DNA of 64,000 nt, taken from NCBI GenBank assembly GCA_000708835.1, contig DF237387.1, positions 1 to 64,000 on the forward strand, given 5' to 3'. Below the pieces are notes generated by a model. That model saw nothing but the letters and a program-made list of their open reading frames with translations, had not been told where the DNA came from and did no database searches. The position numbers were made by a program, and so were the translations under genes. Positions 1 through 64,000 of this stretch are shown here, piece by piece (position 1 is the first letter of the stretch; each line of letters opens with the position of its first letter). This DNA is from Klebsormidium nitens. Lineage: Eukaryota; Plantae; Klebsormidiophyceae.

Positions 1-1793
1 TAGTGTTTGATTGATACATCGTTGCATCATTCCTCTGGACTCGGTTGAGCTCTCAGCCTTCCTCGTCAAAGTGCCGTTCAGAGCAGAGGCGCACAAGTTT
101 GGCAATTCGCAGGCTTCGGCTGATCGGCTTCCTTAACCCTGGCCTCATGATCAGGGCAGATTTTGCAAACAATCTTGAAATATTCCACATCATAAGTCAA
201 CGGCAAGTCGTGACAAAAGAAGACTCAGCTTGCGCTTGATGATTCTGCCATTCCATGGACACCCTGGTCAAGGTTGACTCGCTTAAGCCGAAGAAACGAC
301 GGAATGGTTTGGAGCTTTGTTGTCACGAGTTCCACTCGATCTTCCCAGTCCTCCGCCAGTGAGGATAGTTTGATTGACCATATGCGTAAGTTCCTTCTTC
401 TTTCCCAGCAGGCTACATGTAGGCCGTAGATTGAACGTCGAAGGAGGACTACCAGTAGTTGAAAGCACTCTCCCGTCCTGGTCCGGAAACGAGAGGATAA
501 TCATGAGGACGTAGAGAGCAAAGGGGCCAGTATAAGTTTCAAAACCGGAGCTAGACTAGCGGAGTGACAAGCGGCAGCTGTAAGGAGACCAGTGAACTGC
601 GAATAAAACCTTGCAGCCATGATAACCCGCGCTGTTCAGAACAGTTTCGTCTGCTTCAAAGGGACGACAGCTAGTAGCGACATGGGATTTTGTGAGGCAG
701 CTCGACAGTCTTGCTCAGCTATTTCGATCGAGGAGTAGCCTCGATTCTTACACAATTAAACAGGCAAGTCAAGCAAGCTCTCCAATAAAGTCCATCCGTC
801 AAGAGTTTGGTTAAAGAGGCTTGAGTGAGGTACCCTAAGACTTCAGTGATGGTATAAACCCCCTTGTTGAAACTTTGCGCACAAATTGTAGGTGCATATG
901 CTCATCGGCTTCGACGATGGAAAGATCGACCATAAGCGTTGTTGTCAATCCTTTATCTGCTACTCGCGACTCGGTTTGACGTGATCTTGAGATGTCTATC
1001 TGTTGGTTTGCGAGGTTCTGACGTCGGTGCTTTGCACGGTGGCGAATCTGAAGAGGTGATGTGCACCGACGTTAGGAAGATCTTATTGGTCCTTAATACT
1101 TCGAGGCTATAAAGAAGAACTGATAAGAAGTCTACTACAACTTCGACTGTCGAGAACTTGATCCAGAAGGATTGATTGCTAAGGCCTAGCCAATAGCTGG
1201 TACCACGTTCGAGGTCGATTGGATTGTTGCAGGAGGCCGAGCAATGAATCGCCTACCGGTACGTACATTTTCTCAACAGCCTACTTGTAGCTCACTAGTC
1301 AACTTAGAGAATCTTTTCATCCGTTTAACATTCGCTGAACCACCCTGTTGCAGCACATGCCGACATCCATTTGGCCCTGCAGCATGTCGTTTTGGGATGC
1401 ACAAATGACTGGCGTCATCGTATCCTTCTCGTAGCAGCTTGTTGACAAAGCTTGCATGTGTATTCATAGCTTGCAGGCAGAAACAGAATGCGATCGTCTT
1501 TGAACGCTCGGGGTTGGTTTTTGAGACACAGAGGTTCGCTTCGCTTCTTTACTTTCGCAAAAGCCCTCTCCGAGCCTTCCCAAAAGCATCGGTCGCTTCC
1601 ACGGTGAGTGACTCAAACGCTGGATCGTATGGGCCAGATCTGGTCACAAAGCTTCGAGAAAGCGCAACATCCACCTGCAACTTTCTTTTGCCTCTTTCAG
1701 CATGATCAAGAGGGGACTTTGGGCCCTCTCGCAACTGAAATCACTCTTCGGTGCTTCCGTGTTGCGTTCACTTCCTTTCAAATGTGGTTGCAG

Positions 1794-4585
1794 ATGGACT
1801 TTCAATCCTTCTTTCTGGTCCCTGCCGCCCTGTTCATTTTGGTACTGGCAGCGCACCAATGTGCAGCCCTCAACATTAGCGAGGAGGCAGTCTCGGCCAG
1901 TGCCCCAAGCGCCTACCTCATCATGAAGAATGTTACCTATTCTGCCGACGTCCCTCTCATGGTGAGGCTCTACTCAGGGTGTACACAAGGAGACCCCAGG
2001 GGTTCTGTGGTTCTTCTTTGTAGGCGTTAGGTCTTACGCACGTTCTTTCCTTCTCAAGATCTGCATTGAAGAAGGGTTTCTGTGCCTTCTGGGGTAATAA
2101 TCCGTTTTCAAAGTTCGCCCAGATTTCAGAGCCCTTTGCAGCTTTTTGAGCCTGGGTCTAGATTACTCTCACTCTGTCGTCGTGAGAATGACATAGTCCG
2201 GAAGAGCAGAGACCGTACTGGAGGTGCGACAAGTTCAGACGAAAGGCGCGCACTGAATCACAGGGCACTGCTCCATATACTGGACCGTCAGCCACCGCAC
2301 TTTCTGGCCAAAAGCAATCCTGCAGATTGAGGAGCTGCAACGATCTTCTTCTCGGTCTTTATCGTGCTCCTCAACGGACATACCCTTTCCTTTGCCAGGG
2401 CTACCTGGCTTACGACAAGCGGATCAGCGCTCCCCGTCCGGGCCTTGTCGTCTTCCCTGACTGGGACGGCATCGGGGGATACGAATACTACCGGGCCAAA
2501 ATGCTCGCGGCGCTGGGCTACATAGGTGCGCGAGCACACAAAAACGCGACGTCCTCATTGCAATGAAGCAGGCAATGAAGACGGGCTTCCATCTTGTATC
2601 GGAGGTCGCTTCTTCACATTGCCTTTTTGGGAACCTGCCAGGACTTTTGCTTCTGTAATCCATGATAAGGAGAAAAGCACGCACGGGATTCCTTTCCTAA
2701 TCAAAGCAGTGTTTTGGTAGATACTGTCATTCCTCTCAAGAGAGGATACCGGTCGTTGTGAGAGTCGGATCAGCACCGACTCCGAGTCCCTGCGTCTACT
2801 GATTTCAATCACCTATCGGACATGACAGCTCAATTCTTACCCGGCCGCCTGACGTATTTTTGCAGTCTTCGTTGGAGACATCTACGGCAGCGACGTGGTT
2901 CAAGGCCCCTCACTTCCCGTGGATCTGAGGGCCCAGTACCTCCTGCAGCTAGTCAACCATCCGGATATTTTCCGGGGCCGGATGGTCGCTGCTCTCGCAA
3001 CCGTAAGCCATGGCCTTGACTCGTTCCAAATCTGCCGTTACTTAGGCCTTCGTTCTCCGATTCTGATCTCCTGCGGTCATCTGCTTTCCGGGTACCTGCT
3101 ATCGAGCTTCTCACGAGGACTGCTTTTTGTAAGTTTTTATCTGAGATTTTGCGCAATATTTTTGTCTGGCGCAGTTGAGAAAGGTTCCGAATGTGGCCAC
3201 CGCTAGGCTGGGTGCTGTGGGCTACTGCTTGGGTGGCACAGGAATCATCGAGCTGGCACGCGCTTATCCAAACGGCACTGACGGATTGAGCGGTAAGTAA
3301 AGCTCTAATGCTAAGTAAAAGCGTGTGTATGCACAGAACAGCTTATAGGAGAGTCCGACAGGCAAAGTGCTGTTCTGAAGGGGCGAATTTACAGCGCTTG
3401 CCCAACTTAAATCATATTTGACTGGTTGTCTGGCTACACTCGTACACTCAGTTCCGACTTAGGTGTATATAAAGATCCGTCTGGCCTCATCTGCTGCTTC
3501 CGATCCTGTTCATACGAAGCCCTGGGGGTGTAGAGCTTCTACAGACAACCAATTATTGACTGTAGATTACCAGCTGCGTTCTTACCAGCGCCCACAGTGT
3601 CTTTCTTTAGGCTCATTCCCTGTTTGCAACTCGCCCACCAAGCCTTGGTTTGTCGGACCATTCGCTGCCACGTGCAGGCGTTGTGGGCTTCCACGCGGGG
3701 AAGCTCGACACCGTCGGTTCCACGATCATGCCAAACGCCCCCATCGAGATTCTTCTGCTACAAGGGGGAAACGATACAAGCGTGGAAGGCCGGGGAAACT
3801 TCACGGCAAGCTCTCGCACTTGTAAAAGCGTTTATGCAGCTTCACTGCGAAGCTGACTGGATGATTCTCTTTTTGCAAAGGCACCGTTGCGAGCAATTGA
3901 ACGCGACGCAAGAAACAAAAATCCCGTGCGCTTGAAGAGAACCACAGAATGATAGTCTTGGTAAAGGTTCATGACCTAGTTCCCAGTATTCAATTAAAAG
4001 AGAGGAGTCAACCATCAGAAAGTGGAGAAACTCCGTCGGTGTTCTTTGAAGAGCAGCAAAGCCCTAACTCCGGTGGTCTTTTGGTATTCCTACGATGATA
4101 AGCAACCCGCGTGTTATTTGGACCGCAAGCTCAGTGTAAGCACTTTGCCTGCCAGGCCGAGATGAAGGCTGCCGACATCTCCTACAAAATCATCGACTAT
4201 CCCGGATCCTTCCACGCCTTCACAGAACCGTCCACAGTAAGTTCTCGAAGGAAGCCTTTGCGGTCTCTGGATGTAAATATGAGCAGCTCTCTTAGAACCT
4301 GCCTGAGTAGTAAAATGGACGTCCCAAGTACCCGAGGCGGAGGGACTTCCAATTGGCAAGCTGTGAGAACGTATGCGTAGAAGATAGGATATCCCTGTAC
4401 GCAGTCTCGTGATTGGACGCTGTATTGCTTTGTTCCAGGATACGTACGGCTCGAATCCCCAAGCGGACGAGCTTTCTTGGTCTGCCATGCGCTCCTTCTT
4501 AGACGACCATGTCGGATCAGTAACGCCCTTCAACGAGAATGCAACCGATGGGACGGCCACGACATCTTCTCAGGGTGGACAATGA
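1794..4585 (+). CDS. Secreted dienelactone hydrolase family protein (alpha/beta hydrolase), copy A, 7 coding exons, apparently intact
   Basis: Spliced translation MDFQSFFLVPAALFILVLAAHQCAA (signal-peptide-like)...GYLAYDKRISAPRPGLVVFPDWDGIG...FVGDIYG...LGAVGYCLGGTG (G-x-C-x-G-G nucleophile)...GVVGFHAG...LLLQGGND (acid)...YPGSFHAFTEP (His)...ADELSWSAMRSFL. Exon phases are consistent; exon 5 (3678-3805) ends in a GC donor. Confidence 0.9.
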
Positions 4586-5656
4586 AGCTGGACAACGCCG
4601 TTTGTATATGTAAGGATCGACTATCGTTGTAGGACTCTGTTTGTGAACCGTCCAGTAAGGGAAGACAAACAAGAACAGTTGAGAATGAAGCAGCCTCCGG
4701 ACCTCGGGCTGTTATCAATTTCAATGCTGGCGATACCAGTAACGTGCGTTGCAAGTTTAGCCCCGCTGTTGCAAGTGATCGTTCAAGCAGTGCAAAGATA
4801 TGCAGGGTACAGGGTCATACCGATCCCAGCCCCGCAAACGTTTGTACCACTTCTAATCCGACGCCTGAAAAAATTAATTTTTCATCTGGACATTGATGGC
4901 AGCCAGACAGCATCGAAATCTGATCACGAACTCAATTCGATTGTATTCTGGAAAGTTGCTTGCTTACATCTTTTTGACAGAAGTCCAACTACCTAGTGGC
5001 ACGTACCGAAAGCGGAGTGCTTAATGCCAGGAACTGCGCTTGTATGTCGTCATGGGTGGTATCTTGACTGCGAGAGTAAGTAACCTAGTAGTTGCTAGAT
5101 TCGCAGCCGCTTCGGCATCCATGTTCATTAGTGTGCTCTGATGTTATCCTCTGTCATGCCCTGGACCTGTGCACTCGACTTGAGATAGGACCCAGAATCG
5201 CAAGGCAGTCCTGCCGCCCTGGCAGCATGCACGCATAGAGTCGCTGAATCCAACGGCAATACACACAAGTTCGAAAGCTTCAATCTACCTGCCCGGCGGG
5301 TCCGCGCATCTAGCCGCCCATGCACAACTTCGATCTTTCGAACATGCAAGAGCTTTCAAAGGTAGTTGTATGCAAGCGCAATTGATCAACTCGAATCGGG
5401 CCTTTTGATGACAGGGCACGCCTGTGTCCTGATTGAATGTCTTGTACGATCTCAAATGTACCATGTGGGCGGCCGCTTATATTCGCATCATGTACATGGA
5501 TGTTAAATCATCTCATGCAGCTGCCGCGGCACCATGCAGGCGTTGGACTTCTGCATGCCGTCATGTGCAGCGAGTATTACTGTCCCAGTACAATATGATA
5601 TTAGTATCGGTTATTGACCGCCCACTTAGTATCTGTGAATGTGGAAGCACTCCCTG

Positions 5657-6511
5657 TTACACCAACGATTCTTCTTCGGCTTCAGCTTTCGTTTCCAGCT
5701 TTTGTGATGACCCCACCATATCGTCAAGCAGCATGTCCTCAGCTTCCTCTGGGGGTACCGCCAAAACTTCGATCGACAAGGCCAAGCTAATTTGCAAAAC
5801 CGCAGCTCTTCTCCATGTTTGAAATTCCTCTGGTTGTGGAACTTTGCAACTGGTCACAATGAGACACTCAGGCAACCCGATACATCAGGATGTTAGCCAA
5901 TGAATTTCCACTTGCAGTGTCTTATGTGGGACTTCACCGCCAAGCCCTTCAAGCATCGAACGACCGAAAGGTAAGACAGTAGAGGGTTGACCTGAAAACC
6001 TGTGGGAGTAGGCATTCAAACGCGAAATTGCTCACCTCCGGATAATTTTGCTGGAGATGACGCAGTCCGCAAGACTTGTGCCGGTGACCAGCTAGTTTTC
6101 TAGCGTGTCCAAAATGAAGTTGACGAACATCAACTCCAGTCTCCGAGTGGCCTGGACAAAGTGGATTGAGGGTGAGGTTTGACACATGTCCGGCCCTGGA
6201 GGCATATTCTAAGCCTGCCAGAAAAGCGACGAGCTGTCAAGCAACGTCTAGAATACCTGCAAAAGAGGCAAACGCTGGGATTAATCAGCAAGCCACCTTA
6301 AAAAGTGCATCAGACGTGAGTAGCGACCAAAACACACCCCCCAACTTTCATAGCCACTAGAAAGCTCATGGCTCATGAACGCAGGCGCGAGAAAGAACTT
6401 CCGCATAAGCGCGCACAATACCTGCGAATTGGATGGATACCCCTTGGACGTCCGTTCCCGCACTTGACGCAGCTTCCCATCCGCCACCAACGATCGGAAG
6501 CCGAGGCGTTC
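5657..6511 (-). pseudogene. 3'-only pseudogenic fragment of ANGUSTIFOLIA (last three exons)
   Basis: Homologous to AN exons at 12254-13142. It has an in-frame TGG>TAG (6092-6094), a 1-nt deletion near that exon's end, and loss of the last acceptor (gcAA at ~5791 instead of gcAG). No upstream AN exons are present. Confidence 0.9.
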
Positions 6512-7698
6512 CTGGCCGGCTGAGGTGATGGTGTCATGGTGATTCCCGTCCCAGCGGATCCCCGGGGGGACGGGGAGTGCTGGCAACTCGAAGGGCTCCA
6601 GCGTGGGGGAGAAAGAAACAGCTTTGGTCAGCGGGGTTGAAAGATGTGACCAGGTTCTGTAACGCTCAGCCAAGCACGTAGGACCAAAACTTAATTCTAT
6701 CCTGACGTTGCTTGAAACATAGCAAGACGCCCCTTTAAGCAACCAGATCCAGATTACTATCGCCCTACTTCTATAGTCAATGAAACTCAACTCCCATCAT
6801 GCCCGCTTTAAGCTAGCGTTGCTGATGATTCAATACAAGTTGGTACTGGCGTCTTGAGAATGTCCAACTGCTGGTGTGCGAGGCTTTCTGACGTCGTTGA
6901 ATATTACTTGTTCAGATTTGTCACCGTGCTTTGCCGTCAGCGATCTTAACGGTCCTCCTTGCCTTGAGGTCGTAGAGACACACGATTATCAAGTTTCTAA
7001 TAAGGAGGCTGCTGCAACGTCGACTATATATTAGGAACTTCCAAGTGTATCGATTGCTAATATATAAGAGAGTCGCTGGTGTCAAGTTCGAGGCGATGGG
7101 ATTGCCTTGCAGGAAAACGAGCAACTTGTATCGCCTACCGGCCAGTAAGATCTTTGAAAGCCTATTGGTAGCTTATTAGTCAACTTAAAGGATTTTCAAC
7201 CGTCAATTATTAATTGCAAGACAATTCCCTGGACCACCCTGTAGCAGCATATGCCTTGTGTGACTCCCACTTGCCAGCATCCATTGGGCCCTGCAGCATG
7301 TCGGTTCTGGATGCAGAAATGGCCGGCATCGTCGTATTCTGTCTTGCAGTTGTTTGCAATTTTATAACTCACAGGCAGGAGCGAAAGTCGAAACTGTCCT
7401 CATTCGCTAGTGATCGGCTACCAGGAAAAGTGAATCCTGCCACTTCACTTCCAGAAAAGCCCTCTCACAACCCGGAAGCAACAGTCGATCGCGAAGCTGC
7501 CAGGGTAAGTGACTCAATGCCTCATAAAGAGAGCCAGATCTGGTTAGCTGTGGGTTTTGTGAGCGCAGCCTCAGCCTTAAGATTCATTTTGTGCGTGAAC
7601 TCATGACCACGAGGCAATCGCAGACCTTCTCACGATCCTCCATCCGAAAGAGCTTACCAGTGTTTTCTTATCTCTCAGCTTTTGGGAACTGTCTGCAG

Positions 7699-10600
7699 AT
7701 GAGCTGTCCATCCTTCTTCGTGGTGTGTGCCGCCCTGATCGTCTTGGCACTGGCAGCGCATCAAAGTGCAGCCCTACCAATCAGCGAGGAGAGAGTTTCG
7801 GCCAGTGCGCCAAGCGCGTACCTCGTTCTGAAGAACGTTACCTACTCTGCGGACATCCCTCTCAAGGTGAGGGGCGTACAGAAAGAGACCCAAAGGTTTG
7901 TGCGCGCGTCTTAGATGGTAGATCCTAAGTCATAGTTTCACCTCTCCCAAAGCATACGTGAATTGTCAGATTGGAGGTGTTGTTTGAGTGCGTTTCGGTG
8001 CCACAAACCGTTTCTTAGGGGCGCATCAGATATCAAAACTCCTCTCTACTCTTTCGAGCTTGGATCTGAGGTGCAAAGTCTGCCTTAGTTGGAGATGAAC
8101 AGGTCCGCAACCGCAGAGACCGTAACTGAAGTTGATACGAATACCGAAACGAACGGCTCGCGCTTTAAAGCAGGGCACTGCTCCACATTCTGGACGATCA
8201 GCCACAGCCACGTGTACGCTGTCTGGCCAGAGTCTTGTGCAGATCAACGAGCTGCCTTCATCATCTCCTTCGCTGTCTTTGGCGTTTTCATAGACGGACA
8301 TCCCTTTTCGTTTGCCAGGGCTACCTGGCTTACGACAAGCGGATCGCCGCGCCTCGCCCGGGCCTCGTCGTCTTTCCTGACTGGGACGGCATCGGGGGAT
8401 ACGAACATTACCGGGCCAAAATGCTCGCGGCTCTGGGCTACATAGGTGCGCGCGCGCACAAAGACGCGACGGCCTCATTGCAATGAAGACCCATCTTGTC
8501 AGAGATCGCTTCTTAACTCGGCCTTTTCGCAGGTCTGCCAGGACGTTTGCATAGAGACTCCGGGTCTGTATCCAGCAGCTAGAGTCTATAGAGTAAAAAC
8601 GTGTTAAGAGTCGTCTCATTATTTGAGATCAAACTTTCAGTGTTTCGGTATACTTTGTTCCTCTCCTGCATCAATCGGACAGGATCGGATTGTTCCGAGA
8701 ATCGAAATGACGTCGAGTCCAACCCCTTCCGTCTAGTGATCCGACTTATCGGCCTCAGCTCGAATCCTACCCGTGTTTTTGCAGTCTTTGTGGGAGATCT
8801 CTACGGCAGCGACGTGGTTCAAGGCCCCTCTCTTTCCCAGGATCTGCGGGCAGATTACCTCCGGCGCCTAGTCCAGAACCCCAAAACCTTCCGGGGCCGC
8901 ATGCTGGCTGCCCTCGCAACCGTGAGCCGCACCCTCAGGATCGATCCAGATTGCTTGCACGCAGGCGCCCTTCGTTCCCCTGCTCTTGTTTGTGCGGCCA
9001 CCTGCCTTGCCTGGACTGTCGAGCTTCTTACGAAGACTGCTTCTCCTGAGAAATTTTGCAAATGTTTCTATATCTGACGCAGTTGAGAAAGGTTCCGAAT
9101 GTGGACACAACTAGGCTGGGTGCTGTGGGCTACTGCCTCGGTGGCACAGGGATCATCGAGCTGGCACGTGCGTATCCAAACGGCACTGACGGACTGAGCG
9201 GTAAGTCCGGCGCTTTCGACGGCGTAAGTTGTGCGTATGCATAGAACAGGTTATAGGGGACGTGCTCGATACTTCGACAGGCAAAGTGCTGGTTGAAAGG
9301 GGGAAAATTACTCCGCTTGCCCAACTTGAATTCCATTCGAATGGTTTCTGATCGCAACCGTACATGCAATCAGGAATAATGGTATTCTCAGGGATACCCC
9401 TCGCTTCATTTGCTGCTTCTAATCCTGGTTGAGAGAAGCCCATGAGCTTTAGTGCTCTTAAAGACAAGCCGTTACTGTCTCGCATATCTGGCAGCTACCC
9501 ACAATGCTTTTCCACTTAGCTAAATCCAGTTAGCTAAATCCAGTTCTGCAACCTATACACCTTTCCATTCGAAACCAAGTCTTGATTTCAATAACCTAGT
9601 TTATGTATCTTGCCACGTGTAGGCGTTGTGGGCTTCCACGCCGGGAAGCTCGACACGCGGTTCCAAGATCGTGCTGGACGCCCCTATCGAGATTCTCCTG
9701 CTACAAGGGGGAAGCGACCCGACCGTTACAGGCCGGGAGACTTTCACGGCAAGCCCTTGCACTTTCTGAGGCGTCTTTGCAGCTCTGCTGCGCGGCTAGA
9801 TGCGGGATCTTCTTTTAAAGTCTAGAGCTACGGTTACGTTACTTCGAATCTGACGCAGGTTGAGTTGGAAATCTGTGCGCTTGGAAAAACGTTGACATTG
9901 GAAGTCGTCAGCTCAGCATTCCGATTCGACTGGTTCAAACTTCAGCAGATTCTTTCGGGAATAAGCCCCAAGTCCGCGGATTGTTGCTGTGCTGGAGAGA
10001 TAAGCAGAGTCCCAAACCGCATTTGCATATGTTTCGTCGGCGTCTACATACGACTCCCGTGCCTGTACTGAGCTTTGACGCCGAAGAAGAAGTTGGCAGG
10101 TTGATCAAGGCCAGCGAAAAGGCTGCTTGTCAACTGATAAAGAAATTGGATCGCGCGTAACCACAAGCTCAATGTGAGCAATTTGCCTGCCAGGCCGAGA
10201 TGAAGGCTGCCAACGTCTCCTACAAAATCATCGACTACTCCGGATCCTTCCACGCCTTCACAGAACCGTCTGTGGTGAGCAATTGGAAGGAAAGGTTGCC
10301 ATCAGTGATGTCGATCAGTGATCTAACCAGCTCTGATCTAATCTGTCCCGCAAAACAGTCTGAATGTTTCCAGTCCCTGTGTTTTAGATTCTCCCAACCC
10401 ACAAGCTGCGGAAGTGTATGCGAGGCGATTCATATGTTGCTAAACGCAAGCTCCTGATCGGAAGCTGTAATTTCTTGTTTTAGGAGACGTATGGCTCAAA
10501 TCCCCAAGCGGACGCGCTTTCTTGGTCTGCCATGCGCTCCTTTTTGGACGATCACGTGGGATCTGTGACGCCCTTCAACGAGAACGTAACGGATCGGCCC

Positions 10601-10717
10601 GCATCCGCACCTGAGCCAGCGTCAGCACCTGAGCCAGCGTCAGCACGTGAGCCAGCGTCAGCACCTGAGCCAGCGTCAGCACCTGAGCCAGCTTCAACGC
10701 AACGCCATTCGGAGTAG
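7699..10717 (+). pseudogene. Dienelactone hydrolase family gene, copy B, with a 2-nt frameshift in exon 5 (recent pseudogene or sequence error)
   Basis: Same exon structure as copy A with GYCLGG intact. Exon 5 (9623-9748) is 126 nt vs 128 nt in copy A (GACACG-CGGTTCC vs GACACCGTCGGTTCC), putting the catalytic Asp and His exons out of frame. Confidence 0.8.
10607..10696 (+). repeat. 18-bp tandem repeat x5 (gcacctgagccagcgtca) encoding an (APEPAS)n tail
   Basis: Five near-identical units read directly; absent from the copy A terminal exon. Confidence 0.95.
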
Positions 10718-12253
10718 ACGGACAATAGAGCAAGTGATACTGGAAGCGACCTCAGGTGTCCGCAAATTTGTTGCTGACAATCGTACGGATGTGCGTTGCA
10801 AAGAACAGCCCTGGCTACCGACTATTGTTTGACTAATAAAGCCGCTGTGCTTGATTGACAGATCCTTAAACGGCATGTATTGACGCGCCGCAGTACATAT
10901 ATAGGATTAGCGCAACTATTCGAGGTCTACGATTTGTTGAGCACTGAAGTAATCTTTCGATCAGCTGTTACCCAATACTCAGACAATCCATATCCAGTTT
11001 ACAGCAGCCAGAGAGCATCGATATCCTTTTCAGTCGTAGGTCAAGCATCCGTTGACCCGGGGAGTAGGACAAGGATGCATGTCATGATCATTGCAGCACG
11101 CGAAGTTTTAATGAGGATTCAGTGCAGCCATGCACACCCCATGCACAGATCATAGAATTGGATGTCATTTACAGGTACTCGGCGTTAATAAGATGCCTGC
11201 AGGAGGCGGCTCAAGTTGCTAATAAGCATGGTGCATCATACAATCTTTGGAGTAAGCAGTCATCATCATCAGGCCGCGCTACTGAGGGTAGTTTATACAA
11301 GCTGGGCGATAACTTAAGTGGCCAATCCACTTTGCCTTTCGTCGGCTAGCTGACCTCGTAATATTTGAAAACGGTCTTCAAACATGTCACAGGCCTTGTA
11401 AGTTCCACGCGAGCCATGGCATGAAAAAGGCCGCGTGCTTTAAAAGCTCTAGCTAGCTAGCACGCGCAGAAGCTTGCTCGATGGTAAACGTACCGGGAAA
11501 TTAGGGGAACAGAGATACTTATGTTTGATCGTCTTTTATCATCATAGTAATATTGTTTTCGGTAGAGTAGATCCCATGTTAAGAGATTACCGATCTCTTT
11601 AAATTAGCCGCCTCGTTCGGGCGTAGCAACACTCGAGGCTGCTCTTAATATCGGGGCCCCTCGTGTTCACGCGAAGCAAGTCGCGGGGACCGGGAGCTAT
11701 CAGGCTGGGGCAGGGGGGCCTTCGGACAGCGCGTTAACAAGTCTTCTCATCACCAGATTACGACAAAATTAGAGTTGTCGAGTGCCATTAGCCATACGAA
11801 CAAAATGTCATTGATCTTATAAAAGGTGATGTATCAAATGCATTATAATCTGCACAAACAGCCCCGCGCATCATTAGAACAAGTTTAGCACGTATGATGA
11901 AGCGAACATAACTATGTATGTGCATGACGGAACGGTGATATTGTGCAGGGTTTTTCTCAATTACACATGCACAAGCAGCGTCGTTGTCCGACGTTGGCAG
12001 CTTCCAGGGCAACGAATTTTCTCCTCAGCTAGACCTCGGTTTAACAAGATTAGGATACACAAAGATGTGTCGATCCGTCGCAACAGCTCAACCTCACAAC
12101 AGTCAGTAGCGGGATAGAGGAATTAGTTGAGAAACATGATGCGTCCTCCATTACCATCTTTTCAGCTTTTGGACTTATCAAGCACCTAACAGCAAAAACA
12201 GACGTAACGACTGTATAACGCATAAGAAAACCTGTGAGTATGGAAGCACCCTG

Positions 12254-15200
12254 TCACACCAAGGACTCCTCCTCAGCATCCGGACTCGCTTCAGGCTTCT
12301 GGACTGACCCTGCCATATCGTCGAGCAGCACGTCTTCCTCTTCCGGTGGTACTGCGAGGACTTCAAGCGACAACGCCAAGCTAACCTGCGAAGAAGGAGC
12401 AACTTGGATTCGGATCCGTTTCTCTCAGTCTCGTCCAGGCCAGTGTATCGTTCCGGCGAAGGTGAGAGGCGCAGGAACCAGTTTTGCAACCAACACAACC
12501 ACTGAGCAGTCTGCCATTTTACAGTGCCCTCAATTCGGACCAGAATGAGCTCCGCTTGAGCATATCTAATAAAGCAGGATTTCAACCGATGGCCCGCCTG
12601 GCTGAAGTGTTTCCACGACGAGACTTTACCTCTGGGAACTTTTTGCTGGAGATGACGCAGTCCGCTAAACTGGTCCCGGTAATCAGCCAGTTCTCGAGGG
12701 TGTCCAGGCTGAAGTTGACGAACATCAACTCCAGTTTCCGGGTGGCCTGGACGCAGAAAAGAGGAATGCGGTTGGAATCTGCGGAGCCTGGCCTGATTGG
12801 CGTCGAAGACCTTCAGGCAAAAACCGTACTAGCAGTTGACCAACCTGTTAGTATTGCGGGTGAGCATGGAGGCAAGGAAACTACGCGTCGGCAGCGTCTC
12901 AAGGCGAATCATTGTTACTGAAGCTGTTCCTAGGGTTTTTTCAAAGGTGTTGCCCCATGATCTGTATCGAACTTGTGAAGAGAATCTGGCGAATAAAATT
13001 AAGGTACTGGTTGAGCGAAAGGAAGGCAAGAAAGCGTTTGCTTGCAAGAGCCTGCGGCGCACCTGCGGATGTCCCTTGGACGTCCTTTCTCTCACTTGCA
13101 GCAGCTTCCCGTCCGCCACCAGCGACCTGAACCCGAGGCGGTCCTGCAGGGGATGTGCAAACCCACGTTTACACACAAGTTGAAAAGGCGACGACCTTCT
13201 CCGGCGCTCAAGTAGCAGCCGCGGTCCCGTTCCTCTCAGTCTGTCAACCACCAGAATCAGGGCGACTGCCGCCGGTGGCCTCCCGAAAGAACAGACCGCG
13301 TGGCCTGCCGTCTCGGTTTAGGGTCATACTTTGGTAACTACAATTTCCATAAATGATCGAAGCTCCGGCACTCTTTCGCAAGCCACACACTGCGCTTCAG
13401 CCCCCCTTCCATATATCCAAGGTTGCGGACGGCTAATGTACATGCGAGAGACAAGAGATGCCCCATCTCAAAGCCCTCACCTTCCCTCGCATCACCACCA
13501 GAAACTGCGCCGCAGGATCGGAGGCGTCCACTCCGGGCGCGCCCAACTCCAGCGCCCACCCGCGCCGCTCCGTCGCAACCCAGTACTGCCCCTTGTCCTT
13601 CGCCTTGAACGCGACCATCAGCCCATCTTCCAACGACCCGTTCAGCGACCCCCCCATTTCGAAACCGGGGGCTTCGCCGCCCAAGCTCGGCCTGCGTCCG
13701 GAGGGATCCCCCGGGCCCTCCCCGAGGATACCCTTGCCGTCGTATCCTACTGGGGGGGCTGGGGCGGTTACGTTGGAAGCCCCGTCCCGGCTGCTGCTGC
13801 GCAGCCCCACAAAGGTGCGGTCAGCGGGATAGCTGCTCGTGGGGGGGTGCTCGGGCCCCAGGTTCAACCCCCCCACCGCAGCCGCCAGGTCTTCTGCTGG
13901 TGCTGCCACGTTTCCCCCCCCGCTCTTTCGCTTGCCGAGCCCCGTTCGGCCCCTCCCGCGGAAGGGGGCCGTTTCCGGCGGCGGCCGGACCCCCCTGGAA
14001 GGCGAACCACTGGTCGGAAGAGCTCGTGCGCCTGACAACAGAAGGCGGCTGGAAGGGTGGGCCGGTCACGAAAGGGGGGGGTTCCACGCCGGGGGGGAGG
14101 ATGTCGGCGACGCCGATGTCTGTACCACTGTGAACGGTGGGCAGATTGGACCCGCTGGATTGGGAGCCCTTCTTGCCGCCGCGACTTTTTCTGCGCAGAA
14201 TTGCAGGGAATAGGTCACGGAAGAATGGCGGGTAGCCGGCTTTGCTTCGTGGCAACACTGGGAACACTGCTTTCTGGGCAATCGGGATGCTCCAATTCTC
14301 GAGCAGTTTGCGCGCACATAGAAAAACTTACGGTCTTATTACAAAGGCGTCTGATGTTGTGTTTGACGTCCAAGCTTCTCAGTCAAGCCCTCATACCAGC
14401 CATTGGTTTCAACGGTTTCCAAGTAACCATGATTGACCGAAGTGGCGGACGTTCTAGACGGCCCGTAGCCACAATAGTCACGCCCTCCCTCACCTGCGGT
14501 TCCTCCTGCGGCCCGATCCCCCCGCCTGCCCCCCTGTCGCGGTCACATCACTCCCGCCGCTGCTGCGCCGATCCTCGGCAGAACCAAGAGAGTCGCCGCT
14601 GGAGAACGTCACCAGGAGCGATTTGGAGGCAGACCCCCCCGAAACGGCGCTCGGCGCGAGGCCCAGTTGAATGGGCTGCTGGCCGTGCTCGGGCTGGGGG
14701 AGTGCGCTCGCTTGTTGCTCCGTGGCGACGATGTTCTCGACGGAGAGGGAGGGGTCGAAGCTGCTGGGGGGGCGTGCCACGGAAGCTGCGGAAGAGGTGG
14801 AGAGGACGCAGTGAGAAGCGGACAGAGTCTGAAGCGCGATAGCTGGGGTTACGATGAGAAGGTTTGGGACGAGTGCAGTGTTGTGGAGCAGAATGTAGGT
14901 CTGCAAGACTGCGCTGGATGATTGTTGGGTCAGGTCTTGATTGGCAAATCTGACTATATGAAGGCAGGGGGAAAGGGTTCAGCAGAAAGTGTCCCTTTAA
15001 CGAGCACAAATTCGCAGTCTGCTGCCCTTGTTCGCAAGAGCACAAAGATTGTGCAACTAGAGCCTTGTCTCTACTTTACGCCCCTGACGGGCTAACTGGC
15101 TGGTAAAAGAGAAAGAGCTTCTGTCAAAAGCAATCCGCTGGACAGGAGATGCTCTTCTATACAAAGCAGGAGGCTCCCGACCTCGAGTCATACTCGATCC

Positions 15201-18200
15201 TCAAACATCAACGTCGAGGTTCAGAACTCGGAGGCACCTACCTGGGCTTTCTAACGGCAGCTCCCCTCCTTCCGGTCTTGGCGATACTGCCTGCCACTCG
15301 AAATGGCTGCCTACTGCGCCCGGTTTGCCGGGGGCCACGTCCCCATTGCCGGCCAGGGGGCCAGTCTGCGCCTGGCCGCGGCCCCCCCTGTGGCGCCGGG
15401 AGCTCCGCCGCCGCCGTCCCCCGGGCGCCTGGGCTGAATCCTCTCCTGCCGGGCTCTCCATGCCTGGTCAAATCAAAGGGAGTACAAGGTTAAGAGCGGA
15501 AACGACTCGGCGACCAGGTTTTCCACCTCGGCAAAAGCAAGGAACGCAAGGTTCAGAGCGGAACCGACTTGGCGATCAGCTTTTTCAAGCCTGGCAAAAC
15601 CAAGAAGCAAGCACACGTTTAAGAGCGGAACTAATTCAGCAACAGGTCTTCACGCCTGACGACATAAGAAGCGCGAAGTTGAGAGCGGAACCGACTTGGC
15701 GAGCGGAATATCCAGGAGATACGTTGAAGTGTTATATAAGCATACGGAGCTCTACCCTCGGGGCGTGCATGCTTACAGGTCGTTGTCACATTATAACAGG
15801 CCCCAAATGATGTGAGACGAGTCGGACTACGAAGCGATGAGAGAAAGGCCAGGATAAGGACCTCTCAAGTCAGCCTCAATCACTTTTGCCTTACGCACAT
15901 AAGCGGGTTGCGTTGCGACGAGCATACGGGCTAAAGCGCACAACCTCTGGTGAAACCGGTTTGGCGGCACGCTTTGTTCAAACAGAGGGGCCACAGCAAC
16001 AAGCGATGAGCCTACGAGATAATGAGCAACAGCTTCGGCTCCGAGGGGCATTAAAGACTGCGCTTTCGAACAGAGCCGGACCTCCTAAAGCGCCCACTTA
16101 CTCCCCTCGACAGGTCGACCTGCAACGTTTCGTTAGACGCCTCCTACCAACCACCCACACGCCGCTCAAGCCTCGCAATAGGAAAAGGGACACAAGCAAC
16201 CAGACACCAGAAGGACGAACGAGACAAAAATTGCCACCTGCGACTCCAACGTCCCGACCGGCGCTGTCGACATCGCCCGACTGCTCCTCCACGTCATCAT
16301 CGGACGCCAGCCGTTCGGACGGCACGATGCCGTGCGCGACGTACTTGCGGACGGCGCCGCTGGCCTTGACGCGCACTTCGGCCCACACCTCGTCGCTGTA
16401 CTCGCAGCTGCGCGGGGTAATGAGCACGTTTGGCATCTCGCGCACCTGCAAAGAATGAAAGTCGGAAATTTTGTCGTGAAAGGTCAGGACTGAGCTGAGC
16501 GAAGTGGTAGCCCCTTTGTGGTTCGGCCGACCGCCAGGGAGTGACGAGCACTTTGTGGAACCACCATTTATCAATCTCTGCGGGAGGATCTGTCGTAAGG
16601 GGAATGTTCAAACAAGAGCAGTTTATTTCGCAGAAGGCCTCCGCAGTTCAACCGTCCACTAGATTTGAATTACAGTCCTGGCTACGACGAGAATAGAAAA
16701 GACATGGTCACAAGAATCTGAGAGCGTTCCAAAAGTTCGAGGCTTCAGCCTGTACGTCCGTTCACACCCGAATCCAAGACTGCAATTTGCTCTTTCTTGG
16801 CACTGGATCTGACCCTAGGGCTGCCTGGACACTTGTCAGGCAACGGAAGAATGCTTGCAGGCTAGCAGCCAACTTTGCCGGCCAGCAAAATGCGCCTGTG
16901 ATGGTTTTACAGCGGTCACGGAGTAGCTTGAAGAGTGATTGCCGTTGGACAAACGTATGAGAACAGCGACGAAGGAATCAATACTCACCCAGGCCTCTAG
17001 CCACTCTGGCCCTTCAACGCCGTCGAGCGCCGCCCCACCCACTGCCCCGCTGATCAGCGCTCGCTTCAGGGCGCTGTCGTCGACCAGATGACTGCTGGAT
17101 GTGTTAATCACGAGTGCACCTGCGCATACGAAAAGCAAAGATCAGCTTGCGGTCTTCGGTCGGAATATCCTTGCAGATATACTGGGCCACTCTGTGCACA
17201 AGTGACTCAGTTCGGAAGAAAACAACATGAATGGGAAAAAGCGGCTTTCAGGTCTTGATGTCCTTTTTCTACTCGCTTGAGGTAAGAGAAAAGATAGGAG
17301 TACTCTGGCCCTGGAGCTTATAGAACAGTCGGCATTACAAGGAAGCAGAAGAGCTCGGAGAGTAAGGCTCGTACCTTTCTTTATACTCCGAAAGGCCTGG
17401 TCGTCGAGCATCTTGACAGTCTCCTGAGTGAGGGGGCAGTGCAGCGACACGACGTCACTCTGCGCCAGCAGCTCCTCTAGGCGCGCAACTTCCGTCCCCT
17501 CCCGCTGCAACTTGGCCAAACCTGCCTGGGCTCGACCAAAGTCGTCATCCTGGCGAGCAAGAGAGGTACATTCAGGATCTGAGACCAATCTAAATAGCAA
17601 AGGTTCCTTGCTGCTTGGAAGCATTTGTCGCAAAAGCCCTGCTTCTGGGCGGATAAGCTGCAACTATGATCAGAACCTCTGTCTTCGAAGTCAGGGACCA
17701 GCTAAAGTAACAAACTTAGTTCGCACCGTTATGACGACATAAGACAGCCAGAAAAAACCTACCTATGCTCCTTGACCAGCAGTGGCAGATCCGTCTCATG
17801 TCAACCTTTTAATAGAGTCCTTAAGAGAAGCCCGGCACTTTAAACCACAAGTATGTATATGCAGCCAAAGAGGAGGCAGGTTCCCCTTCTTGAAAGGCGG
17901 CTCAAATCAGAGCCCTACAAAATCATTCGACTGCAGCTGTGACTTGCCTGCTGTAGGTCCAGAAAGATGACCTTCATCTTGAACCCCCGGGCCCTCTGCG
18001 CCAAAGCCACGGCACTCTTGTCCGTCCCGACGAGGCCAATGACCTTCCCCTTGAGTCGCTTCATCCCCCGCAGGGAGGTGTATCCCGGTGCCCAGCTTAT
18101 GCGCCCGCAGCGCTGCGTTGCTAGGTCGTGCGTGCGGCGTAGGAGAACGAGCATCAGTGCCATCGCTGAGTCGGCTACCTCGTCGGCGCGCGGCCGGTCT

Positions 18201-19197
18201 ATGTGGAAGAGACGCAGGCCGAGCTCGGTCGCCAGGCTGGAATCAACCTGCAGAAAGCAAAAAGAGTTTGTAGATACTAAAATAAAAGCAGATAGTTTTG
18301 GCCCATAGCGGCGTCATGGGTTTCAAAACGCAGCGTACATAAAGTGGCACGCTTGCCGATATTTGGTTTCGTAAGTGCGGCACCACGTGACCACTTTCTC
18401 AGCCACAATAAAGCAAGAACGTACTATGCAGGGGCCACCATGGAACCAAGTGTATAGACGAACTCTTCAAGGCTTGGGTAGTGTCAAATGCTGAGTTCGC
18501 TGGCAAGGCTTTGTACATCCAGGCAACAGAGATTAAGAATGCCCTTGTGAAGAGGAAAACAAAGGTGGCAGGAGAGTGGCCCGCTTTACAAAACGACAAT
18601 ATGTTAATCCAGCATCAGGCATCTCAAATCACAGCATTGTGATTACTGCAAGAACTGCAATCGACAGGCTGTCTTTGCCTTTCAAGCAATGATTGCCCTA
18701 ACCCACCGCTCATAGACTGTCCGTGCCATTGACTTTTCATCAAGCGGCCGTATTTTGCCACACAATCATAGAGACTGCACGATATTCCAACCACTATTTG
18801 TTTTTGGAGCATTCCGACTCAAGAAATCCAGCCCCGGATGTTGCTGGGATTACGTTTTGAACCGAGTGATTGAAGCTGTAGCACGATGTCTCACCTGCTT
18901 GTCAGAGGACCCCAGGCACAGGATAAGCTGCACGGGGCTGAGCCTGCGCTGCGCGTTGCGAGGCAGAAACGCAAGAGAATGCACGACGACCACCGCGGCC
19001 GCCTCGATCTGCCCCTTGCCAATGTCCGTGAGCGCAACATGCTCGACCTGTGCCACACCCTGGAGCTCGCGCTGCTCCGCTGAGCAGTCTTCAACACAGT
19101 TGAGGTACACAACCAGGGGAAGGCGGGGCGCAGAGATTGCGGACTCGGGGGCAGAGTTTCGAGAGCGGCTGCTCCGCGGTTTTGAGGAGGAAGACAT
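12254..19197 (-). CDS. AN: ANGUSTIFOLIA (plant CtBP/BARS-like protein; D-2-hydroxyacid dehydrogenase fold plus plant-specific C-terminal region), about 12 coding exons
   Basis: Exons translate to VVYLNCVEDCSAEQRELQGVAQVEHV...HSLAFLPRNAQRRL...ILCLGSSD; DEVADSAMALMLVLLRRTH; LLAQSDVVSLHCPLT; ALDGVEGPEWLEAWVREMPNVLITPRSCEYSDEVW; DPAAQFLVVMRGKDRLGFRSLVADGKLLQATRKLELMFVNFSLDTLENW. These match plant AN motifs along the whole length. Confidence 0.95.
15488..15702. repeat. Degenerate ~60-67-bp minisatellite x4 in an AN intron (core GTTnAGAGCGGAACCGACTTGGCGA)
   Basis: Cores at ~15488, 15550, 15617 and 15677; the intervening sequences also resemble each other. Confidence 0.75.
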
Positions 19198-19260
19198 TGC
19201 GAATGGCGGGAGGTGCTGCAATCGTCAAGATTGCTTTCTAAAACAGTGCCAGAGGGCCTC

Positions 19261-19380
19261 TCATTGAGCTTTTGCGGCGATTCTCCACTCTGGTCCTATG
19301 ATCTTGATCGGTGCATTGGCTGAGGCAGTGTTGAATCGGCGCAGTGATTTGGGGTCAAAGATGATCTCAGGGTGGGTCAT
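19261..19380 (-). CDS. Candidate upstream ORF (39 aa, MTHPEIIFDPKSLRRFNTASANAPIKIIGPEWRIAAKAQ) in the AN 5' leader
   Basis: It follows a pyrimidine-rich acceptor (ttttgcag, 19402-19401), has a gccaccATG context, and stops 63 nt before the AN ATG at 19197. Confidence 0.5.
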   Translation of the reverse strand: MTHPEIIFDPKSLRRFNTASANAPIKIIGPEWRIAAKAQ

Positions 19381-20403
19381 GGTGGCGAGAAGGCCGCAAC
19401 CTGCAAAAGCAACCAGAAAATCTTTGTGAATCTGGCAGCTGAAAAGGAGCGGCTTTGCCTTGACATTCTTGGATAGCACTTTCTGCTAAAACTTCTTTAT
19501 AGGAAGGTGATGACAGGCAATGAGGAGCATCCGCCTGATCAAGCTCCAAGAAACCAGCACCGACTTCCTGCAGGGATCTCCATGACTGGAAAAAGCTCTG
19601 TGAGTCTCTCAATCCAAGCAGAGAGAGGATCACCTGAGCAAGGAATCAGGCCCCTTCTGCAGCATCCATTGCAATGTTTGTACACTTTGACCTTGTGAAG
19701 ACAGCGCCGATTAACAGCAGTTGTCCTATTGTAAAAGTGGACCAGATCAAGCAATGCATTGCAGTGAGGGGCTTGAAAAATACCCAACAACTTGAACTTA
19801 GCGTCCTCAAACGCCACTGTACAAGGCAGACAGGCCTCACCTTTCCTCATGCAGTGCTGTTCCCCTCCATGATGTGCAAGTTCTTTTGAGCTGAATGAAC
19901 AAAGCATGGGCCTCAGTACTGCGCAAGAACATATAACATAGCGAAAAGAGGCGGGCCAGGGGGTGCCAGGGGAGCTGCCTGCCGCCACAAGTTCACAACC
20001 ATCAACAGCTCCCTCAATTGCGTTCTTGATTCAACTTTGAAATTTCAACAGAGACAAACAATTCAATTTCAAGGAGTCAGAGCGCTGTGTATCCTACTGC
20101 TCGTTTCACACCACCTTTCCACTCTGAAGCCAGAGCTGGCGGGGTTGCAGTGTGAATACCTTTATTCGGGCCCACGCTAAGCCGGCTCATGTTTGACCGA
20201 AGTCACCGAACCCCTCAAAGAAGAGCGTATTCCCACCTTTTGCGCCCGGAGGGCCGAAGCTGGTGCGATCTGCCTGGCAAAGTCAAGACCCGTAGGAGAG
20301 AAGCCAGCATGGGGCAAGAGGCACAAAGTTTGCGAATGGAATCGGATGCGGACACCTTGTTCGGACACTCAAAAGTGCTCGGGTAGAAGTGTGACCATAC
20401 CAG

Positions 20404-20544
20404 AACCCTAAGGTCAGTGACTTAGCCGTTAGTAGGAACCCTAATCGTATAGCAGTCACAGGGTAGGGTCTTAACCCTAACAAACCGTCTCCGGGAAGGT
20501 GCCTAACCCTAACATACCGTCAGTGTTCTGTGACTTAACCCTAA
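20404..20544. promoter_or_regulatory. Array of five telo-box-like AACCCTAA motifs at 32-36-bp spacing in the divergent AN/mS33 intergenic region; site II-like TGGGCY motifs nearby
   Basis: AACCCTAA at 20404, 20437, 20473, 20505 and 20537; TGGGCT at 20571 and GGCCCA at 20169. Confidence 0.7.
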
Positions 20545-21029
20545 GGTCCGTCCGGAGGCCCGGTTGCTTCTGGGCTAGGCCGTACCGCATAAGAAGCGAC
20601 GGTGCATACTGTGCGCTGCCATTTCTGGTACGGTACCGTCCAAAGCCGACTCTCCCAATGTACGTTTTGCGCCAGGGGCAGAAGCCTGGCCCTTGAATAT
20701 TAAATACCTCTAGGCAGCGCAAGCTTGCACTTGAAGTTGCAGAGCTCTGCAAAGTCTGAAGAAGTGCGCAGCGGCTAGTTAGTCTGACAGCGTTCACAGC
20801 AGAGCATCAGAGCGCAGAAGGCATCCGTGGGGCAACTGCTGGATGCTGAGGCGCAAATTTTGCTCTGCAAAGGTCATCCTGCGGCTTCTTGAAGCCAGTC
20901 ATTCAGGCGCTCGAAGTTGTGCTGGTCTTAAACAGCCTGTCGTGGCTCTGGACATCATCCAACTAAGCATGTGACCATTTTTCCACCACCTGTTGTATCG
21001 AAGTCGGACGGCGGTGCTGCAGTGAAACG

Positions 21030-21597
21030 ATGAGCAGCCAGAAGCTTGCTGAGATCTCGGCCCGCATTTTTGGGAACGTCGTTGGCAACGGGTTGAGGTC
21101 AGGTCGGAAAGTCCTCAGTCAACCACTGGTTGGGGAGAAAGTGGTTGCGTGGTACCCGCCAACTCTGGAGGAGAATGACGCGCTATTTGAGGATCCAGAA
21201 GAGAAAAGGTGAGCGGGAAGCAGAAGCACCAACAGGGTGTGCTGAACCTGTTATGGCAGAGGTTGCTTGGAGCGCACGGAGATTCTGTCCTCTGGCATTG
21301 GCTCGGCGCACTGCTTTCACCAACACAGCTGTACAATGCACTTGCTGGCAGAGAGTCTAGAAAGTTCAAGTCCATAGTCAGTATCGCATCTACACTGTCG
21401 GCTAACCTGGTGGTGCTTTTTGTCTCAGACCCTTGGAATTCACTGTAGTCATGATGGTAAACGCAGAAGCAATGCCAGCTTTCCAAATTGCCTGTGTATC
21501 TCCTTGTAGGCGTTTGATGATGAACGACCTCCGGAAGCGGCGGGGCAAGGGACCACCAAAGAAAGGGGAGGGTAAACGTGCTGCTAAACGGAAGTAG
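21030..21597 (+). CDS. mS33: Mitochondrial ribosomal protein mS33 (Rsm27/MRP-S33 family), 2 exons (21030-21208, 21510-21597), 88 aa
   Basis: MSSQKLAEISARIFGNVVGNGLRSGRKVLSQPLVGEKVVAWYP...RRLMMNDLRKRRGKGPPKKGEGKRAAKRK, with the family hallmarks RIFG, WYP and RxKGPPKKG. Confidence 0.92.
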
Positions 21598-24500
21598 AAT
21601 CTTACTGGCGCCCATCGCTAGGGCATAGCTTGGGGCGTAGGTTGTGCATGATTCTGCTCAATCGAGTGTCGCTTTCTAGTTCTACCAATGAGTTGGCGGA
21701 CAATTATTACCTGGAAGAGATCAGAGCCTGAACAACGGCTCGATGGTGGGTTGTATTGAATTCCCTGGTTTACTATATGAGAAGGACTGAGAGGTGAGAT
21801 AAGGGAATTTTGATGGTCAATAGAACACAACTCCTTGAGCTTAAGAGTACAGCGGTTGTGCGATGTCTTAGGAGCCTAGGGGCTTGATTCGTGCCTGCTT
21901 CTCCCAAGCAAGTTCATCTACGGTAAGTGTCCTTGAGGCACCAAGGCATCGTGATGGTGAATGTTGAGCCCTTCACTGCTGAAACTCCTAGCTGCGATCT
22001 ACAATATTTGCTTCTTTACCTCGGAAAGTTTGTTGAGAACGCATGTAAGGTAGTGCTGAATGCTTTTCAACCACTTGCATGTGGAGCCGCTGATCCGATC
22101 CAATACTGCAATCTCGCCATGTCAAGAAGGCGCCATGGCACATTATAAGGATTTGCCGTTCAGGCTTGCAGACTAGCCTTTCGCTGTCTTACATATCTGT
22201 CGCGAAACTCAAGAGAATCGTCACCATGGATTTCTACAGGCAGGATATATACTACGAGCAATCGAGGAACTTTCAATCGAGATTGAACTTGAACTTCCAT
22301 GGAGCAATCAATCATTGCATCAATCATTGCATCAATCAATGCATTGCTTGCATGAACGACTCAGCCCAAGATTGCATCGGTGTGTGCTAGTTTACATCGT
22401 GGCGCGCATCCAGATGAAGGATTTCTTGGTCAATGGAAATCCATTGTGATACTCGGATGGGATCGAGTCAATCAAGTACGTACGATGAATCACAGAATCA
22501 GCTTATGATGGGGAACCAAGGGGCGCCCGTCAGGCTTGCCTTGCATGCTCAGTGGCAACATATCACAAGGGATAGTTCTGACTACCAATGCATGCGAGCA
22601 CGACCGTGTTATGAGATTATGGTGGACACAGCTTATTGTCGTTGGACCTTATTGGAAGCTAGAGTTTCTCAAAGTGAAATACTGAAGCACTGTCTACCAG
22701 CTTCCGGCCCAAGCGACTATCAAGCTGCACCATGTTCCGCTAAAGAACTGTTGTCAGTCAGGTTCTGCAATGATTGACCCGTTCCTACCAATCTTCACCA
22801 GTCTTCACGCAAGGAGAACTGAATCAAGTAGTGGGCCTAATGTTGCAAGAAGAGTGTCAAAGTCTTTGTCGCTCTCGTGGTCAGTATAGGAATTCTGGTT
22901 CAAGGAGGTTCAACATGAGCTTTTCAGGCATGCCAGTGAATATACAAGCGATGGACGGGGACTTGATCTGGGTTGGACGTCACTCATTCAACGCCCCGGG
23001 GATTCTTCCTCAACCCAACGATTTTGTGAAGTGGGTCCCAGTGTGGTAAGTGCACTTCTCACAAATAGATATCTCACGCCGCCTTGTTGCGTCAAGGTCA
23101 ACGCGGAATCTTGTCATCTTGCAACAGCGCTTTGCTTGGATCTTACCAGCCTTTCTGTGCAGACACGGACTGTCAAGTATTTATTATATAAGCTGCTCTT
23201 GATCTTTCTTTCGGCTCGTCTGCAATTTCTAGAGTGTGCCCGAAAAGCAACAATGTGCGAGCTAATGCTCCTAACAGCGTGCGCTTATGGTCCAGTTTCG
23301 ACAGGGAAGGCCTTCTTTCTAGTACGCTCAGAACTTCAGAGGAACTGCCCGAGTTGAGCCAGGTTCTTTGGAGTTGAGGACTGACAGGATCCGAGACAAA
23401 GCTCTTCGATGGGCTCGGCTCTTTCCGAGCCATCGTGTGATCGTGTCGCTTCATTGCTTGAAGCTCACGAGAAATCAAAGTGTTCAAACACTGACGGGGC
23501 TCCTAAGCAATTATCTCGTGTCCAAAAACGAGACACAGAATACGTCTCCGGACAGCCAAACATGATTGTCCACACAGTGCTAAAGTCAACGGGTGTATTT
23601 CCCAAACAGTTGTACCGCAACATACAGGGTCTGAATCGAGAACGAGCTTGCTGCTTGATCGATCTGTTTCCAAGGCAAGTTCACTCGCCTCCTCAGCCCA
23701 CTACGTTTTTCCACTGTACCATTCTGAACATGTCAATGATGATGTGTGTTTTGATTTTGGGCGTGCACAAAGTGTCTCTTGGTCCGCACGAAGCGCCCAG
23801 CAGCTCGCCTTACCTCCCTGCTTCTCTGTAGCTCTTCTTTCGCAAGTGACCAATCTGATCCACTTCCTGCTCAAAATGAGCAAGGTCCCAGTCCCCGGCC
23901 CTGCTAAAAACCATAGTGCGCTTTGCCAGTTGAGTGTGAAACCCCACCGCTGCGGGGCCTGCAGCAAGCTTCTCGCAACGGAAGGGCTCGAGCTGAGACG
24001 GAAGGTTTGGTCACCATTTTTGAAGGACGGCTATACTAGAGTACTGGGGTCGACTACAAAACTTTTTCTGGTGACGTCCGGTCTGCAACCCACGAAGTAT
24101 GGTTGGTCATAGTTTATTCGTCAGCGGAAAAGGTGTTCTTGTTAGAGAACTTCGTAATACCAGCGCCACAGCCGAGCCGGTTCATTGGGCGAAAGCACCA
24201 CGGCTCAGTACGCCAAAAACATTGAAGGGCAGGGAGTCAGATTCATTGGAGCAGCCACTGTCGAAGTTCGACGAACCAAAATCTACATGTCAATGTGTTT
24301 GTCGGATGCGGAAGCGGCCCGCGGAAGGATTTGTGCATTGATGATCACGACGAGGCGCAACTTGAATCCGGTGTAATAATGTCTTCTTGTTGCTTCTTGA
24401 ATTGAGTAATCATGTCAAATGTTTCTGATTGCTTTCGAACAGCCGCGACATGTTTTCCACGAGGGTGAGTAGCCGTGCTGCACGCTGGTGGCGATCGATC

Positions 24501-25070
24501 TGAAGACGTCTGAATTAGCTTTAATCAAAGTACAAAATACTCGAAATCCACTGCACCAAATCAGTGTCTTTCCACTGCTGCTGAATCAGATCACTGACAC
24601 ACTGCTTACTCAATGATTGTCATTCGACTTGTGTTTGGCACTCTTCCCTTGTGCCGTTTTATCTGTCCATGGCGCAGATGGTGTGGACCTCGTAGAAAGA
24701 GAGGCCTCGAGCTTGCAGGCGTTTTGCCTCTGGTTGCAAGGTTTTTTCTGAATGCCATATACCATCTCGAAGTCGCTCGAGGTATGCTCCCTGCTCTGGC
24801 GCGCAGAGCTGCTTCGACGTCGGACCCTTTGATCAGCCAGCGAGCACGCGCGCGTGAACACTCTTCATTCCTCCGCCGCAACCAGTGACTTCGATCTTTC
24901 ACAGGATACGAACTCAAGAGCGCATGCTTCGCGAAACAATCACTAACTACAGTAGTGAAGTCGCACAACGTACAGCTATGGATGCTACTAGGTAGTCATA
25001 AGGAGGCTGTCCGAGGTTGTTGTAATAGTAGTCTACTGCTGTAGTTACTGATCTGTTCAGCGACCGTAAT

Positions 25071-25277
25071 CACACGTCTGTGCCTAGTACTAGTAGGTAC
25101 TTGGAACTTGGGACAGTCTCGAACACTGCATGCGCCTGCATGCCTGCATGCTAGCCGCTGTACGCCCGAGCCTGCGAAGGCTGTTAAGCCGGCCTGACCG
25201 GGCTGATCTGACCATGTGCGTCACGTGGGTTTCGACTTGTCGAGTCAGTATGTCGGGCCGCGGAGCACTAGCATGCA
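25071..25277 (+). promoter_or_regulatory. Cluster of RY (CATGCA/TGCATG) and G-box/ABRE-like motifs upstream of the oleosin-like gene
   Basis: TGCATG at 25127, 25137 and 25145; CATGCA at 25272; CACGTGG at 25222; CACACGT at ~25072. A TGACGTCA palindrome also lies at 25510. Confidence 0.45.
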
Positions 25278-25542
25278 AGGCCGGTGCCGGCGCAAACCTC
25301 GTGGGCTCGAATCTGGGCTCACAGGAGCACCGGAGACCACAAAACGTCACTATGATTGGCAGAGCCTGAGATACATACTGCTTTCACCAAGCTCAAACAC
25401 TGCAATACTCGAGCCTCTGCTTCGGGCCTCTTTGACCGCTTCCTGCAAGCGTTTAGCTGATCCCTGCGCTTTTCTTAGCCCCCTCTTGGCGGCGCCTCGC
25501 AAGCCCCTGTGACGTCAGCCCTTGCGTGAAGAGTCAGCAGCC

Positions 25543-28221
25543 ATGTCGTCCAAATGGGACCCGCAGCAGCAGGAGGGGAAGGGGGAGGGCGGCGGTGATC
25601 AGCAGATAGCGCCGCAGAAGGGCGGGAAGAACGTGTGGCTGATGAGGTGAGAGCTTGCTCGCTTGAGTTTCGGAAGTTGAGGCCTGCTCTCTATCCGATT
25701 CCTGATCAGCATTTGTGATAGATCTCTGATGTCCTTGGTGGTGGTGTGACTGCATGGGAGGAAGGGGGGAGGGCGGGGAGGGGAAAGGAGAAGGGGAGGG
25801 TGCTGGGACGAGGGGGCACCGCAGGAGATTCTTGTGATGGGTCCGGTGAGGGCATGTATTTGATTGCTTGGTCTTTTGCAAGTCGAGCCCTGATCTTTAA
25901 GCTACCTCTGGCCAGCATCCTCAAAAGGCTGATGTCTCTAGTGGTAGATTGGCTGAGAGGGTGCCACGACCAGTCTTAATGCATGCACGAATTGGGAGCA
26001 AGTGCATGGTTGCAACTCTGGAAAATCAGTATTGAGCTGACATACGGTCAACTTCTGTGAAGAGAGGACATTCAATCTGCTTAAGTTTCTCCCTTGCCTT
26101 TGGCAATCTGTGGCACATGCTTTTGCTTAACCTGTTTTCCTGGATGATCTCTCCTTGGAACCTTTTCGAAACCCCCTTGGTCTGTATTCAAAAGCAGTAC
26201 TTAGGGACCCAACGAAAGTTGAACAGAAGCTGATGGCTCTGTTGCAGGATCCTGGTGGGCGGGACTATTCTCACCATTGGGACGCTGGCAATGCTGGCCT
26301 TCGGTGAGTCTCAGATGAAACTCCAAGATTCGTCAGTGTCTCTGGCGCCTGCTACTAAGTGCTTGGAATTGTTTTCTGAGGGACAGGCTACGAGATTACA
26401 AGTTTAAGTTTAAATCCAAGGAGAAGAAATGAGTACAAACAAGTCTTTTGTAAAGAGCTCCTGACATTTTGTAGGTATCACTGATTCCGGTCTCGAGGCA
26501 GACCTGCCTAGGAGAAGGACTAGAGAGTATTGGGTTGTGAAGCACATGGGGTCGCTGATTGGGAACTGAAACTCTATCTCAATCATCTGGATCAATGATA
26601 TTAGGAGCCGGCAACTGTGGAAACAATGCATTTTGGCTCGTTGTCCGGACACAAAGTGATCAGAAATCTTTTCAGGAAAGACTTCCGACCGCAGATGATC
26701 AAAAGGTCGAACGTTCGGTTTTTTGCCCAGGGCTCCCGACCTTGGTCACGGCCTTGCCTTACTGCCGATTGGTCCGTTATGAGCCCACAAAACCAGCCCA
26801 CAAGGTCAAGAAGCCCATGCAGCATTTTCGATCCCTTCCCTCTTCCCCCCCCAGGCGCGATCGCCATCCCGACTGTCCTCCTGGGGGGCGGTTTGCTGCT
26901 GCTGGTGAGCCCCCTGCTGATCGGCGGCGCGGTGCTGACGAGCCCCATCTGGGTGCCCCTCGTCGGCCTCACCCTGACGGTGCCCCCAATCCTGGGCACG
27001 ATCGCGGTCGCGTTCATCACCTTCGTGCTCGGCGTCTACTGGTTCTGGAACTTCGTCCGGTAAGCATCCCATGCGACGATGACCATCACAAGTAGCGTAC
27101 TGGTTGTTTTCTTTGGACATGTGGATGTGGGCTTGAACCCTTCCGGCAGTCAGGAAAAGGGTCCGAGGAAAGCTCCTCGAGCGATCTCAGGATCTTGAAA
27201 GGATACCAACATTCACGACTTGTCTTGCGTTTCCATCTGTCGTTCACGAATTTCTTTAGTGCTCGAAGAAACGGAGACGGGCGACTCATTCTGTGTTTAA
27301 TTCACACCTTCGCCCGGAATTTTTTTTTTTCCTGATCGAGGGGTGCTCCTGGTTCGTAGTATCAGCCGTTGTGCGAAACGGATCACGGAATGATGGAAAG
27401 CGATTGTGATCTGTCTGTTTCCGTCATATTCTCCATATGTTGAATTTTTGGTGCTTCGTCTTGATCGGACTGGGAGCGCTCTCGCGAGCTGCTGACATTT
27501 CCCACCGAGACGCAGTATGTGAGTTTCGTTTTGACTGCGCTTTCTCGTTTCATCGGTGAGTTTTGCCCGTCTGGGCGAAACCTACGGGTTCACCTCGCAA
27601 CATATGTCAGCTTCTTGTTCAAATTTTGCGCACAAAAACAACCTCCTAGATTTGAGTCCACTCTCGTTGCTTTCTTCGACTACCAATTGTCACGAAAAAG
27701 GTCAGGATAAACCGGCTTTACAGATTCCGTCTTACGCCGCTCTTCTCTCATGAGATATCGCATATTCTCATGATCGGCGTGCTTCTTCTTCCCAGAAGCG
27801 CTGCTAAAGGCGGGCGAGCGGGCGAAAAGCCGTCGTATGTGGAGAGGGTCCTCAATGCTTGATGTACGTTGCGCTCGCTTTTCAGTCTTTCTTTCACGAA
27901 ACCCTTCAACCAGAACCGAAGCCGTCTGACGCTGTCTTTCTGATGCAGTTGTGTCGGCTGTGCTGGTCCTTCCGCCCTCAAATCCTTTCCCCGTATCAAA
28001 GCTGCTGTCCTCCAACAACTCGTCCCGCTCTTACAAGCCTCTGACTCTGGCCTTACCCAACGCGCAGTTCCAGCAAGACCCGCGAGGCGGCGGAGGATCT
28101 CAAAGAGGGCATGAAGGAGGCGGCCTACTGCGTGCAGCACCGCGTGTACGACACGTGTCACAGCGCGCAGCAGGCGGGCCAGCAGGCGCGTCAGCGCGCG
28201 CAGGAGTCGTCGTCGTCCTAG
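25543..28221 (+). CDS. Oleosin-like lipid-droplet hairpin protein, 4 exons (25543-25646, 26248-26303, 26855-27059, 28068-28221), 172 aa
   Basis: Hydrophilic N-terminus, an 86-residue uncharged stretch containing P-x9-SP-x3-P (PLLIGGAVLTSPIWVP), and an amphipathic C-terminus (EAAEDLKEGMKE...QQAGQQARQRAQE). Exon lengths sum to 519 nt in frame. Confidence 0.75.
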
Positions 28222-30939
28222 GAATGTTTTGAGGCTCAAGGTTTAGTTTGGGGGGGATCTGTTGGCGGTGTGAAAAGCTGTCTAAGGAGCGGGACGAATT
28301 TTTGGGGAGAAGTAGAAACGGGATCAGTCGGACTGCATACGAGACGAGCAACGGCAAATGAGAACATTGTGCCACCGAAAGCCATACGAATGGTATCTTA
28401 GCCTAGCCACAAAGCATCGGTGTAAGTATGAGAAGTTTTTAGACGCTCCGGTCAGCGAAGCCTTTGCTTCATTCCAGGAATACTGATTGAACGATCAGGA
28501 ATTGCTTCATACATTTTCCGGTCTCCCTGCTTACAATAGCCAAATTTCTCAGGTCGGAATCCCAATCAAGTCAATGCAAAAAAATTTGCCAAACAGAAGA
28601 TTATAACCACAACAATATCTGGACTGTATTGGCTTTGTTTGCTGCATTCCGCATATCGGAGCTCGAGGAAAGCAACTTGCTGCACTAGTGGAGGCGTAAT
28701 GCTGTTTTGCACCAAACATGCTTCTCAACATTCTTAAAAAGATATGCGCTTCCGTCATCGTATATCAAAACCTCTTGGTAGGAGCAAATCCAGTACGATT
28801 CAACGGTAGATGAGAAGTGGGTCCAATTCGGTCAGGATTCTTGTTGTCGTACAGCTTCTCTATATTTCCTACGCATATCGGAGAAAACCTCTGCACTGAG
28901 CGACCCGTAACTAATTCTACGGAGAAGAGATTCCTGTATAGTGGGTGGAGGAGAATTCCACGTACCAGCTACGGTCACGGGACCGCGACTTCAACACGTC
29001 AGAATAGAAAGTCACCCTCTAGTTTGAAAGCCACCCTCTTTTGAACTAAGGACCTCAGTCTCTTGTCACAGCATGGTCTCGGATGCAACGGCTAGACTAC
29101 AGTAAAACACGATCCTAAGTACGAATACACAGAAGTTCCGAAAGCACAGGGTCGCAAATTGCAGAACATCATCTTGTATGGGAATGAATGGTGACCTTGA
29201 AAAGTTTGTGCAGAAGTTTCCGCTGGGAATCAAATCATTTCAGCTCCTCTGATTTCATTTTATTTTCAGCGAGTACATATTAGCGATCGTGTTTGATGCA
29301 CTCCCGCGTGGCGTTTCACAGATGCACTGCAATCCAGAGCGGACACAACTCTGTGTCGGAAGAGATTCCTTGAAGTCAGTAATCGTGGTATAAAATAGCA
29401 TCAAAGCGGAGGCCCGTCCTTCATCCAGAGGGCTAATCAGCTACATAAGGGAACCTATTCTTTTAATTAACGGAATCGCGAACGCGACAAGGGCCCGCGA
29501 CGACAAGGACCGCGCGCGCTATGTCTTGTATTGCATAAGGGAGTGTCGAAGGCATTGCGAATGTCATCTGATGACGTCAATTGTGGAAGTTTTGCTGTAT
29601 TGTTGACGTCTTTCGACAAATCCCCTGCATGGCAACGCGACGAACAGAGCAAACCGGTCAAGAGGACCCAAATCTCAAGAATAGATTGAAACAGTACAGG
29701 GGTGGTTTGCATCTGCCCAATCAACCTTGCAGTCATGCAACGAGTATTGAACAGAGGACGACTTAATCTACTTAGTGAACATCTATGTAGGGGAGATTGC
29801 GCTGATCATTTCGAAAGCTATTCCTCCTGGGCCCTTCTTACGCACCGTAGGGACGACTAGTAAAGAGCAAAATGAGCAGGCAATGTCCTTTGTCCTCTAG
29901 ATATTCCTCGCGCTTCGCTTCGTGAGAAGCCTTTGACGGCAATTGAACGGCGGACAGCAGTCACTTGCATGATCTAGGTTCAGGTTCTTAGGAAGTGCGA
30001 TCAGGTGTTCCAAAAGACTTGGCATGATATAGTCCCTCGTGAAGAACTGCGAGCTGTTCAGGGAGGGGAGCATGGGGGGAGCGTAAGCTGACTGGTGAGT
30101 TTGATCATAGGTAGTTCTGGGAGGACGAAGAATCAGGATTGGGAAGCTCCTTGTCTTTCCTGAGGAGCATTATAACCAAGGCGAACACAAAGCGTTGAAT
30201 ATGACACTTACGGCCTCTTGCGTGAAGTTTCCACTGTCGGCACCGATTCTCCATGCAATGAGCTCTGCAGAAACTGCGAACCGAATTCTGGCCCGTGAAC
30301 AGGACTCCTAGACGAGCTGTTCGCTTCAGAGCACAATACATGGTGAAACATCTGTACTTGACAGATCCATCCTGACCTCTTCCTGAGGCTGCTTAATCCA
30401 GATGTTTCTGCCGGAGCATCCATCATGCACTGCGAGAAAGCGTTTCGTCCGAACCAGGTCCGAAGTGGGTCCGAAGTGATTTCACCTGTCCAATCCCGAT
30501 CAGCCTGCGCAGGCCCGGATCGAGGTATATTCCTCAGAATTCTAGTTATGCAGTATCAGAGACTTCGTGTTGTTTCCTCCTCTGCCTCTTTCGCAGTTAC
30601 ACTTAGATAACATTCAAATGAAGCATCTTCGAAATCTAAAGCTTGTGGAGAGTAACACAATACAAACCTAATGCAGAAGGTGGCGCGCAATTGAAAGAGA
30701 AGGGGACATTCTGCTTCATACCAACAGCTACTCACTCATCTTGCAGAACAACTAGTCTCTTTACTCGCTCAACACCTGATGATTGCTGTAATCTTTTTCC
30801 GCCAGATTCCTCTGCACCCAATTCCTCAAGCCAGTCAACGGGTTCAATTGTTCCAGGAAAGTTCAATAACCAAATTCAGCCTCAACCCTCAGGCATTGTG
30901 CTTTAATTTGGAAGCTCCGTGCAGTCTCAGGCTTATGAC

Positions 30940-32127
30940 ATGGCCGCGCCGCGCAAGGAGGGTTCAGGGTTTGGCCCGCAGCCAGAAGGCGCCAGCGCTC
31001 TGGCGCTCGAGAGAAGAAGCATCGCCGTCCAGACTGATCCCGTGATCATAGTGCGCCACGGGGGCCCTAAACCAGGCGGACAGACCGGTCACTCAGCGGA
31101 TAATAGCCCTAGCTCTGAGTTGCCGAACAGTGCGGGGGAATCAGGACCCCGGGAGAAGAGCGAGCCACCTGCTGACGTCAGCTCGGTTCAGTCATCGGGT
31201 GCTCAACTGGATCTCCCCGAAATGAAAGCGCGGCAGCCAAAGCAAGAGGAGGATGCGAACCGGTTGCAAGAAGAAGGCGGATTGACACTCGGACGAAAGC
31301 ACAGCACAAGGCCAGATTTACCGGCGTTCTTGATTGATTCTGATGACGAAAGCGAGCCGCGTGTGAAGGAGCACAACGGAAAGGACGAGAAGGTGACAGT
31401 TCGATGTCGAGGTTTTCATCTCGATGTGTGGATATCCAGCTTCAGTGACGGGCTTCATGATTTCATTGATTGGTCTTAAAACCGTTTGCAGACCGCGGAA
31501 GCAACGGGCTATGAGACTATAGGATGGTTTCGATGCTTTCCCCTGATCAATTTGACTTTCTCTATGCAGCTGGAGGCAATGTGCGACCTCTTCGACGAAG
31601 TTTGGACCAACAAAGCGCTGGTAAGCGGACGACTGGCCAAGCATTTTGGCCTTTGAAGTTTCGGCTGTGACTTTCTGGTGCCGTTCGTACATACAGCGAA
31701 TGGTTGCAACCAGAGTGCTCGCCGAAAGAGGCTTTCTTTTCGAGGGTCTCGTAGATACGAGCATAACAGAGACACTGAAGGGATGACCGTGAATGGCTCT
31801 TGACAACTTCGAACGCTTCTGTTGATGAGTGCTTTCAGCAACTCGATTCCTTCTATTCGTTTCTCTCCAGCAAGCGACATCATTTCTTTCGAATCTGAAC
31901 ACTTGCGTAGTGCCAGATCGACCAGACCTCTCCCATCTGCGCTGCAGCTCCGCGAAGCTCTATTCTATCTCCACTACCTGAGAACAGCTGACGCAATGAA
32001 TCACGAGAAACTCGTGACCGCGGGCGTCGACACACGTGTCCGTGGGCTGATGGCATACAACCACGACAAGGTCCGCTGTGCGGCCACCAAACTTTGGGAA
32101 AAGCTGCGACTTGGCTTAAACCAGTGA
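30940..32127 (+). CDS. Hypothetical protein: disordered N-terminus, C-terminal helical region resembling TFIIS N-terminal/LW domain
   Basis: Long ORF 30940-31392 ending at a GT donor, then a terminal exon LREALFYLHYL...HEKLVTAGVDTRVRGLMAYNHDKVRCAATKLWEKLR. The middle exons are uncertain. Confidence 0.45.
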
Positions 32128-32891
32128 TTGAGACCGGATGGTCGATTGTGAAAGTTGAGAGACTCGTCAAGATCGAGCATAGAATGCTGAGTTTGTTAGT
32201 TTACAGGGCGTTTAGACTTTTGATACGTAGAGAGTGTGTAGCTACAGTAGTGTGTACTTGCTCGATACAGGCATCGATCCGGCAAGTTGCGAATTAATTC
32301 GGAAAATTGCTGGCACGCCCTGCGCGCCAATTTGGCTGCATGCATGGGCCGTGTGCTCTTCACCTCACAGCTGCGATCGTGACACATAAATCTTTCCGCC
32401 CGCGCGGTTTCGCAAGTGGGACCGTATGGTCAACGTGCACTAATGCGCCATCCTTTTCAACGGACGTTGCAGTACACAACTGCAGCTCGTCTTATTTGTT
32501 CTCGCAGGGATCGGATGCACAAATGATCAAACTCACGAAGAATCCGACGATCGCGAGGTTGCAAAACATCCGCAGGCGTGCAATTATGCGTGATGCATGA
32601 AAGAATCAGGTCATAATTGTACCATATCTTGAGTCCGGAATCAAAGTTTGACTCAGGAGGCTCTTCAAAGTGGTATAATATCATCTGAGAATCTGGAGCT
32701 AACTCACTCGTATCCATCATGCATGCACGCTGCGCGCGTCCATGATTGCAGAGACTCAAGAGCTAGCTCACTGATCAGCGTCCTTCACAACACTTGGTTT
32801 CCTCATTTGCGTGCGGCAGCCTATCTATACAAGCATGCTCAAACAACTCGCAACGAGAGAATCTCTAGTGTACAATTCAGCCGCTGCTTTA

Positions 32892-35800
32892 TCAGATCAC
32901 CGCTCGACGATCTCTATTCACTGCCGCCGCTGCTGACAGTCCTCGATCTAGGTCCGCCCACAGATCCTCTGACTCTTCAATCCCAACTGAAAGTCTGAGG
33001 TGCCCATCGCTTATCCCTAGCTCGCCCCGCTGAGCCACACTTAGCGAGGCATGGGACGAGGAGGCCGGGTGAGACACAGTAGTCGTCACGCCACCAAGCC
33101 TGCACCGGACATGGTCCACACAGAATCAACTCCTCCCAAAGCAACGAAGAGTTGAATATTGCATCAACGAGGAGTTCGTGACACACAGTCACCTAAACTG
33201 TATCGTTTTGGAAAAGAACGGAAGGGCGAGAACGCAGTAACGGAGCTATGGCAGACGTCACTATCAAGAGAAGCAGCGGCTTTCGTGTTGTTCATGTCTG
33301 CCTTGTTTTCTTCATCTATGACTGATTCTCCTGATGAGCACTCCCGAGGGCAGCCAATGAACAATCTGGAGCCGCTGTCCGCAAACAGAATTCTCCGAGC
33401 CTTCTGCATGTAGTAAAGCAGTTACCGTCTCTTCACTTCGTAAATCAGCACGCATTTTCAAAAGTACTCGTAGTTTGTCCGAAACGAGGGAGGGACACAA
33501 AAAGTATCAGACAGCCAAAAGGGAACTCGCTAAGACTGCAAGTCATCCCTCTCGCCACACTTTCACCAAAATAAGTGGTCAGACGTGATCTCGATGTCTT
33601 GCGTTTGACGAACAAGCTGACGTGCCAAGATCAGAAACGTAACCAATCAAGTGTATGGAGCGACGGCAGCGAAGTAAGGGCACTCACGTCGTGGACAGGG
33701 TGATTAATCTGAAGGCGGCTACCGCTGCATCCGCCCCCCGAAAACCGCCCACGACAGCAAACGTGACTAGAGCAACTTTCTCGTGCCAGGCAACGGCCGT
33801 GACGCGGGGATCCCCCTCGAGCTGGCGGCCCAGCGTGGCCGCGTTTGCCCAGGCCTTTTCGACGCGAACCTATAAGCATTGAAAAAGAAAAAGCTGCAGT
33901 CGTTGCAGAAACTCAAGGACTAATAGGATGTAACGGCTGTCGAAGTATTCTGCAATCGAATGGATCCAGCGCGATGATATCGTCAAGTGTGACGAGAATG
34001 GTTAGAGTACGCCGAAACATTTGTCACCCTGGTTTGGCGCGTGAAGGTTTCTGAGATAAAGTACTACTCAGAACATGTTCGCACAGCTGGTATGATCGGA
34101 GTGGCTCTTCAGCAAACGCTCAACTTCTTTGATTCTCAGCAACTCTCGTCAAAATCTCAAACAAGCTTTTTCAATTAGGCGCTTGCCGCTCAGGCCCCGT
34201 CATTCTCTTCATCGCGTTTCTACTTTCCAAAAGAACAAGTGAACACACTCACCTGCAGCGTCCGGATGCCTCGCACCGCCAGCCAAGCGTCCAGCGGGGC
34301 CGCCCAAAGGCCCATCCGCTTCACGAAGTCCCTGATCGGATCCACGAGCATCGCTGAGCCGACCACTGCGCCAGCTAGGAGGTCGTGGTGGCCCCCTAGA
34401 AATTTGGTCGCGCTGTGGATGACAAGATCTGCGCCCTGCACCGGAGTGACTGGTTAGCGGTGCTCGTTGTACAAAGGAAGTAAGAGGGTGCGTTCGCCCA
34501 CTGAAAAGAGGAGGGGATCAGCGAGGAACGAAGAAGTTTTGGAATAATGGACTGCAGATGAGGAATCTGGAGGGACCTACGAGACGTCTTTGGTATGTGT
34601 TGATTGCCATGCACAGCCATTGGAATTGGATTTCTCGCTCAAAAAGCGGAGGACGGCGAGGGACATCCGCTGATGTTCCTCAGGGCAAGTCTTGGAAACA
34701 AAGCTGACGAAGAGGGCTACACCAAGATCTCAAAAGAGACCGAAGTTACTTCCTAATCAGCGAAGCTGCCAAACACTAAGAACTGAAACCGACGTAAAGC
34801 CTGTTGTCTCATCCGCTTTCACTAATAGATGTCAGATTCTCAAAGGCTTGTGTTGCTCACCTCCGCCAGTGGCTGCGACCTGAGGGGCGTCCTAAAGGTG
34901 TTATCCACTATCAGAAGTGCTCCCGCTCGTTTGGCCAGCTTGGCAAGCGCTCGGACGTCCGAAAGCATTAGCAGCGGGTTCGAAACCGTCTCTGCAAAGA
35001 TCACCACCTTTCGCGCCCGCCCCCTAGCGCCCGACATCAAACCACCTAATCCCGAATCCTCGCTTGTCGATGCACCCGACTGGCTATCACGGCAAGTGCA
35101 CCGGCAACTGCAAGTCTCAACCTCCGTCGAGGCTCTTAACCCCTTCTCACTGCCGTTCTGGAGACTCTGCCCCTCGTCGTATAGATTAGGTTCTGTTTTG
35201 GCGGTGGTAGGGGCTCTTGGCGCACTGTCCGAGTCTGGTCCGAAAAATAGCTTCTCCAAATGTCCGAGATCGTTGGTGTCCTCAAAACGGACGGTCACTC
35301 CGTACCTAGGAAGGTCGCGCCTAAAGAATTCGGTTGTGCCGCCATACGCATCTTGCTGGGCAATCACTAGGTCGCCAGCGCTCACAGTAGACAAGATAGC
35401 GGCGGAGATGGCACCCATGCCTGAAAACAAAGGGGAAACCTGATGGCTGCTAGTCTGGAGTTAGTTGTCTGCTGTCCACTCAACAAACTAGGCGGCAACC
35501 AGAAGAAGTTGACACTTTGTGTGGAGGATCAGAGGACTGACCTTGAGATGGGATTTATTCAAAAGTTACTGCTGAGTAGGGCTTACATCAGGGGCTTCAA
35601 GTGCGCAGTCTCCCACCTATTGGGGCTTCAACTTTCAGACTGACGTGGATGAGCACCACCACACAAAAATATCCAAACAGAAAGGTACACACTGTTCGCT
35701 ATGTTCTGGCATCCTCCAACTTCAGAATTACAGAAAGACACTGTGCCAAAGATCTTGGTTGTCCTCATGCTCCAAAATCCTGTGCTTAGCCCGCTACTCA

Positions 35801-36345
35801 AAGCTGCACCATACTTAATAGGAATCCACCTCCACTTCCAAGCGCCAAGAGGTCCCACAGCAACGGAACCGTCAGCCACTACCAAAGACAGGCAGCGATA
35901 CACCCCCAACCGACCCGCTCATATGGAATCAACATCTTGCATGCTAACATCTTGATGGAAAGGTGGTGCACGGTTTACACCACTTCAGGATACCCCAAAC
36001 CGCCTCACCTGATGATGTGGCCACCCCCGCCTCGGCCCCCTCAAGCGCAGCCACTGCTGCCCCCAGCTCATGAGCGTTTGGGAGGCCCATCCTGCCATAG
36101 CCATAAGCACCCTGGCCCACAACCTGCTCCAACCCGCTGCTTATGGAGTCAAAATCAAACACGCTGGTTTGGAACAGGGGGGTGACGTGGGCGTTGTTAG
36201 GGAGGGCGGGGGGGGTGCTGACCTCAGCGGTTTGGGTTCCAAGCAAGGGTTTGCGGGGCAGGCCAGCGTGAGCAGCCAGAGTGCCAAGCAAGAGGCCCTG
36301 TTGTGGCGGAACTGAGTGCATCAAAGTGGCTCCGTTGGCTGTCAT
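32892..36345 (-). CDS. Cys/Met metabolism PLP-dependent enzyme (cystathionine gamma-synthase/lyase, methionine gamma-lyase family), 5 exons
   Basis: [64 protein letters not shown] (PLP Lys), [24 protein letters not shown]. Subfamily not assignable by eye. Confidence 0.93.
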
Positions 36346-36962
36346 GGTGGTTGTCTTCCGCTCAAGGCTTAGCGCCTCTGAGTTGCTTCCCTTTACAGGT
36401 GTGCAATGCTGCCTTTATAGAATGAGGATATGTAAGAGCCTGCTCAAGTTGCTGCCCTAGAGCCTGCAGGCGCGTTTAGAAACGGGGCAAATGGGGAAGA
36501 AGGGGCAGCCAGGCTGAGCCACCTTGAGAGATTCTTCTCCACCTTTTATGCTTCTCACATATTGGCTTGGAGTTACCAAAATTTACTTCCGCAACTCCGT
36601 CTATTATGAGGATTGCTGTGAGCGCTAAGACGCGATCAAAACCTACCATAAGTTTCTACGTTTGCCAAATGATCTCAGAAAACGGGGCATAAGGGGCATA
36701 CGTGGAGGGGTTTGCGACATTCAAAAACCTCAGTTTCAAATCCCTTGTTGAAGGCTGCACTCGCAATTGTGTACTTGTGTGGTCCTGCTGAAGAGGCGCC
36801 CCTCATGCTCGTTTGCCAGGGGCCCCATCAGCGTAAGGCTTACGGTAAGCTGGGAGAGCATCAGTTTGCATGTTCCAGTGAAGGATATGATTTGTGGTCG
36901 GTTGGGGGAGGTCTGCAAGAAACCCTCGACGGATCGCAAGAAGCAAGCAAAGTCTGTTGGAC

Positions 36963-39900
36963 ATGGACCCCTCTCGCTTTCAGAGACATGTGGAATCATT
37001 GCGGGAGGCGAATGCCGCTGGCGATGTCCCTTCCATAACGGCTGCGCTAGAGGATTTGTCAAGGGCCACCTATCGAGATTACGTAAGTGATTCGCAGAGC
37101 AGGAATGTTGTGATCTGGCAAAAAAGGTTATATTCGAAAACAGACTGGCGGCGCCAAAGGTGTCCTGTTCTTGAATGCAATTCTTCATGCCTGGGTTCGC
37201 TCCCTTCTCGTGCAAGACGTTAAGAGTTGGACATCCGAAGTGCACTTGCTGGTCAAAATGAGACTTGAAGGACAGAAGCGTGGAATAGACTGAAGCGTGA
37301 AATCGAGAATGAACGATACACATAGCTGCATTAAGTGATTGGAGTAGCTTTGAGCTGACACCACATAGCGTCGCAGTCTGCTTTAGTTCCTGTCTACCCC
37401 TTTTCGTGTCTGCATATGAATGCTGCAATTTTAACCCAAACAACATGTGGCCACTGCAGACCATCAAGTCATTCCTCGTAGAGGCTGGGGTGATTCCGGC
37501 CCTCGTGAGCACAAGCGAGGTCCTCCCACAAGACAGCACAGCCCAAGAAGCGAATGGCGCCGTCGCCCTGTGCCTCTGGGGCCTCTGCATAGGCCACAGG
37601 CCAAACAAGATTAAGGTGAGCCCCTGAAACCATTCATGCTTTATGCACCGTTCTTTCTTGTTCCTGTTCATGTACCTTTCATTCCTGTCTTTCCTGTTAG
37701 CAACTTTAGAGTCTGGCTGGAATGTCCAAAGCCGGACAGCTTGTAGGGTAGAATTGCAAGAGTGCTTTATCGCTCCACTTTGTTGAATTCCATCATAAGA
37801 TTAAGGTGGCACCCGCATGATGCTGTCCGTCAGTCGCCGGGAGCCATAGCTGGTGCATTGCAGTGCCATCTTGATCCTTGAAGTGTTTCTTGAGAATTTG
37901 TCTTCGAAATACCTGTCTATCTGTCATTGAACACCAGTACTCCACAACTTTTCAAGAAGAAGGGCCAGATCAGATAATCACGAACTTCTGGATACCTGAG
38001 CAGGGATGTGGTTTTGCAGTATTACGAAGTTTTGGCTTTCAGGCCTTTCTCCTCAAAAGTAGCTTCTGCCTTAATGTGGTCAAAATCGATCGCATTCGGC
38101 TAAAGTCCTATTAGTGAGGCCATCTTCCAGTCGGATGTTAATCCTACGAACCTCTTACAGATTCTGTTGTCTGAAGGCTAACACAAACTTTGCCATCCCT
38201 TTTGCAGTTGGTGGAACAGGGCGGCCTCTCGGTGCTCATCAAGGGCCTCAGTGGTGATGCGCACGAGGACTGTGCCCAATACAGCGCTCTTGCTGTCTGG
38301 AGCCTCTGCTACTCGGTGAGGGTGCCAGCTCTTTGTCATCTCGTCATCCTACGAAAAATCGATATTCTTGGATGTGCTGGTACACTCGTGTTGAAAAATA
38401 TTTTGGCGTCTCGAAATTGTGGACTAGCTCGCACTCAAACAATTTCGGCCGGTGGGGTCCTAGTGGTTCACGGTCTGAGCTTTATGGCTTTCTGCTGATG
38501 TGGCACATCAAAAGAGGTCTCCAGTGCACTTTCGCTGGAGCCTTTGACGCTTGCAAATCGGTGAAGAAACTTCGAAGCGGGGCCTGGTTTGCAAGGTCGC
38601 AAAGCTGGCAACGAAGCAACGCGTTCGAGAGGGTGTCTCACAAGAGCCTTCAGTGGTCTTGTGCATAGTGGTCCCGAAAATTCTGCTCGAGGCGTTTCAA
38701 CTGTCCCCAATCGATGCTACCGAGTAAACCCCTCGAACATTGCATGAGCCTCGGTCAGAATTGAGGTAAGAGCTCCACTGAACTGCACCTCTCCGTGGTT
38801 TCTCAGGTGCCGGAGAACCAGTTAGCTGCGGCCGCAAGCATTCCTGCCTTGAAGGCCCTTCTCGACCATACCAGCACGCTCGTCCAGGTCAGTCTGTGGA
38901 AGTTGTTCTCTTAGTGCGAGCTGCTCCATTTGCCTTCTCGACAAACTTTCTTTTGTCCGACCAGTTTTTGTAGTACGACAAAAGGTCGCTTCCACTATCT
39001 TGCTTCGAACCTGTTACTCACTCTGGTGGACGAGAAGACCTCTGACTGAGAGGTGTGCGGCAGAGTACATTAGCCGAAGAAGCTTGTGGAGCTTATTTCT
39101 CTTCGGCTTCAGGATCCCGTTGACTAACTTCAATTGCACGGCTTGCTTCTTTCTGCGGCTTACCGAAACGTTTACCACGAGACGCCGTTTTAATCTCTGA
39201 AGCCTTTTTCCCTCGGGTACGTTCGTGGGTACTTGGAGGCCGGGCTGTTACCAGCTTCCAATCAGTGTAGTTGTTTTGTGATTGTAAGAAAGTTGGTTGG
39301 TCAGGTTCACGCTTGATTGATCAGAGACACAAATGAGGCCGGGGAATGATGAGCAATAGCAAAACGAGATTTCTTTTTCACAAAGATGTACCTTTCCATA
39401 TTTTACCTCGTTATTTGTCAAAATTTTGTGTATCCACATGCAGTACTCAGCGGCGGGGGCTCTCTGGGCCGTCTCCTCGCACCCCCTGAACCGAGAGCAG
39501 CTCGTTTGCGACAGCCGCTTGCTCGCCACTTTAGTTCGTTTCCTTCCCAAAGCGCCGCCCCCCCTGGACGAAGCCCCGCCCCCAGAACCGGCAGCTTCTT
39601 TGCCGGCACCCGGGCCTGCTCCGATTAATTGGCGCCCGGTACAAGACAACCGGGCAGTCTCGCAGCATCCGGAAGAGCATGGAGTGGCTCGGGCGTCGCT
39701 TTCCGGGCAGACCGATACCAGACTCGGCGAATCCGCTTTGTCCGAAGATGTCGAACCGTCTGAAAATGCTACTCGGTCTGAACCAGGGTCAATCTCTAGG
39801 GCGGGGCCAGAAGCTGGGCTGTTACAATTAGGTGCTCTGTTAGAAACTCAACCAGTCGAGCTTGTTGAGCCGTCTGCTGATTCTATAGAACGGGCCAGGC

Positions 39901-42577
39901 CGGCCGAATCTATGACCTCTTCTAGAGAACCTTTGTACGAACGTGACGCTTCGGCAGAAGTCTCAACGCAGACGTCTCCCCTCAGTGAAGAAGGCCGAAG
40001 CCGGTTGCAAGGAGAAAGCTCGGGTGGCGGCGCAATCGAAGGTCGCCACGAATCCGCTTATCGGGAGATTCGCGACAGCTGGCTTGAGGCGACCGAACGG
40101 CTGAGCGAGAACCTCCAGCGGCAGACCGACTTTCTCGGACGCCGGACGCGGCGCCTGCGGGGGTTGTCCGGAACGGCACCCAGTCTGTCGGCAGCCGCGG
40201 CAGCGGCGTCTGGCGTCGGTCCGATCGGTCCGCTCCCGAGTGACGGGGAGGCTGTGGAAACGGAAACGGAACGTTTGGGAAGCGGGTCAGGGGCTTCGCC
40301 TGATAGCACTGTGCCACGTGGAGTGTTGGGGTCAGGATCGGGGGTCCCAGGAACAACGGAGACGGAAACGGTCCTGGCAGAAACGATGGAGACGGTGACA
40401 CACCTGGACGCGCTAGAAACCTCCGTTGCGTCTGGGCTGGGGTCCGAGAGCGCCGGCGTGTGGGCTGCTCCAATTGAGAGGGATCCCCCGGCAGGCGAAG
40501 TTCGGCCTCAGAGCAGCGCCGCAATCGACGAGCTCCGCTCGCTGGTGCGTGCCGAGCGTGCTCGGGCAGAGTCCTTTGTGGCGCGTGCGCGCGCGCTCGT
40601 CGCCGAGGAGCGCGCGATCCGCGGCAACATTGGCGCGCTCGAGCGCGAGCTCGCAATTGCGGTCCGCGAACGGGACGCCGCCGTCCGCGAGCGGGACCGC
40701 ACGTCTGCGGTCCTCGGGCGCGCTCTCGCGGCGCTCTCGTCCGCCCGCGACCAGCTCGCAGCCCTCGGGGGAACCCTCCGAGCGGCAAACGCTGCCGCAC
40801 CTCCACGCGTTCCGTCAGCCGTTCCGGCCGGAACACTGACTGGTATCACCGGAACCGCCCCGGGAGTCGAACCCGAGGAGTACGAGCTCCTCGAGATGCT
40901 GGATTCCTCCCCCGGGGTGCCGTCCCCCGACCCACAACAAGCCCGGAAGGCGTGTCTGATGGCGTGCCTTTTACTCGGGAACCTGTCGCTGTGCCGCGGG
41001 GGGAGCGGCACGATGTTCGAGGGGGAGCGGTGGCCGGAGGCGATGGCGGGCGTGCTGCGGTTTGTGACGGGCCTGGGGGGGCTGGACGCGTTCTGGGCGA
41101 CCATGCTGTGGACGACGGTGCAGCCGCTGGTGGACCTGCTGCAGTCGACGGAGCCAGCAGTGCAGGTAGCACAACAATCTTGACGCAGTTCTCCCTTTAG
41201 TAGCGTGGGAAGTCGTGTGGAGTTCCTCGTGACCGTGGCATTTCGGAGCTTTTGTTGCGGCCTTTCTGAAAATTTTGTTTTTCAAAGTGAAGGAATTTCA
41301 ATCAGTTTGGTCCGAGCGAACATGCCAGAGGTTTCCGAGATTGTAAGCACGTTCGCGAAGTGATTGCCAGACTAGAGAGATCTGGAGAAGGAGCCTGTAC
41401 TTCGTTGCGAGGTTACAATTTTCAAGCCGCCGAGGGATTGTTAAAGGAATGGGTGGCTCACTAATGCAGGCCGGCTCTTCCCCCTTTGAATTGCTTCGCA
41501 TGCATTTCTTGCGCAGGCGCTGTCCCTGTTTATCGTGGGGGACTTATGTACAGGCAACGAGCATAAGCACAAGTTCATCATGGAAGGCGCGGTGCCGCAC
41601 CTTGGCCGCCTCTGCACCTCTTCGTCGCCCCTAGTCAGGTCGGCTGCCGCACACGAGTTCTCTGATCATTACAAACGATGAACGGAAACCGGCGCCAGAG
41701 ACCCTATTTCCACCCTATGCCCCTCGACCTATACCCCCGGAACTAGCAAGGAAGAGGTCGAGCCCACTGTCTTTGAAGGAGTCGATGTGACAGTCTCGCT
41801 ATTGACAAATGTCGACGTATCGTCGGGCTTGAACCGTTTGATGAGCTGCACTCGCTTTCTTTCAGCCAAGGGTTTTGACCAGAGTTTGGTGCTACTCAAA
41901 TCCTGGTATACGAGCTGCCAAGCTGCGAGCTTCAGCCCTGTTGAAAGCACACCTCTTTGAAGAGCCCTGTTGAAAGCACACCTCTTTGAAGACGCCAGGT
42001 CTGACTTCGCAAAAAGTTGGTGTCTCAAGACGTTGTGACATTCTCCGTATCCGAAACTGCGAAAGCACACTTCTGTGGTTGCTGCGGAAGTTCGTTATGT
42101 GGACTTGGCCGCTTTCGTTGCTTGCCGTGGCCGCCTGTTGGCGGCTAACAGTAGCAAGTGTTTGGGGCGGGACGATGGTTCTAGACAATGTGGCGTACAG
42201 CAATGAAAGGAGCAAAGGCGCCTTGACCTTGTCCGGGCACTGTCACAAACATCTCATCGCACTCTTACACGTTTCCGAATCGTTGCAGGAGGCTAGCACG
42301 GAACGCCCTTCTGCAGCTGGGGATGCGCCCCTCTGCCGTCGCCTCAGCGGGGGATCCCCCAGCGCAAGAAACGTCTCCCGAGGCCCGGCGCATGGGCAAT
42401 GATGACGTAAGCGAGTGTGTCATCTGCTGCGATGAGGTCAGCGCCGCAGCTTTCGAGCCGTGTGGCCACGTGGTCTCGTGCCTCCGGTGCGCGCAGTGCC
42501 TCGTCGCGAGGGGGGACAGATGTCCGCTATGCAGAGAAGCTATCGTTTCGATGAACATGCGTAAGAGTAGTTTCTGA
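36963..42577 (+). CDS. ARM-repeat protein with disordered/coiled-coil insertion and C-terminal C3HC4 RING finger (putative E3 ubiquitin ligase)
   Basis: ARM-like exons (LVEAGVIPALV, LVEQGGLSVLIKGL, ALAVWSLC, EGAVPHLGRLC), a heptad-rich segment (IGALERELAIAVRERDAAVRERD), and the RING CVICCDEVSAAAFEPCGHVVSCLRCAQCLVARGDRCPLCRE. Confidence 0.85.
41934..41991. repeat. Perfect 29-bp direct repeat x2 in the last intron of the ARM-RING gene
   Basis: agccctgttgaaagcacacctctttgaag occurs twice in tandem. Confidence 0.9.
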
Positions 42578-43434
42578 CAGGGGTATGTGGCATTTTGAGG
42601 TGGGGTGAGTACTAACGGAGCTGCGAGGTTCGAGAAATGGTCGGTGGTTATGGTGTCAGCAATTGCTGATCGGCATTTGGACGATAAGTTACCAGAGGAA
42701 GACGAAAGGCGGGTGACGCGAGGTACAAAAGAGGTAATCAAAGGTGTCGGGAAGATGAAAGCTCGCTCGATTTGAAAGTAGACGTGACCTGTAGGACTCG
42801 CTAGACATAGCTCCAGCTGGTTCACATTCGCTGTCTTTGTACATAATAAGCGGTGCCGAAGTTGGTTCGCTCATGGTCCTTCGGCCATGCTTAGAAATGT
42901 CAACGCAACATGTGCAAAAACCTTGGAATCCACATGCTCAAGGAGTCTCAGTCAGAGCCGTTGAAGACGTCAAGCTGTGCCCAGGTTGCTTCCTCTATAT
43001 AAGAATACATAGAGGACGCAGATAGTGGCAGCACGCATTTGCATGCGCATCCTGGCTGCCAGCATCGAGCCCACGGGACTAATGGCAGCCTTTGGCGAAT
43101 TGAAAGAAGCCCTAGTCGATCAACGCAGATGAGAATGATCGACTCGCAAGATCAATCGCGTGTGCCTTATATGGGCCTATAAAAGCTGTGTGCTATGTTA
43201 TGACCTGCCGCAACAATTGCGCACATCATGTTCGAGCATTCCTAACCTCTCTCGAAAGCATATGATGAAACTGGAGAGGGATTCGAAATTAACTATAGCT
43301 GTGAATTTCCCGCTTTCACGGATTGCCACAAAATCTAGGCCGCTGATTGCAAACACCATGCGGCTTGCTTGCTAGTGTACTGTTGTAGTGCATGTCGCAA
43401 CTCAACAAACTGATCGAACGTATAACTTGGCGCG

Positions 43435-43489
43435 GCGCGGCCGTTGTCCGCGCGCAGACAATTGCGCCGCGCGGCCGTTGTCCGCGCGC
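43435..43489. repeat. 21-bp GC-rich direct repeat (gcgcggccgttgtccgcgcgc) x2, ~290 bp upstream of the DUF262 gene
   Basis: Identical copies at 43435-43455 and 43469-43489. Confidence 0.8.
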
Positions 43490-43775
43490 GGCCGTGGCGA
43501 CGCTGAAGCCAGACGTGCCGGAGGTTTGGGAAGGGGTTTACAAGCCCCAATGGCAAGAGTAAGATTTGGCGGGTGCAAACTCGAGTGCAACACCAGCCTG
43601 AGTCACCTAATACGTGCTACCTATCATGACACTTTCACGAACAGCTTGTGTTGACAGTATTATAGAGGCCTATGCAGGAGCTGCATTCTAGCTCTCGCAG
43701 CTAGAATTTTGGCAGCTAGTGGTTTATGAGGAGGCGCCGCCGCCATCTCCTACCCCAGCCCCCCTGCATGGCGGC

Positions 43776-46700
43776 ATGGCTGCAGCCCTTCCCCTGCTGG
43801 ACAGCGTCTCCCGCGCGCTGACTCGCGGCAGCTTGCCTGCCTTGCGTGCAGCATACCGGCGCTGCTTGCATTGCCAATTGGGATTATCTGCAAGACCAGC
43901 TGCAAAGCGCGCAAGGGCTGCCAAAGGTCCTCCTTTTTCGTCCTTGCCAGCCATTCACCGTCGGCAGTCCGTATCCGAAAGTCCGGGACATAATTTCGCT
44001 GGTGGTGGTACTGAATTGCTGGCGTGCAAAAACCCGCCCACTGTTCTCTGGTCTCTAAGCTCGTTCCGCTCGCCGTTGCTGGGGGGGCCGATTTGCACCA
44101 CCTTCTCTCGCACACCACAGCTGACTGACAACCAATTTGGCCACAGCGTTTCTCCACTTTGCGCAGCAGCAATTGATGTGGAGCTCGAGGATGACTATGG
44201 CTACAGGGAGGCGGCAGAGTTGGACGAGGAGGAAGAGGAAAGGGAGCCCGCCCGAGCATCTCGGGATCACGGCACGGAGGAGCGCCTGGTGGCCAACGAG
44301 AAAATGCTGCAGATTAACAAAGCAGGTGACTGCACAGCCGAACCGTCACATCGTCACACGTTTGTTCCGCCGTACCACCACACGTGCTGGTTCAAATCAG
44401 GACTGAGGAGGAAGTTTGAAGTTCGTGAATCAGGACTAGTTGTCTCGCATAGAAGGGGTTCGATTCATCTACACACTTGTTCAACAAGTGTACGCCTTTG
44501 GAAAAGTTGACGCCTTCGCAGACAGGGCGTAATGCTCCATCGCTCACTATCGTCCATTCAATCTAAGCTTTCCTCTCTGTTTGCAGACTTTACAGTCAGT
44601 TCTTTACTGGACAAGATCTCACGGGCCAAGCTCAACCTGAAACCAGCATACCAGGTACGCTGCTCAGATGCGTTTCTCGGGATTATCACTACAACAACAT
44701 CTGATGTGACAAGCGGTGTCCCCTGCCGTCAATCCGTGTTTGCGTGTAGCTCAATCAGGCACGAGTAGTGTGAGCTTCTTTCGCAATCGGTCTTGGGTCA
44801 ACCAAGCCAGCGGGGCATAAGGCTTTGCTGTTGCATGTGCTCAATCGCTGCTGTCACATCCGGTGCAGAGGGACTACGTCTGGGACAAGAAGACGGCTAG
44901 CAAGCTCATAGAGTCACTCCTGGTGAGCTGACTCGTGTCCAGCATTTGCCATGGATGAGTCCACGTTGCACACTCTTGGCTTGCTGACTTCCTTTCATCC
45001 TGTGTCTCTGACTTCCTTCTTTGCGTTGCTTGTTTCCCAGTTGAGCCCCATCTTAGATGCATGCTCACCTTTCTTCGACTCCCTTACTGTGCGTTACTTA
45101 TTACGGAGGGGTACTGTGTGCAGCTCAACATTCCCGTCCCCACAATGTTCTTCCACGAAAAGGTATGCCCTGGCCCCCACTCTCCGCAACTTCCCGGCTT
45201 AGGCATCAGTCTCCCGTTTCAATTGTCCACCATGCCCTTTGTTTTCTTCTTAAATATACTGTACCCCAGTTTCAGATATCTGCCATAGAGCTACAACCGA
45301 TGGGTGTGGAATGGCTTGAACTCCCGAAATAACGGATGTTACTCTCGTGAGCATCGTGAAGGCGAATTCGAGGGTGCCAGGATTCCCTTTAGTGATCTAA
45401 AATGGGACGAATATCGAAGTCTTTGAATGATGAAAGGAATCAAACAATGCCATGCTTTTAGAACTAGAGGCGGTGACGATGCAGGAGCGCGGCAAGCTGG
45501 AGGTGGTCGACGGCAAGCAGCGCCTGACCAGCATATGGTCCTTCATCGTCGAGGAGCGCTTCCCGGACGGCACCCAATTTCACCTCACTGGCCTCGAAGT
45601 CTTGCGCAAGGTATGCCTAGAAACCTCTTCAGTTACATAGTTGTAGCGGGCTTTTGCGTGGTCGAGGTGGGCTCGAAGAAGCGCACTGGTTTGAGGCAGG
45701 CACAACGCCAGCTCGCAGCTGCAGCTATAAGGTCGAGGAACTTTCCTCGAATGCATGTTATCAATGGCCATCTTCGCTTGCTCGGCTGTTCGAAGGGAAG
45801 ATAAACTTTGATCTATGATCCTGTACAGGCAAGTAAGCCGCGCAACCTTATTTTGAAATGTCGGAGTACAAAGCTGTGCATCCTTTCGTTGACAAGAAGT
45901 CTTCGGTTTGACTACGAAACTTTCGTGTTGCTGCGCTAGCTGTTTGCATTGGTCCTAGGACTGCCAAGGATCGCTCTTTATATCGAACTCAGGAAAGATA
46001 CTTGCAAGGACGTTGATGAGATCACTTGACTAAGGACGGATATCGTTGGATTGGAGCTTAGGAGTTGGTAGGGGTGCGGAGGAGGTACCTTTTGCGGTCC
46101 GATTACTCGTAGCCTGACCTTATTCTCTTGGTCTATGAACACTTTCCTAAGATCCATGCTCTGTGTGTGCAGCTGAACGGTCTGCTGTACAGCGACTTGA
46201 ACGACGACCTCAAGGAGTCGTTGCAGGACTACGCGCTTAACGTGCACACCATCAGCCGCCACTCCGACGAGGACGTCGTGTTTGAGGTGCGTTTGCATTT
46301 CGTGATCGTTACAAAACGTGGAGCCACTCTCAAACAGCCATGTACCAAACCGTGGGAAGGCGAGTTCTAAGAATAAGTATCGAGGTCTTGCGCACACCGC
46401 GGTATCTCCTTGGAGTATCGGTTTCGGGGCACCGGCCTGGGATTCCCATCCCTTGGCACCGTTGCACCCCCTCTGATTCAATCATCACTTTGCAACACGT
46501 CCTTCGTAGCAAAGTCTGGGTCTTGTTGCGAGGTTCGTGCCTTAATATAGCTCAGGAAAGAAAGCCGTCGTACGATATCCTTTTCGGTTGCCCACGTAGA
46601 ACCTTGTCCCGCACGCCTATTCAGGTGTTCGATCCGGCCTCCCGTCCTGACCGACTCAGCGGCATCCGCCGGTCTTGGTACTTTTGGCCCCATATACCCA

Positions 46701-49155
46701 TACGCGGATTGTCCGATGCAAAGATGGATTGCAGTGAATGTTTATTTACCTTCCTTTCATGTTCAGGTGTTTGAGCGGCTCAACATGGGCTCCACGCAGC
46801 TGAACGAGCAGGAGCTGCGCAACTGCATCTACCAGGGCACGTACAACAGCCTCCTCGAAGACCTCGTCCTGGACGGCTACATGCTGCTCGCCATGCACGC
46901 CGACGCGCCGCACAAGAGGTGACTGGTCTCGAGTTGCATTTGATAAGCCTACAAGTCTGCGTAGGGCATGCATGGCCACGTCAAGCAGTCAACGGCGATG
47001 GGCCCCCGAGAGGCTGTACCTTAAGTTTAGTCCGTGAGAAAAGGCTTAGACCTACTGAGTGTGCATTCATGAAGCTTGGAGCTCCGACGCGCATTATTAA
47101 GGTGATTAAGTCGAGCTTTGTCCTTCACTTTCTTGGTAGCTTTTCCCGTCCTCAGGAGGCGGCACCCCGCAATTGCCTCCTCCGTTTCGTGGGACCTGTT
47201 CTCGCTTGCACACTGCGCCGCGCCCACTGTGATCCTGAAGCGTGCGTGGTGCCACGTGCAGGATGCGCGACCGGGAGCTGCTGCTGCGGTTTTTTGCGCT
47301 GCGCACGACCGGCGTCGAGGGCTTCATGCTGCCCGTCAAGACGTGGCTCAACGAACAGATGCGCCAGTGAGCCCCGCCCCAAATGATCCTGGAAGAAAAA
47401 AGCAGTAGCCCAAAACGTGACGACCAAATCCTGAGAAGGAAAAGGAAAAGTAACAGGACTGGGAAAGGCAAGATACAATCAGCCGCACTAAGGACCGATA
47501 CCCTGGACTCATAAGTTCACCTGTTTCACACCGCACCTAGACACCAAAATAAAGCGTACCCGTCCCGACAGGGTGAACTTGATGTTGTCCTGGCTTTACA
47601 CTAATATCTTGACTTGTCAGTATCCTTCTCCACATTACCCTATTTCCGCATGAACAAAGTTTTCCCTGACCCCTAAGTTGCAACTTCCAATCGTGTCCTT
47701 TAGTATGATCGCGCGTGGATCCCCTTGCGTGCAGCAACATGGACGTGTCGACCGAAGAGGCGGCAGCCATGAAGGCGGACTTCGTGCGGAGCGTCCGGCT
47801 GGCGGTGGAGGTCTTTGGAGAAGACCACGTATTCCGCGTCCTTCGGTGAGCCTGTTTCCGGCTTCTGGGTTTAGACTTTTGGGGTCGTTGATTCGTGATC
47901 TTCATTGACTGGGTCGCCGGCATAGAGAATTGTGCTGTGTGAGAAATGCTGATACGCATTGCGATAACAAACACGGAGGCTGCAGTCAATAGGGTAGGGT
48001 TCATTAGGACACCAAACCAACCGATGTGAAGGCGGTATTCAGTGCTGATAAGACCGAAAAGAGATTTGCATCTCCATTTTATGAGTTGCTTAGTCTCCTT
48101 CAATCCTGCGATCACGCGGATCGGCCACCATTGCAAGTTTCGTGACCGGCCGCAACGGCTACTGGGCTGCCTCCTAGCGTTGCGGCACCAGAAACGTCTC
48201 TTACGAAGGTGTAAGAGGACATCATATCGTGCGCGAGTCGCAGCAACTTCCAGTCTCCGAGCATTCGTTTGTTTCGACCACCAAGCCATTGAGCTTCATC
48301 TGTGTAAGCGAGTGACGGCTGAATTTGCGCAGGAGAGCATGCGGCAGCTGGGTAACTAGTGTGGGGGCGTGTCGTGCAGGCCCGGAGTGCGCAAGGCGGA
48401 CGAGCCCAAGTGGGACTCGGAAGTAAATGTCGCTCTCTGGGACACCGTCATGGTTAGTTCTGTATTCCCGCCGCACATCGCGCATCGCACATCACTTAGA
48501 CGATTTGTCGTTCTTTTTAAACCTCCGCGGCATTGGTTCAGATTTAGAAAGGTTAATCCAACAACTGGGTGTGCCAAGTGCGCTTGTTGTGCTCACAGAT
48601 CAGAAAAGCAGAAGGAGAAAGAATTGCGTCGAAAAAGTCGCTCCTACCGAAACGCGCTTAAACGGCTTGTTTGCCCTGTGCAGTTCGGTTTCTTGCAGTT
48701 TCAGGACGATGACGGCATCCTGGCGGCCCGGAGCGAAATCAAGAAAGCGCTCATGGACCTGATGACAAAGGTAAGCCAATGCGATGTGCCAAGAACATCC
48801 ACGTTCTGGCTGCTAATGCGCGACAGGTACTCCCATGTTTCGTCCTAGTGCGAAGTGGGAAAGAAACGAAGCAGACACGATGAAGCCTATGCTTATCAGG
48901 TGCTCTTGCAACAGAGAACCCTTCAGGGACCCTCTTTTAAGAACCAACTGATAATTTTCCCCTTCCTGATTGACATGGTATGCGAATCTTCTTAAGTGCA
49001 CTTTTGTTGAGACAATGAACTTATTCAATCTTCAAATGCAGGATACCGAATTCCGACGCGCACTCGTTTCCAGCAGAAAGGCACTCAAAACCCGCTGCGG
49101 TAAATGGAATAAAGCACTTGGTAAGGTCCTCGGTTCGCCACCTGTAAGAGACTAG
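43776..49155 (+). CDS. DUF262 (GmrSD/SspE N-terminal, ParB/sulfiredoxin-like NTPase) family protein with N-terminal transit-peptide-like extension, 12 exons, ~530 aa
   Basis: Exons 43776-44325, 44587-44654, 44869-44922, 45124-45162, 45485-45610, 46173-46286, 46767-46918, 47262-47366, 47735-47845, 48380-48452, 48684-48770 and 49042-49155 are all GT-AG and phase-consistent (1593 nt). Translation contains [46 protein letters not shown] and [13 protein letters not shown], i.e. the QR / DGxQR / FxxxN hallmark motifs. Confidence 0.92.
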
Positions 49156-49858
49156 GGGTCTCTCAAAAAAAGGTGGGACAACTCGAGATCGTCAAGGTCC
49201 AATACATGAAGTTGGAAAAGTTCAGTCGATGGTTCTAAAGTTGGATGCCATCAAGATGATGAGCACGTGAGAACGCGACCGGTGCTCCCATAAGATATAT
49301 GCCTACTGTACATTTGACTACGGGTCTTCCGTACCAAGCCACGCACCTGGGACAAACCAGAACTTCAATATGGATGACGTGCACTATCCCTTGCATTCAT
49401 ATGGCAAGAGCGCAAAAGTGGCCGGACACGCAGGAAATCAATAGAATTGCACATGTGTGGTCGACCGCCGCACACGCGCGGCAAAGTTCCCTGGCCTAGC
49501 TCACATGAGAACTGCATGAGTAAACCAGCTTTATAAAGGCCATATTTGACCACAGAGTCGTGTTGAACATGTGGAACGACTTGATTGCTATTATGTATAG
49601 GCCGCATGTACTGATGCACATGCAACATGGTTCATCCGCGGTTTTGCCGCTCTGGGGGAATAGATAACGCGTACGAGATTAGCCAATTACGCGAACAATG
49701 CTCACGCAGCCGTTAAATGCTCAATTGGATGATTAGGCTGCACGACCTTGCCCATAAACTGAGCGTCGAACCGGCGTACAACATCACGCAACTTTAGTTC
49801 CAAGACGCGGCCCCTTCGAACGCCACTTGAGCCCCTCCGAGCAGACTAGCAACTCCCA

Positions 49859-52800
49859 TTACGCCCCGTTCTGCTTCGTTTCCGTGCTCGCCCCCTCCAG
49901 CTTCCTCAGAAACTCCAACGTCTTAGTGTACGCAACATCTTGCCGGTTCAGCGGCTTGCACGCGTTCACGTGATCAGTCCCTCTGAGCACAATGAGATCC
50001 CCAAAGCCCGGATAGGCTGACTCTATTGGCACCACTTCCATGCGCAGCTTCACGCCGCCGTACGCCTCCACGACGGGGGTCACCTTATCCTCGCTGAAGT
50101 TGATGACGTCCACCTGGCGAACGCGCATTGGACGGCGGGTTAGGCAAGCAACCTCCGGTTAGGTTCCAAACCTCTGCTCTGACTTCTGCATGACGCCTCG
50201 GTTTACGTGCAGACGTGCAGGACCACTCCGAAGGCCCAAAGAAGGAGACGCTTGCGAACCATCTGTTTTGACGTGTATAGGACGCTGAATGCGCGTTAAC
50301 CCGAAAAACCCGGACATCACCCTACAGAGCCGGCTTGCTTACATTACCCTTCAGAAGCCAGTTTGAATGCCGGTTTGTTTGGGGACCGCGAAAACTGCCC
50401 ACCTGAGTTTGAGGCTTAGGACTAGGCTACGGAGTCTGCGTAATCAAGCAATTATGGAGACAAACATGTGTACATCAGTCGGATGCCCTGGGGATCGCCT
50501 CAAGCACTCAACCACTCACCCGGCCCTTCTGGTACTCCTTTTTGAGCAGCTTGTTGAGCTCCTCCAGCCGGGGTGAACCAGACCGCAGCTCGCCGACCTG
50601 CGAGTACCGGATGGGTTTTGCTCACCGAATTTATGCTTGTGCAAACCCTGCTCGAAAATGAGGCACTATCCATGGACAGTTTTCCGGAGATGTAGGGCTG
50701 GGTAGGCAGAAACAGAAGTGAGACGCAGGTGTCTAAGTTGACGTCTCCATCCGAGGCCGGTGGGAGGCCAGTAGAACAAACGGGCACTTGTTGGTGGTCA
50801 GGGAAGAGACGTGAGGATGACGCAAAGAACTAAGGGAAAAGCACACAATTACAGAATGGAGGCGAAACGGAGGTTAAGAACAGAGTTGGAAATAGTAGAA
50901 ACAACATCAATCTTTGAAGTCAACTCACTGCGGCCGCTGGCCGCAGCACGACGCCCATGCGCGAGGGCAGGTCCGCGAGGCGGCTGCCAAAGTGCGGGCA
51001 GCTGTAGAACACGATCCCCCGGATCCGCTCCCCGAGCGCCCGGTACTTCTCCTCCGACCGCACCAGCTGCAGCATCTGCTTCGCAACCAGGCCCCCCAGC
51101 GAGTGCGTCACAAAAATCACCGGGCGCTCGCCAACCCCGGCCGCGAGCAACTTTTCCAATAAGTGCGCGCTTAACTCTTGCAATGGGAGGGTGGCCCCCG
51201 ACCACTCAGTCAGGTTGGTTTTGTACTCGGTGGACAGCAACCGGGCGGAAGGCAAGTCTTTCGCGAGCCAGTCGGTGGGCCAGCAGCCGTCGCCCTCGCG
51301 CGGCCGGTCCTCTTCCCGGAGGTCTTCTACCACCCCCCCGGCTTTGATCGCACTCGTTTTGTCGTCCGTCATGCGCCAGGTTTTGTACGCGCCCCCCATG
51401 AGGCCGTGGATGAAAACCACGTCGAGTGCCGGCTCGGAGATCAACGGTTCAGGGCAATCCCCCTTTTCCGGGGGGTGGGGGAGCTGTACGGGGCTAGATC
51501 GGGCGCCGCTTGCGCCGTCGACCTGACCCTCTCCCGCTCTAGTTGCCGCTGAGTGCATGCTAGCCGGCGCGTTAGGCAACAGCTTCTCTACTCCTACTTT
51601 GACCGCTACTTTTTGCCGTGACGTGACCTCGCCCTGTCTGTCCGAAAACTCCTGCAGCACCTCGCGGACACTGTCCGCTGTATCACCCGGCTGATCATTC
51701 CCAGTGGCAGCGTCCGGTTTACTTACTCCCTCACTTGTTCCGCTCTTTCCGTTTCGTTCAGTTGCGTCGCCCTTACTATGCTGCGCACCAACTGCTCCGC
51801 TTCCCTCAGAGGCTATCCCCTCTTCCGCTTGTTCCGACGCTCCCACGCTCTCAGTTCCGAGCGACTCTTCTCCCTTCCCTTCGCCTATGACCGTCGCCGC
51901 TGGGTGCACCAATCCGGGCACTTCGCCCTCGCTCTCCTGCCCACTTTCTGCCTCCCCTTGGCCTGCGCTTCCTACTGGGACCTTCGCGCTCGCCGCTCTT
52001 CCACCGTTCGAAACTTCCCTCTCACTCGAAGCCCCCTTCAAAGCTCCGCCCTCCCTAGCTTCCTCAACTTTCGCTGCTTCGCCCGTTCCATTCGAACCCA
52101 GATCCGTTACTCCGGCCGATTCGTTCGCAATCTGACCTCTCGACCCTCCACTCAAGCACGTGCGAAAGTGCGGGGCGGTCGGATCAAGCAGGTAGATTCC
52201 GTCAAGGTATCGAGGCCAAGGTTTCAGTTCCAGCCCCTCCCCCTCTCCCGTCCCGCACCGCTTCCAAAACGCGAGGTGCAACAGCGTCTCCTTCGCAAAA
52301 CTCCGCAGTTTCAGATCGCCTTTCTGGGCTGCCACCCGCCCGTCGGCGACCTCTTCCAGCCAGTTCACCAGCGCCTGGTCGCCCCCAAGAAGCGCCCCCA
52401 ACTGCGGATGAATCGACAAATTTGCCAGAACTCGCAGCGCATGACGCTTCACATACGGCCGTTTCTGCTTCGGCGGCTTCGCGGGCGCTTTCCCGTTCTC
52501 CTTCGTCACCCCCGCGCCCTCGCGCGCGCTCTGCCACTGCTGCGTTGACACCGTCGCGCCGAAGTGGGCCGATCTCAGAAACTGTGTCAAGAGCGCGTAA
52601 CCCCCCGCGTCCAGCACGCGCCGCTGCCGCGCGCCGTCCTCGGCGATCACCTCCGCCAGCGCTTTCAAAGCGTTCGACACCGCGAGCAAAACGTCCGCTT
52701 CGGCGACCGGCTTCGGCGGGCCCTTCCTGCCGCCCCCGAACGAAAACCACCCGCGCTTCTCCGGCGCCACGTCAGCTGCCACGTCAGCACCAACCGTCAC

Positions 52801-55800
52801 CGCCTGCTGGGCCATAACTTTCTCTAGCTGGTCGAGCGCGGACTTCGCAGCAACCACCGCTTGGTTCTGCAACACTCCGTGTGCGTCCGTCGGTTTCGGG
52901 CCCGCTTTTTTGGCGTCGTTACCGACAAGCGATAACAGAGTCGCCAGCCATGCCTCCATTAGTAGTTTCCCGTCGGGTCCAAGCGCATCGATGCTCAATT
53001 GAAGGGTCGCAGTAGCGGACGCACGGACGTCGGGGGGGCTCGCAGGATGCGACGTCCACTTGAGGAAGATCTGCGGAGAGGCGTAAACGGTTGGTAAGCT
53101 GTGCTCAAATCAGCCGCGTATGAGAGACAATCGTCGATGGTCATCTGTTTCTTGAGATCCATGAGAATTCGACGTAAGTGCTCCCTTCTCGTGAGAAGCA
53201 GAAGCCCTTACTCACCTTCGAGGAAACACGAGATCGTTGGACTGCATGAAGGGTCTCTCGGCGACTATACAGGGCGGATCATCAGTACGCTTGATGGGGC
53301 CACAGTCGACCAAACACTAACACTAGCCAGTGGCTATCTTCGCAGACCGCAGCCTCCAGCGGCGATCCAATCCGGTTGCACCGCCCTTCTCTTCTCTCCA
53401 GCCCCGCACAGAAGAACAAGTACAACTGTCACGACACACATGACATCTCACCGGGATCCAAAGCTTCAGCTCGTCCTTGTCCACGTCCCCCTCCCTCGTC
53501 AGCAGCTCCAGCAGCCCCGCCAGAGGCCGCTGCACGGCGCCCCCCAGGCGCTCGTCGGCCGCCAGCCGCCGCAAAACCCCCAAACCCTGCGCGCCCAGCC
53601 ACCCGCGGCTCTCGGGGCTCCGGTTGGCGCACGCGCCGAGCGCTCGAACGCCCGTAGACGCCAGGGCGGAGATGCCCCCCGGGGAGAGGCGGCTCGGGAG
53701 GGCGGGGTCGTGGAAGAGAGTGCCGGCCAGCATGCCAAGGAGAGGGGGGGTCCACGTGGCAGCCGCGCCTTCGGCCCTGGATGAGGGGGTGGAAAGAATT
53801 GGTGATTTGAAGGAATCCAGGCAGTCTTTCCTTGCATGAAACCAAAGAAGTTCCAACGGCAAGTCCTTGGAAAAGGTAGCCCTCACCACCTGTGCTATAA
53901 AGTTCAAAGACCTACGAAAGATCAAGCGGAGAGGGTTACGCTTTATCAGGAATGTGGTGAAGGATAACGCGTGACCAAGTCGGGCAAGATTATACCTGAC
54001 ACCAAGCACCTATTGTTAAACGCTTCTTGATCCCTTGGTTTCTTTATAGACCGGAATACACGAATTATCAAAACCTTTGATGATGCAATTCTCACGTCCG
54101 CAGGGATCACCAACGATCCTGCTAAAGCCATATCGAGCAAGAACTAATTATGTCGTCGTTCAATCTGGAAATGATGGGTCTTTCGACTCAGGCGCTCTCC
54201 TTCAATGCAACAAACAGAAGGCTTGCTTACCACTCCGTCTGGTCTTTCGCAAGCTCCTCGATCGCCCTCGCCGCATGAAACTGCACGCTCGGATCGGGGT
54301 GCCTCAGCGCAGCTTCGAGCGCTCCCCCATCGCCGTCCAGGCACGCAATCTGCTCCCTGTTTTTCGGCGACCCCGCTGCCCACGTGGCAACAGCCCACGT
54401 CGCCAGCTGGCCGCCCAGGTTGATCTCGTCCAGGGCGGGGCTGCTCTCGCCCCCCAGTAGGAAACTACCGAGGCCGCTCGGCCCGCTGCGCAAAGGGTGA
54501 TCTCGGCGAACTACACCCGGAATATGATCCGGGATGGTGAATCCTACCTTCCGAGGCGTGCTGTTTACTGCAGACTGTTCTAGCGGTGGTACACTGTCCG
54601 CAAAGACTCCTCTGAACAAGCCGAATGGTTGTTGACTGATGAACAACGGCTGGGAACTTGAAGTAGATGCCTGGGAATGGCTCGATCTCCGCTTCTCGTC
54701 CCCCTGACCGACCGCGGCGCTCCTTTCCGACGAAGGGATCCCTTTCAGGTCGCCTTCTAAAACCTCCCGGCCTGAAGAAGAAACGCGCTCGCTTCCTTCC
54801 CAAGCCCGCTGAACGCCTACGATAGACGTGTCTCCCAAAACCCGGATCCCGATGCCCTGCACTCCGCCGCCGTCCCTTCCGCCCAGGCCCCTCTTCCGCC
54901 GTTCCTCTTCTTCGTCCAAATCCCGCTCAAACGAGCGCATCTCTTGCAACGCCGTGGCGATGTCGTCAGGGTCTGCGTCGGAAGACAGGTGGATGCCACG
55001 TGTCCAGCTGCTGACGTCAGGCCCCGCGACGAGCTTCGCGAGAGAAGCGACCAGAAGCCTCTGGCCGGGGTGGGCGTGGTCGATGTCTTCTAGGTCCTGC
55101 AGAGGGGGTGGAAGCTGAGGATAAGTCGCTGTATGACGGAGAACAAAAGCTAGGCCTCCTTATTCGAGTCTCCATAGCTGCATTTCAGAGCGCTGCGTGT
55201 GTAATCGCTTGCCAATGAATTTGCTTTGTCGACTTCGTCTATGGTAAAAGAAGGGTCACGGAGGACGATTGAGCAGCAGGAGGGATTACTCGAATCGTTC
55301 TTGCCCAGCAGGACGTCTTACGAAGTAGAGCACGACTCTTCAAAGCTTAACGGAAACGGGAACATAATCTGTATGATTGTCGAAGCTCCATCGTCGTCAA
55401 ATGCAAATCCATTCACCGCCCCCTCATTCCTTAGCCCTCAACCCAACAAGATTCTAGCACAACTTATCAACTGAAAGTTCTTAGACGAACTCGAAAATGG
55501 AAGAACCAAACCAAGCCTATCAGAACCAGTCGAAGACATTTCCGCTGAGGTCTCACCTCTTCCAAGTCCCAGTCCCTGGTTGGGGGCAGCATCTGCACCC
55601 GTGGCAACATATCACAATACTTCAACAGCCGCGGCACGGCCCCCCGCTGCGCCAGGACCGCCCCCGCCGTCCTCTTGTCGTCCAAAAAGTAGCCCAAAGC
55701 CCGCGCCGCCTCGTTCCTAACCGCAGGTTCTTCCCGGCTGACCTGCCCCAGTAACCACCGCAGGATCTTCCCCTCCCCAGCGCGCGCGATTGCGTTCCGC

Positions 55801-56792
55801 CGCTCGCGATTCGCTGCAAAGTCAGCGATTAACGCCGCTATGCGAGCCCGTAAAAGCGAGCGCCCCCGACTGTGCACATCCTCCATCTCTTCCAGAGGGC
55901 CCCAGAGCACTGTCACGAGACAGCTCGCGAGCGCCCCCGCAGATGACGTCATTGCCGATGTGGCAGCCGACAGCTCTTCCCATTGCTCGGCGGCTGCGCT
56001 CGAAACCTCGCGAGCGCGGGCCCGGACCTCATGCGCAGCCCCGCGCATGCTTTGGGATGCGGAGCGCATCACCGCCCGAGGGTCCGTGTTCAGAACCTTG
56101 CCAGGTGTCACGTCGCCGTTGGCCACGACGGCTGCCCCCCCGGAGAGAAGAAGCGCGGCCAGAGCGCCGTACAGGAGGGTGCGTCGGGCGCTCTCAGGGG
56201 GACGTTGATGAGGAGGTGTGCTTAACGAGGGGTTTGGAGACGATACAGAGGGGGCGCCGCTGAGATCGGATGAGAGGCCAGGCGTTTCGCTGCTGAGCCC
56301 CCTGAATTCGTGGGCAGAGTGGTCGTTGAGGGGCTGGAAAGGCTGAGCATGACCAAAGTGAAAACGCTGGTCTCTGTCGGTCCTGTAGTGGCGGACGCTG
56401 CCGTGTGCTGGCAAGAGGGCACACTTCAGACCCGAAGGGTGATGCAGCAAGGGGGAAAGAAGTCTGCCGGGAAGTGGCTGTGAGAAGCGACCCCCGCTTT
56501 TTGCCGCTGACGTCTGCTGGCCCCTTGGAGAAAGACTTTCAGCACTCTGAATAAAGGCAGACTCCCTTTTGTCAGAGCCGTTTCCTGTTATGCTCCCGCT
56601 TGCGGCTCTCCGTTGAAGATCAGACTCTCTTTCACACTCCGGACTTGAGGACCTTGCCCCAGCATGCTCTTGCTTGCCCCCCCTGGCCCCTACTCCTAGA
56701 CCTTCATCAGAAGTGCGCCAAACTTGGCCACTTTCTGCAACTGAGTCCCTGCGCTGGGAAAGCTTGCAGAGAACTCGCCTACGCAGGGCCAT
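49859..56792 (-). CDS. SERAC1-like protein (ARM-like repeats + PGAP1/SERAC1-type alpha/beta hydrolase)
   Basis: LDVVFIHGLMGGAYKTWR, CWPTDWLAKDLP, PVIFVTHSLGGLVAKQML (nucleophile elbow), GIVFYSCPHFGS, and terminal VVPIESAYPGFG...TDHVNACKP. The basic N-terminus MALRRRVLCKLSQRR resembles a mitochondrial presequence. Confidence 0.88.
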
Positions 56793-59700
56793 GTTTCAGC
56801 CCAGTCCTCTCACAGCTCTCAGGCAATCATTGCAAGGGCCATGCTTGATTTTCAAACATGGAGTCCTGTCAAATGGTTCATCGACATGGACAGGCCAGAG
56901 GCTCAGAGAGCCCCGCCACCACCAGAGCCGTTCTGCAGGGGGTAAAACAAGAGTTGCATTTCAATCAATCAATCTACCCAGAAGCTGTGGTTAGGAACAG
57001 CGAACAAGTTAACTGCACAAAAGGTTGAACCTTCCGTATTATACACCTGAAAGCCTGAAGGCTGCCCCAAAGTCACGGTGTCTAGTACACTGCATCTGCC
57101 AAGAAACAGGGTAATCAAAACGACCGAACGAAATGACAATCAACAACTTCCTGCATGCGGAGCTTTACCCTCATAGTGGTGGTTCTGAACGACTATAAAT
57201 CGCCGCATCTTTCTGACCTAGAAGATGGCGCTTTCCATCTTGCTCTCAAACTACTCGGAAGAAATCATATTATACATGTGAAGAATGCTGAACTTTTTTA
57301 CTACTCTCTGGATACTTTGCATGGACTCAGTCAGGCACTTCCACAACAATATACATTTCAACAGCTGTCACAACATTGTTGGATGAGAGCTGCACCACTA
57401 ACGATGGCCTGCTGTAAAGCAGACCAGCACCATCTCAAAGGTTTGACTTGGGCCTGTAACAAGTTCTCACCTCTTATATTTCCACAGCGTCACAGCATTC
57501 TGTCAACGAACTGTCCGGCGCTCACGATTCCAAGCAGCTCCCTACAAAACGAACACCCCTGGACTTGCAGCAATGTAGAACATCAATGCAGCTTCTTGAA
57601 CTCCTACAATTTCAAACAAGCTTTGGAAGCTGCTGTGCTGCTTTTTGTTGTGAACAGCCTCTGGCATATTGTGCACTGTCATCAGCTGGAAATTGCAGAC
57701 TCAAGTACACCCGAGGGTGAAGCGGGAACTCCCCGGGTATGAGTTGCCGGGAAAATTAGCCCTTTCGCGGCCCCGGTTACCGTCTCGGGCTTTCGCTTGG
57801 GGGATCCCACATGGGCCTTCCGGCCATACGGTAGTTTTCGTGAAAACATGGGGCGAATCGCTCCGATCGCACGGCTTCGCGGCGAATTTGCGCTCGATCG
57901 CGGAGTTGCCCCGGGCACGCACTTGGTCGACCCGGAGCAGCGGCTACTTCGGGCGACCGTGCTCGGATTAAAGCATGGGTTTTGGTTTACCGGTTGTTAG
58001 AGGAAAATTATAGCCAGAATGAGCAGAATTTAAATCATTTGTGTTGGACGTGCTATATGTGATTTGTCTGAGCGGATTTTTGCGTTTATGGTTACACTGG
58101 CGGTACGTACTGGAGGCTACTGGAGGCTCGTCAGTATCATTCCGTTACCTGAGTCGGTCTGGACCACTAGATTCCAAGGAACGTACCGCGAGAAAAACCC
58201 TAAAGGCTGACACATGTTGGACGTCATCGTTCTTGGTCATTCAGTATACCTCGAAACGTTCAATGCAGCACTGAGAGGAGCAGCTGCGCAATGCCATCCT
58301 GCAGCTGGCCAAATAACCTTTTTGAGGGTGCTCATGATGGGCAATCAGAAATTGCCCGCATTCCTATGCTCCGGCCCGGCGCTCCTGCTGGCTGGCTTGG
58401 TGTTAAACCTACTATCACGATGAATCAATTAGAATGTTTGCACTGTTGTTGATGCACCACTGCTAGCATCATTCCATCGTCACGTGATTGTTACCTCTTG
58501 CTAGACTGGGCAGCTGTGCCTCGGAGAATAGGACCTGTAGAACCTGAGAGAAGCTAGTTAAATGTCCAATGCTGCCCCCTTTGCTGCCCCCTTGGTTGAC
58601 TTTGACCCAAGACAGTACGAGGCAGCGCCAGCCATTGCACTGTCAGGGAACTCCCAGCTGCCAACTCAAAGCTGCCTTTGGCAATGCACCGACCTGTCAA
58701 CCATAGCAAGCGAGAAACCAGACTGGGTTCTCATGCTTTGCAAAGAAGCATACCTGAAAGCTCTTCCAGGTAAGTTGGAGATCAAGGTAAGTTCCAGGAA
58801 GAATGATGCAGTTCAGGAATTGCAGCCAATCTACGCTGGCTTGGGAGCTGAATAGAGCCCCAATTTGGGAATGGCCGCAGGTTTTAGAGATTGATTTAAC
58901 TGTTCTGTCAGGTTGCATCTTTCAGGGAGCCATGGTTTCAGGATGGTGGCTAATTTGAGCTGGGTTCTGCGTGACGACGACGGTTGGCAGGTGGTTTCGC
59001 CCCTTACCAGCTATTTTCCTTCACAAAGCTTCAAGGCGAGGTTCACAGGACACTTGATATTTTCATAAGTGGATTCGCAGATTCAAATGGCCTCGCAGAA
59101 TTCTCTTGATGGTTTTGACAACTGAGCAGCATCGTGCACTTATCAGTCTGCCTTGATGAAAGATGAGCTACGAACAGAGTCCTGCTGCTCATTTCTGCTC
59201 ATTGCCTCTGCACTTTTTTGGTAACTGCAATCCCGAGAGCTTTCTGCAAAGCTAGCTGGCTAGCTCCTTCTGCGCAGCCCTGTGTTCTTGGTCAAGCCCC
59301 AAAACCCCCCCAAAAAATCATCCTCTTGAGGAGACCTTCGTGTTTCAGTCATTCCTTGTACATCTTTCATGTAAAGGACTGCGCCTCTTTGTTGTGTTTC
59401 TTTGTGACAGTCTAGAGTTTGGTCACGTGCAAACGCCCCAAGTGAAGTTGTCTTTGTCTCACAGGTGCTCTTGACTGGGCTACCTCTTCAATGCTTTACT
59501 CCGGATGGTCTACTCTTCACAGCAAAGAGTTGCACTACTTTTGATAGGCTTGCGGCCGGTTCCTTCTACTATGAAACGAGGCGAGGTTCCTTCCAAAAAT
59601 AGACATAAGAAAACCAAACTTCAGCCTGACAACAGGGACTGGGCACACATGATAACAAGTCACGAACCTCTCAATAGGTATGTTGTGTGAATCGGAAAAG

Positions 59701-61436
59701 TAAGGACGGACGCTACAGGGGCATGGGATCGCTCTTGCAAAGTGTTTCATAGCAGAAATTCGAGCGGGCCTTGCATCATCAGAAGATGCTTGCTTTCAAG
59801 TCAGCTTTCCTGGTGACATACCGATTTGCGTTTCCGGTTCTCTCTTTTCTTTGTCTCGTCCCCAAGTTACGAGTTTGTTTGAACTCAAACATCTCAAGAA
59901 ACATCAGGTCACCTGTTTGCTCGAAGGTGATATCGAAGTCAGGAGCCGTAGTTCAAGCTTTATGGACCGTTTGCTTCCTACCGACCAAAGTCGGCAATCG
60001 TGAGAGACTAGACATTTGAGGTTGAAAACTGCCCCCGTTGTGGAGAAGGCTTTGTATGGTGGAGCTGGCGAGGTCGCGGCGCATGGCCGCATCTTTTTCG
60101 AATCTTCGTCATGCAATTCTGTGGTCGCTTGCAGAAATGGGGTCCGACCTCGTGAACGACCAGCCGTTGCAATGCTGCCAACTTGCGAGTCAAAAGTTTG
60201 AAAAGAGGAAGCAAACGCTCGGGAGGTGAGTTTGCTGTATTGCAGCCCGAATTGTTTCAAGCTTGGCTTCAAAGAGTTCAGATTCAAGTCCAGCCATACT
60301 TTTCTTGTTGCCCGCGCTGAAGGGTCCATGCCGGATTGACGGCACACTGAATCACCTTCAACGGTTAAGCGAGTTGATTAGGACTCGGTTCTCATTTGAA
60401 CTCGGCAGTTAGCACGGTGCAGAAGCATGAGATGATGTTCTGCGTTTCCTGTCCGAAGCAAATGTGAAGCTAAAGTACGTACAAAAGAGGATCGACGGTC
60501 ATAGCAAAACAGGGACGCGGGTGCTGCCACCTTGCCCAAAAGGCAGTCCGTTGAACAGGTTGTTAGAGCGCACTTTCTTAGGCTCTCGATCAAAAGTATC
60601 GGGCGGTTGAGCCTTCACGTCTTCGAACACCTGTACCGCATGCGAGCCCCTGATTTCCAGATGGAAAGTGCACTCACCAAAGAACGAAGGTCCCTAAACA
60701 TTGCCACTTTCGTTTTGCAGGAGGATAACAGCCGGCCAAGATTTCTTGGTCTTGACTCCCCATCCCTGCCTTACAAGAGTCGAATTCCCGGCCTATCAAT
60801 TGACCACTTCCATCGTGTAAACAGGATGGTGACTTATATAGGCCAACAATTAAACTTACATATGTAGTTGCAATCGTCACTGCAAGAGTCATGACTGAAG
60901 ATGAAAATCGATTGTCGGACTGCTTCCAAGTACAAGTTTTGACGGTTTCGTTCAGATCAACTTGCCGCGGCCGAGCTTACAGTCGAAACGTCATATGAGC
61001 ATAGTACGTGATTATTGGTGGTACCATGAAACCGAGGCCGTGCCGAGAGCCTCGTGCATATTGACAATGGTCCCTTAGAGGTTTACCCGCGCGGCCGTAT
61101 ATACGCACAGTGCGTACACACGCGCGCATGCCAAGCTGATACGCATTGATCGGCCTGGCCGGCCATACATGCAGCATGTTAGATATATGCATGGTATATC
61201 AAGGCGGGACCGCTTACCGTCAAACATGTCGGAGGGTAATTGATTAATTCAGGGCCCAGGGCCGGGATCGTGCACTCATCATTGCATGGCTTCGATGTTT
61301 CACAACGCGTGGTGTGCACGATTATTGCAGTTGCAATTCCGGGGTGAGTACGGGAGTTGGACACCAGTATATGCTCTCATCATAAGGGCGAAGTAAGTAA
61401 GATAATGTCCATCATACCCAGAATTAATGTTACCAA

Positions 61437-64000
61437 TCAAGAAGGCCTGGCTTTTTTTGACGCACGACTTGTATTTGAAAAGCTTCCCTCCGGTTCCTTC
61501 TTCTTGCTGCAGCGGCGCTCGGCAAGCTTCTCTATGTACTTCCAAGGTTGAGAAGGGTCAACCCCAGCCGCAGCCATACTAGCCTCGACCGCTTCAATTG
61601 CTGCAGCCTCATCCACGTTACCTCTCCGCATGACGTCTTCTATGATTATGCACAGTTTGCGGAACTTGGAGAAATACCTGATCTCTTTCACCCGCCCCCT
61701 CCTCCATGAACAGCCGTACAGATCCTCCAAATCCCTCAAGGGAAGCGGACAGCCTGGCTTGCCATGTGCCCATTCACTCCAATATTGAGCTACACACTGG
61801 TAATCTCTTCCTACCGTGTAACCCGAAACCCATTCGGGAAGGACGGTCGCATTCGAACGAACCCTCACAAAGGCCTGTCCGACGTCTGCGCTTTCTCTAA
61901 GAAGTTCGCCGTCCAGCTGGACTTCTCCACTGGGCTGTACGCCACCAGTCGTGCTGCTCGCTGGCCCCCCCTCTGGTGCACTACTGTATGCAGGCACCCT
62001 CTCCGGTGCGCGGCTGTTCTCTCCCCCCTCCTCTGGTGCGTGGCTGTCCGCGGGCACCCTCGCCGGTGCCCCGCCGTTTGAGGCGACCGCGTCCGAGGCG
62101 CGGCTGTCCGCTGCGCCCCCCTCTGGGGCTTGGCTGTTTTCTGTTCCTCCTTCTCGGGCAGGGCTGCCCGTTGGACTCCCGTTCGGTGCGCGTGTGTCCG
62201 CGGGCCTCCTCTCTGGTGCGCAGCCGTTGGCGGCGACCGCGTCCGGTGCGCGGGTGTCCGCGGACGTCCCCGCCGGTGCGGGGCTGTCCGAAGCGCCCCC
62301 TTCCGGTGCGCGACTGTCCGAAGCGCCCCCTTTCGGTGGCACGCAGCTGTCCGCGGACGCCCCTGCCGGTTCGCGGCGGTCCACAGCTCCCCCGTCCGGC
62401 GCGCAACTGTCCGCGGCGCCCCCGTCCGGTGTGCTGCCGTCCGTTGGCACACTCCCCGAGCACGCGGCCGCTCGTGCGGCTGCTCTTAAGGCAGCCTCTG
62501 TTGCTGCCGTAAGCGATGAGCTCGGGGGCCGAGCGAAAAAGGTCGGATGGCTTCTTCGGACAGCGGATTGCCCGCGCTCCACGGCAGTTGAAGCCCCACG
62601 TTCCCCGGTCGAGGAGGGGCTCGGAATTGCCCCAAAACGTTGGCCGGAACCGGAGTCCTGAAGGAGTCTCCTTAGTCCCGCCACCTCCTGCGCCAATTCC
62701 GCGATCTGCTTGAGGCCCGCTCGTTCCTTCTCCTTGCAGTCGCGAACGTCGCGTTGGATCCCAGCCAACAGTGCCTGATGATCCCGGAGGAGTGTAATGA
62801 CCTGCATAGAGCATACTCCAATGATTTGGGAGGCGACATGATGAGCGCGTCCTACGATATTTGACAGAAGAAGAGGGAAGCAAAAGTACGCCCGTAAAAG
62901 CATGCGCGGACCTTGCCGAGTTGCATAAGGACATCTCCGAAATGGATGACCGACGTGTCTCCTTTCCGAACAAAATCAGATACGAAGCTGACGTTTTATT
63001 GGCCCGTTCATCGACCGACACACTTGGCAAAGCCTTTGTCAGGGTCTGAATAGGGCTGTGGTACACCAAGGAGATACTTCGCTTGAAACGAAGACCTGCC
63101 CTGCTGACACGGTGGTCGTGTTTTGAATCAACCGTGATGCATTGTCCAAGCGAAGCGGTCTCACGGAAAGAACTTTGCTTATCTAAGCTCCCGAGGAGAA
63201 AGCATGCAGATCATAAGTTTCTTCACGCAGGTCAATCAGAACTCCGACCCCGATGGTGTAACGTACATTGGAGCAACACATCATAACAGTTGACTTTCAG
63301 CAAACAATCTGAACAGATGGGTACGTCTCTCTAAACCTTGAAAGCTAGTTCGGGATTCACCTCGGGTGGCAGGTTGATGAGTTGCGGCGGGGCCTCCGGT
63401 GCGTTGCACGCTTCCAAGACCTCCGCCGCAAACGAGTCCCAGTCATCGCCCTCAAAGATAGAGTGGTAGATGATGGGGTGACCGAGGTACTTTTCAAGGC
63501 TTTGTAGCACGGCCACGTCCTGGAGGATGACCGCACGCAGCTCAATGAGCAGCTCGACGAAGCGCTGTGCGGCGATGTCCCGCTCAGCCACGGGGCGAGT
63601 GAGATTCTTCTGCAGAGACTCGGTGAAAGTTAGCGTCTCTTCAAAAGAAGCTCTTTCTCCGTACGATGTACGCTGTTCGTCTCCTGATAGCAAATCGTAG
63701 TGCCCGAGCACGGCGGTGACAACAACCTCAGCCAAAGGAGAAGACCTTATTGCCGTGACCGGTGTGTTTTTTACTACTGTATGGTTCTCCAATTCGGTCC
63801 CGAGCGCTTCCTTTGAGCACGACTTGACCGGATTTTGAACACCCGGAACCATTGACCTCCAAGTACAAAGTGAAGTCTTCAAGTCTTCCTCGGAAGCCGC
63901 GGTTTTGAAAGAGCAAAGACCGTCTGATATGCAAGAACTCTTGAAGAATGGCGCAGGCATCTTCTTGGATTAACGCTCTCTTCAACCAGTGACTAAGGGG
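61437..64000 (-). mobile_element. Crypton-type (tyrosine-recombinase DNA transposon, CryptonF-like) element or domesticated derivative, 5' part outside window
   Basis: Spliced exons 63609-63337 and 62801-61437 (phase 0; branch-like gctaac before the 63610 acceptor). They encode the end of an Ndc10-II-like region (DIAAQRFVELLIELRAVILQDVAVL...HPIIYHSIF), a coiled coil, a repeat linker and GCR1_C (RDYQCVAQYWSEWAHGKPGCPLPLRDLEDLYGCSWRRGRVKEIRYFSKFRKL). Termini were not identified. Confidence 0.78.
61955..62440 (-). repeat. Degenerate 30-bp coding tandem repeat (~16 units; APxGGxADSR-like decapeptides) in the Crypton ORF linker
   Basis: Periodic peptide TPDGGAADSC/APDGGAVDRR/APEGGASDSP/APEGGAADSR etc. 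in ORF 61437..62903. Confidence 0.9.

What the first reader, a model, noticed from the sequence alone, without database searches (positions are those of the whole stretch)
43776..49155. Fully intronised eukaryotic gene for a prokaryotic DUF262 (GmrSD/SspE-type) defence-family NTPase
Seen: 12 exons joined by 11 canonical, phase-consistent introns build an open ~530-aa protein carrying the three DUF262 motifs ([24 protein letters not shown]). The downstream [23 protein letters not shown] region recalls stand-alone bacterial DUF262 proteins. No HNH/DUF1524 nuclease domain follows. Established: DUF262 is the ParB/Srx-fold NTPase and DNA-modification-sensing module of GmrSD type IV restriction and of SspE in phosphorothioate defence. 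Inference: a horizontally or endosymbiotically acquired anti-phage module that was domesticated long ago (11 introns, no lesions) and has an undescribed function in a green alga. The six-frame track hides it because the exons are only 39-152 nt.
Basis: partly seen in the sequence, partly recalled or inferred. Interest (0 to 1): 0.9.

Follow-up and report, generated by a model that had tools for sequence, protein, structure and literature searches.

The report
Ancient green-lineage DUF262 DNA-sensor gene
This is a real, expressed, 12-exon nuclear gene for a bacterial-type DNA-sensing NTPase that has lost its nuclease; green algae, liverworts, hornworts and ferns inherited it vertically, and nobody appears to have studied its function.

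Summary
Twelve exons (43776-49155, + strand) joined by 11 GT..AG introns give an open 530-aa protein. RNA contigs from four runs in four studies confirm every junction to the base.

The conserved core (residues ~168-526) has two domains:
- a ParB-fold DUF262 domain with all three motifs (QRDYVW, DGKQR, FERLN);
- a ~185-aa helical ParBDB DNA-binding domain.

No nuclease domain follows. The best profile match is NsnA, the proposed sensor of the Menshen anti-phage system (E 1.5e-87 for the Chara orthologue), not GmrSD or SspE proper.

The nearest bacterial relatives (36-40% identity, many of them cyanobacterial) have the same core plus a C-terminal HNH nuclease. All 29 eukaryote-like sequences sampled lack exactly that part.

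The gene is not specific to one alga. Orthologues at 54-63% identity occur in Chara, Spirogloea, liverworts, a hornwort, ferns and Mamiellophyceae-type green algae. No seed-plant, moss or lycophyte orthologue was returned. The gene tree follows the species tree. Nine of the 11 introns sit at the same position and phase in Chara and Marchantia.

This is therefore an ancient, vertically inherited, uncharacterised family. N-termini look like organelle presequences, which is inference only. A cyanobacterial (endosymbiotic) origin is neither shown nor rejected (AU p 0.32). The scan also noted a separate DUF262-DUF1524 gene elsewhere in this genome.

The parts
43642..43775 (+). 5' UTR (transcript start about 43642-43645), with two upstream ORFs: 43672-43704 (10 codons) and 43726-43821 (31 codons, other frame, overlapping the main ATG)
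   Evidence: RNA contigs begin at 43642/43645 in four runs. uORFs listed.
43776..44325 (+). Exon 1 (550 coding nt, aa 1-183 plus 1 nt). It holds the non-conserved N-terminal extension: first ~66 aa basic, Ala/Arg/Ser-rich, with one acidic residue (presequence-like), then an acidic patch, then the start of the conserved core (~aa 168).
   Evidence: Open frame. Contiguous in RNA contigs, with no internal joint. Composition. Conservation starts at aa ~168-178.
44587..44654 (+). Exon 2. It ends with the Q of motif I (QRxxxW).
   Evidence: Joint 44325>44587 and joint 44654>44869 seen in four runs. Intron 1 (phase 1) and intron 2 (phase 0) are shared with Marchantia and Chara.
44869..44922 (+). Exon 3. 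It starts with RDYVW, the rest of motif I.
   Evidence: Intron 3, which follows this exon, is unique to the window.
45124..45162 (+). Exon 4 (39 nt, [13 protein letters not shown])
   Evidence: Intron 4 is unique to the window and lies 5 nt from intron 3 of Marchantia/Chara.
45485..45610 (+). Exon 5. It carries motif II, DGKQR, at 45509-45523 (the nucleotide-binding centre of DUF262).
   Evidence: PF03235 positions 56-77, E 5.5e-6. Joints. D, G, Q and R of the motif are invariant in 90 relatives.
46173..46286 (+). Exon 6 (DUF262, between motifs II and III)
   Evidence: both flanking introns are shared.
46767..46918 (+). Exon 7. It carries motif III, FERLN, at 46770-46784, the end of DUF262, and the start of the helical ParBDB domain (ELRNCIY...).
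   Evidence: PF03235 positions 177-198. Used as the query that found the family.
47262..47366 (+). Exon 8 (ParBDB: [13 protein letters not shown]...)
   Evidence: R, D, L, R and F columns invariant between eukaryotic and bacterial proteins.
47735..47845 (+). Exon 9 (ParBDB)
48380..48452 (+). Exon 10 (ParBDB: NVALWDTVM)
48684..48770 (+). Exon 11 (ParBDB)
49042..49155 (+). Exon 12, ending in stop TAG at 49153-49155. The protein ends exactly where bacterial relatives continue into the HNH nuclease.
   Evidence: Alignment A1 columns 640-720.
49156..49376 (+). 3' UTR (at least this far)
   Evidence: RNA contigs reach 49303-49376.

Best explanation
SHOWN. The locus is an expressed nuclear gene of a streptophyte alga with 12 exons and 530 aa. 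Its product is an N-terminal extension of ~165 aa followed by a ~360-aa core made of a ParB-fold DUF262 NTPase domain and a helical ParBDB DNA-binding domain. This is the architecture of NsnA, the proposed sensor of the bacterial Menshen defence system. It also matches residues 1-420 of the type IV restriction enzyme BrxU. The gene is the orthologue of uncharacterised genes in Chara, Spirogloea, Mesostigma, liverworts, a hornwort, ferns and Mamiellophyceae-type green algae. It has been inherited vertically, with most of its introns, since before these lineages split. Its nearest bacterial relatives are single-chain DUF262-ParBDB-HNH proteins, and every eukaryotic member lacks the HNH part.

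INFERRED. The ancestor of green plants took up a one-gene bacterial nuclease of this type (cyanobacterial donor possible, not shown). It then lost the cutting domain and gained an N-terminal targeting region. The sensing half was kept under strong purifying selection. The protein most likely still binds and hydrolyses a nucleoside triphosphate at the QR / DGKQR / FxxxN pocket. That cycle would gate DNA binding through the ParBDB groove, in the manner of ParB, BrxU and SspE, so the protein acts as an NTP-switched DNA-binding or DNA-state-sensing factor that does not cut DNA itself. The presequence-like N-termini of most orthologues suggest the target is organellar DNA, with the plastid more likely than the mitochondrion.
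For: - Gene model and splicing: (all 11 joints in four runs of four studies).
- Domain identity: Pfam PF03235 on exon pieces, and end to end at E ~1e-30 on orthologues 59-63% identical. PADLOC NsnA E 1.5e-87 over model positions 38-375 of 385. NsnA is defined as ParB-DUF262 + ParBDB in PMC12065111.
- Structure: the AF2 model of the Chara core has pLDDT 91.4. It matches BrxU at Z 9.0 over BrxU 1-420, the SspE N-terminal part at Z 7.6, and also DndI, sulfiredoxin and ParB.
- Loss of HNH: alignment A1, Pfam HNH in bacterial relatives only, and no remnant in the window.
- Vertical descent: the 29 eukaryote-like rows form one clade (SH-aLRT 99). The streptophyte subtree branches in the order window, Chara, Spirogloea, land plants. 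Nine of 11 introns are shared in position and phase with Marchantia and Chara.
- Eukaryotic context of the metagenomic members.
- Selection: 54-63% identity over ~355-385 aa between this alga, Chara, land plants and Mamiellophyceae-type algae (41% with the long-branched Mesostigma copy). Motif residues are invariant in 90 sequences.
- Presequence-like N-termini: 0-3 acidic against 7-15 basic residues in the first 60 aa in 10 of the 15 proteins examined. An acidic patch precedes the core in most, and the sequence itself is not conserved.
Against: - No activity, localisation or phenotype data exist for any member.
- No targeting predictor could be run. Some orthologue models (Spirogloea P0004, Chara) have N-termini that do not look like presequences, possibly through mis-annotation.
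- Without a linked effector, the output of a 'sensor' is unknown. A nuclear or cytosolic role is not excluded.
- In the ML tree the eukaryote clade sits outside the cyanobacterial clade.
Confidence: 0.6

Rival explanations
1. The protein kept an immune role. It would be a nuclear or cytosolic sensor of foreign (for example giant-virus) or modified DNA, signalling to an unlinked effector, much as NsnA is proposed to signal to NsnB/NsnC.
For: - The best profile match is a defence-system sensor.
- DUF262 senses modified DNA in GmrSD and SspE (PMC12065111).
- The family survives in algae, bryophytes and ferns and is absent from seed plants.
- The same genome is noted to hold a second, intron-containing DUF262-DUF1524 gene (untested).
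Against: - It is a single-copy, slowly evolving orthologue at 54-63% identity across green lineages that split very long ago. Immune sensors usually diversify and duplicate.
- The N-termini look like organelle presequences.
- No partner gene lies next to it. Genome-wide NsnB/NsnC homologues were not searched.
Confidence: 0.2
2. The DUF262 domain itself is the nuclease. Some ParB/Srx-fold proteins, such as Osa and plant sulfiredoxin, have been reported to have nuclease activity. On this view loss of HNH did not abolish DNA cutting.
For: The GmrSD phylogenomics paper notes possible nuclease activity of ParB/Srx-fold members (PMC4619093). The fold matches sulfiredoxin at Z 6.2.
Against: In the characterised DUF262 enzymes the cutting is assigned to the His-Me finger domain and DUF262 acts as the NTPase/sensor. 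Nothing in the sequence argues for a new active site.
Confidence: 0.08
3. It is a recent horizontal transfer, bacterial contamination or a decaying relic rather than a functional eukaryotic gene.
For: The only support is the bacterial affinity of the domain.
Against: - Eleven spliceosomal introns are all removed in RNA from four studies.
- Nine intron positions are shared with Chara and Marchantia.
- The tree matches the species tree.
- The frame is intact and the motifs are invariant.
Confidence: 0.01
4. On origin only: the gene came from the cyanobacterial ancestor of the plastid (endosymbiotic gene transfer), not from an unrelated bacterium.
For: - About 20 of the 28 most similar genome hits are cyanobacteria of the Leptolyngbya/Nodosilinea type.
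- In cyanobacteria the gene sits among housekeeping genes.
- A eukaryote+cyanobacteria clade is not rejected (AU p 0.32).
- The gene was already present in the common ancestor of Chlorophyta and Streptophyta.
Against: - The ML tree puts eukaryotes outside a mixed cyanobacteria/alphaproteobacteria/Acidobacteriota/Deinococcus clade.
- The cyanobacterial clade is shallow and has a derived HNH motif.
- No red-algal or glaucophyte member was seen.
- The family moves horizontally among bacteria (identical rows in different phyla).
Confidence: 0.35

Closest known systems
NsnA, the proposed sensor subunit of the Menshen anti-phage system (PADLOC PDLC03877; Li et al. 2025, PMC12065111)
   Same: It has the same two-domain core, ParB-DUF262 with motifs QRxxxW / DGxQR / FxxxN followed by the eight-helix ParBDB domain. 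The profile match covers almost the whole model (positions 38-375 of 385, E 1.5e-87 for the Chara orthologue core, 1.1e-81 for Marchantia).
   Different: There is no operon and no NsnB ABC-ATPase or NsnC nuclease beside it. The gene is eukaryotic, intron-rich and carries a long N-terminal extension. Motif II is DGKQR in every aligned eukaryotic member, against DGQQR in nearly all bacterial ones.
Bacterial single-chain DUF262-ParBDB-HNH proteins (PF03235 + PF01844), for example Phormidium sp. LEGE 05292 and Leptolyngbya-type cyanobacteria; uncharacterised, sometimes labelled McrA-like
   Same: These are the nearest relatives by sequence. They are 36-40% identical to the window protein over ~330-390 aa and collinear from before motif I to the end of ParBDB.
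   Different: They end in a ~70-aa HNH nuclease (CxxC...DH...N...HxxC) that all eukaryotic members lack. They have no N-terminal presequence-like region.
BrxU / GmrSD type IV restriction enzymes (PDB 7P9K) and SspE (6JIV)
   Same: They share the fold of DUF262 plus the helical middle domain: BrxU Z 9.0 over its residues 1-420, and the SspE N-terminal part Z 7.6. They share the NTPase motifs.
   Different: Sequence identity is only 14-22%. GmrSD and SspE carry a C-terminal DUF1524 His-Me nuclease and act in phage defence. This protein has no nuclease and belongs to a different DUF262 subfamily.
ParB/Noc CTP-gated DNA clamps and sulfiredoxin (ParB/Srx fold)
   Same: They share the N-terminal nucleotide-binding fold (Z 5-6). 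They also share the logic of an NTP-binding ParB domain followed by a DNA-binding domain (PMC12065111).
   Different: There is no HTH, no C-terminal dimerisation domain, and no parS/ParA context. These are different Pfam families (PF02195 against PF03235).

Membership tests
DUF262 / GmrSD_N (Pfam PF03235) | Significant match to the Pfam profile | tested here: met
   Exon 5 matches profile positions 56-77 (27.1 bits) and exon 7 matches 177-198 (15.8 bits). The hits are collinear, but each is under the 33.2-bit cut-off because the pieces are 42-50 aa. Orthologues 59-63% identical to the window protein score 93-106 bits over profile positions 2-198. The spliced window protein itself could not be submitted because it has no reference.
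DUF262 / GmrSD_N (Pfam PF03235) | Three motifs: QRxxxW, DGxQR, FxxxN | tested here: met
   QRDYVW, DGKQR and FERLN are read directly from the spliced CDS. The Q, R, D, G, Q, R and N columns are invariant or nearly so in 90 relatives.
GmrSD / SspE type enzymes | C-terminal DUF1524 (His-Me finger) nuclease domain | tested here: not met
   There is no Pfam hit on any exon piece or orthologue. The protein ends after ParBDB. It should not be filed as GmrSD or SspE.
GmrSD / SspE type enzymes | NTP-dependent cleavage or nicking of modified DNA; for SspE, partnership with sspABCD | not testable with these tools
   This needs biochemistry. No ssp genes are expected in a eukaryote.
Menshen NsnA | ParB-DUF262 followed by the ParBDB domain | tested here: met
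   PADLOC NsnA E 1.5e-87 and 1.1e-81 over nearly the whole model, for orthologue cores. The AF2 model shows the DUF262 fold followed by a helical domain that aligns with BrxU up to residue 420.
Menshen NsnA | Encoded with NsnB (ABC ATPase + DUF3696) and NsnC (inPIN + nuclease) | tested here: not met
   Neighbouring ORFs in the window are unrelated. The closest bacterial relatives are also stand-alone among housekeeping genes. The rest of the algal genome was not searched.
Bacterial DUF262-ParBDB-HNH single-chain proteins | C-terminal HNH (PF01844) | tested here: not met
   HNH is present in the bacterial relatives. It is absent from all 29 eukaryote-like rows and from the window DNA (tblastn best E 0.04).
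Green-lineage DUF262-ParBDB orthologue group (Chara CBR_g17162, Marchantia MPTK1_5g12430 and others) | Orthology: one clade, species-tree order, shared introns | tested here: met
   Clade support 99, with streptophyte order window-Chara-Spirogloea-land plants. Nine of 11 introns are identical in position and phase. Identity is 59-63%.
Organelle-targeted proteins | Cleavable N-terminal presequence; organellar localisation | tested here: inconclusive
   Only composition was examined. The first ~60 aa are basic and acid-poor in the window and most orthologues. No predictor and no experiment were available.

The most novel reading that the evidence does not exclude
Green plants may have kept, for about a billion years, the sensing half of a bacterial one-gene restriction enzyme and re-aimed it at their own organelle genomes. 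On this reading it is an NTP-switched, ParB-like DNA clamp or sensor of plastid (or mitochondrial) nucleoids. It would be a previously unrecognised organelle-DNA maintenance factor that seed plants later dispensed with.
Probability: 0.3. Interest if true: 0.75.

Novelty: new variant of a known kind. Interest (0 to 1): 0.55.

Why it matters
Bacterial defence modules that survive in eukaryotes are being catalogued actively, but DUF262 has been discussed almost only as part of phage defence (GmrSD, BrxU, SspE, DndI, Menshen).

Here a DUF262-ParBDB sensor is shown to be an old, intron-rich, strongly conserved nuclear gene across green algae and spore-bearing land plants, always without its nuclease. 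This gives a clean natural experiment on what the sensor half does on its own.

Marchantia has a single orthologue and is genetically tractable, so the question is directly testable.

The family was also not found in seed plants, mosses or lycophytes. That pattern resembles other plastid-related functions kept only in early-diverging lineages (my own general knowledge, not tested here).

The limits are that databases already flag the domain in these proteins, and that function and localisation remain inference.

Tried and rejected
1. The spliced protein has no reference, so it could not go to Pfam, PADLOC, structure prediction or the big searches. I worked with exon pieces, and with orthologues returned by a search with exon 7.
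2. The window's own full-length protein was not returned by either word-indexed search. Only short fragments 86-91% identical to exon 7 were seen, and those came from the exon 7 representative search (P0002, P0003).
3. The weak Pfam hits of exon 12 to HNH_repeat (E 0.019, 15.8 bits against a cut-off of 26) and of exon 5 to Pyrid_ox_like (E 0.073) are treated as noise. Orthologues show neither.
4. NCBIfam gave nothing for orthologues or bacterial relatives.
5. The sequence search of PDB gave only a marginal BrxU hit (E 0.017). Foldseek global TM scores are low (0.2-0.3) because of domain re-orientation. The VIA-align second look was more informative.
6. Swiss-Prot AFDB holds no characterised eukaryotic look-alike, only archaeal MJ0686 and ParB/Noc.
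7. The protein atlas returned only bacterial DUF262 clusters.
8. Six literature searches (DUF262/GmrSD with chloroplast, algae, Viridiplantae, gene identifiers, Menshen + eukaryotes) found no paper on this family. The ParB-CTPase survey used PF02195 and does not cover DUF262.
9. Contamination, recent transfer and pseudogene status were considered and rejected.
10. 'Nested within cyanobacteria' was considered. The tree does not support it and the AU test does not reject it.

Full report

The window reads as a moderately GC-rich (about 0.48-0.62) eukaryotic sequence. From the three-frame open segments and the GT/AG sites I built a model of 12 exons on the + strand. The exons are 43776-44325, 44587-44654, 44869-44922, 45124-45162, 45485-45610, 46173-46286, 46767-46918, 47262-47366, 47735-47845, 48380-48452, 48684-48770 and 49042-49155. 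All 11 introns are GT..AG, with 10 of the 11 acceptors reading tgcag. The CDS is 1593 nt, giving 530 aa plus TAG.

Twenty RNA-type runs hold 22-51% of the sampled words of the locus. Exons make up about 30% of it.

I laid the contigs of four runs from four studies, filed under two organism labels, on 43500-49400. This returned exactly my 11 joints, each GT..AG, in all four runs, and no other joint. Exon 1 is one continuous exon. The transcript starts near 43642 and runs past 49376. Low-depth contigs that read through introns 8, 9 and 10 are also present; they are either unspliced precursor or DNA carry-over.

Only the statement that exons are 39-152 nt needs a qualifier, since exon 1 has 550 coding nt.

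**2. What does it encode?**

Exon pieces hit Pfam PF03235 (GmrSD_N, formerly DUF262) collinearly. Exon 5 matches profile positions 56-77 (E 5.5e-6) and exon 7 matches 177-198 (E 0.015).

A profile-free search of 1.84 billion representatives with exon 7 gave 266 hits. Comparing the spliced protein locally with the full-length hits gave up to 500 bits.

The closest hits carry PF03235 end to end at E about 1e-30 and no other domain. The next group adds a C-terminal HNH (PF01844).

The alignment of nine eukaryotic and twelve bacterial members is collinear from about 20 residues before motif I to the end of a ~185-aa helical region. The bacterial proteins then continue into CxxC...DH...N...HRYCN, while every eukaryotic protein stops. 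tblastn with seven bacterial HNH tails finds nothing in the window (best E 0.04, scattered).

PADLOC identifies the core as NsnA of the Menshen system:
- E 1.5e-87 for the Chara core, covering model positions 38-375 of 385;
- E 1.1e-81 for Marchantia;
- SspE and other DUF262 defence models score only 1e-5 or weaker.

Li et al. 2025 (PMC12065111) define NsnA as ParB-DUF262 plus ParBDB. ParBDB is an eight-helix DNA-binding domain also present as the 'middle' domain of GmrSD, SspE and DndB. They propose NsnA as the DNA sensor of Menshen.

An AlphaFold2 model of the Chara orthologue core is confident (pLDDT 91.4, pTM 0.85). That core is 63% identical to the window protein, and the model used a 90-row alignment. 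The model's best matches to solved structures are:
- BrxU at Z 9.0 over BrxU residues 1-420, that is everything except its nuclease;
- the SspE N-terminal part at Z 7.6;
- DndI;
- sulfiredoxin and ParB/Noc at Z 5-6.

No reviewed eukaryotic protein has this architecture.

**3. Who else has it?**

Named relatives:
- Chara braunii CBR_g17162;
- three Spirogloea muscicola models;
- Mesostigma viride;
- the liverworts Marchantia (MPTK1_5g12430), Riccia and Calypogeia;
- the hornwort Nothoceros;
- the ferns Adiantum, Pteridium and Ceratopteris;
- Mamiellaceae sp. RCC2288.

Dozens of marine and freshwater metagenome clusters also belong to the family. Their contigs are eukaryotic:
- starch synthase and a PP2A B'' subunit lie beside P0202;
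- Elongator ELP1, an AP2 factor and NdhM lie beside P0173;
- gene calls are fragmented, as expected with introns, beside P0230.

Identity of the window protein:

| Compared with | Identity | Aligned length |
|---|---|---|
| Chara | 63% | 378 aa |
| Marchantia | 62% | 357 aa |
| Adiantum | 61% | 361 aa |
| Spirogloea | 59% | 386 aa |
| Mamiellaceae RCC2288 | 54% | 381 aa |
| Mesostigma (long branch) | 41% | 379 aa |
| Bacterial proteins | 36-40% | 327-393 aa |

With a fern as query, land-plant hits were again only ferns, liverworts and the hornwort. No seed plant, moss or lycophyte appeared. An orthologue at the ~70% identity seen among land plants would have ranked at the top.

**4. Descent**

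I built a 90-row maximum-likelihood tree (quick IQ-TREE, LG+C20 PMSF).
- All 29 eukaryote-like rows lie on one side of a branch (SH-aLRT 99).
- Inside, a 13-row streptophyte clade (support 99) branches in the order window, Chara, Spirogloea, then land plants (hornwort, liverworts, ferns). This is the accepted species order if the window comes from a Klebsormidium-grade alga. The tools hide the organism, and another note of the scan calls the genome streptophyte.
- Mesostigma sits on a long branch.
- The chlorophyte-type sequences form a second clade.

I mapped the exon structures of the Marchantia (5.4 kb) and Chara (56 kb) genes exactly. Both have 15 exons, and all 14 introns are shared between them. 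Nine of the window's 11 introns lie at the same alignment column and phase as in both. Introns 3 and 4 are private to the window, and intron 4 lies 5 nt from a Marchantia/Chara intron.

The gene was therefore already an intron-bearing nuclear gene before these lineages separated. Because Mamiellophyceae-type algae have it too, it dates to the base of the green lineage. Recent transfer, contamination and decay are excluded.

**5. Bacterial source**

A scan of one genome per prokaryotic species found 472 relatives. Of the 28 most similar, about 20 are cyanobacteria of the Leptolyngbya, Nodosilinea, Halomicronema, Phormidium and Oscillatoria type.

In the tree, however, the eukaryote clade joins at a three-way split. 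The three parts are:
- eukaryotes;
- a clade of cyanobacteria with alphaproteobacteria, Pyrinomonadaceae, Deinococcus and a Chthoniobacterales genome;
- all other bacteria and archaea.

Forcing eukaryotes and cyanobacteria together costs 10.9 log-likelihood units and is not rejected (AU p 0.32). Endosymbiotic transfer is therefore possible but not shown.

In four cyanobacterial genomes the gene stands alone between housekeeping genes, with different neighbours in each. In a Bradyrhizobium genome it lies beside a HerA helicase and a serine recombinase. None of the five bacterial loci examined has NsnB or NsnC next door. The direct relatives are thus one-gene DUF262-ParBDB-HNH proteins, not three-gene Menshen systems.

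**6. The N-terminal extension**

Residues 1-~165 of the window protein are not conserved. The first 66 aa hold 14 Ala (in the first 60), 12 Arg/Lys and one acidic residue. An acidic patch (18 Asp/Glu in 45 aa) then precedes the core.

The same layout recurs with unrelated sequence in one Spirogloea model, Marchantia, Riccia, the ferns, Mesostigma, Mamiellaceae RCC2288 and several metagenomic members: a basic, hydroxylated, acid-poor start followed in most of them by an acidic stretch. It remains an inference, because no predictor or experiment was available and two gene models do not fit.

**7. Mechanism proposed**

Shown:
- intact nucleotide-pocket motifs;
- an intact ParBDB domain;
- no nuclease;
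- strong conservation;
- expression.

Inferred from the characterised relatives (ParB, BrxU/GmrSD, SspE): nucleotide binding and hydrolysis at the DGKQR pocket switches the protein's conformation or oligomeric state, and with it its grip on DNA through the ParBDB groove. With the cutting domain gone, the output must be binding itself (clamping, marking, recruiting), probably on organelle DNA.

A clade-wide change of motif II fits an altered nucleotide preference, but I did not test that. Motif II is DGKQR in every aligned eukaryotic member and DGQQR in nearly all bacterial ones.

Rivals are:
- a retained immune-sensor role in the nucleus or cytosol;
- nuclease activity of the ParB fold itself.

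**8. Comparison with what is known, and novelty**

The protein works like, and is homologous to, NsnA. It fails the operon criterion of Menshen, the DUF1524 criterion of GmrSD/SspE and the HNH criterion of its nearest bacterial kin. It is best described as a new, nuclease-less eukaryotic branch of the DUF262-ParBDB family.

Databases already attach the automatic label 'GmrSD N-terminal domain-containing' to the Chara, Marchantia and Riccia proteins. The presence of the domain is therefore not new. Its age, distribution, intron history, precise affinity and loss of HNH are not described in any paper I could find.

I score interest at 0.55. The finding is solid and testable in Marchantia and is relevant to the study of defence genes carried over from prokaryotes to eukaryotes, but function and localisation are still inference.

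Noticed in passing
window 43672-43821: The 5' UTR holds two upstream ORFs. One runs 43672-43704 (10 codons). The other runs 43726-43821 (31 codons, with a second ATG at 43768) and overlaps the main start codon in another frame. They may control translation.
   Followed up: partly
L003, L004, L006, L012, L015, L017, L028, L037 (C-terminal ~85 aa of the DUF262 gene): The Leptolyngbya-type cyanobacterial clade has an altered HNH motif: CHVCWKP...DDAxxAH...NARLDHRFCH instead of CxICxQ...DDAExDH...NARLTHRYCN. The gene sits among housekeeping genes with different neighbours in each genome, as if it were also a resident gene rather than a mobile defence gene there.
   Followed up: partly
window 44923-45123 and 45163-45484 (introns 3 and 4): These two introns are absent from Marchantia and Chara. 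Those species instead have five introns that the window lacks. Window intron 4 lies 5 nt from their intron 3, which could be intron sliding or an independent gain.
   Followed up: partly
window 47337-47764, 47817-48408, 48423-48712: Low-depth RNA-run contigs (word depth 5-12 against 27-92 for the spliced form) read straight through introns 8, 9 and 10. They may be unspliced precursor, retained introns or DNA carry-over. One run shows G>T at 48137 inside intron 9.
   Followed up: no
same genome, another piece (note s1-299350): The scan noted a second, intron-containing DUF262-DUF1524 (full GmrSD/SspE-like) gene elsewhere in this genome. If real, the alga has both a nuclease-bearing and a nuclease-less DUF262 gene.
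   Followed up: no
P0004 (Spirogloea model), alignment A1 columns ~535-580: One Spirogloea gene model carries a ~27-aa insertion inside the ParBDB domain, just after the conserved LWD motif (the window's NVALWD), that no other member has. It is probably an unspliced intron in the annotation.
   Followed up: no
window 50920-52998 (- strand): A long open frame has weak alpha/beta-hydrolase / PGAP1-like matches (E ~1e-4). It is the next gene downstream and is unrelated to the DUF262 gene.
   Followed up: partly
L013/L014 and L080/L082: Identical DUF262-HNH proteins occur in genome bins assigned to different phyla (Caldisericota and Minisyncoccia; Bacillota and Bacteroidota). This points to recent horizontal transfer or to binning errors.
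   Followed up: no

Follow-up and report, generated by a model that had tools for sequence, protein, structure and literature searches.

A nuclease-less DUF262 protein of Klebsormidium nitens belongs to a green-lineage family with probable organelle import leaders

Klebsormidium nitens encodes a ParB-like DUF262 protein with a basic leader of about 130 residues that is likely to direct it into an organelle. The gene lies in a 64,000-nucleotide stretch (contig DF237387.1, positions 1 to 64,000; hereafter the window), and all coordinates below are on its forward (+) strand. The gene is transcribed and spliced, the first exon shows translation-type constraint, homology to bacterial proteins stops at a definable boundary, leader-bearing orthologues are spread over the green lineage, and the nuclease domain is absent. 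Our best explanation of the whole, held with about even confidence, is that the leader originated in the green lineage as an import signal in front of the acidic tail of a DUF262 protein of bacterial descent, which has lost its nuclease.

Exon 1 is transcribed and constrained

The gene has 12 exons and encodes 530 aa. ATG 43776 is the start of a 550-nt exon 1 (coding part, 43776-44325), with a GT donor next to it, and exons 2-12 span 44587..49155, with the stop codon at 49153-49155. Splice joints in four runs define exons 2-6 (44587-44654, 44869-44922, 45124-45162, 45485-45610, and 46173-46286) and exons 7-12 (46767-46918, 47262-47366, 47735-47845, 48380-48452, 48684-48770, and 49042-49155), the products of which are a DUF262/GmrSD_N ParB-like domain and then a helical C-terminal domain. 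All 11 introns are GT..AG and are removed in transcript contigs from four runs (X1, X3, X7, and X10) of four studies. These contigs begin at 43642-43645, hence the 5' untranslated leader is at least about 131 nt long (43642..43775, minimum extent). The original prediction had raised the possibility that an intron removes the N-terminal extension; the contigs are continuous up to the exon 1 donor in all four studies, so no intron does. The start codon proposed there also held: no other in-frame ATG lies between ATG 43776 and the in-frame TAG at 43689, its context (ggcggcATGgc, with G at -3 and +4) is the best available, and its open frame of 269 codons was equalled in 0 of 2000 shuffles. Three out-of-frame ATGs lie upstream (43672, 43726, and 43768), the last opening a 17-codon uORF (43768..43821, from the map of stops and ATGs) that overlaps the main start codon and is common to both orthologues (ATG 210 in locus L001 and ATG 6158 in locus L002).

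In an alignment with L001, the exon 1 frame is kept (gaps of 6, 3, and 3 nt), and differences at the three codon positions are 0.21, 0.13, and 0.37. The dN/dS ratio is 0.24 over the whole of exon 1, and 0.33 and 0.40 for residues 1-130 against two orthologues, compared to 0.025-0.11 for the DUF262 domain. No alignment is possible between orthologues for the introns and the 5' leader. By the contigs and these comparisons, the extension is transcribed, translated, and under purifying selection.

A basic, disordered leader precedes an acidic tract of bacterial type

The leader (residues 1-130; 43776..44165) is a candidate organelle import signal by its composition, AF2 model, dN/dS, and absence from bacterial relatives. 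About 130 acid-poor residues rich in A, S, R, L, and P had been predicted here, and the counts agree, with 15 K+R to 4 D+E, 23 S+T, 17 A, 18 L, and 13 P. AF2 predicts a helix that spans residues 4-37, followed by some 90 residues of disorder (39-126 are without fold). Several features count against an import signal: transit peptides are usually shorter than these 130 residues, the helix begins at residue 4 in the manner of mitochondrial signals, residues 1-45 are unusually conserved among three close orthologues, an acidic residue at position 9 is conserved, and GC3 of residues 1-130 is 0.57, far under that of the other exons (0.81). We searched exon 1 in collections of 5.8 billion and 1.84 billion proteins and matched two orthologues only; the idea of a transit-peptide exon borrowed from another gene was rejected on this ground.

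The boundary of bacterial homology falls at a junction (residues 124-140; 44145..44195), after which an abrupt acidic tract had been predicted. Residues 131-183 (acidic tract and linker helix; 44166..44325; defined by composition, dN/dS, and AF2) indeed hold 18 D+E in 53 residues, with a dN/dS of 0.10 and a helix predicted at residues 167-182 (pLDDT 84). End-to-end alignments with bacterial DUF262 proteins begin at residues 137-184, the best ones reaching residue 137, and an N-terminal extension relative to prokaryotic homologues is present. Because the nearest bacterial relatives begin with an acidic tail (their first 34-40 residues, with 10-13 D+E in the first 40), the tract appears to be the ancestral N-terminus, with the leader added in front. 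It is the counterpart of the bacterial tail and would belong to the mature protein.

The original prediction placed a cut between A131 and A132. A candidate site of stromal-peptidase type does exist near residue 130 (L128-C129-A130|A131); three orthologues keep it as L-x-A|A within an invariant P-L-x-A-A..V-E.E-D pattern, and there is no Arg nearby. It is one of two candidates: an alternative putative site at R45-A46-R47-A48|A49 (43908..43922), suggested by orthologue alignment, has an Arg at -2 and resembles the V-R-A| sites of other orthologues.

Leader-bearing orthologues form a green-lineage clade

The spliced 530-aa protein was analysed by BLAST and by tree, and orthologues stood in for it in Pfam, fold, and database comparisons. 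We found orthologues in Mamiellaceae RCC2288, Mesostigma, Chara, Spirogloea, Marchantia, Riccia, Calypogeia, and Adiantum, and at about 80 marine metagenome loci, a range that covers Mamiellophyceae, Mesostigma, Chara, Spirogloea, liverworts, and ferns. They form a single clade (SH-aLRT 99), the streptophyte part of which agrees with the species tree. On this phylogeny, the gene is a member of an old green-lineage family, not a Klebsormidium oddity. The idea of a recent, Klebsormidium-specific horizontal transfer is corrected by this spread and was rejected; so far, the family has been seen only in the green lineage.

Annotated orthologues and the full-length metagenome ORFs examined have basic, acid-poor, disordered leaders of unrelated sequence, which, as a compositional pattern, is the classic import-signal signature. 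The leaders are 80-320 residues long, net basic, and unalignable between lineages, with 0-2 acids in the first 40 residues; the exceptions are a Spirogloea copy (P0197) with an acidic N-terminus and a Chara model with four acids in that stretch. V-R-A|-type sites occur in several, 35-75 residues in. Residues 1-101 of the Marchantia protein are likewise without fold in AF2, as against a pLDDT around 90 for the domain, and the leaders of Mamiellales and Marchantia are rich in S, T, and P and lack a predicted helix. Since such leaders recur across orthologues, added ahead of a bacterial-type acidic N-terminus, we consider organelle targeting to be well supported comparatively.

As for the destination, the leader had been read as a chloroplast transit peptide. 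An import signal of some type fits the leaders across the orthologues, but sequence does not decide between chloroplast and mitochondrion in algae, where plastid and mitochondrial targeting signals overlap (PMC12531127). The Klebsormidium leader itself begins with a mitochondrial-like predicted helix and continues with 90 plastid-like disordered residues. Mitochondrial signals are helical from the N-terminus, and long, mostly unstructured leaders in Chlamydomonas fit chloroplast rather than mitochondrial signals (PMC10363480). Trained targeting predictors are reportedly unreliable in species remote from those used for training (PMC11581415). Literature searches linking DUF262/GmrSD to the chloroplast or plastid, and searches for the identifier of the Marchantia gene, returned nothing relevant, nor did we find any family member that had been localised, recorded in a proteome, or treated in a paper. 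The family is apparently unstudied and probably organelle-imported.

The DUF262 signature motifs are intact and no nuclease domain is fused

Pfam PF03235 scored 27.1 bits (E 5.5e-6) on exon 5 and 15.8 bits on exon 7, each piece falling short of the 33.2-bit cut-off that applies to a whole protein; orthologues at 59-63% identity scored 93-107 bits (Marchantia, at 62%, 106.7 bits). Exon 5 alone returned nothing useful against solved structures, and a profile scan of genome contigs with the exon 5 alignment gave a false positive only, an OsmC-like ORF sharing K-L-E-V-V-D-G-K. The QR pair, a DGQQR-type pentapeptide, and FxxxN are the signature motifs of DUF262/GmrSD_N (PMC4619093), and the Klebsormidium protein has the QR pair, DGKQR, and F-E-R-L-N. 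In a 40-sequence alignment, the Q, R, D, G, Q, and R were invariant and F..N nearly so. The third residue of the pentapeptide is K in all green members (DGKQR in 80/80).

A restriction-system origin and the lack of a fused nuclease, both part of the original prediction, were upheld. Descent from a restriction-type enzyme is indicated because the nearest bacterial kin are fusions of DUF262 to an HNH nuclease; one cluster among them is cyanobacterial (Pseudanabaenales and Leptolyngbyaceae). Pfam found PF03235 alone in green orthologues, with no DUF1524 or HNH domain, and the C-terminus of the Klebsormidium protein corresponds to bacterial residue 385, ahead of the HNH domain of its bacterial sisters (at about residues 406-450). 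A nearby HEPN partner was also rejected, as a tblastn search with three HEPN proteins found none in the window or the orthologous loci L001-L003 (best E 0.2).

Alternative readings of the leader

The extension could instead serve regulation or interactions as a disordered region of a protein in the nucleus or cytosol, for instance as a basic DNA-binding or NLS segment beside an acidic patch, a reading that we regard as unlikely. Residues 44-47 (K-R-A-R) match a minimal nuclear localisation pattern, Lys-rich runs lie ahead of the domain in Bathycoccus-like orthologues, conservation of the first 45 residues exceeds what is usual in transit peptides, and disorder alone does not discriminate. However, K-R-A-R is not conserved in a 70%-identical orthologue, and the sharing of composition but not of sequence across lineages is unusual for an interaction motif, whereas a start that is free of acids and rich in S, T, R, and A over the first 40 residues, and the recurrence of V-R-A sites, are what import signals typically show.

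We find it quite improbable that the leader is a mitochondrial presequence only, with an Arg-rich amphipathic helix at residues 4-37, a matrix-peptidase cut at 48/49, and a disordered linker at 49-130. The first 40 residues hold 6 K+R, 1 D+E, 8 A, and 9 L, and the helix is predicted from residue 4 onward, as is expected of mitochondrial signals (PMC10363480). The Arg two positions before the 48/49 cut and the overlap of signal types in algae (PMC12531127) point the same way, as does a hydrophobic moment of 0.64 at residues 11-28 that is kept in an orthologue; this moment was, however, attained in 105 of 2000 shuffles. Also against a mitochondrial presequence, residues 1-20 have a net charge of +1 only and 4 S/T, the S/T/P-rich leaders of Mamiellales and Marchantia lack a predicted helix, and the family, which has some cyanobacterial kin, is known to date from the green lineage alone.

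That exon 1 is untranslated upstream of Met177 (44304..44306, located by orthologue alignment), its only downstream in-frame ATG, is hardly credible: this Met lies 7 residues before the domain, is conserved in three close Klebsormidium-type orthologues, and follows a low-GC3 segment and three out-of-frame upstream ATGs, but the kept frame, clear third-position excess, and dN/dS of exon 1, which the unalignable introns and 5' leader do not share, speak against it, as do the better context of ATG 43776, the far-upstream starts of annotated proteins in other streptophytes, and the replacement of this Met by Val in Marchantia, Riccia, Calypogeia, Adiantum, and Spirogloea and by Thr in Chara, and its absence in Mamiellales orthologues. 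Nor would Met177 be the ancestral start, which we rejected given these Val and Thr residues and because the nearest bacterial proteins reach 35-60 acidic residues further upstream.

Proposed origin and significance

Under the import-signal reading, residues 1 to about 130 would have been added in the green lineage ahead of the old acidic tail (131-183), and this leader, basic at its N-terminal end and then disordered and S/P-rich over a long stretch, would most likely serve as the organelle import signal. Once imported, the protein may lose this signal through a cut at L-C-A|A (130/131) or one nearer the N-terminus at R-A-R-A|A (48/49). Among destinations we favor the plastid, possibly with dual targeting. 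The released protein would be a ParB/Srx-fold NTPase of about 400 residues with its QR, DGKQR, and FxxxN motifs intact, and its ancestor a bacterial, possibly cyanobacterial, DUF262-HNH restriction-type enzyme that lost the HNH nuclease. Import, its destination, the point of cleavage, and any effect on organellar DNA are inferences; roles as a nucleoid factor, in surveillance, or in DNA elimination, as first suggested, are speculation.

Tentatively, the family may represent a nucleus-encoded, plastid-acting ParB-like NTPase, present from prasinophytes to ferns and domesticated from a (cyano)bacterial DUF262-HNH restriction-type enzyme, through loss of the nuclease and gain of a transit peptide, for nucleoid organisation, segregation, or the sensing of modified or foreign DNA. 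If true, organelles would have a genome-maintenance factor that has gone unrecognised, and a eukaryote would have put a bacterial defence gene to new use. Such re-use is an active topic, and plastid nucleoid make-up is poorly known in algae and early land plants. The analysis also defines a coherent green-lineage family by its nuclease-less DUF262 domain, clade-specific DGKQR, and leader. Because one member is found in a tractable model, Marchantia (MPTK1_5g12430), the localisation hypothesis is directly testable.

Comparison with known systems

The bacterial DUF262-HNH fusions (P0206-P0242) are the sister group in the tree (SH-aLRT 92). Identity is 37-42% across the full length of the DUF262 and helical region, and the acidic N-terminal tail and the QR, DGxQR, and FxxxN motifs are shared. 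By contrast, the algal and plant proteins stop where HNH would begin, have a basic leader of 80-320 residues, and carry DGKQR (80/80) rather than the DGQQR of 34/36 fusions. DUF262 + HEPN (MAE_28990 / RiboL-PSP) modules, an operon type of bacterial defence islands noted by Anantharaman et al. 2013, include a 366-aa DUF262-only protein with an acidic N-terminal tail that aligns end to end (35% identity to residues 184-523, E 8e-59). These modules are more distant than the HNH fusions (outgroup in the tree), and differ by an adjacent HEPN (PF18737/PF18735) gene 0-2 nt downstream in four bacterial loci.

The top solved-structure matches were BrxU/GmrSD-family type IV restriction enzymes (PDB 7P9K) and SspE (6JIV), with a profile E of 2.7e-4 and a Foldseek E of 7e-6 (probability 1.0). 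Common features are the ParB/Srx-fold NTPase domain and its signature motifs (PMC4619093), but identity is 13-14% and the global TM-score is low (0.24), and the green protein is without DUF1524/HNH, eukaryotic, intron-rich, and leader-bearing. Like green-algal and plant transit peptides and presequences, the leader is N-terminal, basic, acid-poor, hydroxylated, and disordered (PMC10363480 and PMC12531127), as well as fast-evolving, missing from bacterial homologues, and furnished with V/L-x-A|A-type small-residue sites; it differs in its length and in the conservation of its first 45 residues among close relatives, and import and cleavage are putative here. Nuclease activity has been cited for plant sulfiredoxin (PMC4619093). 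This enzyme also has the ParB/Srx fold, but is small and single-domain and not a DUF262 member. Its location in organelles provides a precedent, in plants, for a protein of this fold at work there.

Exon 1 Encodes an Acid-Poor Leader

By sequence reading, the gene comprises 12 exons on the + strand (43776-49155) and encodes 530 residues. Exons 5 and 7 match PF03235 (GmrSD_N) in Pfam, and exon 1 (43776-44325) has no Pfam match. The original prediction described an A/S/R/L/P-rich, acid-poor stretch that opens at the ATG at 43776 and gives way to an acidic tract, and the counts bear this out: residues 1-130 hold 15 K+R and only 4 D+E (with 23 S+T, 17 A, 18 L, and 13 P), and residues 131-183 hold 18 D+E in 53. 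The predicted junction was located at residues 124-140. The open frame of 269 codons was reached in 0 of 2,000 shuffles.

All 11 predicted GT..AG introns are spliced out in contigs from four runs of four studies, placed on 43400-49399. These runs are RNA by guess only, but joints of this kind are impossible from DNA. The runs consist of contigs only, and transcript ends and levels lie outside their reach. The longest contig of each run starts at 43642-43645 and stays unbroken until the donor of exon 1 (44325), i.e., no intron removes the extension. Because a transcription start is unprovable from contigs, 43642 is a minimum 5′ extent. The ATG at 43776 has G at -3 and +4 and is the first in-frame ATG past an in-frame TAG at 43689; three out-of-frame ATGs upstream have weaker contexts. 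A leaderless isoform could arise if re-initiation occurs at a downstream in-frame ATG of exon 1 (Met177; 44304-44306).

A word search and an exhaustive search of representatives, both with exon 1, identified only two relatives: P0001 (70% identical), which lies on the Logan genomic contig L001, and P0002 (37-39%), which lies on the JGI metagenome contigs L002 and L003. Both are orthologs with the same exon layout as the window gene. Exons of the window and L001 share 86-96% nucleotide identity (exon 1, 77.5%; aligned stretch 43753-44336), and their introns and 5′ leaders gave no alignment at all. Exon 1 differs from that of L001 by gaps of 6, 3, and 3 nt and by 0.21, 0.13, and 0.37 at codon positions 1, 2, and 3. 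dN/dS against L001 and L002, respectively, was 0.33 and 0.40 for residues 1-130 and 0.025 and 0.114 for the DUF262 exons; for residues 131-183, it was 0.10 against L001 and not computable against L002. Judged by its kept frame and dN/dS, the leader is translated coding sequence under constraint, yet it evolves far faster than the domain. GC3 is lower in the leader (0.57) than in the other exons (0.81).

The locus has several further features. A 17-codon ORF from an out-of-frame ATG 7-8 nt upstream overlaps the main start in all three Klebsormidium-type orthologs (window, 43768-43821; L001, 210-260; L002, 6158-6208), with a different frame relative to the main ORF in L002, and might tune start-site choice. 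A G+C-rich 21-nt direct repeat, GCGCGGCCGTTGTCCGCGCGC, occurs in two copies 34 nt apart (43435-43455 and 43469-43489), ~150-200 nt upstream of the transcript contig starts, and is possibly a promoter element or a small-repeat remnant. Unspliced contigs cross introns 8, 9, and 10 in several runs (47337-47764, 47817-48408, and 48423-48712) at a depth of 5-12, versus 40-90 for the spliced form; they reflect intron retention, pre-mRNA, or a genomic DNA trace. The neighboring ORFs, one upstream and C3HC4 RING-finger-like (42323-42577, + strand) and one just beyond the gene 3′ end on the opposite strand (49859-50128, - strand), bear no resemblance to a nuclease or HEPN partner. The neighbors on L002 differ from these (GT47, EGF-like, and PHD).

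Green DUF262 Proteins Form a Single Clade

A metagenome scan by exon 5 alignment yielded 80 marine and estuarine loci, whose intronless ORFs (GC 0.43-0.66) match residues 178-524 at 51-56% identity. One of these ORFs, used in a word search, picked out relatives in Mamiellaceae sp. RCC2288, Cymbomonas, Mesostigma, Chara, Spirogloea, Marchantia (MPTK1_5g12430), Riccia, Calypogeia, and Adiantum. Seed plants, mosses, and core chlorophytes were missing from the best 120 hits, which is not proof of absence since only top candidates were scored. No Klebsormidium protein was among the hits, though Chara, Marchantia, and other annotated genomes matched; the locus may have no public gene model or only a fragmentary one, or the searched collection may not include the proteome. 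A literature search found no paper on the green DUF262 family.

In a maximum-likelihood tree built quickly from 59 sequences, the green sequences form a single clade (SH-aLRT 99), sister to bacterial DUF262 proteins with a C-terminal HNH nuclease (HNH fusions; SH-aLRT 92), with bacterial DUF262-only proteins that have an adjacent HEPN gene as the outgroup. Streptophytes branch as Klebsormidium, Chara, Spirogloea, and then liverworts plus ferns, matching the species tree, and Mesostigma lies on a long branch. Because the search was short and the bacterial sampling biased by the queries, the tree does not pin down the donor. The bacterial proteins that rank after the green relatives (37-42% identity) are such HNH fusions, and one cluster of them is named Pseudanabaenales and Leptolyngbyaceae cyanobacteria.

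With exon 7, tblastn found intronless DUF262-only genes on plasmids. In an end-to-end alignment, residues 184-523 of the spliced protein correspond to residues 35-365 of a 366-aa Burkholderia plasmid protein (35% identity, E 8e-59), and in some alignments homology with bacterial proteins extends to algal residue 137. This bacterial DUF262-only family numbers 4,607 proteins at E 1e-10 or better, and its first 34 residues are acidic (mean 9.6 D+E versus 4.2 K+R). A 232-aa HEPN gene (PF18737/PF18735) follows 0-2 nt after the bacterial gene in defense islands, an operon type listed by Anantharaman et al. 2013 (PMC3710099); no HEPN homolog was found in the window or the orthologous loci. In four bacterial loci (L008-L011; gene at 6001-7101), the 366-aa DUF262 protein is highly conserved (66-91% identity across very different bacteria), and in every case a 232-aa HEPN protein bearing an R-x4-H motif comes next. 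Abi, Vsr, ParE, and IS elements surround the pair, which resembles a mobile two-gene defense module.

Green Leaders Suggest Organelle Targeting

In the annotated orthologs and full-length metagenome ORFs examined, 80-320 residues precede the domain. In most of these, the N-terminal 40 residues are S/T/A/R-rich, with a net basic charge and 0-2 acids, the opposite of the bacterial relatives (10-13 acids within the first 40 residues). Leaders of different lineages cannot be aligned. The exceptions, one Spirogloea copy with an acidic N terminus and a Chara model whose first 40 residues include four acids, may be annotation problems. In several orthologs, a V-R-A-type site lies 35-75 residues from the N terminus (e.g., V-R-A|L-L-G-D in Mamiellales-like loci, Q-V-R-A|A-A-G in RCC2288, and D-V-R-A|A-A-G in Spirogloea); downstream of it, an acidic region leads to the domain. 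Bathycoccus-like orthologs (L048, L087, P0133, and P0136) have long poly-Glu runs and Lys-rich stretches between leader and domain, and conserve an L-L-G-D-x-E-D-K-x-L-W-D-E motif common to Mamiellales-like loci.

These basic, acid-poor leaders, which recur across green orthologs and have no bacterial counterpart, lend comparative support to the predicted organelle targeting; import into one or the other organelle is probable and comparatively well supported. Sequence leaves the choice between chloroplast and mitochondrion undecided, as the two signals overlap in algae, including streptophyte algae, in first-20-residue charge and S/T content (PMC12531127), and predictors are less reliable far from their training species (PMC11581415). 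Here, the first 20 residues have a net charge of +1 and 4 S/T. Chlamydomonas mitochondrial signals average 37 residues and are ~80% helix from the N terminus; chloroplast signals average 49 residues, are less helical, and require unstructured flanks (PMC10363480). The Klebsormidium leader resembles the former in a predicted helix from residue 4 (hydrophobic moment 0.64, matched by 105 of 2,000 shuffles) and the latter in ~90 disordered residues after the helix. AF2, from three sequences only, gave exon 1 a low-confidence helix at 4-37 and pLDDT <50 for 39-126; the Marchantia ortholog is disordered over 1-101 and folded over 102-456 (pLDDT ~90). The leaders of Mamiellales-like loci and of liverworts seem to be hydroxylated and to lack structure, which, with some cyanobacterial kin and a distribution so far confined to green lineages, tips the balance to the plastid. 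We thus favor the plastid, at roughly even odds, possibly with dual targeting in addition. Two candidate cleavage sites stand out: L128-C129-A130|A131, at the homology boundary with L-x-A|A kept in the three orthologs, and R45-A46-R47-A48|A49, with Arg at -2.

The Mature Protein Lacks the HNH Nuclease of Its Bacterial Sisters

The QR, DGxQR, and FxxxN motifs, defined for GmrS (PMC4619093), are invariant or nearly so in green and bacterial members. Within the predicted NTP-binding loop there is a clade-specific change: DGKQR (exon 5, 45509-45523) in 80/80 green sequences versus DGQQR in 34 of 36 HNH fusions and 120/120 HEPN-linked proteins. The green proteins stop where the HNH domain of their bacterial sisters begins; the protein was correctly predicted to have no fused nuclease, and we read the missing nuclease as a domain loss. 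Proposed roles in the nucleoid or in DNA elimination found no support in our analysis. The HNH-less protein could act as a DNA clamp gated by NTP, as a sensor, or as a weak nickase of the ParB fold. Among solved structures, searched with orthologs in place of the spliced protein, the closest is BrxU (7P9K; E 2.7e-4 by profile and 7e-6 by Foldseek), followed by SspE and then ParB CTPase domains, with low global TM-scores.
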